Source: Heptranchias perlo (taxonomy: Eukaryota). From it: DNA of 64,000 nt. The notes under the pieces were generated by a model. It was given only the letters and a program-made list of their open reading frames with translations. It did not search any database and was not told where the DNA came from. Both the position numbers and the translations under genes were made by a program. Numbering within the stretch: position 1 is the first letter of the stretch; the number at the start of each line of letters is the position of its first letter. Of this stretch, positions 1-64,000 are shown in pieces. The stretch spans positions 94,054,001 to 94,118,000 of the forward strand of contig NC_090327.1 in assembly GCF_035084215.1 (NCBI RefSeq), in the 5' to 3' direction.

Positions 1-46
1 ACCAGGCTTTTTTAAAAAAGAAACATGAAAAGAAGCCAAATTTTTA

Positions 47-108
47 GGTTCTGACAAAGGGTCGCAAGTCCTGAAACGCTAACCCGCCAGCATTTTCTGT
101 TTTTATAA
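47..108 (+). mobile_element. Degenerate PLE 3' remnant (family B) with decayed hammerhead
   Basis: gttCTGACAAagggtcgcaagtcctGAAACgctaac followed by ccagcattttctgttttta, the same tail as the 8258 and 22914 elements. Confidence 0.55.
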
Positions 109-659
109 AAATGTCTATTTACTTCACAATATACAGGATAGAAATAGACCCTAGGGCATTACTATATTGTGGCATGAACCCACATACTTCTGACTTAGGT
201 GGCATTATTACTAACCGAGCCAAGCCAACATTTGACAATTATGGTCCCAGATATCTTCCCACGGGGATGGGGAGAAAGAGGGGCGAGGGCGATGCATCGT
301 AGCGCAAATGCCGAGATACACACACTGTGAACCTCCACTGCTGACCGCACTAAAGTGCTAAGGGACAAGTAGTGGTCCATTAATTAACATCTGAATGGCG
401 GGCACCTGTGTAACTAGGGGTCCTGCCACATTAATGATGCTGGAAATTCCAGCGCAAGTAATTAAGCATGGGTTTGGCGGGGGAGGAGGATGGGGGACCC
501 TCCAGAAAGGATAGACAAGTGCTCATGTGGCTCCCTTTTAAATATTTTTAAAATACTTTCCCTACCTTTTCTTTGGCGGTCCAGAGCACAACGCACGGTT
601 TCGTCATTTGTGCCAGCCTTAAATTCTCCCCCTGCTCAGAGAGGCTAGAAATGATGGAA

Positions 660-1128
660 CTGCAAACGGGCTTCAAGGGTTAAGTTACGAGGAGAGATTA
701 CACAAATTGGGGTTGTATTCTCTGGAGTTTCGAAGGTTAAGGGGTGATCTGATTGAAGTTTAAGATATTAAGGGGAACGGATAGGGTGGATAGAGAGAAA
801 CTATTTCTGCTGGTTGGGGATTCTAGGAGTAGGGGGCTCAGTCTAAAAATTAGAGCCAGACCTTTCAGGAGTGAGATTAGAAAACATTTCTACACACAGG
901 GTGGTAGAAGTTTAGAACTCTCTTCTGCAGACGGCAATTGATACTAGCTCAATTGCTAAATTTAAATCTGAGATAGATAGCTTTTTGCCAACCAAAGGTA
1001 TTAAGGGATATGGGCCAAAGGCAGGTATATGGAGTTAGATCACAGATCAGTCATGATCTTATCAAATGGCGGAGCAGTTTCGAGGGGCTGAATGGCCTAC
1101 TCCTGTTCCTATATTCCAATGTTCCTAT
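660..1128 (+). mobile_element. CR1 LINE 3' fragment
   Basis: ORF piece FKILRGTDRVDREKLF...RPFRSEIRKHFYTQ matches the CR1 ORF2 C-terminus seen at 18905-20362; ends aatggcctactcctgttcctat with a short-repeat tail. Confidence 0.9.
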
Positions 1129-1919
1129 TTAATGTCCTCACTCCAGCTCTAGTCCCTCTGCTGAGAGACAGACAATCCTCAAACTACTACCAGTGTCAAC
1201 CTGTAACCAGATACTGTAGCACGCCATGCTGAGTCATTCATCTCTTTCCCCTCCTCCACTAAAAGAATTGTGTTCCACTCAGTACTCCTCATCAAGATGA
1301 CAAAGCACCATTCAAGAACTGCTTACTCAAGATGCAGGTAGAAAAAGGACTTGGGTGCCTGCCTCCTGCTATGTGTTCTTCCTTGCCTGGCATTTCTCTA
1401 CAGCTTTTGAGTGATGGCAACATCTGACTTGACAATTTTGGATATAAATGCGAATGAATTCATGCTCAGATTCTCCATTAGCTTCCTTTGAAACTTCAAC
1501 TTCATTAATTACTTCACACACTATTGATTCACAGTTACTGTGCAAGGATGAGATTTCTTAATAGGCCTATTAAGAGCTGCAGGAGAATGTGAAGTTTATG
1601 GTAACATCTATTAGATAACAGCAAATGCTGCATCAACAACCTATATGAAATACTTCTCTCCTTGCCCATTGAACATCCCATCGCAAAATCCAAAGTGACT
1701 GCAGATAGGCTTGCCACTAGCCATATTTTCCAATTTATTATTAGCACAATTTTTACATTGCTGTACAATCAGATTATGTTGCTGGTTGTTAGAAATTCAA
1801 GGTTGCTCTAAATTACAGATGCAACCTCAGTATGACCAGTGTATCCAGAATTTTTGACATGATGGAAAACCACTAAGACCAGTCAATTATCCACTTATCA
1901 ATTGGGACTGAGAGACCGT

Positions 1920-3170
1920 AAACAGAACAAAGGGATTGGAATTCCTAAAACGTGTACAGGACTCCTTCCTCAGGGCAATTAGGGATGGGCAATAAATGCT
2001 GGCCTTGCCAGTGACACCCACATCCCATGAACAAATAAAAAAAAAATTGCTAGATTAGTTTATGAGTAATGAAACGAATCAGGTAGATGAGCTAAATGTG
2101 GGTGAGCAACTTGGGTGTAGTAACCACAATATGATACGGCTTAAGATCCAACTAGAAAGGGAAATGTCAGTCTAAAAAAATAGACCACCAGAGTGGATTA
2201 GGGCAGATTTTAGAAAGATGAGGGGCAAGCTAGCTGAGGTGAGGTGGAAGGAGAAATTGGCACATAGAATTGTAGAGCAAAGTGGGATTTTTTAAAAAAG
2301 ATATAGAATAAGTATATTCCATTAAAAAAAGGAAACTACTATCCCATGGATAGATAAAGAGGTTAGAAACCAATTAAAATTGAAAAAGAGGGCCAATGAG
2401 GACTGTAAGAAGAATAATAAAAAAATTGAAGGAGAATATGAGAAAATAAGAGTTTAAGAGCGGGATACGGCATGAGGAAATTTAAAAAAAAATCAAAAGG
2501 AACAGTAAAGTATTTTACAAGTATATCAATAAAAATAGAATTGTCAAAAGTGAGGTGGGGCTCCTTTCAATTTGTAGATGATGATCAAAAAATGGCAAAG
2601 GTATTTAGTAAGTACTTTGCACCAGTCTTTACTAAAGAGAAGGATATCGGAAAGGAGGTGAATGCTGAAATAGCTGAGAGCAAGATGGGAGAGAATTGTA
2701 AAGGATAAAACGAACATTTTTTAGATAACTTAGGGTAAAGGAAGGCAAAGCACCAGGGCCCGATGGGATCCTGAGGGAGAGGAGGGAGGAAACTGCAGAA
2801 GCCCTAGAAATTATATTTCAGGGCTCTACTGAATGTGGAAGTGTGCCAGAGGACTGGTGAGTGGCCAATATAGTTCCTGTTTTAAAAAGGGAGACAGAGT
2901 TAATCCGGGTAATTACACGCCAGTTAGAATAACATCTGTGGTACGATAAAATTTTTAAGGGGCTTTAATTGAGGATGAAATTATTATGTGTCTAGATAAA
3001 GAGAAAATAGTCATCAGTAGCCAGCACAGATTTCAAAAAGGATGATTGTGCTTGATGAACCTCGTAGAATTCTTTGAGGAAGTAACACATGGTAGATAAG
3101 GAAATGCAGTGGATGTAATGTACATGGACTTTGGCAAAGTACCACATGGGAGATTACTAGAGAAGTAAAC
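1920..3170 (+). mobile_element. Old, degraded CR1 ORF2 fragment (endonuclease end to RT start)
   Basis: Residual motifs FLKRVQDSFL, KYFAPVFTKE, APGPDG, PEDW..ANIVPV, PGNYTPV and NLVEFFEEVT..AVDVMYMDF, with many stops and frameshifts. Confidence 0.85.
1971..2046 (+). mobile_element. Short 3' end of a second LINE family with poly(A), nested in the old CR1
   Basis: agggcaattagggatgggcaataaatgctggccttgccagtgacacccacatcccatgaacaaata(a)n matches the reverse complement of ~4003-4080. Confidence 0.85.
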
Positions 3171-4002
3171 TGATAAAACAAGGTTTGTTTTCACTCAACA
3201 TGTGAAAATAGCTTGTAACTCACTCATGTCCTTTATTTGCGAGTTAGGTCGCCTGCACTTAATCAACACTTGCCACTATGTAGTTTTCTAAAAACTGCAG
3301 TGGCAGAATTGGCTCAGCACAACTACTCTACTTTACAAGGGCTGCTTAGGCATTACAGATGCATAACCAATTAAAATATGCCAGGAGCTTAAGTATGTGT
3401 TGTGCAAAGGTCCCTTCAAAAGATTTAAATTAATTTGCCAATTAATATGTAAATATGCTCTTCTATAAATTTTCCCCAGTAATGCAAGGAAAAGTAAGTC
3501 ATCTGAAATTCACAAACTATTCTCAAGCTGTGGAGATGCACATCACCTAGTTTTAAGTGTAGGGCAAGTTTGTTTTTGCAAAGCATAAGTTTTTTCATGA
3601 CTGGCGTGTGGCCTAAATGGCAATTCTGGACAGCCACTTTTGTGCAGTGCACAAGGAAAGTCCCAACTACTAAGAGGTAATAATTCTAAATATTGCAAGG
3701 TAGCACACCCAAGGGTTTATTGAAGATCATGAGTAGAATGTGACTACCCGGTGCTTTTAATCTGGGACCAAGCTGAAATAAACATTTAGGTCTTATCGCA
3801 TGATCGCAGCACTTCTGCAGCAGTGCCACTCCAAAGCCCTTAGTGATGGATGACAGTCCCACAAAATTACTGGTGTAGCATCAGTACAAATTTCATTTTA
3901 AACGAAAACTACCAGTTGCTGCACATTCGGCAAGCAGTTCATCACTGCGCTCATGACTACAACCAAAAACTAGATGCTGCTGTGTGTGCACTTGGTAACT
4001 GA

Positions 4003-4648
4003 TTTTTTTTTTTATTCGTTCACGGGATGTGGGCTTCGCTGGCAAGGCCGGCATTTATTGCCCATCCCTAATTGCCCTCGAGAAGGTGGTGGTGAGCCGC
4101 CTTCTTGAACCGCTGCAGTCCGTGTGGTGACGGTTCTCCCACAGTGCTGTTAGGAAGGGAGTTCCAGGATTTTGACCCAGCGACAATGAAGGAACGGCGA
4201 TATATTTCCAAGTCGGGATGGTGTGTGACTTGGAGGGGAACGTGCAGGTGGTGTTGTTCCCATGCGCCTGCTGCCCTTGTCCTTCTAGGTGGTAGAGGTC
4301 GCGGGTTTGGGAGGTGCTGTCGAAGAAGCCTTGGCGACTAGTCTGTGGGACAGCTCTCCCAATTTTGGCACAAGTCCCCAGATGTTAGTAAGGAGGACCT
4401 TGCAGGATCGATTGGGCTTGGTGTTTTGCCGTTGTCGTGTCCGGTGCCTAGTGGTCCGATGCCGGGTGGTCCGTCCGGTTTTATTCTTATTATGACTTTT
4501 CGTAGCGAGATTTTACAACTGAGTGGCTTGCTAGGCCATTTCAGAGGGCAATTAAGAATCAACCACATTGCTGTGGGTCTGGAGTCACATATAGGCCAGA
4601 CCGGGTAAGGGCGGCAGGCTTCCTTCCCTAAAGGACATTAGTGAACCA
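4003..4648 (-). mobile_element. Internally deleted LINE (CR1/L2-group-like): 5' region and endonuclease start fused to RT 3' end and poly(A)
   Basis: Minus strand encodes NIWGLVPKLGELSHRL (APE N-terminus-like) down to ~4338, then jumps to the ORF2 end (SKSWNSLPNSTVG...LQRFKKAAHHHLL) and an A-tail. Confidence 0.75.
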
Positions 4649-5767
4649 TTTAACACAAAGTACTGCATTACTCTTGAAAATATTCACAGCCTTTCAGGTC
4701 ATCTGGAAATCCTGTAGTTTTAACGTAATGAAAAATACACCGTGATCATTGTAGAAGTTCCCTTATTCTTTGCCACGGTCTAGGAACTGGAATGCAAGCA
4801 ATACTGCAGATTGCCAAAGCCATGTTCTGTTGCAATGAACGTTCACTGTGACTACCCTTACTGTAAATCATCCCTTATTGTGTGATTTTTTTTTTGAAAA
4901 CATTTGAACACACATGTGAAAAAAGTCTTGTTATGAAGTAATAGAGTATGAAGGACAAATTTTGGTATTTAAATGGAAACCATTTTCTGAAGTGGTCACG
5001 GGGAAAAGAAAGCAACAAAGACTGAATCTCAACTCCAAGACTCATTTTACATAGCAATGCCTAGAACGAAACAGATCACAATGGGAAACATCTCAGCTAT
5101 GCAAAAGGTCATGGTCAGTCCATTGGTAACTAAGCAACATTTTCAGAAATGGTAGTGTAGGTATGCAGTAATCCTGGCAAAGGCATACAGAGGAACGGGC
5201 AATACCTATGGCTTGGTTCACAATATCACAACAATTTTAAAAGGATATCAAAACTGAACTGTTATGTTAAGGTACTTTTCCACAAGTGCAAGGGGTGTGC
5301 CTGCATTACAAAAAGGAGTATAAAAGCAATAGACCATGATTTGAAATGGGGGAAATAAAATGCCATTAACATAGCTTGCAAACTATACATTAGAAAGTGA
5401 AAATATCTGCCTAGTCAGTAAGTCATCAACAGAATTGAACGGATCCTCAGGCTGTGCAAAGCAGATGATAAAGCAATTGTGGTCCCAGTTATTGGCATGG
5501 TGTTACAGAAAATGCACTCCAGTGTGCGACTTGGTGGAATTAGCTTTACCAGTCTCGAAACCTACTCAGACAGTTAACAACCTTAAAATACTAATTGTCT
5601 GCAGAAAACACTAAAGTCACATTTGCTATCAACCAAATGAACCTTTAAACAGGAATAAGTATATACTATAAGATCAATGATGATGTGGAGATGCCGGTGA
5701 TGGACTGGGGTTGACAATTGTAAACAATTTTACAACACCAAGTTATAGTCCAACGATTTTATTTGAA

Positions 5768-5808
5768 ATTTACAAGCTTTCGGAGGCTTCCTCCTTCCTC
5801 AGGTAAAT
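5768..5808 (-). ncRNA. Minimal type I hammerhead ribozyme (PLE family A)
   Basis: Minus strand: auuuac CUGAGGA a GGAGG aag CCUCC GAAAGCU U guaaau. 6-bp stem I, 5-bp stem II, palindromic AGCU stem III. Confidence 0.85.
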
Positions 5809-6077
5809 GTCAGGAACTCCTCGAAGCCTACGCATTTATAAATCACAGAACAATACATGGTGATTACAGATAGTCTTTGCAACTGCCCGTTGCCAAGGCA
5901 ATCACAGTGTTCAGACAGAGAGGTGTTACCTACAGAGCCCCGGAATATACAGTCAAAAAAACCCCAAACAAACAGAAAAAAAAACAGAGAGAGAGAGGCA
6001 GAAACATCCGGAAGGCAGAGAAAGCCAGCAAATGACCCGTTATATTAAAAACAGATAGCTTTTGTTCGCTGGTGGGG

Positions 6078-6272
6078 TTACGTGTAGCGTGACATGAACC
6101 CAAGATTCTGGTTGAGGCCGTCCTCATGGGTGCGGAACTTGGCTATCAATTTCTGCTCGACGATTTTGCGTTGTCGTGTGTCTCGAAGGCCGCCTTGGAG
6201 TACGCTTACCCGAAGGTCGGTGGCTGAATGTCCCTGACTGCTGAAGTGTTCCCCGACTGGGAGGGAACCCTC
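6078..6272 (-). pseudogene. C-terminal fragment of PLE GIY-YIG endonuclease
   Basis: SLPVGEHFSSQGHSATDLRVSVLQGG...EQKLIAKFRTHEDGLNQNLG*; the HF..H..D...E...I...T...GLN pattern of PLE GIY-YIG domains. Confidence 0.85.
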
Positions 6273-6461
6273 CTGCCTCTCTCTCTCTCTTTTTTTTTCT
6301 GTTTGTTTTTTTTTTGACTGTATATTCGGGGGCTCTGTAGGTAACACCTCTCTGTCTGAACACTGTGATTGCCTTGGCAACGGGCAGTTGCAAAGACTAT
6401 CTGTAATCACCATGTATTGTTCTGTGATTTATAAATACGTAGGCTTCAAGGAGTTCCTGAC

Positions 6462-6502
6462 ATTTACCTGAGGAAGGAGGAAGCCTCCGAAAGCTTGTAA
6501 AT
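6462..6502 (+). ncRNA. Minimal type I hammerhead ribozyme (inverted copy, family A)
   Basis: atttac CTGAGGA a GGAGG aag CCTCC GAAAGCT T gtaaat. Confidence 0.85.
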
Positions 6503-8257
6503 TTCAAATAAAATCGTTGGACTATAACTTGGTGTTGTAAAATTGTTTACAATTATAAGATCAATGAATTTAGAGTATGTTACTGGGAGGATCAGTTTGG
6601 GTACAAAAGTGACTTTCATTAGCAAAACAGCCATTCATCATAGTTGATTACAGTACAATAAAACAACACACCCTTTTCTAATCCACAAAAGCTAACACAC
6701 CACCAATAAAAGCATAGTTAAACTACATTTGCCATACGTTTTCCCTGCATCAGGATATGACACTCAGACATAAACTGGAATGGTGTATTCAAATTCTGCA
6801 GCATGATCTAAATTAGAATTGCGGTCAGAGTGGATACTGTATGCTTTTATCTGTTCTTGAATTATCTATTATATTTGTTGGAAGACTTTTAATTTCAATT
6901 AAACTGCAATCAGCAAATGTTCTGAATAAAGGCTGATTTCTGCAGAGCAAAAGCTTAAATCCAGAGTATGACAGCTTAAACGGATAACAAAAAAGATTGG
7001 TGTTGCTGAATCCCTAGTTGTGAAAAAAATATACTGGCAGATCATTAATCCCTTCCTTCAAACTGCAACTAATATGATTTAGCCATCGAGATACTGTATG
7101 TGCTGACGTCAATACAAACATGTACCAGTGGCTCTACCGACATTTGTGTTTTCACCTTTCGCTGACTGATGATCATAGACAGTATATTAACCTGTTGTTG
7201 ACTGATGATCACTAGTTAACAGCAATAGAAATAAATAGCATGTGTATTGAAATTGCTTTAACAAAGACAGTTGAGTGAATTTAAAATTGCTCCAGTGTTA
7301 AAACTGATTGATGGAAGCTCTAAATCTATGCTTCCTACATAAATACTTAGACTGGAGGGATCTGCAGTTCATAAGAGTAAAAATGCTGCAGCCTCTGGAC
7401 GGTTATCCTGACTGCTTGCACCAGAATTCTTGGTGGAGAAACATGCACAAGAATTTAAAGCTTTTGACTGATATTTTAATGGGAGTTGGAACATCCACAG
7501 GAATTAATTCTTTCAGAGGTCACTCCAATTCCCAGCCCACTGTAAACCCACCTGATGCTAGAAAGGATGCTCTGAATGATATACTGTACAGATAAATCTG
7601 GCTGTAGATATTTTACATCTAGCTTATCACAGATTTCTAAATAGGATATTATTTATTCATGCACTTGTCTCTGAACATTGAGATCAGCTTGACAACATAA
7701 ACCAATGACAAAGTAAACAGTAGCTATTGGGCTGCCACTTCACACAGAGAAGCCATCAGTTACTTGTCAAGATTTAAATGAAAAGGCTATAAAGGATTCT
7801 GTAAAACTGTACTGAATGATGAGCAGATAATCAATCAGGGTTAACTTCAGTATAAAGCAACAAGTTTATTTAACAAATGATTGCAGCAGGATTGATATCA
7901 ATTTAAGAATTATATTTATTTTAAAGAAATGATTCCCATACAGCAGGCATGTTAAAAAAAAATCTGCCTGATGATCTAGTTATTTTTTTAGGATTCTTCT
8001 AAAAGGTTAGATTTCAATAAAAGCACCACAGACTATATTCCTTTTTTCCAGTTTTCTTGAGTTCTGGAACCATACATGTGGATTCTGAACTGTGTGTTAC
8101 TTCCCTGGTGTCAGGATAAGGGGCAACAGTGCAGGTACGTAGCTCTTGTGGGGGGGGGGGGGGCGGGGAAAGAGGGAGAAAGAGACAAAATCAGCTGGAA
8201 GCCATTGTTCATTGCAAAGAGAAACAGGATTCAGGTTCCAAAATAGTTCCAGGATTT

Positions 8258-8464
8258 TGTTCCTCCCCTCCCTCCCCCCCTTGTACTTGCTCTGTACTTG
8301 CTTAAAAACTTTAACTCTAACATCTTCCAGTTCTGACGAAAGGTCTTCGACCTGAAACGTTAACTCTGTGTCTTTCTCCACAGATGCTGCCTCACTTGCT
8401 GAGCTTTTCCAGCATTTTCTGCTTTTATTTCAGATTTCCAGCATCCGCAGTATTTTGCTTTTGA
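8258..8464 (+). mobile_element. PLE 3'-end / pLTR fragment (family B)
   Basis: 10-bp TSD tccaggattt (8248-8257 / 8465-8474); contains an HHR and the tail ttcagatttccagcatccgcagtattttgctttt. Confidence 0.85.
8329..8365 (+). ncRNA. Minimal type I hammerhead ribozyme (PLE family B)
   Basis: agtt CTGACGA a AGGTC ttc GACCT GAAACGT T aact. 4-bp stem I, 5-bp stem II, palindromic ACGU stem III. Confidence 0.8.
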
Positions 8465-10331
8465 TCCAGGATTTAGAAGGTAAATTAAGTAGCAGGACCT
8501 CAAAAGGTGATAATCTCAGGATTACTACCATTGCCACGTGCTGTTGGTCCAGGATCGGCCTGACCAGTTCTGGGGCAGGAGTAAGCTCTATCGAAAGGAC
8601 AGGCTATAACTAAACCTAACTGGAACCAATATCCCTGCAAGGAGGTTGATTAGAGCCATATAGGATGGTTTAAACTAACATGGGGAGGGGGTGGGGGGGA
8701 AAAAGAAGAAAACTTGAAAATAGAGTGGGCAGCTCAGAAGGGAAAGTAAATTTTAGGTGTCTAGGTAGAAAGGTTGAAAGATATTAAGTAGGGAAAGATA
8801 GTAAAAAGGGAAGATTAGAAAGGGAGTGTGAGGAAAATTGAGCAAACAAAACATATGGGGCAATAAAAAGGCACATTAGTAAAAGAATAACCAAGGAAGG
8901 GCCACCAAGAGATGAAAGAGACAAGCTTGAGCTGGAGACTAGTAGAATGCTGGAGATACTAAATAAATACTGTGTCTCATTTTTCACAGAGGAAGTGGAT
9001 ATTGGGATTGTAGAATCACCAGCAACAAGCGTAAAACAATTAGTGGAAATTATTATTCAAAGGGAAATAGGACTAAAGATCATCAAATCAGTGGTTTCCG
9101 ATGATTTACATCCGAGGATCTCGAGGGAAGCTCGGGAAGAAATAGCAGAGACTGACAATAATTTAACAAAATTCAGTGAAAAAGAAAATTGTGTCAGAGG
9201 GTGGCAAATGTGACCCCCACCCCTCTTCAAAAAAGGTCAGGGGTAAGACAGAAAATTATGGGCCAGCTAGTTTTAATTGAGTTGTTGGTAAACTGCTGAA
9301 ATCTATAGCATGAGATGAAATTGTAAAGCACTTGGAGAAATATGAACAAATCAGGGTCAGTCAGCAAGCATTTAAAAAAAGGTAGTGCTTGACCAACTTT
9401 ATAGAATTCTTTAAAGAGAGGATAAAGGCAGCACATAATTAGATATGGTTTACATGGACTTTCAATAAGGTACCACATAAGAGACTTATGGCAAAGATAA
9501 TAGCACATGAGATTAAGGGAAATGTGGTCACATTGATAGAGAGATGGTTGCAAGGGATAAAGCAAAGGGTAGAGATAAAAGGAAATTTCTTGGACAAAGA
9601 AAATTTGGTAAGTGGTCAGTGTTAGGGCTGCTCTTATCTACTATATGCAAAATGTTCCGCACTTAGAAATTGGGGGAAGTTATATTGTAATTTTCTGATG
9701 ACACCAAATTGAATCTCTCTCTCTGCACCTTACATTTTTTGCTATTGAACATTCATCGGAACATACTTGTTATAACACTTAAGATGCATGGATTTTAAAT
9801 AGTCAAGTATATTTGTAAATTTTACGTATCACCTTTACTGTGCATTTTATAGTTGAGTGGCTCTGTTTTTTTTTTTAAGTACAACATGTCTAGATGCTCG
9901 ATCTCAAAAACTGCTCATCTTGTCAAAACCTGCTCCTTGCCTTCTGGGCAAGATTAATTACTGTATTTATGCATATTAATTACATTCTACATTCAGACAC
10001 TGACTTAAAAAGTACTGGCTTTACATAAGAGTTCAAAAAATCAGAATCAAAAAGAGCCAATTTTTCCCCCCATGGTCCCATAAATAACAATACAGTGAAG
10101 CACATGCAGCTGGATAACACTGTCCAAGTGTGGGGTTGGAGGTACACTGGAGGGGGATGTTCAAGGACATCAGAAATACTATTAATTGAAACAAGATATT
10201 TCAAAGTAATGCAGAACAACAAGCACAGACCAATTAAAAACATTTGGCAAGTACAACCGTGAAGCAAACTGGGTTTTGTATTTCCTCAGTTATATTTATC
10301 GTTGAAGACCCATGTTCTGGAGTGTTAGAAA

Positions 10332-11044
10332 TCCTGCCTTTTGACTAGGCGCATTTTTGAATTTGCCTTTATTTTCATTTGAATGTTGATCCTGAAAAAT
10401 TCAATTGTTATCAACTGGGAGATGGTCAGTGGGGTAATGAAGAACTGCTTCAAGAAAATGGATAAAGGGTGGAGGGATATGCAAAATGATGCTTTTGCAT
10501 GCTGGGAAGTGATCAGCCCCTGGGTGATTGGAGGTTGGTATTTCAGCCCTTATGTTTGCTTAGTTTCTTTTTGTAAACATTTCAGTTCACACATCAAGTT
10601 ATCCAGTCCATTGTGCTTTATTCTAGCAACATGGTACAGCACGGCTTGTGCCCATCATCCACGAGGTCCTGATCTTTGCTGTGCTGTTAAGAGGGAGACA
10701 CTGCATAAGAACTTTGCTCTTTCATATCATCGCCTCTCTATTCTCAGTTTATGACTGGGATGTGTCTCACCCAATCTCTGCCACGTCTATGTAACCTGAA
10801 TTCTCAGTCTGTCCGTGTGCACATTTTTGTTGCTGCTCTGGACTCAAGCCCATTGCCTCCATCTCCTTCTTTTCCCTCTCGGCCCGAGTCCTTCTCTCCT
10901 ACTCTCCGTTACTTGGACATGCAATCTTTCATTTCTCCCCTCTTGGGTACTTTGCCCCCTCCTCATCCCTACCCCAACGCATCACTAGTCCTCTGCCTTA
11001 CTGCTCTTCTGCCGCTATCCCAGGCTTCAACCTTGATGGTTAAA
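10332..11044 (-). repeat. ~720-bp unclassified repeat attached to a SINE 3' tail (copy 1)
   Basis: Colinear with the reverse complement of 49236-50373 once the CR1 insert is removed; translations VRVHIFVAALDSSP / VRVHIFAAALDSSP and SQASTL.V.ERKNLH are shared. Confidence 0.9.
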
Positions 11045-11495
11045 GAAAGAAAGAACTTGCATTAATATAGTGGCTTTTATGACCTCAGGATATCCCAAAG
11101 TGCTTTACAGCCAATGAAGTACTTTTGAAGTGTAGTCACTGTTGTAATGTAGGAAACGCGACAGCCAATTTGTGCACAGCAAGGTCCCACAAACTGCAAT
11201 GTGACAATCACTGGATAATCTGTTTGTGATGTTGGTTGAGGGATAAATGATGGCCAGGACACCGGGGAGAACTCCCCTGATCTTCCACGAATAGTGCCAT
11301 GGGATCTTTTACATCCACCTGAGGGGGCAGACAGAGCCTCGGTTGAATGTGTCATCCGAAAGACAGTGCAGCACTCCCTCAGTACTGCATTGAAGTGTCA
11401 GCCTGGATTATGTGCTCAAGTCTCTGGAGTGGGACTCGAACCCACAGCCTTCTGACTCAGAGGCGGGAGTTCCATCACTGAGCACGGCTGACACT
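11045..11495 (-). mobile_element. tRNA-head SINE with L2-type tail (DeuSINE/SacSINE1-like)
   Basis: Minus strand: A-box-like gtgctcagtgatgg, B box ggttcgagtccc, conserved body, (ttct)n tail; multiple copies in the window. Confidence 0.88.
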
Positions 11496-12894
11496 GTTAA
11501 CCTCTATTCCTCTCAGTGTTCTCTGAAGCACTACTGGTCACTTTATGAATCGTTCCAATACTACATCATTTAAGCCACTAGCAGTTTTTTTTATGCAAGC
11601 TAAGCCATTAGACTGTGGTCATTTTAAATGTAATAACCAGAGAGAGATTGCTGGTCAAAATCATTCAGAACAAAAAATAAACAGGATTTGTATTGCAAAT
11701 TATTCCAGCCAGGAGCAGAAACTAAAAGATGTCCAAGACATCTGATCTGTTAATGCAATTTATTTGGAAGGCAGCAGATACTTTTCCTGAACTATAAAAC
11801 AGAAGTTTCCCCAGCTGATTTATTTCCACAATTTGTTTGATGATTTCTACAGATATGCTTGGCCATGGATAATGTAAACCTAAGTTCCATCACATTAAGA
11901 AGAGATAGTCATATTTTGTAGCACAAATGCACAGTTCATACGTAGATAATGGGAAGTAGTTTATTGACAAGCAAGTCATAAAATTCACAATCCTGAAGAA
12001 TGAATGGGTTGTGTAAGTTGTCACTTGAATCTCTTAGGAAAAGGCCATTAGATAACTGCATTTTATTGATACTATATATTGTGTGTTTTCTAGTTAAAGT
12101 TTTTGAAAACAATAAAGATACACTTATTTTGGGCAAAATGCTTCCTGCAAAGGTTAGCATTGATTGAAGCCTATCTTATGCAAGAAACGTACAATGCTGT
12201 ACTGATCGTCAAGTCTCAGTCTGATCTCGGGAAGAGATGTGAAGGAGGGGAACTAAGGCATCAAAATGAATGAAGAAATAGCAGGTTAAAATCTAGATGA
12301 ATCACCATGAAAGAAAAGGGATTGATGGAAAATATAGAACAAACTGACCTCGAGTTTGAGCTATATAGCACAACAAAGCCTGTGTCTTGACAATTAAAAT
12401 CATTCTAAAAGAAATAAACCATTACTCTGAGGCCACATTTGCGTTACATGGATAGACTTTCAAAAAGAGTAAAAACACACAATGCAAGAAATGTCCATTT
12501 GTATATAATCTCTCCCAAGATCATTATAAGTACCTGAAAGAGAATTTGTCCAGCCTACTTAACAAAAAAGGGATATTTGGCCAACATTTCTGTTAAATTT
12601 ACACAGCACATTTTTTTGCAGCAATGATTGTAGACACATTTCATGATTAACGTATAAAACCCAGAAAAATCATCCCTTTGAAGCATGCTATCCAACCTCA
12701 CCATAACAGCTCCTAACCAGACTGTGTACCAGTGACTAAGAGACAATGGCATTAATGCAAATAATATGGGCTGTCCACCATTTTGATTGAAGTCTTCTGT
12801 GGATACTGTGTGCTGAACAGATGAAGCAGCTGATCAGTGTACAATAGACCAAGGCTCTGTACTGACAGATGAATTCCATTCTCAACAAACAATG

Positions 12895-13645
12895 AAAGCC
12901 ACAAACTCCGTTTCCTAGCCACCGACTTCATCCTTCTCCCTGGCCACTGTGTGAGGCTGAATCAGACCGCTCACAAACTTAGCGTCCTATTTGACCCTGA
13001 GATGAGCTCCTTACCACTTTTTCACTCCATCACCATCTCCGTGACATCGCCTGTCTCTGCCCCTGCCTCAGCTCATCTGCTGCTGAAATCCTCATCCATG
13101 CCAGTGTTACCTCTAGACTTGACTATTCCAATTCTCTTCTGGCCGGCCTCCCATCTCCCACCCTCGATAAGCTCATCCAAAATTCTAATCCTAACTCGCA
13201 CCAAGTCCTCTGTGCGCGCTGACCTACACCGGCTCCCAGTCCGGCAATGTCTCAATTTGAAAATGTTCATCCTTGTTTTCAAATCACTCCATGGCCTCGT
13301 CCCTCCCTATCTCTGTAACCTCCTCCAGCCTTACAACCCTCTGAGGTCTCTGTGCTCTTCCAATTTTTGCCTCTCGCGCAGCACCAATTTTAATCGCTCC
13401 ACCATTGGCGGCCATGCCTTCAGCTGCCTAGGCCCTAAGCTCTGGAAGTCCCTCCCTAAACCTCTCCGCCTCTCTATCTCCTTTAAGAAGCTCCTTAAAA
13501 TCTACCTCTTAGACCAAGCTTTTGGTCACCTATCCTAATATCTCCTTATGTAGTGCAGTGTCAAATTTTGTTTGATAACACTCCTGTGAAGCGCCTTGGG
13601 ATGTTTTACTATGTTAAAGATGCTTATATAAATGCAAGTTTTTGT
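12895..13645 (+). mobile_element. L2 LINE 3' fragment
   Basis: LHRLPV...ILVFKSLHGLVPPYL...AFSCLGPKLWKSLP...FKKLLKIYL; 3' end tgtgaagcgccttgggatg...tatataaatgcaagtt. Confidence 0.88.
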
Positions 13646-14994
13646 CGTTGTCAACTGAGGATATAATGAAGTGCTTGCCAAATGTCCACTAACTGTTTGG
13701 CTCACAGTACAAAGACATAACAGCATTAGTGACAGCAACATGTGACGAAGGACTTCAATGTAACTACCATTGTGTTTTCAACTACCCTTCATGAACATCA
13801 TACAGTGAGACTTAAAACAAACCTACTGCTGTGAGCCAGTTTTACAGACAGCATTCCAAATGATAATAGCCCCAACAACATGGAACTTGGAACCACAAAG
13901 GATAAATTCTCTAGTTAATTCTCTCTGAGGTTACAGAACATACCCATGAGCCATAATACAAGCATGACCTCAGGTTGTTTTATCAGCACTATTATGACAA
14001 TAATGCTAGGTCCGCTGTGCTTTATGCTAGAAAAGTAGAATGAGAGCTGTTTAAAAGCAGGAGGTAAGATGAGTGCTTTCATCACCTCGAGGTCCCCCAG
14101 TGCACAATAAAACATGCTGGACCATTCATTGTAACTAGTAGATAAAAAAAATTCATTGTGACTCAAGTGCTGAGCTATAATAGGAATGTGTACTAGGCAT
14201 GCGGGCTTTAGTCGTGCATTAGCAGCCACTCTTGGACAAGTACATTACTCTCTCGTGATGAAGGCTGTACTGTATCAAACACATGATTTTAAAAAAAAAC
14301 TTAAATTGGCCTGTGACGTTCTGACTCTTTTAGTCACACTGTTAATAAAACTTCATTTTATTAGTTATTCAAATTTTTGGAAACCAGGTGAAGTTCTGCA
14401 CCAGTTTCAGCCTATCAAAGAAGATAAGATCTATGTAAAAGATGCAGCAATTTTCTACAAAAAAGTCAAAATCCCCATTCTCCACAGTACCATTGTGATC
14501 TTTAGGCAAGGCAAAATACTAACCATTAGAACATTTTCCAGAACGAAAGTTACAATGCAGCTTTTCACTGCTCCAATAATCGGCTGTATTAATTGCAATA
14601 CTGGGTCTAATCAAATACAGCACTAAGTTCTCAATGATGAAAACACTAAACTGAAAAAGAATGTCAAGTTCTATGATGCGACAGATGCCAACTGACACTA
14701 AGGAGCAACCTGTATGACCAGAATTAAATTTTGTATTTGTTTATTTTAAATAATTTCTAGATTAACCTTCACTGAATTTTAGGTGATTTTTTGTTCAAAC
14801 CTATACATCAGAGATAGGATAATCAGCAAGACATTCTTTTTGCCTTTGGTTTAAAAAAAAAGAAAATTATCCTGGAATTTACATTTTTGAAAGTAAAAGT
14901 GACCAGACTTTTTGAAAGTTAATGTGCAGTACCTGAAACTATAAAAATGAGTCATGCTCATGGAATTCCTTACATGATTTGAGCTGATAGGGAG

Positions 14995-15850
14995 ACAAGA
15001 AGGAACTTCCATTTATATAGTATATTTCACGACCTCAGGACGTACCAAAGCACTTCACAGCCAATTAAGTACTTTTGAAGTCTAGTCATTGTTGTAATGT
15101 AGGGAAACGTAGCAGCCAATTTGCACAGCAAGGTCTCAAAAACAGCAATGAGATAAATCTGTTTTAGTGATGTTGGTTGAGGGATAAATGTTGACCAGGG
15201 CACCCGGAAATATGGGTCAGCTGGCCAGATTGAGAGGCTGGCTGGTTGCCGGACGGGATCCTAAGGACGGTCCCTGACAATCAAGATGATTAGTTGTGGG
15301 GGGGTGGCGGGGGGGGGGGAACTCAGTACATGGCAGCGGGAGACTTTCGGTGGGGTGGGGGTGGGGGATGACGGGTTGGCGGATCGTGTGGGGGGGGCGG
15401 AGCAGCTGGCTGATCATGGGAGGGAGAGATAGCGGCAGTAGGTTTGCTTTGGGGGCTGTGAGGAAGCACTCCTGCTCCTCCTAGCCGACTTGCCTCCCTT
15501 CAGCTGCCGGTTTCCCAAAGCTCTGGGAAACCCAGCTGGCCAGCGTTAAATTTAAATGGCTGCCAAGATTTGAAGAAGGCAGCCTCATTAACATATTAAA
15601 ATCACTGACCCACCTCCCCAGAGCGGGTTATGCAGCCGCCCCCAACCCGCCATGGTAAAACCAGAAGTAGGTGCGCTCGCGGCTGGTTGGGGTAGGGTTT
15701 CACATTTTTAGCAATTTGTCCCCCGACCCTCTCCTGCCAGTCACAGGGGGCTTAAAATTCCCCCTTATATGTCGAAGTATCTGGAGTGGTTTTTGAACCC
15801 ACAACTTCTGAATCAGAAGTGAGAGTGCTACCACTGAGCCATGGCTGACG
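14995..15850 (-). mobile_element. SINE split by a GC-rich insert (tail 14995-15208, head ~15770-15850)
   Basis: Both halves match the 11045-11495 SINE; the middle is replaced by unrelated GC-rich sequence. Confidence 0.8.
15212..15765. repeat. GC-rich unclassified interspersed repeat (possible non-autonomous DNA transposon fragment)
   Basis: Abrupt GC shift, ends ttaaaattcccc; similar termini at ~620-632 (ttaaattctcccc) and ~40212-40223 (ttaaaatctaccc). Confidence 0.45.
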
Positions 15851-18334
15851 CCTACAGTTACAGAAATCATTCAAAAAGCACTGAAAATCTGTGCCAACGG
15901 ACACTCTTTGGATCTTGTAAAACACTGTATTATGGACATACTTTGAGACAGCAACACGATACAAACATACACATAATGTGCCAACAGATCAACATGTCAG
16001 AATAGCATAGCACACTGGAGAACTTGTGCCCATCACTCCATCATGAGGTGGCAGTACACTGTTTCTATCCACCAAGGTCACAAACTTCCAGATTTCAGCA
16101 ATGCTACTGTTGGAGATGTTGGCATCTCCCAAAGACAGGAAGAGGGACAAGAAAATAAAGTGTGAAAGAATACCATCCCAAGACCATTTGCATGCTTTTC
16201 AAGCAGCTGGTTTACAGCAGCAGTGACAAATACCGACAAGCAGGTCCTTGCCTCTCTGCCATAGATACTGCATTGTTTAAAGGGGAAACAAGTGAGATAT
16301 GATTTTATTCCTTCAAAAACGAATCAAAAAATAAAACAAGACAATAACTCTACACATGATGCCAAGAACCATTCCACATGGGAAGGAGTGATAGACATGG
16401 CATTACTAGATTCCTTTGGGGCAGCAGAAAATCCAAAATTCAATGTCACAACTATCTGCTTACAAAATATAATTCAGTACCAAATGTATCAGATTGATCA
16501 AAATTGCTTGTTTTGTAGATTATATTGCAACTGCTAGTTTGGCAATATCGAAAAGTAGACCTTTCATCTTGCTATTGCACATTCCGTTGTTACTGGGCAA
16601 GGCCAAAACCCAGCATTGAGCAGTACAGGCCAACCCAAAAAAAATCAAATGTAATTACATGACTGAGTGGCTTTCAGAAATGAAGGGTCACACTGGACAA
16701 ATCCAGCCTGTAATAGGCTCTATAGTGTGTATGGCAAAAGGTGAGAATCAGATTGGACAATTTCTAAGCCATGTTGCGTTCAACAGGTAAAAATCTAAAT
16801 CCATTCCTGTTTTCTCTGTTGCAGCAAGCTTAACGGCACATTGAATTAAGAGGAATGTAGCCACAGGGCTAGATACAGGTGCCTTGGTTCAACGTCTCAT
16901 CCGATAATACAGCACTTCCTCTGTACTGGTTTCAAGTCGAGAAAAAGTGAATGTGGTAATAACATGCTGCCTCTAGAGGTCTTCAGCAATCTCTAAACAT
17001 TTATCTAAATATATAATTAGAAATTATGCTTCTTATCTAGTGCATATCTATTTTTGGGGGGGAGCACACCTCAAAAGTGCCAGTCATACTCAAAACTATC
17101 TGTAGGACAAAAAAAGTTGTAGCTGGCTCAAATATGTATCAATTTTTAGAAAAAATTACAAACTGCTATTGGCAAGCATAGCAAATAACCCATTGACTAA
17201 ATGCAAAGGAACAAAAAACCACTTCCATTCAATAAACAGCTAGAAAAAACTATCAACCAGCAATTATCAAATAAAATCCTAAATTGCGCACAAACATTTT
17301 TCAAAGTCATTTCAATATCTATGTTGCTTTCCAACCAACCTTAGTATATATTCTTAACAACTAAATTTAAGACCGAATAATTACATTAAAAACTACACCT
17401 CACCCAGATATGCTTCCTTTTTACGTTAGAGCTCCTGGCACCAACATTCCTCCTTCCCTTTCTCTGGGGCTTAGGTCTTCAATGCTGCCGCATTCTTGGA
17501 GTGAACAGTCTTGCATCCCTTACCGGTACTTCCAACACTCCATGTATACACAAACTCAGTGCGCTCGATACCTCTTTTGGAGCCTCTGGGCATGCACTGT
17601 CACTCGGTGCCAGCTACCATATACATAAACTGGGCCCCATCCTGTCCACTGAGCTTCACTAGACTCCTTCTAAGGCTGCTAGCATTCCTGCTATGCTCCC
17701 AATTTCCACAAAATTAGTATTAAATCTTCCCTCTGATTGGTTTATGGACATTTGATAATCTTTGCAATTCTGCTGGCCCATCATGGGTTCCAAATCAGCC
17801 ACTAAAATTCTATGTCATTCTATGTAATATTTTTGTCCCTGAGTACCACCACAAGACATTAACTTAATGTATAATGCTGAGTTATTAGGTATTATGGTTA
17901 CATGATTCATTGTGCGTTTCATACTGCAACAGCCCTATTATTATAAAGCACCATGAGCATTTATTGAACTTACCAATATACTAGTACAAAAATTACAACA
18001 AAACACTGGTCCCATTTGGATCTTTATTATGAACATATAGCAAAGGAATTGAGGAGTAACACTACGAGCTGACCATTACAAGCTGCTTATTGCCATGCGA
18101 CAACCATTTGTCCCCTCTATGACCGGGTGCTTGGAATGTCAACACCTATATTGTTAGATCTAATCACTAACAATTATATGTGTGGTAAAACACCACAATC
18201 AGTTCCAGTAGGATGACAAAACCTGTAATAAATGTCAAGGCATTCAACAACCTGACATCATCACAGTGGGAGCACTTGCTCTAGTATTTTGACCACAGAA
18301 ACTACATTCACAGTAGAATCAAAACAACTGCGGT

Positions 18335-18470
18335 TACAATGAAATAAAAGCAAAGATGCTGGATGCTCTTACAACATCCAAAAGAGGAAGATAGGCTAAT
18401 GTTTTGGGTGAGATCCTTCACCCTCAAAGACATTACCTGTGCAATTCTCATTTTATTTCAGTTCTCCATT
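18335..18470. mobile_element. Very old palindromic PLE-tail remnant
   Basis: tgaaataaaagcaaagatgctgga ... ttttatttca inverted ends resembling the family B tail; HHR core no longer intact. Confidence 0.35.
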
Positions 18471-18892
18471 ATTCTGAGTGTTTCCTTTTACCAACTGTGG
18501 CTACAATGTTGTAAGTGTCCCTCACCTACATTAAACACCCAGTATTAGTCAGTCCATACCATGGACCTGCTATCTTTCACTACATAACCCTTATGAGGTC
18601 ACTTTCCACAGGCTATACCTACGCTGCATACATCTACAGAAAGCGCCACGTGGATTTTTGCTTGGACCAGGAATTAGTGGGCTGCTTATAAATAGATTGT
18701 TTAGTAATGAAGTAGTTAATGAAGGTTCAACGTACTGCATCATAAAACATCATACACAGTGGTACCAATAATGTATATATCATGAGAGTGAAAGTGGCTG
18801 CAGGCAATCAGTTAATAATAATTCCAGATGCTATGCTTTGCATTGAAGCAGAACATAGCTTTCATTCCATGCTAAATGCTTATTGAGCTCAA

Positions 18893-20493
18893 AGAGAAAA
18901 ATATATGGTTTTAGCAGGCCTAAAAATGGATAAATCCCCAGGCCCGGACGAAATATATCCCAGGCTACTGTGTGAGGCAAAGGAGGAGATTGCGGGGGCT
19001 CTGACACATATATTCAGAACCTCTCTGGCCACAGGGGATGTGCCAGAGGACTGGAGAACCGCTAATGTAATACCATTATTCAAGAAGGGGAGTAGGGAAA
19101 AACCGGGGAACTACAGGCCAGTGAGCCTAACATCAGTGGTAGGAAAATTATTGGAAAAAATTCTGAAGGACAAAATTAGTCTCCACTTGGAGAAGCAAGG
19201 ATTAATCAGGGATAGTCAACATGGCTTTGTCAAGGGAAGATCATGTCTGACTAATTTGATTGAATTTTTTGAGGGGGTGACTAGGCGTGTGGATGAGGGT
19301 AACGCAGTGGATGTGGTATACATGGATTTCAGTAAGGCCTTCGATAAAGTCCCCCACAGGAGACTGGTCAAGAAGGTACGAGCCCATGGAATCCAGGGTG
19401 CCTTGGCACTTTGGATACAAAACTGGCTTAGTGGCAGAAGGCAGAGGGTGATGGTCGAAGGTTGTTTTTGTGACTGCAAGCCTGTGGCCAGTGGGGTACC
19501 ACAGGGATCGGTGCTGGGTCCCTTGCTGTTTGTGGTCTACATTAATGACTTGGATATGAATGTAAAAGGTATGATCAGTAAGTTCGCTGATGATACAAAA
19601 ATTGGTAGGGTGGTAAATAGCGAGGAGGATAGCCTCAGTCTGCAGGACGATATAGATGGGTTGGTCAGATGGGCGGAACAGTGGCAAATGGAATTTAACC
19701 CGGAAAAGTGCGAGGTGATGCACTTTGGAGGGACTAACAAGGCAAGGGAATACACAATGAATGGGAGGACCCTAGGCAAGACAGAGGGTCAGAGGGATCT
19801 TGGTGTGCAAGTTCACAGATCCCTGAAGGCGGCGGAACAGGTAGATAAGGTGGTAAAGAAGGCATATGGGATACTTGCCTTTATTAGCCGAGGCATAGAA
19901 TATAAGAGCAAGGAGGTTATGATGGAGCTGTATAAAACACTGGTTAGGCCACAGCTGGAGTACTGTGTGCAGTTCTGGTCGCCACACTACAGGAAGGATG
20001 TGATCGCTTTGGAGAGGGTGCAGAGGAGATTCACCAGGATGTTACCAGGGCTGGAGCGCTTCAGCTATGAAGAGAGACTGGGAAGATTGGGTTTGTTTTC
20101 CTTGGAGCAGAGGAGGCTGAGGGGGGACATGATTGAGGTGTACAAAATTATGAGGGGCACAGATAGGATGGATACTGAGGAGCTTTTTCCCTTCGTTGAG
20201 GGTTCTATAACAAGGGGACATAGATTCAAGGTAAAAGGCGGGAGGTTTAGAGGGGATTTGAGAAATAACTTTTTCACCCAGAGGGTGGTTGGAGTCTGGA
20301 ACTCACTGCCTGAAAGGGTTGTGGAGGCAGGAACCCTCAACATTCAAGAAGCATTTGGATGAGCACTTGAAATGCCATAGCATACAAGGCTACGGACCAA
20401 ATGCTGGAATATGGGATTAGAGTAGACAGGGCTGATGGCCGGCGCGGACACGATGGGCCGAAGGGCCTCTATCCGTGCTGTATGACTCTATAT
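18893..20493 (+). mobile_element. Young 5'-truncated CR1 LINE
   Basis: Uninterrupted RT ORF, then 3' UTR ending gggccgaagggcctctatccgtgctgtatgactctat. Confidence 0.96.
18905..20362 (+). CDS. CR1 ORF2 reverse transcriptase (endonuclease missing; transposon-derived)
   Basis: 485 aa with [56 protein letters not shown] and WNSLP; small frameshift in the last ~10 codons. Confidence 0.93.
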   Translation: MVLAGLKMDKSPGPDEIYPRLLCEAKEEIAGALTHIFRTSLATGDVPEDWRTANVIPLFKKGSREKPGNYRPVSLTSVVGKLLEKILKDKISLHLEKQGLIRDSQHGFVKGRSCLTNLIEFFEGVTRRVDEGNAVDVVYMDFSKAFDKVPHRRLVKKVRAHGIQGALALWIQNWLSGRRQRVMVEGCFCDCKPVASGVPQGSVLGPLLFVVYINDLDMNVKGMISKFADDTKIGRVVNSEEDSLSLQDDIDGLVRWAEQWQMEFNPEKCEVMHFGGTNKAREYTMNGRTLGKTEGQRDLGVQVHRSLKAAEQVDKVVKKAYGILAFISRGIEYKSKEVMMELYKTLVRPQLEYCVQFWSPHYRKDVIALERVQRRFTRMLPGLERFSYEERLGRLGLFSLEQRRLRGDMIEVYKIMRGTDRMDTEELFPFVEGSITRGHRFKVKGGRFRGDLRNNFFTQRVVGVWNSLPERVVEAGTLNIQEAFG

Positions 20494-20569
20494 CATGCAG
20501 TTGGCTGAAATATGCAATATTTTTGTTTCTCCACCAAACGGTAAAACGTAAATGTAGCTTAATAATTTT

Positions 20570-20722
20570 GGGGGGGGGGGGGGGGGGGAAAGAGACAGAA
20601 TGAGCGAGAGCACTCACGAAGCGAGAAATTAAGAGAGAGGACAAAGAGTGAAGACAAAGAGATAGAAAAGTAAGAAAGAGCAGAAAAGAGCTAAGGGGCA
20701 AGAGCTAAAAGGGACAGTGAGG
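20570..20722. repeat. Poly-G run and purine-rich low-complexity tract
   Basis: G19 followed by AG-rich simple sequence adjoining a SINE tail. Confidence 0.7.
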
Positions 20723-21123
20723 GAAAAGAATGAATTTCCATTTATAAAGTGCCTTCCATGTACTCCGGATAATCTAAAACACTTCACAGCCCATTAATTA
20801 CTTTTTAAACGTTGTTGTTTATAGGCAAACGTGGAAGCTAATTTGTTTACAGCAAGGTCCCACAAAAAGCACCAAGATAAATGAACAATCAATCAATCTG
20901 ATTTAGCCATGTTATTTGAAGGTTTGCCAGGACACCGGGAGAATACCCTGCCATTGAACCTTTTCCATTCACCTGAATGTCTCATCTAATAGAAGGCATC
21001 ACCAACGATGCAGTACTCCCTCCACACTGTGCTGAAGTATTAGCTGAGATTACACGCTGAAGTCTTTGAGTGAGGCTTAAATCCACAACCTTCTGACTCA
21101 GGCAAGAGGTGCTACTAAACTGA
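20723..21123 (-). mobile_element. Older SINE copy (same family as 11045)
   Basis: catttataaagtgcc...acagcaaggtcccaca...ccaggacaccgggaga...ccacaaccttctgactcag. Confidence 0.8.
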
Positions 21124-22913
21124 CGAGAAAAATAAGAGATGACAAACTATCTTTTATTAAATTCTTTTAACTGAATAATGGCCTATAAGATCAGTAAGCA
21201 CAAACAAGGGCAAAATAACTTGGTTACAAATATATTTACTACCTTACTTTCCCATCTGGGGGGAAAGAACAAAGTTTTGAACATCATGCTGTAGCTCAAA
21301 AATTTTGCATCTTCCTGCACCAAGTCATTTATAAGTCATCTTTCATCCACTTCTTCAGGTTCTTTCCTCATACTAATTCTCAACCAAAATGGGTGGTCAA
21401 GTGTTGTACTTCCAGGCTACCTAAACAAGTCTGAACTCATTGCTGGTTGGTCAGTGAACATCCAGCAATAATTAATAATGAGAAACATACCCTCCAATTT
21501 TCCCTCAAAGTCTCCATTTGTCACCACCTCAATTGTGCAGATGCAGTGAAATTAAGAAATCTTGGGGAAGATAATTTGAGATTAGAGCCCAAGTAATTTT
21601 TAAATTACAAAAAAAGTGTACAATGACTAACGGAAGTGAACAGTAGTGTTGGCTCAGTGAAGAATCAGAGAACAGGGAATTGTGCCGTGTAAGTAATTTT
21701 TAAAATGCAAACTCAATTCATGGCACACAGGATTCTGGTGGCACTATTTGTGGATTAGCAGCAGTTTTCTAATAACTAGCAGCAGTTTTGTTAATACAGT
21801 GCACTGGAAATGATATGTGCTGTAAACGGATTTCCCCCAAAAAATTTAACTTTTCAGATAATTTAAAAGTAATTGTTTTTCTAAAAGAGGACACTGTAGA
21901 AGTTGTTTTCATTCAGATTCCAGGAGGTCGGCACTTGTGAGCCTGCTCCTGGAACCTACACTACTAAACCCAATCCCCTTACCGAGTCAGACTCATAGGG
22001 CTAGTCTGCCACTGGGATAAGAGAGTCAGTTTTAACAGTGTAAACATCTCATGAATTCCAAACCAAAAGCACCAATATAAAAGTTGCTTTATTTATGATG
22101 CTCTCACTGAACATTGCTTTGCTCCACTTCACCCTCTCCATGTTAACAGACAAATATTTTACATATTCTGTTCAACCACTTCTGCTTTACGTACTTTTCA
22201 TTCATAGAATGTCACCTGACAGTTTATCGCTTAGGCAGCAGTGGAATCAAATGCACACAGCAGCACTAAAAATGCAATTATGTTTCGGTAATCATCATAT
22301 CCCACCCCCTTACCATCAACTTTCCCTGCAAAGTTCATCCCATTACAATTCTGGTCTTAATTCAAACAAAAAAAAATTAAAAGAGAGTCACATCTTCCTG
22401 ACATGTATCCAGAATGCTCTCAGCACAACTGTGCATTGATAATTGCTGTTGTAAGGGAAGATATAGATTCCAACATCTGAGAGCACGTTCAAGGGCATTC
22501 ATACACACTGGGGGTGTTCGGATAATGTGCTGCTCACCCACCAAGTGTATCGCAGCCTTCTAACGTGATCCAAGCAATGGTTATTCTCAATATAAACACC
22601 ATTTAGAAGGAGTTTATATTTAAACCTACATTTAGGTTTCAGCTTCTGAAGATATTAAAAAATTCATTTTCTGCCATTTTGCAATTATTGCAGGTTTGCT
22701 AAACAATGAAAATTATCCAGTCTCAAAAGCTCTAATGTATCAACATCAGGTTGTGTTCAAACATTAAAAAGCTGCACAATAGCTTGAAATACTTGGAGGA
22801 GATAATTGTGGATGTCAATCAACTGCAACCATTGAGGACAATAATCATCTGTTTTGCTGGGAGTCAGCCTCTTCATACTCAAATCCACAGACCAAATCAG
22901 AAGGCAGCAGATC

Positions 22914-23376
22914 AAAAGCAAAATACTGCGGATGCTGGAAATCTGAAATAATGCAATTTACAACCTTTTGGACTCAACACTGATTTCAATAACTTCAGAT
23001 CATAACCACTGCTCCCATTTTTTTGGACAGTAAGTGCTGGTAATGGTTCTGCTGTTGCCATTTACAGCTCCTCTAGACCCATCTTTCATTTCTTTACTTG
23101 TCCCATTACCACCCTCCTTGCCGTACACCATCATCCCTTTTGTCATTTAAGCACTCCTGCCCTCCACCCTATCAGAGACTTTCCCTTTTGTTCTTTCCTC
23201 CCCTCCACTCCACCCTCCTTTTCCAGGCTCTGTACTTGCTTAAAAACTATTTAATCTTCAACTTCTTCCAGTTCTGACGAAAGGTCATCGACCTGAAACG
23301 TTAACTCTGTTTCTTTCTCCACAGATGCTGCCTAACTTGCTGAGTATTTCCAGCATTTTCTGTTTTTATTTCAGAT
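22914..23376 (+). mobile_element. 5'-truncated PLE (family B) with inverted tail
   Basis: TSD ggcagYagatc (22903-22913 / 23377-23387); 22914-22951 is the reverse complement of the family B tail; 22958-23005 encodes LQPFGLNTDFNNFRS* (GIY-YIG end); then pyrimidine-rich 3' UTR and HHR. Confidence 0.88.
23270..23306 (+). ncRNA. Minimal type I hammerhead ribozyme (family B)
   Basis: agtt CTGACGA a AGGTC atc GACCT GAAACGT T aact; differs from 8329 only in loop II. Confidence 0.8.
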
Positions 23377-23939
23377 GGCAGTAGATCTTTGCTTAATCAA
23401 TTACTTTCAGGGAATTATTTTAGCAATTATCAGACCCCTCTGCCTCAAATATTTCTGGAGAAATCGCTGTCTGTGGCTAATAACACTAGCACATATTCTC
23501 TGCTGAATGATACTGTTTTCATGACCAAATCCTTAAGATTGGAAAAAACTTGATAAAACCAGATCATGACCGTACTCAGAGATAGGCTGCTCCTCAAGAA
23601 ACTACACTGTAGCACCCAGCTCATCAGCAAATCTTCACAGCTTTCCCAACTGGAAATGGAGCATGTGATTCCTCTAAAAGAGGAAATTCATCGAGAAAGC
23701 ATCCTTATTTTCAGTCCCCTATCCCCCTCCCCTCCCACCGCACCCCAAAAAATCTGCTGGAAATCAGATGTTTGAGTTTATCAAAGCTGTTGTGAGCATA
23801 CAGCTGTGTGTGTGGCTTCTCAACATGTCACCAAGACTTATTTTCTTTCAAATTTAAAGCAAGGATGTGACAGAACCAATTTACAGGTAGAGTAAAATGC
23901 AACAGCATTTGCTTTCAGTTACTTGGTATTTCAAGATAA

Positions 23940-24180
23940 CTCATAGCATCATAGTAGGTAGAGCACAGGAGGCCACCATTCGGCCCATCGTGCCTGTGCT
24001 GGCTCTTTGAAAGAGCTGTCCAATTAGTCCCATTTCCCTGCTACCCATAGCCCTGTAATTTTTTCCCTTCAAGTATTTATCCAATTCCCTTTGGAAAGTT
24101 ACTATTGAATCTGCTTCCACCACCCTTTCAGGCAGTGCATTCCAGATCATTACAACTCGCTGCGTAAAAAAATTCTTCTT
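23940..24180 (-). mobile_element. CR1 3' end
   Basis: IWNALPERVVEADSIVTFQRELDKYLK plus 3' UTR. Confidence 0.9.
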
Positions 24181-27100
24181 TAGTTTTCTTGAACTGCATA
24201 AATGGATTGTCTTAAACAGATCAACAGAAGTCCATAGCAGAGCATTTTTCTATCCTCACATAACGTCAACCCTAGCATTTGCCCCTAATATACATAATGC
24301 CACACATGGTTGAAAAGAACTGCAAACCTCTGTCAACTATTATTGCGGTTATTTAGTAATTCCTGTTATGCTGCAAGTCAAAAATCTGACAGCTTGAAGA
24401 ATGAATATGAATGTTAAAACACCAGCTGGGCCTTTCTAGAATCTGCAATGTCTGAGTAAAGCTGACTAATACCCTAGTTTCTTCTTACAAGCCAAATTCT
24501 CAGATCTCTGCATTACTCGGAAAAAATCCTCTGGATTAATGCCACAGTTTGAAAGGTTTTAGACCCAAGTGCATATTAAGGGTGAAGCAAAACACATGGA
24601 CAAATTAAATCCCTTAGATCAACAGCCATGACATGCGTAAACCATACAACAAATGGCTCAAGGATAGAGGTGCACAAAAATTCCGCCTGCATTACTGTAT
24701 GAGAAAAAAATGGAAAAGTTATTTGAAAAGGTTCTTTATAAACTAGAGAAAAAACCCACAAACCCAATTCTACAGTAGTGGATTGCAGATGTAATTACCC
24801 ATTTCAATTCTAAATGTTCTTTGAAATTTCAAAATATGCAAACAAATTCCTCATCACCTGGCCTTTTGTTGCACAACAGTTTTAGCCCATTCAACACAGA
24901 AAATATGCTAGTGTTATTAGAGCCGCAGACCATGTTGACAGGATATAAACACCATTGAATCTGATACACGTTAAAGTCAAATGCACATTTTGAAGTACAG
25001 CTCCAGAAATAACCGACAGCTTACATTTTAAAAAACATTCCTTAAAATGAAAGTTGCCATAGGATCAAACTGAGTGACAGGCACAAAGGCCATTCAAAAA
25101 CTTTAGTGAATAAAATAGGTAAAAGTTGGACAAAATGGTAATCCAAAAGTATCTAAATGACAGGTAAGCGTCAACTGCCAATGCTAATTTTTATTAATTT
25201 TTTTTTTGGGGGGGTGGGGAAGAGAAAGAGAATGATGCAAGATACCAGAAACGATTAAAAATGTACTTGTTTATACATGGGAAAACAAAATTTGTGAGAC
25301 AGTATGATGCAATGTCAAATATTTGAGTATTTCAATACCCTGGTTAGAAAGAATTGGGTTCTAGTGCCTGGAAATTGGAACTCTTTGCACTGTGGAATCT
25401 CTAATTTGAGCTAGTTAATACTTGCCCTGATTGTTTTATAAAATAAAATACAGAGGGCAAGATTCAATAAGAAAATGTAATATAATCTACATCACTGCAA
25501 AATCAATTCTGGTGTGAGAAATTTAAAGCCCCAAAGCAAATATACTAAAACAACATCTTAGCGACACAGGACAGAGCCATTGTCCTGATTTAGTTTGTTC
25601 TCATGTTGGACAGAATGGGAGAAAATCTACAGTTATACCTACACTTCTGAAACTAGACCTCAGCCAAATGTGAGCCCATTCCAGTTCCAGAAGTGCAAAA
25701 CAGTCGAGGTATAACAAGGCTTCCCACATCACATTCTCTGGAATAACCTCCCATGATATTGATTGTTTAGTTGCATTTGAACTAATTGCTGTAATTTATC
25801 TTGGCACTGTTTGTTTCAAAATCTCAATTTCAGATAGGCTTTTGCAATATATTGCATATGAAAGAGAAGGCACTTGTCAAAGATTTCTGGTATCCTCCTT
25901 GCAATTGTTTGGGGTGCTTGATGATTGTACTAGTGAAGCCCAATCCTAGACTACAGGTCTAACCAATCCAGTATATTTCTTTGAATGGATTCAAATTCTG
26001 AGTAAAGAGCCTCCAAATGAAGTTGCTGAATTACACTCACTCCACTCTGTTCAACCTCCCCTGAATTCAGACAACCAACAATTCTGTGTCCTTAGTGTCA
26101 TTACTAATGGCAAAAAAAAAATCTGACCATATGCCAATTAATAGTAGCCTGGTGACCAAAGTGCTCACATGCTGTGTCATGGACAAGCAGAAATTGCAGC
26201 CTCAGCCAACATTTGGAAATTGGCTTTCCAAAAAGATTTGCTTATTTTAATTGGATCCTGAGACAGTGTTAGTGGCAGTGACAAAGAGGCCCAGAGTTGC
26301 AAAGATGCTGAGCCGGAGAGAAGATAAAATTTAAGAACAGCCTGTATATCATCCTACTCTACAATATAATAGTGTAATACAATAGAGAAGATTAACAAGA
26401 TAAAGTTTCCATTTTAGTAAAGAGTAGCCACTTGGGGGAAAATATAGTAATCTTTAGGGTAGTTTTCTGTGAATCTGCAGACAAAGCTGATTAATTCATG
26501 AGAAGGATTATTGCAGATATATCCACCATCTATACATGATGTGCTGTACCCTAATTTGAATTCACCTGAATCACATTACTTTGATCTGTTTTGATATAAT
26601 TGGAATTATGATCAGCTGTGCTTTTTCATATTTAAAGTGGAAGTTTACAACCGTGTTCATAATGCACACTTCCCAAATGAATACTGAATTTGCAAAGAAG
26701 CAGTTGCCTAGTAACAAGTATATTCTGCACTAAAAACATTTATGAGGTTTAAATAGTTCTGCAATGCTTCAATGACAAAACGTAATCACCCTAGCCATCT
26801 ATACTCATTCATAGTTCCAATGTTTAGATTTTCTGTAAATCACTGAAATTTCTGCACATTTTAGGTTGGAAGAATCAAAACGAGTAAGGATAAAAGATGA
26901 GAAGGTTGAAAATGCACAAAATGGCATTGAATTACTAGTTATTTTTAGAAGGTAAAAATAAAGTAACATTTAAGATCCTTCATTTGAAGATTTGTGCTGG
27001 TAACTGTGGAGTAAATCACAAGCAACGTTATACAAACAAAACGACATTTTCCATGATAGAATGAATATTGGTTGTGTTACACACACACAACCAGAATCCA

Positions 27101-27229
27101 GATGTTCACATTACATGGGTAAGGCTTTTTTAAAATATATTCGATGCAGTCTGATCAGCAAATTTTGTTTCACAGCTGTCATTCTGGATACAAGGCAGCT
27201 AAAACTACAACCGATGTCCTATCCATTGC

Positions 27230-28673
27230 CCAAATGTTACCCCGCTATTCAAGAAGGGAGAGAGAGAAAAATGGAACTACAGGCCAGTTAGCCTGACATC
27301 AGTAGTCGGGAAAATGCTGGAATCCATTATTAAAGAAGCGTTAACAAGGCGCTCAGAAAATCATAATACGATTTGGCAGTCAACATGGTTTTATGAAAGG
27401 GAAATCATGTTTGACAAATTTATTAGAGTTTTTTGAGGCTGTAACTAGCAGAGTAGATGAAGGAGAACCAGTGGATGTAGTATATTTGGATTTTCAAAAG
27501 GCATTCGATAAGGTGTCACATAAAAGGTTGTTACGCAAGGTAAGGGCTCATGGGATTGGGCTAATATATTAGCATGGATAGTGGATTGGTTAAAGGACAG
27601 AAAACAGAGAGTAGGGATAAACGGGTCATTCTCAGAATGGCAGGCTGTAACCGGTGGGGTGCCGCAAGGATCGGTGCTTGGGCCTCAGCTATTTACAATC
27701 TATATTAATGACTTAGATGAAGGGACCGAGTGCAATGTATCCAAGTTTGCTGATGATACAAAGCTAGGTGGGAAAGTAAGCTGTGAGGAGGACACAGAGT
27801 CTGCAAAGGGACAGAGACAGATTAGGTGAGTGGGCAAGAAGGTGGCAGATGGAGTATAATGTGGGGAAATGTGAGGTTATTCACTTTGGTAGGAAGAATA
27901 GAAAAACAGAATATTTTTTTAAATGGTGAGAAACTATTAAATGTTAGTGTTGAGAGAGACTTGGGTGTCCTTGTACAAGAAACACAAAAAATTAGTACGC
28001 AGGTACAGCAAACAATTAGGAAAGCAAATGGCATGTTGGCCTTTAATGCAAGAAGGTTGGAGTACAAGAGTAAAGAAGTCTTACTGCAGTTGTACAGGGC
28101 TTTAGTGAGACCTCACCTGGAGTACTGTGTACAGTTTTGGTCTCCTTATCTAAGGAAGGATATACTTGCCTTGGAGGCAGTACAATGAAGGTTCACGAGG
28201 TTAGTTCTTGGGATGAGAGGGTTATTCTATGAAGAGAGGTTGAGTAGAATGGGCTTATTGTCTCTGGAGTTTAGAAGAATGAGAGGTGATCTCATTGAAA
28301 CATGTAACATTATTAGGGGGCTTGACAGGGTAGATGCTGAGAGATCGTTTCTCCTGGCGAGAGAGTCTAGAACTAGGGGCATAGTCGCAGGATAAGGGGT
28401 CGGCCATTCAAAACTGAGATGAGGAGGAATTTCTTCACGCAGAGGGTTGTGAATCTTTGAAATTCTCTACCCCAGAGGGCTGTGGCTGCTGAGACACTGA
28501 ATATATTCAAGACTGAGATGGGTAGACTTTTGGACTCTAGGGAAATTAAGGGATATGGGGATCGGGCAGGAAAGTGGAGTTGAGCTCGAAGATCAGCCAT
28601 GATCCGATTGAATGGCGGAGCAGGCTCGAGGGACCGAATGGCCTACTCCTGCTCCTTTTTCTTATGTTCTTAT
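27230..28673 (+). mobile_element. CR1 LINE, 5'-truncated, frameshifted RT
   Basis: [23 protein letters not shown]...[25 protein letters not shown]; ends cttatgttcttat. Confidence 0.95.
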
Positions 28674-31058
28674 CTGCTGCAGTGTAAACTTTTTCAATCC
28701 TGTTCTTAAATATCTTCGAGTTAAATGAGTTTATGGTGCCAGATGAGGTTGCATCACCAATTACAGCACTATATCCTCTCTTTTGTGCAGAACTATGGTT
28801 GAAGTGTTTGTACTGTGCCCTTTTAAGTTAATTACTGCAGATATTCAGATCAATGATTAAATAAATACAATAAAAAAATGAAATGGCTGCCTCCTTGGCA
28901 CAATAATGTAGAAATATTGGAATTGCTAGACTAAAAAAGACCAAAGTCCATTTAGTTTGCCTTCTATCATCCCTGTAGTCGCATGATACAATGATAATGG
29001 AGTTGTTGACTAATCATAGCAATCAATCTCTATCAATTAGTTTATAACAGACTCAGACATGACGTGAGGAAAACCCCAGTGGAGGAGTTTTGGGAACCAT
29101 AGGTTACATTATCAATTACTGTACAATTGCCAGCATACGCAACATATGAAGTAATAATACTTGGGAAAACAAATTTTTTTTTGGTGAACATACCTCACAG
29201 GAACTATCAAAATAATTCAATGACAAGCAGTGCTCTTTTCTGTATCTCATTTGTACCAGTTCAAAAGGAACTCAAAATATTTAGCTCACATCAGAAGAAT
29301 GACTAGCTGTGAGTAAGAGAAACCTGCATGACCTGAGGTTAATTTATTTAATTACTGCACAAAGAATTCAGACCTTCTGGTTTCAAAGAGGTTCTAGCCA
29401 TCTCATTTTTTCTGACAGATTTTCAACTTGAGAATCCATCTTAAGACGGTGAAAGAGATTATCTCATTTAAATCCAAAAATTTTTGTGAAAGCTTTTGCT
29501 GATGTAGAGCTGCTTGGGGTGAAATAGTTCAAACAGAAAGAAAACCCCAGTCAATCAACATGATTACCATTAATAAAATTAAATTAACAAACATTAGCCC
29601 TACAAAGGAGTTGAAAAATCCAGATTTTAAGGGAGGATAACAAACAAGACACTTTTTAAAATATCTGTAATTTTTCCCTTTCTATGGACATTGTCAGTAT
29701 GATTGATATTAGTAGTTTGAAATTTTAATTAAGAACAGCACATTAAAAAGACAAACTTTATACAGCATAAAATAAGATTGCATTAAACTGTAAAGCAATC
29801 AACATAACAGACAGGGAAGAAAAGATAGAAATGTTATGATTGTAGTGCTATGAGCTGTAACACCCCCACTTCAATATACACTGTTTTCAAATTCCGATTG
29901 ATCCTTTGTCTCTCAATGTTTTTCAAATGCAGTATGACATTTCAATGTACAGTACAATAAACTCAATCCAATGAGAATAATGAACCCTAAGCTCTGTATA
30001 TTTTTTTAAACCACAGCTACAACCTGTTACATTGTTGGCTTCACCTTATGCTAAAAACACCCCTAATGTGGTTAAAGACCCCCCCCCCCCCGCCACGTGC
30101 CAATCCCACCCTGAAACATTTGCCTTGTCTTTCATCATTACCTCAATTTACCAATTTAAACATGGAAGCACTTATATTTGTGGTGAATCAATATTAACTG
30201 ACACATTAAAATTAAATTCTGCACAATCACACATACGATAAAGTGGTGCATGCACTTTGAATCTTCAAATTGTGTTGGCTCCCAGGTACCGTTTCACCTT
30301 GAGAATCCAGGGTAAGGGGTAGAAACATGCCCTTTTTTATATATGAGTAGCACATAAGCAATGCCACAAAAACTGTCTCAAAACACAATGGATCTTAACA
30401 TTCATCCTTGTAAGAAAAAAAGATATTCCTCCTGGAGGCAGATAATCCAAAAATCTATTTGAAAGGCATGAGATGCAAAACATTTTGCAGAGTAAGATTA
30501 TCTCACATCACAGCATTGTTCACTTATTACACCTGCATTTTTTTGGATAATGCATTTTTGCAGCTCAATAAGCCGCCCCAAGGTTCATGAAAAGCTGCCC
30601 AGTATCCCTCTGAGGCATCATTAAAGAGCCTGTGATACAACAACATGCAGTCACTTTGACCTACAGAATATTAATAGTCAGGTTTGGGTTGTGGGTCAAT
30701 GAGCTCACAGAAACTTGGGTAGGAAAAGGTCACACAGAGTCCTCGTACATCACCGAGAACTAGAAGATGATGCGTGGAAAAGTAGAAAACTCAATCTGTG
30801 CTACTTGTAGATCTGGGTGCACATGTAGCTGTGGCAGCTCCTGCTCATTACTGGCAGCCTCAGTCGTATATAGGAAAAAAAAGATACACACTTGGGTATC
30901 CTCAAACCAAAGGGAAACAGCTGCTGCTTAACCCCTTTGGAGCATTTTACAGTTTGAGAAAAAGCACATAAAGCTCCACATAATCAATCGGGATAGCTGT
31001 GAAAGTGTTATCTGTACATACGAGTTGTAAATTAAGCAGGACTTACATGAATTATTCT

Positions 31059-31290
31059 TTTTTTAAAAGAAGAAAAATTGCAAATGCTGCAACTCAAATA
31101 AAAATTGAAAATGCTGGAAATACACAACAGACCAGTCAGCATTTGTAAAGAGAAAGAGCAGGTTATGACTTTTCACGCGTGTACCCTTCAGAACTAATGA
31201 AGGATATACACCTGAAATGTCATAAGCTGCCTTTTCTCTTTACAGATGCTGACTGACGTGCTGCGAATATCCAGCATTTTCTGTTTTTAC
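31059..31290. mobile_element. Old palindromic PLE-derived mini-element with decayed back-to-back hammerheads
   Basis: 11-bp TSD tgaattattct (31048-31058 / 31291-31301); arms gaaaatgctgga...gtcagcatttgtaaagagaaaag versus cttttctctttacagatgctgac...tccagcattttc; centre ctaatgaaggatatacacctgaaatgtc. Confidence 0.78.
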
Positions 31291-32560
31291 TGAATTATTC
31301 TACACAGTCACACAAGTGTTCTTAAAGCTCACTTCAGGAAGTGAGTTGCTCAAAATATCTGAGGTACACATAGGATTGGTGGAGTGCAAAACTTTACATT
31401 ACAGAAATGTGGTTATGATTTTGGCATTTGCCAATATACTTTAAACAGCTTGTGCATGATCCACACCCAAAAAAAAAACTGCCATCAAGATTTTTCTAGA
31501 GTCCAAAGCACAAAATCATCACTTAAGAACTATACACTAAAAACAAGAAAAGCCCATCAATGTGTTTAAATCCTTATCCCCAGTTGCAGAAAAGAATAAA
31601 AATGCATAGTTTTCTCCTTTCTCAGATCAGTAGCACAGTTGGAGGGCAGGATTATCAAAAGAGAAGCAATCACAGGCGTGAAGCCATATCCCACCCCTAG
31701 ATGTCGAGTGCATGTTGACAGACACATCATCATCATGCTGCACCACCACTGATGCCTCAGAGTTCAAATTTCGCAATTACATTTTTTCTGTACGCAGGAG
31801 TTATAACACCCCACCCACACCTTGGTGTTAACTGGAAGACATTCAACTTTTACTAGCAGAGATCAACTTCAAGAATGAACAGCTTGTACATTCACAATGC
31901 TGACCTTCGACTCTTCACCTCTGGGTCCTTGCCAATTATAGAACTAGAAGCTAGGAGCAAAGATCTGTGGCATGAGTACACAAACCAGTGTAATTCCTGA
32001 TATGTACCTCCGTTGCACAAACATGCAGACTGTCAGAACTTAACAGCTCTTAGAAGTTTAACTATTAATAATAGATGCTTTAAGTTTTCAACTAAATATC
32101 AAATATTTTACTTGTAGGCAAGAAATTAAAGAACATTATGTTAACTTGGCTGGAATATAAGATTCAATTTTTTTGAGGCTAAGGCTTGCAAATGATTGTA
32201 CCTCCTGTTGTATGCTCTATAAAAAGATAAAATGACAACACTGTACCAACTGAAAAATAGGTTAATGATGCAAAAGATACAGCTCGCTGAACCATAAATA
32301 ATGACTTTGTGTTACTGAAACTACTGGCAACGTTGCAACAACTGTCAGAAATGCCAAGGATACGCAAACTCAACTGAATTCCTGCCCTTTAATGGCTTCA
32401 TTCTTACATCTACAGAAGGTGTGAAAAAGAAGTGCATTTACAGGTCAAAATACACTGTGCTTTGAAGTCAGTCTCAAGAGGCTAGAACACAACATTCATT
32501 ATTCAACAAGTCTGACTGAACCAACCATCAGTGCAGAAACCCCTTATCAAATAAGCAGAT

Positions 32561-32969
32561 AAAAAAGAAAAAAAGACTTACATTTATATAGCGCCTGTCA
32601 CGACGTCCTATAGAGTGCTTTACAGCCAATGAAGTACCTTTGAAGTGTAGTCACTGTTGTAACGTAGGAAACGTGGCAGCCAATTTATACACAGCAAGGT
32701 CCCACAAACAGCATTGAAGTGATGACCAGATCAACTGTTTTTGATGTTGGTTGAGGGATAAATATTGGCCAGGCCACTGGAGAAAATTCCTTTGCTCTTC
32801 TTCGAATAGCATCATGGGATCTTTGATGTTCAGCTGACCGGGCAGACAGGGCCTCAGTTTAACATCTCATCCTAAGGACGGCACCTCCAATAGTGGAGTA
32901 CAACACTGGAGAGTCAACCTAGATTCTTGTGCTCGAGTGCCTGGAATGAGATTTGAACCCACAACCTTT

Positions 32970-33005
<36 letters not shown>

Positions 33006-33012
33006 GCTAACA
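32561..33012 (-). mobile_element. tRNA-head SINE, full length
   Basis: Minus strand head agctgtggctcagtgggtag...ggttcaaatctc; body matches 11045-11495. Confidence 0.88.
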
Positions 33013-33699
33013 CCATTACTAAACACTAATGTAGGCTGGTGCTTCAGGTGGCTTCTTTTTCAATTGATAGTCATCAGAAACCAATTCAATTTTTACACAC
33101 AAAAAAGCATTTCCCACCTCCAAGGTTTTTTTTATTCTGGATGCCTAAGGATTTGATACACCCATTCAACTTCGCCAGGCTTCTTTAATTAAAAACAAAC
33201 TGCTGCACCAAATAGGAGAAGTTATGTCATGAAAAGATATTAACCTGAACACTAAGATATCTGATTCTGAGTATGTTCAACTATAAAACTGGACCATTTA
33301 ATCATTGCTGCACCAAAGCTGTTAATGGATTAATTAGCATTGCAGTTATAGGTTAATAATATTTTGTAATAATCATACAATATTAGTATTTTTAAGCTAT
33401 AAAAACATCCTTTAGAATAATTCTGTTCTCTTATTTCCCTCAATAAGACTGAATTATTTTCCTACTTCTCCTTTCACTTCAATCTGAAGAGTGTCCATTT
33501 CTCAGACTACACAGTGCTAACATCTACAGAATTCAACAATCTGCAGTTACATGTTGCTTTCTTCAGCAGTGATGCATTTTGGAACAAAAATACAACAAGT
33601 CAGAATTGCTTGGGCAGGGGAATGCAATTTCTGACAAATTTCTTGATACCTCTTTATTTTGATTAAACGAAACCAGTCTAATTACACAATTATTTAGAT

Positions 33700-33828
33700 A
33701 GAAATATACAGCACAGGGGGCCATTCGGCCCATCGTGCCTGCTCTTTGAGAGAATCCCAATTAGTCCCACTCCCCTGCTCTTTCCCCATAGCCCTGCAAA
33801 TTTTTCATTTTCAAGTATATATCCAAGA
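33700..33828 (-). mobile_element. CR1 3' UTR fragment
   Basis: ggccattcggcccatcgtgcctg...cccatagccctgcaaattt; matches 23960-24085. Confidence 0.8.
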
Positions 33829-34399
33829 TATATTATATAGTTTTTAAATTTCAAATTAAATCATTTTAACTATTCGGTCTGATCAGATAAATTCATCTCG
33901 TAATTTAAGGGAAATAGGGGAAAGAGAACACACATCCTTCAGCCAAATCTACTGACAGAATGAATTTGATAAAGAATCTGAAATGAGCAGAATCAAGAAT
34001 AAATTTAACTCACAAATTCAGGTGCTAAGAGGTAGGGAAGGAAGGGACTGAAGTCAGAAGGAAAAGGGTTTTAGAATCAAACAAAATATATTTTAGAGTA
34101 CTATTACTTACAAAAGTAATGGTGTGCAGAATCATCCAAAAGCTTTCAAAACCTGATCAACTGCAGAACCTACCTTTTAACAGGGAGAAAAAAAACCCAA
34201 TTCTGTCCTAACTTAGTTTACCTAGGAAACTCAGATTTTTCCAATCAGATTACCCCTGCTCCCATATCTACTTAGTCTAATACCTAACTAGCTGGATCCA
34301 CCAAATCCACAATCGAAGACAAGAGTTTGGAGAGGTTTTTGAAAAGAGGAGAGGAAACTGCGCAGAGGGTCCCAGAGAGCAGGAGCTTCTTGGCTGAAC

Positions 34400-34860
34400 A
34401 AGCAGCCACAAAATTTGGAGCACAGGAAGAGCACAGTGTTAGAAGATGTTTGTAAGGATGTATGGCAGGAGGTGATCTCTTAAGGTACAGCACAGCAAGG
34501 TCATGGAGGGCGTTGGAAATGAAAATAAGGATTTTGAAGCTAACTTGCTACGGCACAGAGAGCCAGGGAAGCTTGGAGAGGATGAGGTTGTTGGGAGTGC
34601 GGGACTTTGTACAACATGGGCTGCAGCATTTTGAATAAGCTGAAGCTCGTGGAGAATTGAGGCCGGGTGGCCAGCTAGAGAACATTAGGGAGGTTGAGCC
34701 TTGAGGTGATGAAGGCAAGGACTAGAGTATGTGGCAGGGAGAGAGGAAGACATAGGGGCAGAGGTGGGCATGTTGCAGAGGTAGAAGAAAGTGGTCTTGG
34801 TAATGAAGCAAATATAGGAAAGGAAGGTGAGCTCAGTTGAAGATCGCAAATGAATTTAAC
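34400..34860 (-). mobile_element. Old L2 fragment
   Basis: Minus-strand HTLVLAFITSRLN and aaaatccttattttcatttccaacgccctccatgacctt, paralleling 12951-13538. Confidence 0.65.
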
Positions 34861-36264
34861 GCACAATACTGTTGTAGGAATGGATTTATTTTTTAGGTCT
34901 GCATGAAATGTAGCTTGATAAAACTGTTAGTGTTCCCTGCTAACCTGGGTTAGATTGACCTCCTCCCACACCCCCTGCTCCCCCAACAACCCTTTCCATT
35001 TTTCCCCTGAATATTTGATGTTCCATTTTGTCCTCCTAATGTTAAGCACTTTGATGCATCTTCCTGCACGTGACGACCACCATAGAAATGCAAGTTGGCA
35101 CTGTAGCTGCTATTAATACTTCCACAGCATTTTTTTTGCTACAAGCCCCAGTCTACCCGCTGGTCAACAATTCCTCCAAAAGATCATGTTTTCCCAGGAA
35201 GTTTTTGAGCCCGACAAGGAAAGTTGCAGCTTTGATCACCGGTTTGTTATCAGCCAGCACCAAATAGGAACATTGCAACTGGTTAGGGTACCCATTCTTG
35301 TTCACTGTCCAGCAACTCCAACTTGAATGGAGCATGCGCGCGCATGTACATGAGGGGGAGAGAAAGTGCGCACATGGACATCAGATAAGAATTTCAAGCT
35401 TGGCTGTGATGCTCCCCACACTCCCCGCCAAAGCTCATACAGGACTCGGGCAAGGTGCAATAAGGCAATTGGCACCAATGCCATCAGGAGACAATATTGG
35501 CAAAGAAAATGAGAGAGAAAAGACAAATGAACCTTCCCAAATCAGTCTCCCTTCCTCCAATAGATATGCACATTAACAGCACTGCAAAGCCACTGCCATC
35601 AACCCACAGCTATGATGTATGAAAACCTAACACTTACCTGAGGAAAGCACAAAGCCAAGTTTGTCAGACATGCACAAATCTCTCTCCTGTGAGACATGTC
35701 TGGAGATGCTGATGATACAAGGTAGAGGCAGAAATCAACTGATTTCATTATGGTAGGGTGGTGGTGAGGGCAGGGGGAGGTGAACAAAGACTAAAATGTT
35801 TACATTACAAATGGGGCCAAAATACTCCTTAATGACTCGGTTTGCTCCAGTCAATTTCAGTGTGACAACACTTCATTGTTGGTAATTTCTGCAATGTATT
35901 TATCTGGAGCTGCTCCTGACAGCTGAAGTGTTTATTCTCGTGTGTCTCGATTAGAGACAAATTTGAAAAAGAGCCACAAAAGTAGTGGCCTGGGATACAG
36001 CCTGGAGACAAAACAGCCTTTGCTCTGGCATATAATATGGGGAGTCATGAATTTGGGTATGGAAAGGAATGTTATTAGTGACCTCTTTAGTAGATCTCAT
36101 CAGGGCTTATAAAAGCTTGAAGCCTGCTCTTCTACCACTGCTTTTTTTTAAAAAACGAGGCAGCAACTGAGCAGTTGTGCTTCAATCCTTGTACAGAGTC
36201 AACCACTTCAGGGCCTCAGATGCTCTTTCAACCACTTTACTTTGGATCAGTTTTTCTCCCTTTT

Positions 36265-36430
36265 AGAATCATAGAAGTTTACAGTAGAGGCCATTCAGTT
36301 CATCGTGTCTGTGCCAGCTCTGCTAGAGCAACCCAAAACTTCTCCTACTACCTTGGTACCCTTCCATAACCTTGTATCTTCTTCTACTTCAAATACGTAT
36401 CCAATTTAATAGATACAATGATCTTTGGTT
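36265..36430 (-). mobile_element. Degraded CR1 3' end
   Basis: tagaatcatagaagtttacag...ggccattcag...ttcaaatacgtatccaat. Confidence 0.6.
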
Positions 36431-39087
36431 GAACTACTCAACTTACAGTTTTTAAGCCAACTGCATTTGGGAAATGGAAGAAGATTTGCAAATGTCAAAA
36501 CATCACTGGCGATGTAACAGAATTATTCACCTTCCCTTTCACTCCACAAAAACTTTGTTCTGCAACTTTTGTGCTCAATAAGATTAAATTGTAGATAAAA
36601 TGTTGGATTGTATAAGCTTTTATTTCTTTTCCATGTTTAGCACATGGTTCAATCAAGCATGATGCTATAAAAAGCAGTAATCTTTGACCAGAATCTACAA
36701 AAAGTATTCAACAGTAAAAGATTTGACTCTTCTGATTTTTTCTCGACACTGGTTACCTTATGATTTGCAGGTAGAACAGAATGCACTGATCTACGAGAGT
36801 TTAGTGCTAAACAGCATCTCCTATTTATAAACGCAAGTTCTTTCTTTCAAGCTCGGCATGAGGATAGTTAGTTTGCAAGTAGCTTTCACAACGTACAAAC
36901 TGGGGGTAGGAGGAGGAAAACAAAGAAAATAAATGAAAAATTCCTAGCATATGGTTCAAAATAAATGAGAGGGAGAATCCATTTCCTGTTATGTCATAAC
37001 CACAAGTGCCGTGGTCACATCATTTATATAAAAGAATGTTATTTTAAAGTGGATCAAAATTTTTCATTATCTGGGTTGTCTACCAAGATGTACACTGCAT
37101 AGCTTACATACCTGGAAATGATGAGATGTCATATTCTGAAATATACAACATCAGTCACTGTGATTAATACTCTCATTAATCTGGTTTCCATAACCTCAGA
37201 GCCACATATGTGGAAATGAGATACGACAATGCTAGAGATTAGCAAAGACTTTACCACAGGATTAGGTTAGTGGAGTGACTGCTGTCTGATTGCAGCATGC
37301 TTGTGTTTTCTTCGACATCTTTGCAAACAAGCACATAAAATACCTGGCAGGGGCCTAGATTTATTGGCGAGTTTGATGTCAGTGAATTTTCTCAAATCCT
37401 ACTCGTTATTTATGGTCAAGAGACGTTGAATGGGTGTTCTTAGCAGTTTATAGATCAGTCAATGCACAAATACTGAGGAGAAAGCTTTCAAAATTTTAGA
37501 CATACATTACACAAACTTAATGTTAGAGTATGGAATTTCCTTTGGACTCTGATGATTGTTGAGTAAATACGCTTTCATTCTGGCAACTATTAGGCTGAGC
37601 AGTGATTGAAGCAAACAGCAGATATTTGCAAAAGTGCTGTACTATTTACAATTGGCTAGGGGAGGTAATATTTTAAAATTTTATTTAAATGGTGCAAATC
37701 TGCCACTGTAGGGGTGAAAAGCAATTTCAGATCAAGTTAGTGGACGTTTTAAAAAAATTTGCTTCATGTCTACTTCATTCTGTTCAATAATACACAATGG
37801 AGCAAATCAAAATGAAGATTTATTGGTATGAGACAACTATGCATGTGATCTTTAAATATCTGTACTTGACTTTTTTTACACTAAAGAAAGCGATGAGTTT
37901 CTAAAAATAAAAATTGTCAAATGTCTATTTCATAAGAGAAGAGAACTGGCCAATGGGTTTGGGATACATTTGAATGCAAAGGATTAAATGATGGGAGAAA
38001 TAAAGTGCCAAATCAAACTGGATAGATATTTTCAATTAGAAAAGGTTAGAGGGAAAGAAAAGAGGAAGAGCAAAAAAATACAATTTTCTGAGTAAGCAAG
38101 ATTTATTGCTTTGGTACATTACCCTCACAGTCTAACATTCCCTCCTGTGCAATGGGGCAAGTACGGATCGAGAAATGCTTTTAAAATCACATACATGAAT
38201 GATATACAGCACTTATTTTTCTAACATACTTAAAATGGTGCCATTTGGTTAATTGACAGGGTCTGTGCGGTGGATTTTTATAAATTAAAAAAAACGCGTG
38301 AATCAGATAAAATTCTGAAAAACCATGGCATTGTAACTGGGCTTCTCAGCAGTGTCACATGCAGCACATGTACAAGCCAAGGACACAGCATAAGGTCAAA
38401 ATGAGGCACATCTTATAAATCAAAAAAATCAATTCATTATGTTCACCTTAGCTTAAGCTTAATCAATAACCGTACAATTTCAACAAAGGGGACGGGCAGT
38501 GCTGTGTCCCCAGGCATTTTTCAATCAAATCCTTTTTCCCAATTCACTGATTAGTCATGCAGTAGTGGATATGCTGAGCTGCTGGCACTTAGCATAATTA
38601 AAATGATTTATGATGTTTATGTTTTTAGTAATCATAACAGTTCTGATTAAACAAATTTCTCCATGCAGCCAGAAGAAACTGTTCAAACTGATACTCGAGC
38701 ATATCTCTCCAAATCATACCTAGGCTACGGTTTATAATTTACAAGCAAATAAAATAAGGAGAAAATAAGTTATTAGCGCAAAGCTGACAAAAAAGTGTTG
38801 GCCATATTTAACAAAATTAAAGCAAAGCACTAGAGATAGATTATTCATCCATCTGAATGTCAGTTTGTTACTGAACAAGTAGAATACAATGATTCGTATA
38901 ATGCCAGTCAGCTGCTTTTTATCAACGTTATCAGAATTCATCTGAAAGCCACAGTTTAGACATCATGTCCCAAATCTTCCGCAATACTGATACATCTGGG
39001 ACAGCTCAACTTACAAGAAGGGATAGCTTCTGTAAAGCCATACAATGCAGCACGGTCATCAAAATGCAATTTTTTTTTTTGAAAAGA

Positions 39088-39116
39088 CGTGCGCGCGCAC
39101 ACACACACACACACAC
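39088..39116. repeat. (CG)n(CA)n microsatellite
   Basis: cgtgcgcgcgcacacacacacacacacac. Confidence 0.9.
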
Positions 39117-39754
39117 CTTTAGAATCCTTCTACTAGACCAGGGCTCTCAGTTCAGATTCCTCAACTCTATAATCTATCATGGGAAGAATCACTAATTAAA
39201 TTAATGGGGGAAAACTGCCATACTAACTATCCAATTTCACCTTCCCTTCTCTTCCCAAAAAAGGCGACACTTTCTTTTACCGAGTATTTTAACATATCAC
39301 AATACGGTGCGGTCCAGCTTAACTGTAACTCAACATGAAGCACTAAAGTAATTGGTTTTACATCAGAATTACCTGAAACTATTCAACATCTTAGTAATAA
39401 AAAGTTTCAAAAAAATATTCAAACTTTCTGCAGGTTGACAAGCTTGTGAAAGGTGATAGCAACAATTTTTTTTTCTTTTTACAAAAAAACCAACATTTTC
39501 CTTTTACTAACAGATAAGAACAAAATAAATCCAGTGGAAACTATGTGGGAAATTTGTTAATATTTTCAGCATCTACCCGCTGACAGCATTTTGGCGAATG
39601 GAGAAGCATGAAGTATCTGACACTTCACTTCTAAAAGGAGGGCAAATAAGTCAAGATACCACCCAGGTCTCCACCCTGCCACTGAGTCAACATTCTAGGT
39701 TGAAGACCTAGTGGCTAATTATACTCACCCTGTCCAGCAGAAACAAGGCAGTAC

Positions 39755-40225
39755 AGGAGTTAAAATCACTGTGGTGAACTTACTGCCCTGATCTTGATCC
39801 GCTGCCATATTTACTGGGTAGCCCAGGTGCCCGCCTGAATCAGGCAATTATCAGGACATAGTTAAGAGCCCGGTGCAATGTCAAGGGACAACTGGGTGCA
39901 GCGCATGCTCCCTGCCCAGTTGTACCAGGCAGTGAAGAGGAAGAGGCCCCAAAATGGCAAGTAAAAATGTACTTTTGTGGGGCCAAGAGGAACATGAGCG
40001 CTCCTCGGGCTCCACAAGAATAATGTGAGCCGTTGCCCCCGCTCCCGGACCTACCTTCTGGCTGGCCTCCAGGATTCCTGACGTTGCACAAGTCCAGAGC
40101 CGGTGAGTTGCAGTGGGATGCCCATTCGGGTGTGCAGCTCGCTGGCAACATGGTAATGAGGCCCAGCCCTCAAAATGAAACGGATACCCTGCCTGCAGGA
40201 GCACATGCTCTGCCAGCCGGTCACC
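39755..40225. repeat. GC-rich unclassified interspersed repeat
   Basis: GC/CpG-rich block with gagttaaaatc near both ends; composition and terminus like 15212-15765. Confidence 0.4.
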
Positions 40226-42546
40226 CGAGAGTTAAAATCTACCCTCCAGTCACACCTACACTCAGGAAAAGACAGGGCGGGGAGAAGAAATCAACCATCA
40301 TTCCCACTCCTGCACGTTATCTCCTGGCTTCTGTTGGAATGTGTGCTCGCGCAGTGTTAGGAGTGAGAGAAAGGAGAAAGGGAAAGGGCCTAACTGCAGT
40401 ACTCATACCCTCCATAATTGAATAGAATGTTAATTCTTTATTGGCACAGACATAAAAGAAAGACTAAGAATGATTTTCCAGAGGGCAGTGAGCATCGATG
40501 GAACAGTACACCATTAACAGTCGGTGATGTGGGGTAGGGAGAAGAGATGGGAGAGGGAAAATTAGAATTATGCATCAGTTGAAATTAAAGCATGCACTTT
40601 GAAGGGTATTTTTTTGCCTTTTTTTGGCTTGATTTTAGACCACACAGTCGCACAAGTATCAAAAGCAGAAGAATGTAAGCAAAAGGGGAAAGGTCAAATA
40701 AAGTTGTTGAAAAGCAGTCTGAGTAAACAGTGTGGACAGATGGTTTTAAAATGTGAAAGAAGGCAAAGGCAAAAACAAAAAACATCCAGAAACAATATGG
40801 ATATCCACAGACAGATCAACCAGCAAAAAAAGTTAAATAATACTACCTTGCAAATTACCACTAACTTTTTCCTCCTTCATTAAAGTAGTTTTGTAAATAA
40901 CAATTTCATAAATTTCAAACCATTAAAAAAAGGTTCTTTTGGGCATTTTGCATTAATCTGGTTTACCCGAGCCCAAATTAAAAATGGACTTGTCAAAAAA
41001 GCAATATACTGACTTGTGAAGAGAACAATAAATGAGACATTTTTCAAAAATGCAAGTGCTCTCCAAATAAAGTTAGATTCACCACTGAAGGAAAACGTTC
41101 TTTGAAATGTTAATTCTGTTACTATGTTAGCCATATTTGGACTTTCTAGATTTCGTTCCCCTCCTCCCCCCCAGTTTCAATATTTATTTTTTAGCAATTT
41201 CCTATATTCAGGGTTTCTTCAGTCTTTTTTTTGTTTAAAATGTCAAAATTGGATTAAGAAAAGCTTCACTCACACGTGATTGTTGCAATTATTTTATAGC
41301 GTTTTAATGACTGGAAGCATCTGACATACAATTCATCCAGAAAATGACATGAGAATTTTCTTTAAAAATCATCCTTACGGACATTTCATTTTTTTTCCCA
41401 AGAATTTTTGATATTTTATTTATATCAAAGTAAAACATTGGGGTTCTATTGGTTAATGCCAAAAACTGAGGGCCCTCTAGGGACTTTTCATAAGTCAACC
41501 AGGTGATGTAAAAAAAATTAAAAGCTAACTTTTTCCTACACAATTACTTTGAAGCAAAGCAGCTGGGAGCTTCCTTTCACTTTTTAAAAATGAACTTGTT
41601 GAGAAAACAATCACCTTGACCTTTTTTCAGTGCTAATGAAAACCACAGATTTCTGGGACAACGTCCAGTGGTATGCACTGCAAGGTAGATAGAGGAGGGG
41701 GCTACACTACCTTGGCCATGTTACATCAGCCACTTCACTACACTAATGAGACTTGCTGTTTACCACCAACAGTTTGCCATCAAATACAGTACTTTAATTT
41801 TCAAAGTAAACATCAGTACTGAAGTTAATATATTAACCGCCAGAACACTGTGTACAGGTCAAATTCTAGAGAGGCAGATAGGTTTTCTTTAAACCAATGA
41901 AGCTGTTGTGATAATTCCACGAAGCTCCCTTCCTCGCAGGCAGAAGATATAAAAGGTATGTTTAAGAAAAGAGCAAGCTGATTTCAAAACAATGGAATCT
42001 TGTCCTGCAAGTCTCAATTGGTTCATTTTCTAATCTTATGGAAAGGCACTGTTTAACCAAGGGAATCTGGAGACAATCAAAGGGTACTCAGCAAAAGATA
42101 TTGCTTTATGGATTAGTGAAGTAGGAAATATCATATAAAAGGGAGACTGCACCACTGTATAAGTTACATATTTCCCAGTTTGTAAGCCAGTAATAAAAAC
42201 TATTAAAAGGTACAAAAAGTATTGCAATGCAAGAAGGGGAGAGGTAGAGAAAACACCTTCCACGAAAACCACAAAAAGCCTCTAGACATTGTTCTGTGGT
42301 CAGAGAATGCATATTCCTCATTTATACCAAAGACAGCATCATGCAATAGTTGGAAATAGCGACAGCATTAGTTTCAGGGTGCATTTCACTTCCTTCTCAC
42401 AGAAAGGGTTCCTGTAACAGTGTGGGTCGCCCCATTTTTTCCCAAGGGAAGGGGAAAAAAAAGGGGAGGGGCAAAAATGCTTTGCATATGAAGCTTTCGG
42501 CAGGGAGAACAGACCCCATGAGTAGATGAAGCCAGCAGATGATTTT

Positions 42547-42650
42547 CTTCCAGTTCTGATGGAAGGTCATCGACCTGAAACGTTAACCCTCTTTCTCGCT
42601 CCACAGGTGCTGCTTGAACTGCTGAGTGTTTCCAGCATTTTCTGTTTTTG
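42547..42650 (+). mobile_element. PLE pLTR fragment (family B) with mutated hammerhead
   Basis: agtt CTGATGG a AGGTC atc GACCT GAAACGT T aac (A9 to G) plus family B tail; possible TSD atgatttt (42539-42546 / 42657-42664). Confidence 0.8.
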
Positions 42651-44059
42651 ATGAAAATGATTTTGTAAAGTTCCCAGCATCAGATAAGAGGATAATCAGA
42701 TTCATTAAAATTTACTCGTTAAATGCCAAAACTTTGTGTGCATACCCAAATTGGTAAGAATATCTTTGAATATTTACACTCAGTGAACTAAATTTTTTTT
42801 AAAAAATGTAGTGCGTCTTCTTTGGAAAAGTGGAGCTGCCGATCACACGCAACAAAAAACCTTTCCTCAAGATAAACTAGTGACAGCTGGCCCAGTGACA
42901 CCATCTGCTGGCATATCAACACGCTGAACTAGAGTGCTAGAACACAGGTTTACACCCACAATTTCCCACACCACGAGTTAGTAATCTCAGTTGGGCTGTC
43001 TGGGGGAAGGTGTCAAGTGGAGGTGAGGCACTTCCCCACAAAGAATAATTCAAGGGCCAAAATTAACCTGGCACACTCAACAATTAATTCGAGAGCAGCA
43101 TCAAGAGAGGACAACAGCAGCAGCTGGTCAACTACCCAGTTCTTGCTTAGGGAATTGATATTCGTAGAAGTGGTTATCAATTTATCACTTTTTACTTAAT
43201 TGAGTGTGATGTTCCGACTCTTTTGTTAACAAAGCACTACAATTCTTTGGAAAATTGCTTCTTCGCTGCTGACAAGAGTGAGAGAGAAAATTACATTTTG
43301 GAGGCACCGGAAGGTCAAATACCAAAATCCCACCTTAAAATACAGTGCCTCCAGGCTAATTGGATACAGATTGTGTGCCAGTCAATGCTGTTATGTTAAC
43401 ATGAGCAATTGGGAACTCAACACACAAGATAGTCAATCATAATCTATATGTTCCTTATAATACCCAGAAACTGCTCTTAACATCTCTCCCCAAGTAAAAA
43501 TTTTAATTCTTATCATTTTAGTTATAGTAGAAGTAAACACTGTTAAGTCTCTTGTCCTCCACACAAAATAAACCAAAAAAAGAAAATTGCATGAAAACAT
43601 ATAATAGGAACAAGATTGTGATGGAATTAATAAAATAATCAAAACGAACAGAGTACATATCACTCTCAGAAAAGGAGTCACTGCACAGTAAAATACTGAA
43701 TGGTATACAGCAATAAGGTGAGTTCTTGATCTTGGCTATGCTAGCACAAGGAAAGACAAAATGGATCCCAGGCATTTCTGATCCCAGGGTAGAGATGACA
43801 TCAGTAGAGGGGAAATTTTAAAAAAGCAGTAGCAGTCATACAGCTGTCTTCACCCAATTCCTATCAGCCAGGTACAGAATAGTATTGGAGTAGACCTGAG
43901 AATCTCCACTCTGTAATCTCAGTCGGTGTAGGTTCGTGGCACAGGAGACTCCAGGACAAATAAAGGGAAGAATTTTTAAAAATATTTACACTAGAAATGT
44001 AAATACTAGGGATATTTAGGGCCATTATCAAGCTTTATGGTCAGTATGAGGCAGTTATT

Positions 44060-44800
44060 ATTGAGGCAAATTGGATATTGGATGCATCAGAGGGCATTGG
44101 ACTACAAGTCAGAAGAGTTTCTGCAGTGTGCTGTCAGTTCTGGTCACCCAACCTCAAAAAGAATGAAAGTGTATTATGAAGAGTTCAGAGAAGAGTGACC
44201 TGGATAACTCCAGGCCTTAGGATTCTAAGTTATGAAAAAAGGCTCAAGCAGTTCAATTTATTTTCAGTGGAGGAAGAGACATACAGGTTGAAAGAAGGAA
44301 GGAAAAAGGATGGAAAGAAGGAAAAAATGAAGGAAAGAAGGAAGAATTTCCATTTATAATACCTTTCATGTCCTCAGGATGTCTCAAAGTGGTTCACAGC
44401 CAATCAGTTACTCTTGAAGTGCAGTTCACTGTTACGTGGGCAATGCAGCTGCCAATTTGTGCACAGCAAGTCCCATGCAAACAGTAATGAGATAATCTGT
44501 TCTGATGGTTTTGGTTGAAGGATAAATGTTGGTCAGGACAACAAATGTGATAGAGGTAAATGGACTATTTAACTTAAAAGGAAGACAGGGCTAGAGGAAA
44601 CAAGTACAAAATTCATACACCTCAAGCAAGGTTACAGATCACAAAAAAACTCCTCCTCTCTCCTCCCCCCCCTCAAACTTCAGGAAAGTGAACCTGTAGA
44701 ATAGACCCCCCCCCCTAAGAAGATAGTTGATTTGAGGTCAATTGGCATCTTCACAAAGGAACTGGATCAATATCTGTTGCAAAGCAGGAGTAAGGGATAT
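44060..44800 (+). mobile_element. Old CR1 fragment interrupted by a SINE
   Basis: cagttctggtcaccc...agagttcagagaagagtgacc...agttatgaaaaaaggct; resumes after ~44545. Confidence 0.65.
44290..44542 (-). mobile_element. SINE 3' half with expanded (TTCC)n tail
   Basis: (ggaa)n then tttccatttata...cacagccaatc...gccaatttgtgcacagcaag...ggataaatgttggtcaggaca. Confidence 0.8.
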
Positions 44801-46239
44801 AGAGACATTAACAGCACTGCTTGATTTTTGTTCTTCCAGAGAGATAAAGGAAGTAACTTAGTGTCCCTAAAGTAGAGGATCAATAGGAGAGAAGACAATA
44901 ATCATACATGGGATCTGGATGGAACGGGTTTAATGGGCCGAATTACTCTCTCACTCTGGATTTTCTTACATACCCAGGAATATTCCTTTTGTAAGGTTAG
45001 TTTCTTATGTGTGTACATTTTTGCCACCACAACATAACCTGCCAATTCATTGAAGTATATCCAATGTATTTTTAAAAATCTATTTTTTAAAGCAGTCCTA
45101 AAATATTCTATTGTCAGGTATATCATTGTTAAAAATGATCTCATAACTAAGCTTTTGCTATAGCACAAAACTGACCTTTTTTCAATCCAAGTGAATGTAA
45201 AAAGAATCAGGTGCACTTAGTAAAAGTACCATAAATTAAGCAAGAACCTTTTCTGCACATGTTATGTTTGATTGTTGCACTGATCAGAAGTGGCTCGTGG
45301 GAGGACTGGAGCTCTGAAGAATTCTTTTGTCGCCTGAAGCAAAGAAATGAGAGATAAAATTCACTCTCCCTGCCTTTCTCCAACCCATTATAAGGGGCCC
45401 ATGGGACGCTCAAACTTTAGTGCGTTCTTCAATTACAATGCATAATTACTGCGGAGTCAGAAATTGTTAAGTATACACCAAGTGTAGAATACTAATGTAC
45501 CACTCCCAATTATAATAATTTTATTTAAGCAGATGTGTATATAGTGACACATCCTAATCAAAGCATTACAATTCAGCAAATAATGCATCACTATACAGGA
45601 AGGAGCAAGTGCTTTCTCCTTTCCCCCTCCCCCCTCCAAATATTCAGGTTTTTCCACTTCTATTAGAGGGTGTTTTGGTTATTTAATTGATTAATAAATA
45701 TATATAAAAACAAAATGCAACTCTCAATAGTGAAGCCGAGTTTCTCCTTCCAGGGCTATACATATTCACAATGGGCCAGCTTGGATTGGGATTCTGCAAT
45801 TCAGCATGTGTTGAAACTCATCTCTGCTTTGAATCAGTTAATGAGGAATATTAAATTACCTGTGTGAAACATACAGTGTCTGCTCCCTTGGGGCAGAAAG
45901 TAAACAGAGACTCACCACGCAAGGCTAATGGATAATCCAGTATCTGCAGATGCAACTTTTTAAACCAAATAAAGACTAGAATAAAAGATTCTTGTTTAAA
46001 CCAAAAACAGATACCTCACTCATGGCTTAGTGGATAAAAGCACTACATGACGTGACACGGAGACGTACAGACCATGAAGATGTGTTCTGCAGAGTTGCTA
46101 TTTGGGCTTATTTAGTATATTGCTACCAACATGTCATCTGAAAACCACACTTGGCCCAATGTGCTTAAATGTTGCACTACAAGCTTCTTTTATGATAGTC
46201 TTCATTCATCTCACATTGCTCCACCCCCCACCACCGCCG

Positions 46240-46440
46240 GTTTTACAGTCAGGTTTTCTGCCCTAATCTCAATCCAGTGACCCCTGCTGGAAAGTGTGCG
46301 CCTGTAGCTATCACATGATGGCAGGATACCCTCCATGGGTTAATAGATTGGTGACACTGTCAGAGCTCACACAAAGAATGGTCACTTGGGCCTAATATTG
46401 GAAGCTTCCAATGCCATGGAACCAGGTGGGAGATATGGAT
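46240..46440 (+). repeat. Old dispersed SINE-like repeat family
   Basis: Motif ctcacaca(t/a)gaagaatgg(c/t)(c/t)acttgggc recurs at ~46365, ~50890 and ~59680. Confidence 0.5.
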
Positions 46441-46977
46441 GGGTACACAAAAAGTTCCTTTCAGGACAGTGTGTTGGCAATCCAGTTTTTGCAATACCAA
46501 CATACCTTGCTGTGGGATGATACAATGCAGCTTTGTTTCAGCAAACTACCACGAGTTCCAAATTTCAATAAGATGGCTGATTATCAGAAAAGATTCAGAA
46601 CAGAATAAATCAATGCAGGCCTGTCTTGTGTCCATGGTGCTGATTATTATAGAACAGTATTTCCATATAATTGGTGACGGTCAGTGAGTGATGCAACACA
46701 CCAGATGTTGGAAGAGAAACAAGTAACCCACAACAGGGAATTACTTTTTTGAAATATATAAATGGAGCAAACTACACAATTTGAATTAGGCATAAACTTT
46801 TAACTATAGTACATTAACAGCATTGGAGATGTTTAATGGTTAAATTATATTAGCAAAGTCCTTCCTGAAGCAGATTACAATGCAGGCTTCTCATCTCCCC
46901 CCCCCCCGCTTACTGAAGAAACTGCCTTTATATTGGTGTTTGAATTTCGATTCAGGAAGTCGGTGAGTCCGTAACAC

Positions 46978-47084
46978 TTAATGTTGTTAAATCTGTTTTC
47001 CGTAGACTAGAGGCAGACTTGTAGACGCAGGTAAAACTACAAGTCCGCTGCCAGTCTACAGAAACAGGATTTATACAGAATTAA
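46978..47084. other. Imperfect ~105-nt hairpin
   Basis: Left arm taaatctgttttccgtagactagaggcagacttgtag pairs with right arm ctacaagtccgctgccagtctacagaaacaggattta; loop ~12 nt. Confidence 0.8.
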
Positions 47085-47346
47085 ACATGGGGATCTGGCT
47101 CCTGGATTCCAAATTAAAAGATGAATATAAAATCAGGTTATATTACAGGGCAATTTCTACAACAGGACAGAACTTTATAAAATTACTTGTGTTCAGTGCT
47201 GTTGTCTCTGCCAGTACTAGTTTGGGTAAGGTGGGAGCACTTCAACCACTCAAATCTTTAAGCAACTATATTTTTTTGTCTCTGACAGTATTAATATGTT
47301 CACTGATGTGGAGCTGCCATCAGAGGCATAACTGAAAACCATTTAC

Positions 47347-47436
47347 TTTCGTGATGCAAGCTGCCTTCGACATCAGCAAGATGGCTCTGTTCACATTGCG
47401 TTTGCCACCTACTTTGGGAGTGCTGTTAGCAAAAAA
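47347..47436 (-). CDS. Candidate internal exon of an unidentified host gene
   Basis: ttatatttgcag | 90 nt, open only in phase 0 (FFANSTPKVGGKRNVNRAILLMSKAACITK) | gtaaat. Donor is weak and the protein is not recognised. Confidence 0.25.
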
Positions 47437-47947
47437 CTGCAAATATAAATGGACTAGAAGTACTTTCTAAAGGTCTTTGCCCTCGAGGATATCCAAATTC
47501 TCCCCAAATATGGAAGGACGGAGGACAGGAAAAAAAGACATTTCAACGCCAGATGTAGAAATTATTTTTGAAGTATTGAGGACTGAATACCAGCCGAAGT
47601 CTTCAGAACTTTCACAGCTGAAACAGGCACCTGCCAGTAAAGGATTTCCTTCTGTCTGCACTTTTCAGCAGGATGAAGGAAGAGGCGACATGCTGTGCAG
47701 TATTAGTACAACAGCAGCCAGCCAGAAAGATGAGTCGTAAGCATTGTGCCAATAATTCTACACAATTTTGTAATTTAATAAAAAAATTCCCAAAAAAAAC
47801 TTTGAAACAAAAAGATGTTTCTAAAAATTTCTAAATTACATTAGCAGATCACGCGGTGTATTTTCAGTCACGAACCATACTTTAAAACATTTGCACTCAA
47901 TACAGCACCCACCACTTAAAACGTCTATGTTTAAAACAGGCAGTCAC

Positions 47948-48168
47948 TTTTTTTAATATTCATTCATGGGACGTGGGCGTCGCTGGTGAGGCCAGCATTT
48001 TTTGCCCATCCCTAATTGCCCTTAAGGTGGTGGTAAGCCACCTTCTTGAACCGCTGCAGTCCGTGTGGTGAAGGTTCTCCCACAGTGCTGTTAAGAAGGG
48101 AGTTCCAGGATTTTGACCCAGCGATGATGAAGGAACAGCGATATATTTCCAAGTCAGGATGGTGTGAC
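47948..48168 (-). mobile_element. LINE 3' end, same family as 4003-4337
   Basis: Near-identical to ~4010-4230; HTILTWKYIAVPS. Confidence 0.9.
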
Positions 48169-48810
48169 TGCCAACTGCCAAAAAGCGAAAACCATTTACA
48201 TTAACGTCATTTTCAAAGTTGCCGATTATAATGTTTTAAGTGCTCCGTTTATTTCGTCCAGAAACAGCTGTGTTCACTCACCCAATCGCACCTCGTTTAC
48301 CGAAAGCAAGTAACTAGCATCTAAGGTGCATTGAAGCAAGTGGGGTTATGTTTCTCTGATGAAGATTGGGGATCCCTCATTGTCTCCTCTTTAAATGTGG
48401 TTACCTGAATAATCTAATGCACTGTTCCGTATTCATACCACATCACACCACTTCATGTGATTCTTGTATTTGGTATAAACTCAAATATATTAAACATTGT
48501 TTAATATCTTAACAGTTTGTTGCATCGGATGAAGATGATTCTTGCCACAAGATGCAACAAGAAAGTTTAAAAATTAGTGGCAAAACATTACCTGTTACAT
48601 TTATTGATTCGTCAGGGATAATCATGTCTACAGTGTTGCACTGCCAAAATGATTAACCACTCAAGAATTTCAGCCACGAATGTAATGCCACAGGGTTGTA
48701 GCTGTAGAATAACTGTGGTTTTTCTCTTCTGTGATTGTGAAGCAAAGTGCTGTGTGCTGGATACCTCTAGTACTGGGACTGTCAAAGATGGTTTATTACA
48801 CTGGTGAGAT

Positions 48811-49235
48811 TAGCTGTGGCTCAGTTGGTAGCTTACTCACCTCTGAGTCAGAAGGTTGTGGGTTCAAATCCCACTCCCAGGGGCTTAAGCAAAAAAATCT
48901 AGGCTTACACTCCAGTGCAGTACTGAGGGAGTACTGCACTGCTGGAGGTGCCATCTTTCGGATGAGGCATTAAACTCAGGTATATGTAAAAGATCCCACA
49001 GCACTACTTCGAAGAGCAGGGGAGTCCTCCCCGGTGTCCTGGCCAACATTTATCCCTCAACCAACACATAAAAACAAATTATCTTGTCATTATCGCATTG
49101 CATGGGACCTTGGCAGCTGCATTTCCTACATTACAACAATGACTACACTTCAAAAGTACTTCATTGGCTGTAAAGCGCTTTCGGACGTCATGAGATTGTA
49201 AAAGCCAATAGATTAATGCAAGTTCTTTCTTTCTT
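48811..49235 (+). mobile_element. tRNA-head SINE, full length
   Basis: A box tggctcagttgg, B box ggttcaaatcc, tail aatgcaagttctttctttctt. Confidence 0.9.
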
Positions 49236-50373
49236 GAACAGTCAAGGTGGAAGCCTGGGATAGCAGCAGAAGAGTAGTAAGGCAGAGGACTAGTGATGGG
49301 TTGGGGAAGGGAGAAATGAAAGATTGCGTGTCCGAGTGACAGGGAGGGTAGGAGAGAAGGACCGAGAGGGGAAAAAGAGCAGATGGAAGGAATGGGCTTG
49401 AATCCAGAGCAGCAGCAAAAATGTGCACACGGACAGACTCAATGGGAATTCGGGTCACATGGGCATGGCAGAGATTGGGTGAGACACGTTCCAGTCATAA
49501 ACTGAGAACAGAGAGGAGATAATATCCTGGGGTGAGAGGCTTGTTCTATGAGGAGAGATTGAGTAGAATGGGCCTATACTCTCTGGAGTTTGGAAGAATG
49601 AGAGGTGATCTCATTGAAACATATAAAATTCTGAGAGGGCTTGACAGGGTAGACGCTGAGAGGTTGTTTCCCCTGGCAGGAGAGTCGAGAACTAGGGGTC
49701 GTAGTCTGAGGATAAGGGGTCGGCCATTTAGGACGGAGATGAGGAGGAATATCTTCACTCAGAGGGTTGTGAATCTTTGGAATTCTCTACCCCAGAGGGC
49801 GCTGGATGCTGAGTCATTAAGTATACTCAAGACTGAGATCGATAGATTTTTAGACTCTCGAGGAATTAAGTGATGTGAGAATCGGGCGGGAAAGTGGAGT
49901 TGAGGTCGAAGATCAGCCATGATCTTATTGAATGGCGGAGCAGGCTCGAGGGACCGTATAACCTAGTCCTGCTCCTATTTCTTATATTCTTATAGTACGA
50001 AAGAGCAAAGTTCTTGTGTAGGGTCTCCCTCTTCAAAGCACAGCAAAGATCAGGACCTCATGGATGATGGGCACAAACCAGTTTACCATGTTGCTGGAAG
50101 CAAAATGGACTGGATTACTTAATGAAATGTTTACAAAAAGAAACTAAGCCATCATAAGGACAGAAATACCAATTTCCAATCACACAGGGGCTGGTCACTT
50201 CCCAGCTTGCAAAAGCATCATTGTACATATCCCTCCACCCTTTATCCATTTTCTTGATGCAGTTCTTCATCATCCCACTGACCATCCCCCAGTTGATAAC
50301 AGTTTTTTTTTAGGATTAAAGTTCAAGTGAAAATAAAGGCAAATTCAAAAATGCGCCTAGTCAAAAGGCAGGA
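49236..50373 (+). repeat. ~720-bp SINE 3' extension (copy 2), interrupted by CR1
   Basis: Inverted homolog of 10332-11044. Confidence 0.9.
49525..49993 (+). mobile_element. CR1 3' fragment nested in the extension
   Basis: RGLFYEERLSRMGLYSLEF...WNSLPQR; same subfamily as 28210-28673. Confidence 0.93.
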
Positions 50374-50404
50374 AGGCAGGCCTTCAGCAATAAAGGACCC
50401 ATTG

Positions 50405-50628
50405 CACTTCTTCGAAGAAGAGCAGGGGAGTTCTCCCCGGTGTCCTGGCCAACACATAAAAACAGATTATCTGGTCATTATCACATTGCCGTTTGTGGGA
50501 CCTTGGCTGCTGCGTTTCCCACATTACAACAGCGACTACACTTCAAAAGTACTTCACTAGCTGTAAAGCGCTTTGGGATATCCTGAGGTCATGAAAGGCG
50601 CTATATAAATTCAAGTCTTTCTTTTTTC
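50405..50628 (+). mobile_element. SINE 3' half
   Basis: cgaagaagagcaggggagttctccccggtgtcctggcc...aaaggcgctatataaattcaagtctttc. Confidence 0.85.
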
Positions 50629-50949
50629 TTATAAAATGATTGAGAAAAAAAAGGAGTACACTGATGAGTGTGTCTATAAAATGGGTGTGAACTTTAACAC
50701 AGAGTGTGTTTGAATGTGCAGCATGTGGATTGCTGCCAATTAGACTAAAAACAGGAATATAGTGTTCTGCATATACGCTTGTAGAGTACTATCACAGCGC
50801 TGCCCTATTATACATGCCATTGTGTATAGCATGCAAATCGCGTTTGCATGAACATGCCCACGATAAAACAGTGGGTACTGTATCTGGGCTCACACATGAA
50901 GAATGGCCACTTGGGCACACTCCAGTTTTACTGGAAAACATAGATCGAT

Positions 50950-50951
<2 letters not shown>

Positions 50952-50995
<44 letters not shown>
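50952..50995. repeat. (CA)~22 microsatellite
   Basis: Perfect CA run. Confidence 0.97.
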
Positions 50996-50997
<2 letters not shown>

Positions 50998-52931
50998 TTA
51001 TACAGTGGGGCTCTTCTCTTCCCCCCCTTCTCGATTTCTTCTGGGGAGCAGCACTCAATACGTTGAGATTAGCAGTGAACTAATGCCATTTAAAAAAAAA
51101 ACTGCTTTCAGTTTATTAAAAGGTCACAAACTTCTCAGGCATTAGTCTGTGACTTCAGAGTAGATCACTACACCACCATAATCATCAGTTCAATATTTCT
51201 CCACAGATGCATGCATTATGTAGAGCAAAATAAGTTTGCATTTATGACTAGATACTGTCAGATTAATTATCACAGTGACGAATCTTTCGCGCAGGATTGT
51301 GTTCTCAAACTACAAACTTTGAGTTGTCTATTGCCTATTTACTGGATAAATCTATTCAATACAGTCTTGCAACTCCTCAATTCATATACAACATTCTCTT
51401 CACTTGTCCATCCTTCCCTCCACACACACCCCCATCAATTAATAGCTCAGGCATGCTTGGAAATCTCAGACCAGGATTTGAAACTATTCAAGGGTTCTCT
51501 GATGTGAAGCTTCAAGTGTCCATTTCACTTGTTCTGCCTTTGAAAAGATAAAAAGGCTGAACACCTACCAACAATAGCTTAATAAGAGTGCTCATGAAGC
51601 CCAAAAATGACTATTGGTCAACTGTACCCTCTTCCCAAAACGAGACACTCATGATGGACATCTCCGTAAGTCAAGCTAACTGTACAACAAAGTTGTGAAG
51701 AATGTGTAACACATTTGCAAGTGTCAATATTTATCATACATTATCATGGCTGTCTGGACACAACATGTCCAATTGGATCTCCATTAATTTTTAATGTAGC
51801 TTTTTATTACAATTTGAGAAAATTAGTTGAAGCCATTTTCTAACACCACTTTGTTATTGGGCTATTGGGCTAAATGTGAATATTTCCACTAGTGTTTCTC
51901 CACAGAAGTGTCAAAATAAATTCTTGGAACCATGACTTGTAAAAGCAGCTGAACAAACTGACAAGAATGCTGTAAATATCTAAAACGTGGGTGGCTATAA
52001 CCATCTGGAATTTTCAAACAACTGAGGATATGCCATCAAATTCCTGGGAGAATAGCATGCATTTCATCTTGTGCTTACTATATCTGAATAAAGTACATCA
52101 TGATATATTTTGTTTCTTCAGCTTACTGAGGCGCTCAACATATTTTCAGTTACATCATATAACACCAGTAATGACAAGGATATGCATACAACTGTACAGC
52201 ACAAAGACAGCTGTATGTACGATGCTGCAAGGGAGGTAGGGAGCATTCGAGCTTTAAAACCAGACACAAATTTTTCATTCGATTGTCTGGGGTACAGTGC
52301 CAATGACATGGAAACTACCAGTAAATGAAGGAGAAACAAAACTTCAATCAACCAGAAGGCTGATACAAAAAGATACCAGGAAAGCCCATTCCAATTGTAC
52401 ACTGAAATGTTCTAAATGAGTCTGAAATAAATTTACAGAAGTACAACCACTTCTACCTCGAACAGATCAAGTATACACCTCATTTATATAAGTAATCAAA
52501 CACGTTAAAGTACATCCACATTTGTACATAAGCTCCAGCCCCAAAATAAGCTTCACGTGAGTGTTTTGATGCACATTGGAAAGGCTACAGTGTCTTCCAT
52601 TTTAATACTGCATGTATAGTTCTGAAGTACTTATATACCATGAAGACTTAAGCAGATTAACAACTGACTCTTAGTTTCACCAAAACTAATCTGGTCATTG
52701 TTCACCTGAAAAGAATTTTAACACTTCACAGTGTACTGAGAGAGAAATCGGTCTACCATAAATATTATGCATTATGACATTTTAATAACTTTAAGGGAGA
52801 GGTATAAACTGTTGTGTTAAGAGTTTTCAATCATGTATTCGCTGGTTCCAAGCAATGTTTCTGCTTCAAGCCTTGTGAACTGTCACCAATCTATAAAAGA
52901 ATGGACTTGTCATTACAGATGGTGCAACAGC

Positions 52932-53508
52932 GAATCATAGAATCACAGAAAGTTACAGCACAGAAGGTGGCCATTCGGCCCATTGTGTCTGTGCCAGCCT
53001 AATCCCACTTTCCAGCTCTTGGTTCGTAGCCTTGTAGGTTTCAGCACTTCAAGTGCACATCCAAGTACTTTTTAAATGCGATGAGGCTTTCTGCCTCTAC
53101 CACCCTTTCAGGCAGTGAGTTCCAGACCCCCACCACCCACTGGGTGAAAACATTTCTCCTCAACTCCCCTCTAATCCTTCTACCAATTACTTTAAATCTA
53201 TGCCCCCTGGTTATTGACCTCTCTGCTAAGGGAGCCAGGTCCTTCCTATCCACTCTATCTAGGCCCCTCATAATTTTATACACTCAATTAAATCACCCCT
53301 CAGCCTCCTCTGTTCCAAAGAAACAACCCCAGCCTATCCAATCATTCCTCATAGCTAAAATTCTCCAGTCCTGGCAATATCCTCGTAAATCTCCTCTGTA
53401 CCCTCTCTAGTGCAATCACATCTTTCCTGTAATATGGTGACCAGAACCGTATGAAGTGCTCTAACTGTGGCCAACTAGTGTTTCATACTGTTCTAGCATA
53501 ACCTCCCT
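52932..53508 (-). mobile_element. CR1 3' fragment
   Basis: YKIMRGLDRVDRKDL...WNSLPERVVEAESLIAFKKYLDVHLKC. Confidence 0.92.
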
Positions 53509-53644
53509 AAATATCAAAAGAAAATATCAAAGGATATCAAAAGAGCTGCATGTTCTCGACAATTATTTTACCAGCATGTCAAAATTTACTTTATAATTTT
53601 TTATTACAGAGTAATAAGAGCCTGCTAAAAAAAAAATCAAGATT

Positions 53645-54390
53645 TTAAAAAATTAATTCTCGGAATGTAGGCACCACTGGCAAGTCCGGCATTTATTGGT
53701 AATCCTTAGTTGCCCTTGAGAAGGTGGTGGGTCTTCTTCTTGAACCGCTGCAGTCCGTGTGGTGAAGGTGCTCCCACAATGCTGTTAGGTAGGGAGTTCC
53801 AAGATTTTGACCCAGTGATATATGTCCAAGTCAGGGTAGTGCGTGACTTGGAGGTGTTGGTGTTCCCATGTCCATCTAGGTGGTGGAGGTTGCGGGTTTG
53901 GCAGGTGGTGCTAAGATGCCATGGCAACTTGCTGCAGTGCATTCTGTATAGTACACACTGCAGCCACGGTATGCTGGTGATGGAGGAGGTAGATATTTAA
54001 GCATGTGGGGGAGGTAGATATTTAAGCATGTGGATGAAGTGCCAATCAAGTGAACATGCTATACTTGGATGATGTTGAGCTTCTAGTGTTGTTGCAGCTG
54101 CACCATCCAGGCACATGGAGGGTATTCCATCACTATCCTTGTGACTTGTAGGTGGTGGAGAGACTTTGGGGAGTCAGAAGGTGAGCCACACACACAGAAT
54201 ACCCAGCCTCTGACCTGCTCTACTAGCCACAGTATTTATGCGGCTTGTCCATGTGAATTTCTGGTCAATGGTGACATCCAGGATGCTAATGGTCGGGGAT
54301 TCAGCAATGGTAATGCCATTATATGTCAGGGCCTATGACTCTGCCCTGAGGAACTGCTGCAGTGATGTCAGGGCTGAGGTGATTGCATTC
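53645..54390 (-). mobile_element. Older copy of the 4003-family LINE 3' region
   Basis: SKSWNSLPNSIVGAPSPHGLQRFKKKTHHLLKGN; internal ~26-bp tandem duplication near 53985-54033. Confidence 0.85.
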
Positions 54391-55824
54391 AGAGGCTTTC
54401 AAGCCAATTTCTAAAATATATACATCAGTTATTTAAAATGACTGTTGCAGTGACATCGGGAAAGGGCAGCCTAGCAGTGAGTCCTTTCAGGCTTCACTAA
54501 AATGGTCATCTTAAATCTTCAATGAGATGTCTGCAGGAGCTGCTGCTTAAACCCTGAAGACAACCACAGGGTAGTCCACATGCACGGACCATTTTGCTCT
54601 CTTAGCTGAAACTGGAACCGTAAGCTCTCAGGAAAAGCAGCTCAAAGGAAGTTTAATGTACATCAGAACTAAAAAGGAAAAAAATGTTTTGTGGAGTTCA
54701 TTGAAAGATTTGTATCTACACAGTGTAGTATTTTGACCAGACAATGCAAACTGAAGTATTGTGCTATTTTATGCTTAACCATTGAGGAATTCAGTGGAAT
54801 CAGTGGAAAAACAAAGGCAATTAATAAATTAAATCATATATCCCTACATCTTCCCCGTGCCACCGAAAAACCGTCCTTGATGATCAGGAAAGGATTAATA
54901 ATCCAATACATGGATAACCAGTTCAGTACCCAGATTCCCTTCATTCCCTTCGTAGACAACACAGGACAGACCAGGGAGTGATGTGGTGCATCCGATGGGT
55001 TTGTGCAACACAGACACTGAGCTTCCAAAGCTACATGTACAATAAAGACTAAGTCATACTAAGTAACCACTTAAACCGTTCATATCATTTTGGTGATAAT
55101 TCACATTGAGAGTTATAACATCCTTGTGTCCTCCACAACAACAGCAACTTGTATTTATGTAGCACCTTTAACATACTAAAATATCACGAAGCATTTCAGA
55201 GATGTGAAGGGAACTGGCTGATAACTGCTAACTATTCAAATGACTGCCTGTCAGCCAACAAAAGAGTGATTTCAAACAACTGGTGAGCTTTACGAACATA
55301 ACTAACTAATGAAACACTTGGTTTCATTCTCGGATCCTAAGGCAAGGCAATACAATAAAAATGTCATGGTGTGTTATTTGACAATGCAGGACATACAAAT
55401 CTTAGCTCCAATAATGAAGTTTTTTTTTTCAAAAGGAACCTTCAAACAAACTAATGTGACATAGTCAGTGGTGAGCATTGGTGAAATCGTGACTTTTTGG
55501 GCACTTGTTAACAAGCAGAGCTTCAAAGAGGTGAGCTTGTTAAACAAAATACTGTTACAAAAGACAGGCCATAATGGGTGCAGCCCAATGCAGACGTAGA
55601 CGACAATACTTGGGTTTTAAAGATCCACATATCTGTCTAGTGTTCCAAAAAGTGGGCAGAATTTTGGCAGTATATGGAAATTGTAATTATGAGGCAACTC
55701 TATGTTCCCATAATTGCTCTACCCTATTTCATGTTATGATGTGGAGATGCCGGTGATGGACTGGGGTTGACAATTGTAAACAATTTTACAACACCAAGTT
55801 ATAGTCCAGCAATTTTATTTTAAA

Positions 55825-55863
55825 TTCACAAGCTTTCGGAGGCTTCCTCCTTCATCAGGTGAA
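55825..55863 (-). ncRNA. Minimal type I hammerhead ribozyme (family A variant)
   Basis: Minus strand: uucac CUGAUGA a GGAGG aag CCUCC GAAAGCU U gugaa; 5-bp stem I with a compensatory change relative to 5768-5808. Confidence 0.85.
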
Positions 55864-55872
55864 CGATGTGAA

Positions 55873-55905
55873 ACCTGACGAAGGAGGAAGCCTCCGAAAG
55901 CTTGT
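55873..55905 (+). ncRNA. Hammerhead core with truncated stem I
   Basis: ac CTGACGA a GGAGG aag CCTCC GAAAGCT T gt; only 2 bp of stem I remain because the inversion breakpoint lies inside it. Confidence 0.6.
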
Positions 55906-57261
55906 GAATTTAAAATAAAATTGCTGGACTATAACTTGGTGTTGTAAAATTGTTTACTATTTCATGTTGGATAGTTTAAAGGATTTCTCTCCCCTTAATC
56001 CCACCCATTTACATCCTCATCCTGTAACTATTATCAGAACAACTCAGAAAGCAAGTGAACAATCATTTCAGAAACCAGTTAAGTGGAATTGCAAGTTGCT
56101 ATTCTGGTTTATGGACCATTAGTCAGAAATTAACTGGTCAATAGTTGCTGACAACACTCTTGCTTGTTGGTAAATTAACTATCCCTCTGAAGGGTCCATA
56201 TTTCATAATTTTCAAACCCAACCCCATCCCTCATGCTTATCAACTTCAATCACCTTTGCATTGCAAGAAACCCACTCCCCGTTTTTAAGTGGTGCGCCTG
56301 GATCTTGTACTCTTCAAGTAAATTTCTGTTGATTCACAAATGCCACAGGATAATTTCCTGAAAAGTTGCATATGACAGTTTCACAGGAATTAAGAGGAAA
56401 AAAAATCCTTTGATGGCAGTTAGCGTAAATGTAAACAAACAATCTCCAGGGTGGTATTAACTTGTATACTAGAATTCTATGCTGTGCAATAGTTCAGGTC
56501 AGACCAAAAAAAATCCTTGCAGAATAACTGGTCTTTTGATTAATAGCAATGACAATACTGGGACTGGGCAAACAGTTGCATTGCTACTTTTTAAAAAAAG
56601 TCAATAAAATGTCTTTTACTTTTGGTATTCCAAAAAGTATACATTTATGAGCTAACAATGCTGGACACAATGTCCTTTTAGGACATTCAATCAACCCCAA
56701 CTTGGTCTGTGATGTAAATTTGAAAGTTCAGGTGTTCATTGGCTGCTAAATGACACAAAGGATTTACTCTTAAAATACACAACCAAATCCTCTATAGGAA
56801 AATCTGTGTGTGGAGATTAGATTAGGATGAAGAGGGCTTCATGCAACTTCTTCACATAAAAGGAGTGATCAATACCAAGAGTGGACTTCAGGTACAATGG
56901 TGGAGGTGAAAATAATTTACAAAGCCATTCATTGCTGCGATGGAGGGGGGAGAACAACTATTGGGTCCTTCTGGATGAATGACTATGATGAGATGATTGG
57001 CCTTCATCATTTGTGTCTATTTTGTGATTTTATGAACTCTTGTAGAAAAAGAAAGTGCTATATGTTATTAAGCACCTTCCTTAATACCCATGAAATACAA
57101 TTCCAAAATCTGTATTTCACATAAGAAAACAACTCTCCAAGAACCTATACATAAACCCAATCACATTCTGCAGACAGTAATACCAGACACAATGGATAAT
57201 ATGGTATGGTCCAATTACAACACAGAGTGAAATGTGAAAGAATACTACATTGTGTAGTGAT

Positions 57262-57355
57262 AAGCACCAAAATTCCTTTCTGCTAAGTTGCCCGTCTCAG
57301 CTGGAGTGGTGGAATGTGGGAAAGCACTAAAATTCCCTTCTGTTAAGTTGCCTGT
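57262..57355. repeat. Two ~34-bp direct repeats, period 60
   Basis: aagcaccaaaattcctttctgctaagttgcccgt / aagcactaaaattcccttctgttaagttgcctgt. Confidence 0.8.
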
Positions 57356-57814
57356 GGGGAGGCATTCAGAAAAGGCTGAGTTTGTGCCTACAGTGAAGGA
57401 GGGAAAAACCCAGAACAAAAAACAACAGAAACCACCACCAGCCCACAAACACCTACAGCTTTTTAAAAGCTGGCTGATGCTTACTTCCCTGCAGCTAGTG
57501 AATGGCTTCAGAGTCTAGGGAAGGGTTGGGGGGAGGAGGAGTAGCAGGATGGTGCCTTACATTCTTGCACTTGAACAAGCTTTTCAATAAGTACAATAGA
57601 ATGGTTAAATGTTTGAAGAATTTTGCTTTGTTTATTATAAAGAATGAATTACTTTCTTAAAGGTCACATTAACTCCCCCACACCCAAAGTGCAGGTCCTA
57701 TGATCTTGGATTCACTGAATAATATTGTAAACGTACTGCCCATATTCCTACAGAAAAAAATCCTATATCACTGCAGTGACATGTAAAAATCAGCAGTCGA
57801 AATGCAACAAGAGT

Positions 57815-58955
57815 ACATACTAATGCAATCTAATGTGGATAAGCGCAAGTGTGGGGTAATATATTTTGTATGTGTTAAAACAAGGAATGGGAATATACAC
57901 TCAATGGAAATATGCTGAAGGATGCGGATGAACATGAGACTTAATGGTTCAAATACATAATTTCCTGAAGTGCAAGTGCAGGTAGGATAAAGCCTTCAAA
58001 AAAGCCAATAAAATGTTGGGCTTTATAAACAGGATCATAGAATACAAGTGTAAAAAAGTCATGATAAATTTGTACAAAACATTGGTTAGGCCACAGATAG
58101 AGTATGGTGCCCCATAATAGAACAGGCAATAAAGCCATAAAGAATGTACAATGTGGATTCCCCAGGATAATTCCAGGGATGGGAAACTATAGTTATGAGG
58201 AGACTTTAGAGATGCTATGATTATTTCTACTGATGCAGAGAAGGCTGAGAGGAGACTTAATGTTTAAAGTCTTCATTATGAAGGGTTTTGGTGGAGTGAA
58301 TAGGGAAATACTATTTTTTTTGTTTGTTTGGGGAGCCTGTAATGAGGGGTCATCTATTTCAAATTGTCGCTAAGAGAGGCAGGAGGGGGATTAGAAGAAA
58401 TTTCTTTACACGGAGGATTGTTGAAGTATGGAATGCTTTGTCAAAGGGAGTGGTTGAGGCAAAGACTGTTGTATCTTTCAAGGGAAAATTGGATAAATAG
58501 TATCATAGTAGGTACAGCACAGAAGGAGGCCATTCGGCCCAATGTACCTGTGCCGGCTCTTTGAAAGAGTTGCCTTTCAATTAGTGCCATTCCCCTGCTC
58601 TTTCCTTAAAACCCCTTAAATTTTTTCCTTTCAAGTATTTATCCAATTCTCTTTTGAAAGATACTATTGAATCTGCTTCCACCACCCTTTCAGACAGTAC
58701 ATTCCAGATCATTACAACTCGCTGCATAAAAAAATGTTTCCTCATGTCGCCTCTGGCTCTTTTGCCGAACACCTTAAATCTGTTTCCTCTGCCACTGGAA
58801 ACAATTTCTCCTTATTTACTCATTTGAAGCAGTGGAAAATAGAGGACTATGAGTAGAAAGTGAGGCAGTGAAATTACTTTTGGTTTGTTCTAGCATAGAG
58901 CCAGCACAGATAGTATGGGCCAAATGGCCTCCTTCTCTGCTATAAGATTCAATGG
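57815..58955 (+). mobile_element. Old CR1 3' region interrupted by an antisense CR1
   Basis: gaatatacactcaatgg, tttgtacaaaacattggttaggccacag, ggaaaattggataaat|atttgaag, gggccaaatggcctccttct. Confidence 0.85.
58498..58822 (-). mobile_element. Nested younger CR1 3' end
   Basis: DMRKHFFMQRVVMIWNVLSERVVEADSIVSFKRELDKYLK; same subfamily as 23940-24180. Confidence 0.9.
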
Positions 58956-59379
58956 TTTAGTCAAACTAAAATAAACTGCCTTGCTTACCAAGTAAGCCAT
59001 CAAAAATTTTCAGTTGAACTGAGAAAGGATCCTGCACAGACCAGAGTTAGCTGGCCACGAGAACAACTGTCAAACTTGCTATCTAAAAACCTTACACAGG
59101 AACATAAGCACCAATGAATCATGATTTACACATACTGAACAAAACATTTCTCCGGTGTTGTGAAGCAAGACTTCATCTTGTGACTTTACAGAAGTTAGCT
59201 GCTTACCATTTTGCACAAGCACCAGTTCAGGGATGTCCTATAAGTCTTCCTGACAGATGGTACAGGGACACAATTGTGACAATAAACCTGTATCACGCAC
59301 TCAGAATCTCTCAGAACCCATCAAATGTTAACATTTAAAAAAAATGTAACCCTGAATGAGAGGAAGGGAAGGAAAGGCT

Positions 59380-59760
59380 CAGCTCCAACATATGATGTGG
59401 TACTGAGTCAGAGAGAGCAGGAAAGTTTCAGATTGGATCCCTGGAGTTAGCTGATCGCAGTTAGGACAGCGGGGGGGAGGGGGGGGGGTGGGGGGGAAGG
59501 TGAGTAGTACAATTCTTATCAATGTTCCCAGATTGAAAAGGAAAAAAACAAATGACTATCTTAAAGTGACTCTATCTCCATCACCAAAAGGTACCTGTGG
59601 TATATTAGGTGAGGAGGATGGGGTTTGACTTTGATCCTCTCCCCCTCCAACAGTCAAATAACACACCAATCCCTCTTTACACTCACACATGAAGAATGGC
59701 TGCTTGGGCGAGATCTCAGGACTCCCTTTAGGTGGGGTGTGGTAATGTGAGCAGTTTGTG
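59380..59760 (+). repeat. Old SINE-like repeat (family of 46240-46440); related piece ~60310-60520
   Basis: gagttagctgatcgcag...ctcacacatgaagaatggctgcttgggc. Confidence 0.5.
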
Positions 59761-61589
59761 TGACAAATTCCTAATGTGGAATAATGAGAATTACACACTT
59801 GACTTTTGAAAATATTTTAAAAATCATATTGCTGCTTTAAGTTTTTCAAGCCAACCATTTGTAGTCACGATGCCCAGTAATAACTTTTTAAAGCAGACGC
59901 TCAACAAGTTTGGAACAATAATGTAAGAACTAAATCAGAGCAGAAACAGTTCATGTCTTTTCATTCTAACTCCACGGATTATCCTGAAACAAATTCAGGG
60001 TTTAAAAGAAGTACAACTCCGACCAAATGTTTCTTTCCAACTGTAAACATCCTTTTAAAACTATGTGGATTTGCAAGCTGCTTAATGTTGCTGTTACCCA
60101 TCTTCATCAATAGAGCAACGAGGTACCAAGAAAATCTCGTGACTTATTTGGGGGGTGGGAGAAAGGCGCACCATTTAATAAAAATTCTGACCCCGCCGAA
60201 GCCGCTAAACAGTAACTAGTAAGTAAGCCTATTCTATACTGGAAGGCCTACAGTTGAGTCTGAGTCTATATTACAGTAGCTAATCTAAGGTAGGACAGTG
60301 GCAGGAAACAATTGATCGCAGGACCCCAACAATCAGCCAAGGTTTCTGCTGATGATTGATATCCAGCAACACTTACTAGAAGTGTGCAAATGAGGACATG
60401 ATTGGGCTTAGCTGTGTTGCCCCACATGGTGGAATAGCCTGCCACCACTCAGTGTCAAGGCTCACTGCTATTGAATGGTATCCGAGTTAGGAGAGGTGTC
60501 AATGCCTTCAAGAAAAGAGGGGAAAAAATTAGCAGGGATGGTGAACTATTCTCTACAAAGGATACCATAACAAGACCGCTGTATTTTCCTTTTGAACTAG
60601 ATAAAGTTTTTTTTTAGAACTCCATGCACATTTAGTATTTTAATTTTTCGACATACTTAGTGCATGTGAACATACCCCTCACTAATGTATATAATGTTTG
60701 AAAGGATTTTTAACACACATCAACAACAGCCCCCAATTAAACCACACCACAGCACCCATACCAATATCCTCATTTGTACGACAGATGTTCATAACTAATT
60801 TGCAACAGAAGCAAATGTGAGTGCATTACTAGTCAGACTCCGCAAGGAATATTAATACAGCAAACAGCACCAGAGAAGCAGAACTTGCTGAACCAAGAGC
60901 TGATAAACATTTTGATTTAACAAAATTGTGCAAAGTTGTCAGTCCATACGGTACAGCTTAGCATTCATGATTCTGTTAATGCCTCCACAGTACGTCACAC
61001 TAGTTTACAAATAAAAGTCAATAGTTTACGGTACGTTACAAGGAGTAATTTAATTTTTCATCAACCATCAGTGGCTCATGAGAAAGCAGTCCCAGACGAA
61101 TTGTTCTCATGAACATGGAAATAAATTCCATATCCTACTGACATTTAATACTATACTTGTTGCTGAATTGAAGAGGTCAGTGGTGAATGTCTCAATTTAC
61201 CTTCAACAAGCTACTTGATCTCAATCCACAGAAACAATGTGATCTACATTCTGGTGAAACACTATTCCCCAGTGTTCAAATCTACCTCTTACCCATACAA
61301 AAGGTAATTACTGTATTTGTGACATATGTTAGAATTACTCAGTGATGTCATTGAGCTTACTTATACTAATGGTATCAATATGCAATTGAAGGGAGAATAA
61401 GCTTGTTGTATGACACTCTTAATTCAGCTTCAAGAATTAATTCCACAAGTATTGTTAGAGGCATTTTTGATAATTGGTAGGTAAGTACATGGGTAAATGT
61501 TGCATTTTTTTTCCAGAATTACTTATGTTTTAGTATGAATATTATGCTAGAAATGTTATTTTTAATATATCCTCAGGTTACTAAAAGCT

Positions 61590-62497
61590 CAGTAGTTAAG
61601 TACAGGTGGCAAAAGCCAGTTGGCCCATTTTGAATCATCCATTCAGAACAAACCCTACACTCTCCCCATTGATGCATCCAACTGTTTCTTAAATAATTCC
61701 AGGGTTTTCGCCTCCACCACTCTACCTGGAAGTCCATTCCAAGTGTTGAGCACTCTGTGTGAAGAAGGACTCCTGGTATCGGTCCTAAAAGTACATTTTA
61801 CTAGTTTGACCCTATGTTACCATGTCCTACTCCCACAGTTTAATTTAGAGTAATATTCGAAGTTAACCTTTTCCATACCATTTACTATATTATATACCTC
61901 TATAAGATCATCGCTCAGTCATCCCTTTTCTAGGCTAAAAAGCCCAAGACACTCCAGTCCATGCTCGTATCTCAGCCCCCTGACATTAGGGATCAGCCTT
62001 GTGACTCTTCTCTGCACTGCCTCCGGCACTTGAATATCTCCCTTGTTTGCCAGCGACCAGAATTGGATGTAGTACTCGAGATGAAGTCTGACTAACATCA
62101 TACAGTTTGATTAAGACTTCCTCTGACTTGTATTCTACTGTTCTGGCAATGTAGTTCAACATTCTACTGACGTCGTTGATTGCTGTTCTGCACTGGCTGG
62201 ACATGTTAAGTATTGATTCTACGAAGACTCCAAGATCTCTTTCAACTTCATCCTTAGCTACTTCAATACCATTTATGATGTATGTTGCCCATTTTCCCTT
62301 CCTATTTGCAATATTTTACACTTGTCTGCATTAAATTTCATCTGCCATTGTTCAGCCCACTGACCTATTTTAATTTAGCCCATTCTATAGTTTCTGGGCT
62401 GCTTTCTTTGAATCCACTACCCGTCCTACTTTGGTATCATCTGCAAATTAAAACAATTTGCAGAGTTTCAGAATCAAAGTCATTAATGTAAATTAGA
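61590..62497 (-). mobile_element. Old CR1 3' fragment
   Basis: LVRLHLEYYIQFWS, VEYKSEEVLIKLYD; tttggtatcatctgcaaa reads FADDTK on the minus strand. Confidence 0.9.
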
Positions 62498-63879
62498 CTT
62501 GGACTGATTTCATGAGTTTCCCTTTTCTCTTACCAATTGTTATTTGCTGAGTGCTGATTCTTGATGGGTAGTTTTTTATCCCTGCTGACTACTGGATAGG
62601 TACTTGCTCAATTGTAATTGGTTGTTGTCTCATGAAAATTATATTGAGCCAATTAAGTTTTTAATTGCGACATACACTTCATGCTCTGATGCTTTGTGGT
62701 GTCTGTGACACCTTGAGGTGTGATGCACACGGGTGTGACAGAAGCAAGAGATCTAAATATACAATATATATCTAAATAATACATTAAAATTTTGTGTCTG
62801 CATGCACTGTCAATTTTTCCATTACAAATTCCCATGTAAAGTCTCCTGTGATACCTCTTACAGTAAGTCAGAGAATATGTTGGATTATATAGACGAACAC
62901 TGCAACATGCAAAACAATGTACTATTCTGCTTCTAAAGTGCAGATGTGTGTCACTTTAAGCTACAAAATCTAACTGATGTTAAGTAAACACTGGGTGAAT
63001 TTATATGCAGGTCAATAAACAAGCTGCAGAAATTCTGGCTCAGTATTTTCTGCTGCTGGAGAGTTTTTTTGTACATTCCAAATGACTTATTCTTCTCCCC
63101 TCTCTCTCCCCCATTCCCATATGATGGGCAACAAGTGCGTGCACACATTTTTATGAAATATTCTTTCAATTTTTTTGAACTGTACAATATCATGCCGCCA
63201 AATTTAAACTCAACCTAGCAAAGGAAGCTAAAGAAATGGTTGCATACACAATTTATAATCTTCGCAGCAAGATGTTCCCCAGGTTTAGTTAATCTCTTTA
63301 GGAGAACTGTCCTTATATAACTTGAGATTTAGATGTCTATACGCTATACTTTGGTCATCACTCAAAATATCTTTCATCTGATCAATGACATTCCGGATGT
63401 CTTAAAATCTTTCTGAAAATGCTGTCTTAATCACTTTTGAGTTAATGAAATGGTGATGCTATTTTCACACCAAGGTATACTGCTACAACTCGTAAACGTG
63501 GCATGGAAGTCCCAGCAGAGAATCACCACTTCCTATTGCGTCACTACCAAGATAGCAGTCAGGCAGTGGAGTGGAGTTGTGTTAGCTCTGGCATAACACA
63601 AGGCATACACTGGAGGTCATGACAAAGTGCAGCACGAAGGCTGCCATTTACAAACGACCACAAGTTTGACCCTTAACAGACCCTTAACAGGGTTAACAGA
63701 CCAAGCAGCAGTGAGTGTAGATAATGTGTGCACGCAAAGTGTGTTACCTAAGGAGCCTACATATGAGTAGTAGTGTTCCCTTTGAAGAAAGCTGGAACAC
63801 CCAATGTGCATGTCCATTATATCTTGTCTGGCACAATTAAGGCACAGTGAATTGTATCATCCTCAGTGAGTAGGGATGG

Positions 63880-64000
63880 CAAAGACAATAACATGCATTT
63901 ACATAGTGCCTTTGATAGTAAAAAAAATGTCCCAAGGAGCTTAACAGAAGCGGAAAAGGAGCAAAGTCTTTGCATCACAATTCAAAGAGGTGACCAAAAG
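63880..64000 (-). mobile_element. L2 3' end (runs off the window)
   Basis: caataacatgcatttacatagtgcctttgatagta...tcccaaggagct...aggtgaccaaaag resembles the reverse complement of ~13517-13645. Confidence 0.7.

What the first reader, a model, noticed from the sequence alone, without database searches (positions are those of the whole stretch)
5681..6553. Penelope-like element carrying two inverted, intact minimal hammerhead ribozymes
Seen: a TSD-bounded insertion with a GIY-YIG stub, ~285-bp inverted arms and, in each arm, a complete core (CUGAGGA-a-GGAGG/CCUCC-GAAA-GCU-U) closed by a 6-bp stem I. Known: PLE pseudo-LTRs encode minimal type I HHRs whose loopless palindromic stem III works as a dimer, and an extra A between A9 and G10.1 occurs in the natural CChMVd hammerhead. 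Inferred: a recently active ribozyme-bearing retroelement family with predicted cleavage after CUU, a non-optimal triplet.
Basis: partly seen in the sequence, partly recalled or inferred. Interest (0 to 1): 0.8.

Follow-up and report, generated by a model that had tools for sequence, protein, structure and literature searches.

The report
Shark Penelope-like retrotransposon with hammerhead ribozymes
This is a truncated, non-coding copy of a shark jumping gene of the Penelope type whose two mirror-image ends each carry the small self-cutting RNA motif already known from such elements, so it is mostly ordinary.

Summary
5681-6553 is a 5'-truncated Penelope-like element (PLE) on the minus strand: endonuclease C-terminus, 3' UTR, pseudo-LTR with a minimal type I hammerhead, and a 35-nt tail. 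An inverted pseudo-LTR (97% identical) sits in front of it, inside a 14-nt target-site duplication. The stub is 94% identical to an RT plus GIY-YIG protein of the shark Heptranchias perlo that has the Neptune/Nematis linker motif. A second copy (55736-55956) differs inside the ribozyme only at structure-neutral sites. A second hammerhead-bearing repeat family in the window covaries in all three stems. Every ribozyme trait (extra A, loopless palindromic stem III, CUU site, opposite-strand pair) is already published for PLEs. Corrections: the two ribozymes lie on opposite strands, so they cannot form a cis dimer; read-through RNA is predicted to be a ~280-bp duplex that masks them; and 'recently active' is not shown. 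One tentative new point: the 35 nt upstream of the ribozyme pair with it and beat the hammerhead fold by 6.5 kcal/mol in a local fold, a possible off-switch. Cleavage is untested. Verdict: new member of a known kind, low-to-modest interest.

The parts
5667..5680 (.). Left target-site duplication (A at 5680 may belong to the element end)
   Evidence: the second copy's homology extends to this A
5681..5715 (-). 35-nt 'tail' at the 3' end of the direct copy, absent from the inverted arm
   Evidence: same tail in the copy at 55736-55771; 30-40-nt tail described in PMC8557442 and PMC11167929
5716..6001 (-). Direct pseudo-LTR arm (simple-repeat tract, upstream region, ribozyme, downstream region)
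5768..5808 (-). Minimal type I hammerhead of the direct copy; C3 5802, predicted cut after U17 5774, 93 nt from the 3' end
5810..5844 (-). Upstream segment complementary to the ribozyme (9+7+5-bp helices); candidate anti-ribozyme hairpin or relic inversion; tentative
6002..6077 (-). 3' UTR between the stop codon and the repeated arm
   Evidence: P0002 and P0019 read through into it
6078..6272 (-). C-terminal 64 aa of the PLE GIY-YIG endonuclease plus stop; holds the HFSSQGH histidines and GLN but not the GIY-YIG motif
6273..6278 (+). Inversion junction; these bases start the inverted arm and, on the minus strand, read Arg-Gln as the parent protein does there (inferred microhomology of 2-6 nt)
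6273..6553 (+). Inverted, tail-less pseudo-LTR arm
6426..6460 (+). Mirror copy of the upstream segment complementary to the ribozyme
6462..6502 (+). Minimal type I hammerhead of the inverted arm; C3 6468, predicted cut after U17 6496
6554..6567 (.). Right target-site duplication
55736..55956 (-). Second, shorter insertion of the same family, same layout (tail + direct arm, inverted arm), 12-nt TSD at 55724-55735 / 55957-55968; ribozymes at 55824-55864 (-) and 55869-55909 (+, stem I cut short by the junction)

Best explanation
A dead, 5'-truncated insertion of a shark-wide, probably Neptune-clade, Penelope-like retrotransposon. Inferred from PLE biology: the parent RT/GIY-YIG protein nicked AT-rich DNA, primed reverse transcription at the tail, copied about 590 nt back into the endonuclease gene, then switched at a short microhomology to add an inverted, tail-less copy of the pseudo-LTR; staggered second-strand nicking gave the 13-14-nt TSD. 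The hammerhead is a standard part of the family's pseudo-LTR. It has been kept under selection in the transposing lineage and most likely cleaves slowly after U17, as a dimer through the AGCU palindrome in tandem-copy transcripts or with help from the element's protein. The RNA that was reverse transcribed had not been cleaved (or had been re-ligated), since every arm reads through the cut site. At this locus the two ribozymes are passengers: opposite strands, and masked in a long duplex if the locus is read through. Shown: anatomy, homology, covariation, predicted folds. Inferred: insertion steps, clade, cleavage, dimer or protein dependence.
For: TSD, inverted arm and one-sided tail in two independent copies match the layout described in PMC8557442 and PMC3846280. 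Stub is 94% identical to P0003, which has DKG, YIDD, CX4CxxC linker, VVYLIRCRKGCPGAWYIG, HFSSQGH and GLN. Named relatives of the stub at 73-97% identity in Heptranchias, Scyliorhinus, Mustelus and Chiloscyllium; an unnamed 881-aa relative at 65% to P0003. A catshark gene model (P0017) translates through EN, ribozyme and tail and loses similarity at the same tail end. Between the two direct arms, 6 of 127 positions differ; the 3 inside the ribozyme are N7 and both partners of one stem I pair (U-A to C-G); rough post hoc chance 0.007. Across both window families stems II and III are 100% paired, with two-sided changes in 4 of 5 and 1 of 2 pairs; covariation 0.76, 0/500 shuffles, slid controls <=0.16. 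Published PLE hammerheads cleave weakly as dimers (PMC4209133) or only with protein, with uncleaved RNA as the template (PMC11167929).
Against: No cleavage data. Only two insertions (four arms) of this family were available, and the ribozyme is not more conserved overall than the downstream flank (3 differences each). The two-sided changes mostly reflect one split between two families, not many events; 'pairs with change on both sides' was reached by 72/500 shuffles and 'further pair types' by 459/500. The modelled active dimer (-19.5 kcal/mol) is less stable than two monomers (-20.4), than a dimer with A14-U17 mispaired (-22.1) and than the unconstrained dimer (-28.3). Clade rests on one motif shared by Neptune and Nematis; no tree was built.
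Confidence: 0.85

Rival explanations
1. The motif is a conserved structural or protein-binding element (or a very slow relic) whose cleavage plays no part in transposition.
For: All arms span the cut site uncleaved. In the anole Poseidon element, ribozyme mutants insert normally in vitro and no RNA-seq reads start or end at the cut site (PMC11167929). The active dimer is not favoured in the energy model. CUU is not one of the two fastest triplets (PMC3138052 passages name GUC and GUA as fastest).
Against: Catalytic positions C3, U4, G5, A6, G8, G12, A13, A14, A15.1 and U16.1 are invariant across two unrelated families in the window while stems are replaced, which is what selection for catalysis predicts.
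Confidence: 0.25
2. The family's pseudo-LTR carries a built-in antisense off-switch: the 35 nt upstream pair with the ribozyme and hold it inactive until a protein, a partner copy or a downstream start site releases it. It may descend from an old head-to-head inversion centred on the ribozyme.
For: Three in-register helices (9, 7, 5 bp) beat the hammerhead fold by 6.5 kcal/mol. With 60 nt of upstream context stem II probability is 0.003 and 0.011; 0/300 and 1/300 upstream shuffles go as low. Local alignment to the reverse complement is matched by 16/2000 shuffles, and a 95-nt extension towards the tail by 40/2000. The copy at 55736-55956 has its inversion junction right at the ribozyme's 5' edge.
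Against: Found post hoc. One subfamily only: the second copy is truncated before this segment, so no covariation test was possible. Absent in the two family B copies tested. Whole-stretch fold z is only -1.85, 9/200. In the full 592-nt direct copy the hammerhead stems are predicted again (stem II 0.85), so the result depends on context.
Confidence: 0.15
3. The inverted pair is a host-domesticated bidirectional ribozyme or double-stranded RNA module at this locus.
For: Both cores and the TSD are intact; read-through RNA would form a ~280-bp duplex (MFE about -600 kcal/mol).
Against: The same layout recurs in another copy and in a decayed family B insertion 25-50 kb away and is routine for PLEs. 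Intactness is expected at about 1% divergence. No transcript or orthologue data.
Confidence: 0.03

Closest known systems
Minimal hammerheads (min-HHR) of metazoan PLE pseudo-LTRs (Cervera and de la Pena 2014, PMC4209133)
   Same: Type I, core CUGANGA plus one extra nucleotide, G10.1-C11.1, loopless palindromic 15.2-16.2, NUH site, U-rich 5' and AU-rich 3' flanks. The same GAAAGCUU end is listed for the turtle Chrysemys and the rotifer Philodina, CUGAGGAA for coelacanth family 1. Opposite-strand pairs 100-700 bp apart are described in schistosomes.
   Different: No cartilaginous fish among the 56 listed motifs; the sequence of stems I and II is family-specific; no upstream competing hairpin is mentioned in the parts read.
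Neptune clade PLEs (C-terminal GIY-YIG, CX2-5CxxC linker, CCHH motif; as defined in PMC8557442)
   Same: Parent protein P0003 has RT, then CX4CxxC, then GIY-YIG with two internal Cys and two downstream His; inverted 5'-truncated arm, tail, variable TSD.
   Different: The linker motif is shared with Nematis; no phylogenetic placement was made. The window holds only the last 64 aa.
Poseidon of Anolis carolinensis (PAc; PMC11167929)
   Same: Minimal hammerhead near the 3' end, 30-40-nt optional tail, AT-rich target, uncleaved template.
   Different: Poseidon clade lacks the linker Zn-finger. In PAc the ORF starts inside the ribozyme; here there is no ATG between ribozyme and 3' end, so the cut would fall in untranslated RNA.
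Non-LTR retrozymes (tandem hammerhead repeats; bioRxiv 10.64898/2026.07.22.740005)
   Same: Type I hammerhead, PLE-derived, reported in one chondrichthyan genome.
   Different: Retrozymes are head-to-tail non-coding tandems; this is a single inverted insertion with endonuclease sequence and a TSD.

Membership tests
EN+ Penelope-like elements | Single ORF with RT followed by C-terminal GIY-YIG endonuclease | tested here: met
   Met in the parent, not in this copy: the stub is 59/63 identical to the C-terminus of P0003, which has Pfam RVT_1 and the GIY-YIG motif
EN+ Penelope-like elements | CCHH motif in the endonuclease | tested here: met
   Two Cys between GIY and YIG in P0003; both His present in the stub
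EN+ Penelope-like elements | Pseudo-LTR with inverted 5'-truncated copy and one-sided 30-40-nt tail | tested here: met
   35-36-nt tail and inverted arm in both copies
EN+ Penelope-like elements | Variable-length target-site duplication | tested here: met
   14 nt and 12 nt
EN+ Penelope-like elements | Partial-tandem full-length copy in the same genome | not testable with these tools
   No eukaryotic genome collection; none in the window
Neptune clade | CX2-5CxxC linker between RT and EN | tested here: met
   CHSNLCKTC at 505 of P0003 and in 6 of 6 other relatives checked; also found in Nematis
Neptune clade | RT phylogeny grouping with named Neptune elements | not tested
   No named reference sequences were available
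Penelope/Poseidon clade | Absence of the linker Zn-finger | tested here: not met
   Linker present
PLE minimal type I hammerhead | Conserved core CUGANGA / GAAA / UH | tested here: met
   All four family A arms
PLE minimal type I hammerhead | Extra nucleotide between A9 and 10.1; G10.1-C11.1; palindromic 15.2-16.2 | tested here: met
   Extra A, G-C, AGCU
PLE minimal type I hammerhead | Stems supported by covariation | tested here: met
   One compensatory pair within the family; stems II and III across two families; few independent events
PLE minimal type I hammerhead | Self-cleavage as dimer or with protein | not testable with these tools
   Needs an assay; the energy model does not favour the active dimer
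Rfam hammerhead families | Score above gathering threshold | tested here: not met
   No hammerhead hit
Non-LTR retrozymes | At least two consecutive head-to-tail units each with a hammerhead | tested here: not met
   Arms are inverted, on opposite strands

The most novel reading that the evidence does not exclude
This shark PLE subfamily has fixed an old ribozyme-centred inversion in its pseudo-LTR and uses it as an antisense off-switch. The hammerhead stays inactive in the template RNA and fires only when the upstream strand is displaced or left out. Inversion junctions that fall at the ribozyme's 5' edge (copy 55736-55956, family B at 31059-31290) would show the ribozyme fold steering the template switch. 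This would explain why PLE hammerheads are conserved yet weak, and why copies carry uncleaved RNA.
Probability: 0.12. Interest if true: 0.6.

Novelty: new member of a known kind. Interest (0 to 1): 0.25.

Why it matters
As found, it extends a known rule (PLE pseudo-LTRs carry minimal hammerheads) to a shark family, probably of the Neptune clade. I found no paper describing this family's ribozyme, but Repbase, Dfam, Lunse et al. and the supplements of the 2026 retrozyme preprint could not be seen. Two things have modest value. At least seven hammerhead-bearing PLE insertions lie in this 64-kb window, so shark genomes could supply many copies for testing selection on these ribozymes. The family also offers a Neptune-type counterpart, with the ribozyme outside the ORF, to the one PLE studied in vitro. 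If the upstream off-switch is real it would bear on the open question of what PLE hammerheads do.

Tried and rejected
Rfam: no hammerhead hit; Rfam gives no support for the motif. Pfam on the stub: only MbeB_N at E 0.11, rejected as chance. Bacterial and archaeal genomes: 0 exact matches to a 23-nt ribozyme stretch, so no extra copies. Sigma-70 promoter and terminator scan: at shuffle level and irrelevant to a eukaryote. Covariance model from the 7 window motifs: returns its 7 training sequences by construction, plus 3 weak hits (E 0.22-0.69); only the one at 45-86 is backed by separate family B similarity, and the model missed the decayed pair at 31059-31290. Cis dimer between the two arms: rejected (opposite strands). 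Reading covariation from the catshark protein P0017: third codon positions are ambiguous; compatible with the fold, with G12 lost in that copy, but not a test. Locating the ORF start relative to the tail: N-terminal relatives were found (P0023, P0138) but none shows upstream sequence, so the idea that the element ends on the AT of the start codon is untested. Literature search was swamped by hammerhead-shark papers (843 hits, 25 listed, none with 'ribozyme') and is weak evidence of absence. Cluster membership of the parent proteins and the Lunse et al. paper stayed unseen; viral and metagenome contig collections stayed unchecked.
Full report
1. Observation. A 14-nt direct repeat, TATAAGATCAATGA, lies at 5667-5680 and 6554-6567 (chance about 8e-7 with +/-5 nt slack). 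Inverted arms at 5716-6001 and 6273-6554 are 97.2% identical. Each arm has the same 41-nt hammerhead motif: 6-bp stem I, CUGAGGA, an extra A, stem II GGAGG/CCUCC, GAAA, palindromic AGCU, U17. On + C3 is 6468 and U17 6496; on - they are 5802 and 5774. A descriptor scan of the window gave 5 hits, all in repeat copies, against a mean of 0.01 in 100 shuffles and none with a palindromic stem III. The isolated motif folds into stems I and II (z -1.9, modest). Rfam gives no hammerhead hit.

2. Anatomy. The element reads on the minus strand. From 6272 down come the last 64 codons of an endonuclease, a stop at 6080-6078, a 3' UTR, the repeated arm with the ribozyme 276 nt after the stop, and a 35-nt tail ending at 5681, 93 nt after the predicted cut. 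The plus-strand arm 6273-6553 is an inverted copy without the tail. At the junction the first bases of the inverted arm read Arg-Gln on the minus strand, as the parent protein does there; I infer a 2-6-nt microhomology. Passages of PMC8557442 and PMC3846280 describe this layout (inverted 5'-truncated copy, one-sided 30-40-bp tail, variable TSD) as typical of PLEs.

3. Parent. The stub finds 19 proteins among 35 candidates, the named ones all from sharks. The best RT-bearing hit, P0003 of Heptranchias perlo (643 aa, cluster of 54), is 59/63 identical. It carries DKG, YIDD, a CX4CxxC linker, a GIY-YIG motif with two inner cysteines, HFSSQGH and GLN, and Pfam RVT_1. The linker was present in all 7 proteins checked. 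By PMC8557442 it marks Neptune and Nematis and is absent from Penelope/Poseidon. I call the family probably Neptune because Neptune is the linker-bearing clade reported in vertebrates; no tree was built. A search with P0003 gave 3053 hits among 8000 scored, with shark proteins on top and an unnamed 881-aa full-length relative at 65%. A Mustelus protein supplies the N-terminus. A catshark gene model, P0017, translates through EN, ribozyme and tail and loses similarity at the same tail end, so the arrangement is shared across shark orders. The host is evidently a shark.

4. Other copies. A second insertion of the family lies at 55736-55956 with a 12-nt TSD, the same tail and its own inverted arm. 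The two direct arms differ at 6 of 127 positions. Three lie in the ribozyme: N7, and both partners of one stem I pair (U-A to C-G). A rough post hoc chance for that pattern is 0.007. N7 is G, G, U and C in the four arms. Against this, the ribozyme has as many differences as the longer downstream flank, so it is not more conserved overall, and n is two insertions. A second hammerhead-bearing repeat family (B; stem III ACGU) has copies at about 45-106, 8258-8464, 22910-23376, 31059-31290 and 42545-42649; I class it as a PLE from its ribozyme, TSDs and inverted layout only, with no protein evidence. On seven motifs of both families (the decayed ones at 45-86 and 31059-31290 left out), stems II and III are 100% paired and stem I 69%; covariation score 0.76, 0/500 shuffles, slid controls at most 0.16. 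Two other measures were not significant (72/500, 459/500), and most changes reflect one split between families.

5. How it works. Inferred from PLE biology: the parent protein nicks AT-rich DNA, primes at the tail, copies back into the EN gene and switches template to lay down the inverted arm. In the anole Poseidon system the tail lies between two internal RT start sites, the ribozyme cleaves only with protein, ribozyme mutants still insert, and uncleaved RNA is the main template (PMC11167929, parts 1-2 of 4 read). That fits here: all four arms read through the cut site. Selection on the core and stems points to real, probably slow, cleavage in the transposing lineage, as a dimer in tandem transcripts or protein-assisted (PMC4209133; review passages PMC6765202). 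The energy model gives the dimer no help: active dimer -19.5, two monomers -20.4, A14-U17 mispaired dimer -22.1, unconstrained dimer -28.3 kcal/mol. At this locus the two ribozymes cannot pair in cis. A transcript from either side makes the antisense arm first, and stem probabilities are 0.000 at all six lengths tested. Only a transcript starting inside the element could fold the ribozyme, with stem II probabilities from 0.04 to 0.99 over eight start points.

6. An unplanned observation. That spread led me to the 35 nt upstream of the ribozyme (5810-5844; mirror 6426-6460). They pair with it in three helices of 9, 7 and 5 bp and beat the hammerhead fold by 6.5 kcal/mol. 0/300 and 1/300 upstream shuffles suppress stem II as strongly. 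Alignment to the reverse complement is matched by 16/2000 shuffles, and a 95-nt extension by 40/2000. Against: it is post hoc, whole-stretch z is -1.85, it is absent in both family B copies tested, it cannot be checked in the second copy, and the full 592-nt direct copy is predicted to form the hammerhead stems (0.85). It may be an off-switch, a relic inversion (palindromes at pLTR 5' ends are noted in PMC3846280) or chance.

7. Age. Three substitutions in 246 nt between arms give about 9 million generations at 7e-10 per generation (0.9-127 million across intervals; PMC10587355 passages). One is a CpG transition, and RT errors or two template RNAs would shorten the estimate. An open stub and a 54-member protein cluster suggest a family young in sequence terms; present activity is not shown.

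8. Comparison with what is known. PMC4209133 (main text parts 1-3 of 4, supplement file 2 parts 1-2 of 3; file 1 not available) gives the consensus CUGANGAH-G...C-GAAAN-palindrome-NUH and reports such motifs in Xena, Poseidon and Neptune PLEs of fishes and as opposite-strand pairs 100-700 bp apart. By my count of its 56 listed motifs, 24 have U17, 3 cut after CUU, 2 end GAAAGCUU and 2 have CUGAGGA; none is from a cartilaginous fish. The 2026 retrozyme preprint (part 1 of 5 and passages; supplements closed) reports hammerhead tandems and surveys PLEs in a panel that includes one chondrichthyan, and its supplements could hold this motif. Lunse et al. was seen only as a reference and through a review. 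Also read as passages: PMC6155905, PMC4350176, PMC3138052, PMC12602865, PMC2377424. Searches listed no paper on this family's ribozyme; Repbase and Dfam could not be checked and may well hold the repeat.

9. Verdict. A real, well-formed but ordinary PLE insertion with standard minimal hammerheads; a new member of a known kind. Interest 0.25. The off-switch reading has probability about 0.12 and would merit about 0.6.

Noticed in passing
window 45-106, 8258-8464, 22910-23376, 31059-31290, 42545-42649: A second hammerhead-bearing repeat family (core CUGACGA, stem II AGGUC/GACCU, stem III ACGU), with TSDs of 10 nt (8248/8465) and 11 nt (31048/31291) and inverted layouts; intact cores at 8333 and 23274, decayed elsewhere. 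No protein evidence for its class.
   Followed up: partly
window 55864-55874 and about 31185-31195: In the short family A copy both arms are cut off within 5 nt of C3, and the junction holds about 10 nt of filler with a second GTGAA (the stem I sequence). The family B inversion at 31.2 kb also turns at the ribozyme core. Possible clustering of inversion points at the ribozyme's 5' edge; too few cases to test.
   Followed up: partly
window 5680-5685 (minus strand) and 55736-55741: Both copies end in CATCAT and there is no ATG between ribozyme and end; the last AT could be the start of the ORF's ATG in a tandem parent. Untested.
   Followed up: partly
proteins P0002, P0011, P0016, P0017, P0019, P0038: Several shark gene models (XRCC5, PPP1R12A-like, FAM210B, septin 5a, FAM204A, epn2 isoforms) are chimeric with this PLE's protein; three join the endonuclease at the same GCP(E/R)AWY point, suggesting a cryptic splice acceptor or an annotation artefact.
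   Followed up: no
window 18887-20362 (+): An uninterrupted 491-aa LINE-type reverse transcriptase frame (Pfam RVT_1, E 5e-35), with more decayed relatives at about 27.2-28.7 kb and 49.5-50 kb.
   Followed up: no
window 5950-6001 and 6273-6320: A pyrimidine-rich simple-repeat tract starts the repeated arm; it holds the only indel between the arms and sits next to the inversion junction.
   Followed up: no

Follow-up and report, generated by a model that had tools for sequence, protein, structure and literature searches.

The window analysed here is a 64,000-nucleotide stretch of the Heptranchias perlo genome that contains, at positions 55736–55956, a fold-back insertion that is flanked by a 12-bp target site duplication (TSD) and made up of an unpaired 40-nt tail and two 85-bp inverted arms around a 12-nt loop. 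The left and right TSDs (55724–55735 and 55957–55968, plus strand) carry the same word, CTATTTCATGTT, and the first C of the right copy doubles as the last arm base. The tail (55736–55775, minus strand) is the distal part of the 5′ leader of a parent Penelope-like element (PLE) and runs to the AT of the ATG of the parent ORF. Arm 1 (55776–55860, minus strand), delimited by inverted-repeat alignment and folding, is the tail-bearing copy of the leader, and the loop that follows (55861–55873, minus strand) aligns with the parent as the 5′ leader of this same arm, with no spacer. The loop reaches parent base 32 as counted from the TATA box, 2 nt short of the start predicted at base 30. A55873 forms a 1-nt overlap between the loop and arm 2 (55873–55957, plus strand), the tail-less leader copy, which begins at parent base 45. 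The initial annotation had described a 221-bp fold-back with a 12-bp TSD, a PLE tail, an 85-bp hairpin with a single mismatch and no coding sequence, and the alignment and fold bear out both the coordinates and the anatomy.

The whole hairpin folds with −158.7 kcal/mol (z −22.7), and none of 200 shuffled sequences folds as well. The element exhibits 96% identity over 127 nt to an intact PLE unit, and the downstream leader is common to the two subfamilies involved; on this alignment the insertion is therefore only the 5′ leader of the parent PLE, up to the ATG, present twice and head to head. Within the 3′ part of the leader, the minus strand of 55736–55810 forms a stem-loop (z −2.6) whose inner hairpin holds the tail-less start site. 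By analogy with the meaning given to PLE tails in PMC11167929, the 40-nt tail would sit between two reverse-transcription start sites.

The single mismatch between the arms (55854/55879) lies at core position N7 of the hammerhead and at a CpG site, as had been noted initially, and is a CG-to-CA change. CG stands at this position in the parent and in most copies, on both arms, and the change is private to the window copy among 29 flank-distinct loci with the same loop. Comparison of these copies identifies it as ordinary CpG decay, and a designed feature was rejected on the same grounds (1/29 copies).

Hammerhead motifs and related insertions

The hammerhead motifs were read by hand against the description of minimal hammerhead ribozymes in PMC4209133. 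The minus-strand motif (55824–55864) is a complete minimal type I hammerhead, in which stems I and II fold (z −2.2). It has a 6-bp stem I, a core at 55858–55852 (N7 = 55854), a 5-bp stem II and GAAA, with the palindromic AGCU standing in for stem III, and its cut site is predicted between 55830 and 55829. The plus-strand motif (55873–55909) is incomplete, retains 2 bp of stem I and does not adopt the hammerhead fold (z −0.25), so the core, stem I, stem II and palindromic 15.x–16.x positions of a minimal PLE hammerhead occur together only on the minus strand. The description of two back-to-back hammerheads thus holds for one motif in full and for the other in part, and the statement that the element is made almost entirely of them overstates their share, since together they cover approximately 78 of the 221 nt. 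An Rfam scan of the 64-kb window at E ≤ 1 returned no hammerhead family and two chance hits only.

Within the whole element both hammerheads are predicted by the fold to be locked in the arm duplex. Whichever direction transcription takes through a head-to-head pair, the antisense arm comes first, so the sense hammerhead would be zipped up as it is transcribed. Hammerhead cleavage was rejected as the cause of the breakpoint, because the arms extend across the predicted cut, which lies on the 3′ side of the core. The features shared with minimal metazoan PLE hammerheads (PMC4209133) are a bulged base before stem II, the lack of a true stem III and a dimer-forming palindrome. Minimal type I hammerheads on opposite strands, paired 100–700 bp apart, are described there for Schistosoma; unlike these pairs, the cores of the present element are only 16 nt apart and one is without stem I.

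The window contains other insertions of this kind. A long inverted PLE insertion of a sister subfamily (5680–6554, minus strand) has one tail and a 13-bp TSD (5667–5679 and 6554–6566), and its arms align over 610 and 298 nt, continuing beyond the TATA box as far as the 3′ end of the ORF, with 283 nt of inverted arms that are 95% complementary. A further fold-back (31059–31290) is flanked by an 11-bp TSD (31048–31058 and 31291–31301) and has arms that are 80% complementary. It had been annotated as an older element of the same architecture, which is correct for the layout, but it belongs to another family and both of its hammerhead cores have decayed. This second, older hammerhead family has the palindrome AACGTT and is also represented by single copies at 8310–8435, 23251–23376 and 42533–42658.

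Parent Penelope-like element

A search for the tail and its continuation gave 876 matches in the genome. Intact tandem units of 3,081–3,083 bp are present at all three of the long loci fetched (L186, L188 and L189), and each intact unit encodes a 902-aa ORF with its ATG at the end of the tail. The intactness of these units suggests that the family has been recently active or is still active. The ORF product matches RVT_1 in Pfam (E 3e-10), and a DKG motif, a CX4CxxC linker and a GIY-YIG-like VVY..C..C..YIG with two inner cysteines were recognised by eye; the GIY-YIG domain gave no match in Pfam or in a PDB sequence search. The CX4CxxC linker and the GIY-YIG cysteines are features of Neptune and Nematis according to PMC8557442. 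The parent is accordingly named from motifs only, as a putative EN+ PLE of the Neptune/Nematis type. It has the single ORF with reverse transcriptase and C-terminal GIY-YIG (the latter seen by eye only) in tandem units, and its insertions exhibit the inverted copy, the one-sided tail of 30–40 bp and the variable TSD of this class.

The intact parents belong to a sister subfamily, in which the downstream leader is the same as that of the window element and the promoter stretch is different. The promoter subfamily of the window element itself is seen beside a fragment of the reverse transcriptase ORF at L113; three ORF scans and the flank reads of L111–L115 gave no intact full-length copy of it, and the latter five loci hold truncated or rearranged copies only. 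Upstream of the leader, the parent carries TATAAAT with an A at base 30 counted from its first T, which we take to be a TATA box and an initiator-like base from the TATA and Inr consensus sequences. At least six subfamilies share TATAAA and the hammerhead, and the intervening 30–40 nt are almost wholly different. The differences between subfamilies include stem I, with compensating changes. Promoter turnover thus appears to be fast across these PLE subfamilies.

Copy number, junctions and arm ends

The genome searched comprises 3.25 Gb. A fold-back pattern with exact 15-nt arms, a gap of at most 30 and a free junction matches 1,777 loci for the window subfamily, and the sister subfamilies give 3,709 strand matches, of which the first 100 listed correspond to 73 loci by hand count. 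These patterns demand near-identical arms and allow gaps of up to 30, the sister pattern forces one arm to approximately base 34, and almost all of the samples described below lie within the first 80 Mb of a single contig. Some fold-backs are duplicated together with their flanks (L005, L006, L020, L021, L024, L029 and L030; L199–L201); these sit on small contigs or at a spacing of approximately 15 kb, as segmental duplications or redundant haplotypes, which inflate the copy counts.

The first 50 of the 1,777 loci carry 44 distinct junctions. An 11–14 nt word is shared by the flanks in 43 of them as a TSD, and the tail ends within −2 to +4 of the ATG in 47. The exact junction of the window element is found at 34 loci, approximately 2% of the 1,777. 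Thirty of these were fetched, including two flank duplicates, with the tail on the long arm in 10 and on the short arm in 18; over the 29 flank-distinct loci with the same loop, the tail is again on either arm (11 versus 18). Variants of the source are carried by the two arms together and under either tail orientation (one variant in five loci, another in two), the loop is present on at least three source haplotypes, each of them in both arms, and only two single-arm variants recur, each in two loci. Because variants in both arms and both tail orientations occur under the same loop, this junction is, on sequence grounds, one that arose repeatedly from different source RNAs, and with the tail on either arm and several haplotypes in both arms its recurrence is no proof of a master copy. 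In the sister subfamilies one junction type accounts for 23 of the 73 loci among the matches listed (hand count). The junctions are therefore mostly unique, but tightly clustered and in part recurrent, which is a mixed outcome for the proposal that identical junctions would mark a transposing unit and unique junctions one-off products. A uniform family with a fixed junction, as seen in the best-ranked BLAST copies, was rejected as a ranking artefact after the free-gap pattern searches, since BLAST ranks copies by likeness.

Breakpoints pile up 29–33 nt from the parent TATA box, in a peak that is spread over several bases and blurred by T/A-rich flanks. Exact genome counts for patterns starting at bases 33, 30, 29 and 26 from the TATA box are 3,511, 2,342, 1,874 and 1,572, a loss per base of 12.6% (33 to 30), 20% (30 to 29) and 5.7% (29 to 26). 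From base 26 to the TATA box the loss is 0.8% per base, with 36 of 44 copies continuing in the first 80 Mb of contig 1. Thirty matches fetched from this exact-pattern count represent approximately 27 insertions, and 15 of the matches end at 29–33, seven at 19–28 and eight pass the TATA box.

Arm ends were examined in 67 fold-backs, of which 53 were assigned a parent by best match and 14 have none. The spacing between the TATA box and the ribozyme core differs among subfamilies, so explanations based on one or the other can be separated. Where core position C3 lies at bases 45–47, the longer arm ends most often at base 30, which is 17 nt before C3 (7 of 25 loci, none past base 29); where C3 lies at 39–41, the most frequent end is base 31, at a distance of 10 nt before C3 (15 of 28), and four of these 28 short-leader loci pass the peak, three of them reaching base 23. 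At base 31 the most frequent sister junction shows an overlap of 3 nt, so the choice of overlap could add to that peak, and in seven of the 73 sister loci among the matches listed (hand count) the join falls at a natural palindrome upstream of the peak. Across the subfamilies compared, the arm stop follows the TATA box and not the ribozyme. The initial annotation had placed the breakpoint just 5′ of the ribozyme core; the clustering tracks the TATA box, so a random 5′ truncation near the hammerhead is not quite the correct description.

The TATA box and its spacing point to the peak being the transcription start, approximately 30 nt from the box. Two single, non-inverted copies with TSDs (L060 and L062) also begin at the predicted start site; they consist of leader and tail only, a SINE-sized product of one cDNA. 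Four of 13 RNA runs were compared with the parent leader as contigs, which cannot show starts, and gave no pile-up of starts or ends and no strand-changing joint. With 55% of matches lost between bases 33 and 26, approximately half of the arms of the window subfamily would be wasted run-off copies.

Origin of the two arms

Exactly one tail is present at 50 of 50 loci of one sample and 16 of 17 of another (66/67), and only L204 among the insertions sampled carries tail sequence on each of its arms, shortened on one of them. Among the 53 assignable fold-backs the tail arm is longer in 21, the tail-less arm is longer in 23 and the two are equal in nine. The 53 junctions comprise 30 with overlaps of 1–6 nt, six that are blunt and 17 with insertions. 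In 72 of 115 fold-backs compared the arms are identical over 70 nt; in four others among the 115 (L031, L048, L073 and L090) the arms belong to different recurrent haplotypes within one TSD, and unlike arms are also found at sister-subfamily loci C1:36382334, 38001514, 58655282 and 63176341, although later gene conversion could also produce such mixed arms. The junction insertions at L053, L079, L089, L118 and L199 are copied from nearby element sequence. Insertions templated from nearby sequence are expected of polymerase-theta-type joining.

These fold-backs are probably dead-on-arrival run-off products of PLE integration, made anew at each locus. The autonomous Neptune-type PLE would be transcribed from its pseudo-LTR TATA/initiator promoter, with a start approximately 30 nt past the TATA box, and its protein would cut both target strands approximately 12 nt apart. 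Both target 3′ ends would then serve as primers for reverse transcription at internal sites of the RNA. The cDNA begun at the ATG would include the tail, and the other, begun approximately 40 nt upstream, would lack it. Priming at the first leader–ORF junction would let both cDNAs copy through the uncut hammerhead and run off the 5′ end of the RNA after approximately 105–145 nt, after which the two cDNA 3′ ends would be trimmed and joined via short overlaps or small insertions, and fill-in would create the TSD. Longer copies such as 5680–6554 would result if a tandem read-through RNA were primed at one of its later leader–ORF junctions. We infer that one RNA usually serves both primings and that the two cDNAs are united by end-joining.

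In vitro, the Anolis PLE protein cuts and extends both target strands and uses two internal start sites that bound the tail; the RNA template is uncut, ORF sequence 3′ of the start sites is required, and a shortened RNA 5′ end yields shorter products (PMC11167929). The Anolis start sites lie approximately 111–118 nt into the ORF and not at the ATG, so these results transfer to the shark fold-backs by analogy. Since the fold-back lacks the TATA box and ORF sequence, it should be neither transcribed from itself nor re-mobilised. It may possibly hold an internal promoter, as in Drosophila Penelope (PMC2377424).

The alternative that a single cDNA at the RNA 5′ end, or a self-priming antisense template, folds back and copies itself into the second arm would account readily for arms that are identical over 70 nt, for source variants present in both arms and for the palindromes or tiny hairpins at many junctions. 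With such a cDNA the second arm would receive the tail as well, and the longer arm would always be the same one; two primings are favoured for this reason, given the one tail per insertion and the near-equal numbers of loci in which either arm is longer. The zero-loop joins at 6-nt palindromes (L197 and L204) require two molecules, and some loci differ between their arms at linked diagnostic sites, which makes self-copying unlikely. It is similarly improbable that the arm stop reflects a barrier other than the transcription start, such as stalling of the reverse transcriptase after the hammerhead stems, an RNA processing site or a favoured overlap. Many shorter arms do stop within stem I (bases 36–45) and overlaps occur in more than half of the junctions (30/53), but the distance of the commonest end from the core drops from 17 nt in some subfamilies to 10 nt in others, with its position at TATA base 30–31 unchanged, the single non-inverted copies L060 and L062 start there too, and the predicted hammerhead cut is on the opposite side of the core.

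The initial annotation had left two readings side by side, a short product of PLE integration, which the data support, and a self-propagating MITE-like or retrozyme-like unit, which they do not. For the latter, a few master hairpins would be transcribed and re-inserted as intact units by PLE protein acting in trans, and repair would sometimes flip the loop. The 34 loci with the window junction, the most frequent sister junction type (23 of 73 loci among the matches listed, hand count) and the 94–100% identity of the best-ranked BLAST copies are what such a unit would give. It is nonetheless very unlikely, as the window junction makes up only a small fraction of the loci, the tail is found on either arm, at least three source haplotypes occur under the same loop in both arms and just two single-arm variants recur. 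The hairpin also has no TATA box and none of the ORF sequence that follows the tail on its 3′ side and that the Anolis protein requires (PMC11167929), and its RNA would be an 85-bp duplex.

Nor does the element correspond to the known classes of short repeat. MITEs have terminal inverted repeats at both ends that are shared with a DNA transposon and a fixed short TSD; here one end is an unpaired tail, the TSD is approximately 11–14 bp and the sequence is a retroelement leader. A MITE- or SINE-like family would share one internal structure inherited from a master, and 44 junctions among 50 loci with variable tail side and haplotypes do not conform to this. Non-LTR retrozymes consist of head-to-tail units with at least two consecutive ribozymes on the same strand, and this element is inverted with one motif per strand. 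The insertion at 55736–55956 is inert and belongs to a very numerous class of PLE by-products; it is neither a MITE nor a retrozyme. As one of thousands, its value lies in the evidence that it provides on PLE integration.

It is about as likely as not that a single protein dimer, acting on a single RNA, starts cDNA on the two target strands from a pair of fixed sites 40 nt apart. The fold-backs would then document this integration step across the whole genome. Every insertion would begin as a pair of converging cDNAs, only one of which has the tail; a one-unit transcript would yield the leader palindrome only, and the junctions would map the transcription start of each subfamily to the base. 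This limit on one-unit transcripts would explain why PLEs need the tandem form to spread. How inverted and tandem PLE structures form is presented as an open question both in PMC8557442 and in PMC11167929, and the latter also leaves open the joining of the cDNAs. One tail per insertion, the shortening of either arm, the stop at TATA base 30–31 and the insertions with two haplotypes sharpen the question of integration into tests.

The architecture of the fold-back is already published. PLE insertions normally comprise inverted 5′-truncated copies, a tail on one side and a TSD (PMC8557442). Head-to-head palindromic junctions, read as self-priming on an antisense template, and TATA and Inr motifs in the pLTR have been described as well (PMC3846280). 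According to these papers and PMC2377424, canonical EN+ PLE insertions share with the fold-backs the inverted copies, the tail at one end and a variable TSD near 10 bp, as well as the junction palindromes and the TATA and Inr-like pLTR motifs of Adineta. Unlike these, the present fold-backs are without any ORF, number in the thousands and have a junction pinned to the predicted start. The counts argue against the published self-priming reading of PMC3846280 and favour two primings on sense RNA. A literature search confined to the main texts of open-access papers found neither a start-site pile-up nor a two-priming count for PLE fold-backs.

The Poseidon element PAc of Anolis carolinensis (PMC11167929) appears to share with the shark PLE, by analogy from sequence, two internal reverse-transcription starts that define the tail, cutting and extension of both strands, an uncut RNA template and an RNA 5′ end that sets product length. 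The start sites are inside the ORF in PAc and at the ATG and 40 nt upstream in the fold-backs, and unlike PAc the parent here has the CX4CxxC linker of the Neptune/Nematis type. Thousands of near-perfect palindromes of 85–100 bp may give double-stranded RNA if transcribed, and fold-backs of this kind could be mislabelled as MITEs or microRNA hairpins in repeat libraries. In L1 twin priming both target strands prime cDNA and the inversion is joined via short overlaps. That process yields non-overlapping inverted pieces, whereas in the fold-backs both primings would copy the same leader and give a perfect palindrome.

Non-LTR retrozymes (bioRxiv 10.64898/2026.07.22.740005) are likewise short, non-coding and PLE-derived with a type I hammerhead. 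They differ from the window element in being same-strand tandem repeats with two consecutive ribozymes, whereas the two halves of the fold-back are inverted and each strand has a single ribozyme. One locus of the genome (L187, G000:C2:21272500–21277200) holds a head-to-tail array of nine 404-bp units, each composed of the promoter region, the leader with the hammerhead, the tail and the initial 129 nt of ORF sequence. Judging from its unit structure, this array is a real retrozyme-like form and, unlike the fold-backs, it retains the TATA box and the start of the ORF.

Follow-up and report, generated by a model that had tools for sequence, protein, structure and literature searches.

Pairing of a minimal type I hammerhead is kept across lineages of a Neptune-like Penelope retroelement in Heptranchias perlo, while the copy at 55825-55863 is a decayed fold-back

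Minimal hammerheads (min-HHRs) in the pseudo-LTRs (pLTRs) of metazoan Penelope elements (PLEs) have been published, covariations included, by Cervera and de la Pena (2014, PMC4209133). That paper describes them as inactive alone and as weak cutters that work only as dimers or multimers, and proposes the formation of circles from PLE RNA. Hammerheads in Penelope repeats and their covariation have been known since 2014, and as a ribozyme find the motif described here is ordinary. In the anole element PAc (Poseidon, Anolis carolinensis; Frangieh 2024, PMC11167929), the motif needs the element's protein and is dispensable for insertion in vitro. Craig (2021, PMC8557442) assigns linkers of the C-x4-C-x2-C type to Neptune/Nematis and considers that PLE hammerheads may be mere parasites of their elements. 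Promoters have been described differently among Penelope elements: Arkhipova (2013, PMC3846280) proposes one for Adineta vaga pLTRs from motifs alone, with a putative initiator besides TATA, while Drosophila Penelope has a TATA-less internal promoter. PLE-derived retrozymes have been reported in one chondrichthyan (bioRxiv 10.64898/2026.07.22.740005).

The window analyzed here is a 64,000-nucleotide stretch of Heptranchias perlo DNA. At 55825-55863 lies a minimal hammerhead of type I, here called family A, read on the minus strand from 55863 to 55825 as uucac CUGAUGA A GGAGG aag CCUCC GAAA GCUU gugaa. The core elements CUGANGA, GAAA and UH are present in type I order, stem II has 5 bp with an extra A on its 5' side, and the palindrome AGCU is all of stem III. 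All parts lie on the minus strand:

55825..55863, minus: hammerhead motif of family A (sequence and predicted fold, in agreement with the published consensus)
55864-55859, minus: stem I, 5' strand
55858-55852, minus: C3 to A9, with N7 = U at 55854
55851, minus: extra A
55850-55838, minus: stem II
55837-55835, minus: G12 to A14
55834-55831, minus: palindrome AGCU
55830, minus: U17
55829-55824, minus: stem I, 3' strand
Between 55830 and 55829, minus: predicted cut

Family A fits the min-HHR consensus CUGANGAH G...C GAAA N-palindrome-NU H and shares with the motifs published in PMC4209133 the extra base between positions 9 and 10.1, G10.1-C11.1, a short stem I, the lack of a loop III, pairs on opposite strands, and covariation-rich families. 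A turtle min-HHR in the same source has an identical AGCUU junction, and the 56 motifs of its Fig. S3 include no cartilaginous fish. An Rfam search of the window gave 0 matches at the gathering threshold, and at E up to 10 the region 55700-56000 gave 11 weak matches, none to a hammerhead model. Failure of the hammerhead models is expected of a motif that has no stem III. The look-alikes at 55700-56000, such as MIR7807, were rejected as hairpins below threshold that the inverted repeat accounts for.

The family A core has 29,600 exact matches in the 3.25-Gb genome versus 0 for its reversed control, so chance origin is excluded. Other stem II variants of this core add 31,101 matches, and the downstream tail motif has 105,204 exact matches. 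Intact family A cores thus number at least 60,000 in the genome, alongside 7,413 matches to cores of a second type, family B (5 for its control). Together these exceed the vertebrate maxima of about 4,000 and 9,000 in PMC4209133, which used another counting method. The repeats resemble those of a cartilaginous fish.

The motif sits in the pLTR of a Neptune-like Penelope retroelement. At locus L121, two motifs 3,066 nt apart enclose an open frame of 918 codons (902 from the ATG), whose translation (P0001) has a reverse transcriptase (RT) domain (PF00078, E 3e-10) as well as a C-x4-C-x2-C linker and GIY-YIG-type motifs. The linker and GIY-YIG motifs were read directly from the translation, and a Pfam search of P0001 returned no GIY-YIG match. 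RT, a CX2-5CxxC linker and GIY-YIG at the C terminus, all in one frame, are also the features of the Neptune clade of EN+ PLEs in PMC8557442, the linker motif being the sole basis on which P0001 was placed in that clade. By the same source, the clade further has in common with family A partial tandems, inverted 5'-truncated copies and a 30-40 bp tail. About 95 nt separate the hammerhead from the start codon of the 902-codon RT-GIY-YIG frame below it; the motif recurs after the stop of this frame, and it occurs in both pLTRs flanking the RT-EN frame at L121, L221 and L223. Tandem arrays with several intact 918-codon frames were seen at L121, L221, L222 and L223. The further intact frames in L221-L223 suggest recent activity, and the family A element is young and probably still active. 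Two other repeat-rich features were noted: at L123 1-3500 each of the six frames stays open over very long stretches, and this is probably a low-complexity tandem repeat, and the window contains many dispersed repeats of other families (10300-11400, 28200-28700, 49000-50700 and others), probably LINE/SINE fragments.

The closest comparison for this arrangement is PAc, which also has, by PMC11167929, its hammerhead at the pLTR-ORF junction and two RT start sites or 3' ends that define an optional tail. The same text finds no evidence that RNA ends at the cut; this holds for family A too, judged there from the ends of genomic copies. Unlike PAc, whose ORF starts in stem II, family A carries its motif entirely within the 5' UTR; its tail stops at the start codon, and a Neptune-type Cys linker is present in its protein.

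The copy at 55825-55863 belongs to a fold-back insertion (55736-55957), of which the motifs at 55858 and 55875 are the two arms:

55724..55735, plus: target-site duplication, left copy, 12 bp
55736..55873, minus: long arm of the fold-back Penelope insertion, 5' end 15 nt above C3
55873..55957, plus: short inverted arm of the same insertion, with a hammerhead core (N7 = C, C3 at 55875) and the short 3' end
55957..55968, plus: target-site duplication, right copy, 12 bp

The long arm has no TATA: it begins about 31 nt behind the TATA position of full copies of the same lineage, then runs through the hammerhead, AATAAA (55819-55814) and the tail, which ends at the element's start codon. In the 55875 (+) arm stem I is broken (gaaac vs gugaa), its 5' strand having been lost at the junction. 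Folded alone, the 55825-55863 motif has predicted stem probabilities of 0.97-1.0, and except for a tolerated change at N7 nothing in its stems or core is damaged, as would be expected if this copy were itself a functional, host-selected ribozyme or hairpin RNA. We find that explanation hardly credible: the TATA region is absent, the copy carries a post-insertion CpG change and is one among more than 60,000 intact cores, and in context the 89-bp inverted repeat takes all ribozyme pairs, for a predicted stem probability of 0.0. It is one decayed copy within a promoterless fold-back insertion, predicted to be unable to fold.

The fold-back at 55772-55961 forms an 89-bp near-perfect hairpin (-152 kcal/mol for 250 nt) with a weak microRNA-precursor score, and thousands of such loci could give double-stranded RNA if read through. 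Identity with the non-LTR retrozymes of bioRxiv 10.64898/2026.07.22.740005 was rejected. In that preprint they too have type I hammerheads from PLE repeats, but they are head-to-tail arrays of short non-coding units; the window contains no such array, and 55736-55957 consists of one head-to-head fold-back flanked by a target duplication. Palindromic inverted junctions and a putative TATA are also common to Adineta vaga Penelope pLTRs and family A, although PMC3846280 ascribes the palindromes to self-priming on antisense RNA, whereas the 5' ends of family A copies follow TATA spacing.

A sequence-only reading of this DNA had taken a U-A to C-G double change in stem I, between two other copies in the window and the one at 55825-55863, as covariation supporting a selected fold. 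The letters are as it gave them: stem I is uuuac/guaaa in the copies at 5768-5807 (minus) and 6462-6502 (plus), both with N7 = G, and uucac/gugaa at 55825-55863. The two comparison copies belong to a single insertion, together with a remnant of the coding region:

5667-5679 and 6554-6566: 13-bp target duplication of the insertion
5680..6553, no strand assigned: inverted 5'-truncated insertion of the U-A lineage, with C3 at 5802 (minus) and 6468 (plus)
6048..6278, minus: C-terminal GIY-YIG endonuclease fragment, 90% identical to P0001 residues 842-918; the end of this frame lies upstream of the 5802 copy

Since 5768 and 6462 are arms of one insertion, and 55858 and 55875 arms of another, the comparison is of one event with one. 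All U-A copies share one clade on trees built from flanks only (support 100/99 with 64 rows and 99/97 with 108 rows, the bootstrap being unsettled), so the double change exists but occupies a single branch. Both trees contain duplicate arms, chimeric rows and rows deliberately enriched for C.A and II.4 breaks, and were used only to place this clade. U.G copies are derived inside it.

Genome-wide counts provide the stronger evidence. Pair I.3 is C-G in 20,976 copies, U-A in 2,550 and C.A in 95, with 4,144 copies in a U.G state that bridges U-A and C-G. C.A thus stands at 0.45% of C-G, a decay level, while U-A reaches 61% of U.G, and among C.A copies with a partner arm the partner is C-G in 5 of 7. 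A similar picture emerges from a sample anchored on the tail rather than the ribozyme (100 tail matches, the first ones on C1, giving 84 scorable cores in 56 insertion clusters). Counted by cluster, the states were C-G 54 and U.G 3 at I.1; A-U 48, G.U 11 and A.C 0 at I.2; C-G 41, U.G 18, U-A 1 and C.A 0 at I.3; U-A 45, U.G 8, C-G 3 and C.A 0 at I.4; and A-U 49, G.U 5, G-C 2 and A.C 0 at II.3, the few remaining pair states being truncation junctions or singletons. The extra A between A9 and stem II and G10.1 were each found in 56/56 clusters, no variation was seen at G5, A6, A13, A14, the palindrome center, U16.1 or U17, and the remaining variation in the core consisted of scattered singletons or CpG decay.

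Lineage-level changes in stem I (4 bp) and stem II (4 bp) pass via G.U while the catalytic core stays fixed. Across the eight core pairs, pairing was kept in 11/11 lineage-level changes versus 7/14 singletons (Fisher p 0.008), a comparison of about 11 events counted by hand on trees with chimeric rows. In a 24-row alignment of analyst-chosen rows (22 family A haplotypes and 2 family B), 98.1% of cells were paired, compared with 27-46% in slid controls, and 0/500 shuffles were as high; the shuffle test takes no account of relatedness, and the two family B rows supply most of the both-side changes. Compensatory or wobble upkeep of stems I and II is therefore seen, with only 4 + 4 pairs constrained: pair II.5 is A.C in 10/56 clusters (one large lineage) and I.5-I.6 are often unpaired, which sets the limits of the constrained fold.

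These patterns could in principle have arisen by chance and common descent from a few master copies, without any selection for pairing. The stem I pair first cited is indeed one branch, three haplotypes without the fourth are the outcome of any clonal tree, and G.U states arise via common transitions. However, reciprocal C.A and A.C states are absent or at decay level while G.U founds lineages, at no fewer than five pairs, and changes occur in the loop and flanks but leave the core fixed, which makes ancestry and chance a very unlikely explanation. Our data support a fold that is under selection, with structure rather than sequence kept across lineages. The sequence-only reading had drawn the same conclusion, which the genome-wide counts bear out, though the evidence it cited was weak and non-independent. 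Selection acts on the source elements, across lineages, and is no property of the 55825-55863 copy, since inserted copies decay in a pair-breaking manner and the ribozyme stems are lost in the fold-back.

Pairing is not an absolute requirement in a template, because pair-breaking states occur in both arms of single insertions. C.A at I.3 was found in both arms of one insertion in 4 pairs among the matches listed, and a II.2 break is common to both arms of the insertion at C1:1455921/1459435. A recurring II.4 C.C type was also present among the matches listed. II.4 is non-G in 506 copies, and covariation at this pair was rejected in favor of decay, since the partner C is unchanged among the 100 matches listed. 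A small recurring stem II type broken at II.4, in rows from C2-C3, could, by bulging out a C, close a GAAA tetraloop.

Variation at N7 (G, U and C) had also been offered as a sign of a selected fold. All three letters can be read, the C in the 55875 arm whose broken stem I went unmentioned in the sequence-only reading, and changes between C and G do occur at lineage level, but U7 is CpG decay after insertion: N7 is U or A in only 444/29,600 family A cores (U in 85 among the 100 matches listed), and where a U7 copy has an inverted arm as its partner, that arm carries C7 in 10/12 cases. The same is true at 55825-55863.

Family B was represented in the window by three copies (8333, 23274 and the decayed 42556), with the form aguu CUGACGA A AGGUC uuc GACCU GAAA CGUU aacu:

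8327..8367, plus: family B minimal hammerhead, A-U at the base of stem II
23268..23308, plus: family B minimal hammerhead
42550..42590, plus: family B hammerhead, decayed, A9 changed

The stems of family B had been called entirely different yet still pairing, and the family a subfamily of the same element. They do still pair. Stem III, however, is the same but for the inner two letters of its palindrome (AGCU vs ACGU); a palindromic minimal stem III of the dimer design is present in both families, and stem II is not entirely different either, its pair 2 being G-C in both. The base of stem II is A-U in family B only, unlike the G10.1-C11.1 of the PLE minimal class and of the published consensus in PMC4209133. 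Nor is family B a subfamily: its copies lie downstream of RT-EN remnants that are only about 29% identical to P0001, and it is another, older Penelope family. Directly below the hammerhead at 8362-8384 (plus), and in other family B copies, a branch-point-like UUAAC, a pyrimidine tract and CAG resemble a 3' splice site overlapping the cleavage region. A decayed inverted repeat at 31099-31289, whose tail is like that of family B and whose two damaged hammerhead-like cores have GUC at the end, is likely a third, older Penelope family.

The less expected part of our data is the pile-up of copy 5' ends behind a TATA box and not at the predicted cut. In family A the TATA box lies 39-46 nt above C3 (e.g., L121 6513-6552, minus), and copy 5' ends peak 29-31 nt behind it in both spacing classes: the median end is 10 nt above C3 where TATA is at most 41 nt above C3 (78 copies) and 16 nt above C3 where TATA is at least 44 nt above (49 copies; p 7e-6, arms of one insertion not being independent). 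Among 100 sampled copies, of which 9 rows were reassigned by visual inspection, 44 start between TATA and C3, the upstream region is retained in 41, and 15 start within the core or below it. We infer a transcription start about 30 nt behind TATA and 4-11 nt above stem I, which would place the ribozyme right behind the cap. In the window, TATA or 5'-end positions can be seen at 55873 and at 5802-5841 (minus). A literature search that lacked most subscription papers found no report of Penelope copies whose 5' ends follow a TATA box.

Ends at the predicted cut were sought separately, and no excess was found. For the tail type that makes up 47/100 sampled copies, 462 copies genome-wide have 5' ends near the cut; in a hand count of the 100 matches listed, 18 were at the exact site, 16 at +3, 26 at +2, 7 at -1 and 23 at -2, and 10 belonged to a shifted lineage. 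Copies that continue into the ORF started at the predicted cut in 0/12 cases. Since copy 5' ends follow TATA and are rare at the cut, the RNAs that were copied appear to have been uncut or rejoined. This agrees with a slow cutter that depends on dimers, in view of the weak activity of the published min-HHRs and the need of the PAc motif for its element's protein. At the other end, 100 copies fall into two 3' end classes some 40 nt from each other, 51 of them with the long end, which is at the start codon, and 49 with the short one. AATAAA occurs about 10 nt below the predicted cut in 97/100 sampled copies and is a possible polyadenylation signal inside the terminal repeat.

Family A is a minimal type I hammerhead whose stems are kept across lineages, probably because source elements need it as a slow cutter, predicted to act only as a dimer. 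The cleavage triplet is CUU, a poor one for hammerheads, and counts against this reading. Two motifs, from the 5' and 3' repeats or from tandem units, would pair through the AGCU palindrome to build stem III, and the dimeric motif would cleave behind CUU, so that tandem or read-through RNA would be shortened to unit length, possibly as a step to circularization. Such trimming, perhaps into circles as Cervera and de la Pena proposed, is the likely selected role. The transcript would begin about 30 nt behind TATA; a lone motif would cut poorly, and reverse transcriptase, with two priming sites in the tail, would then mostly copy uncut RNA. The 55736-55957 locus likely arose when a short cDNA of this kind folded back. 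A simple energy model did not favor the active dimer: it was placed at -23.5 kcal/mol versus -24.4 for two monomers, with -26.1 for a 6-bp palindrome form and -32.3 kcal/mol for a loop II swapped form.

Alternatively, the fold may be selected mainly as an uncut 5'-UTR structure behind the cap, acting in protein binding, translation or the RT jump between the two terminal repeats, with self-cleavage rare or only a brake. This is in line with the 44 of 100 unbiased copies that begin between TATA and C3, the few that stop at the predicted cut, and the fixation of U17. It also agrees with the anole element, whose catalytic mutants transpose normally in vitro and for which no reads end at the cut in PMC11167929. 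We nevertheless regard it as unlikely, since catalytic letters are fixed across lineages and in both families A and B, none of which a purely structural role needs, and the stem III palindrome stays self-complementary (AGCU, ACGU).

A retrovirus-like first step is another, doubtful, possibility: TATA-started RNA would be reverse transcribed to the cap through the uncut ribozyme, and the product would jump to the 3' repeat, with the hammerhead as a gate. The first ~110-150 nt (hammerhead, AATAAA and tail) would be repeated at the RNA 3' end, RT would prime in the 5' tail, and recovery of the promoter would take two jumps. The tiny and fold-back insertions, in their tens of thousands, would then be failed strong-stop products, and the selected hammerhead would decide which RNAs stay usable templates.

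The value of this family lies in its use as a test bed: it is young and very large, with intact frames and many lineages, which makes counts of lineage change versus decay possible. Those counts indicate that source elements are selected to keep both the fold and the core, and 5' ends that follow TATA and not the cut narrow the role to tandem-RNA processing, circularization or regulation. The family A element is a clean candidate for an assay of cleavage and transposition.
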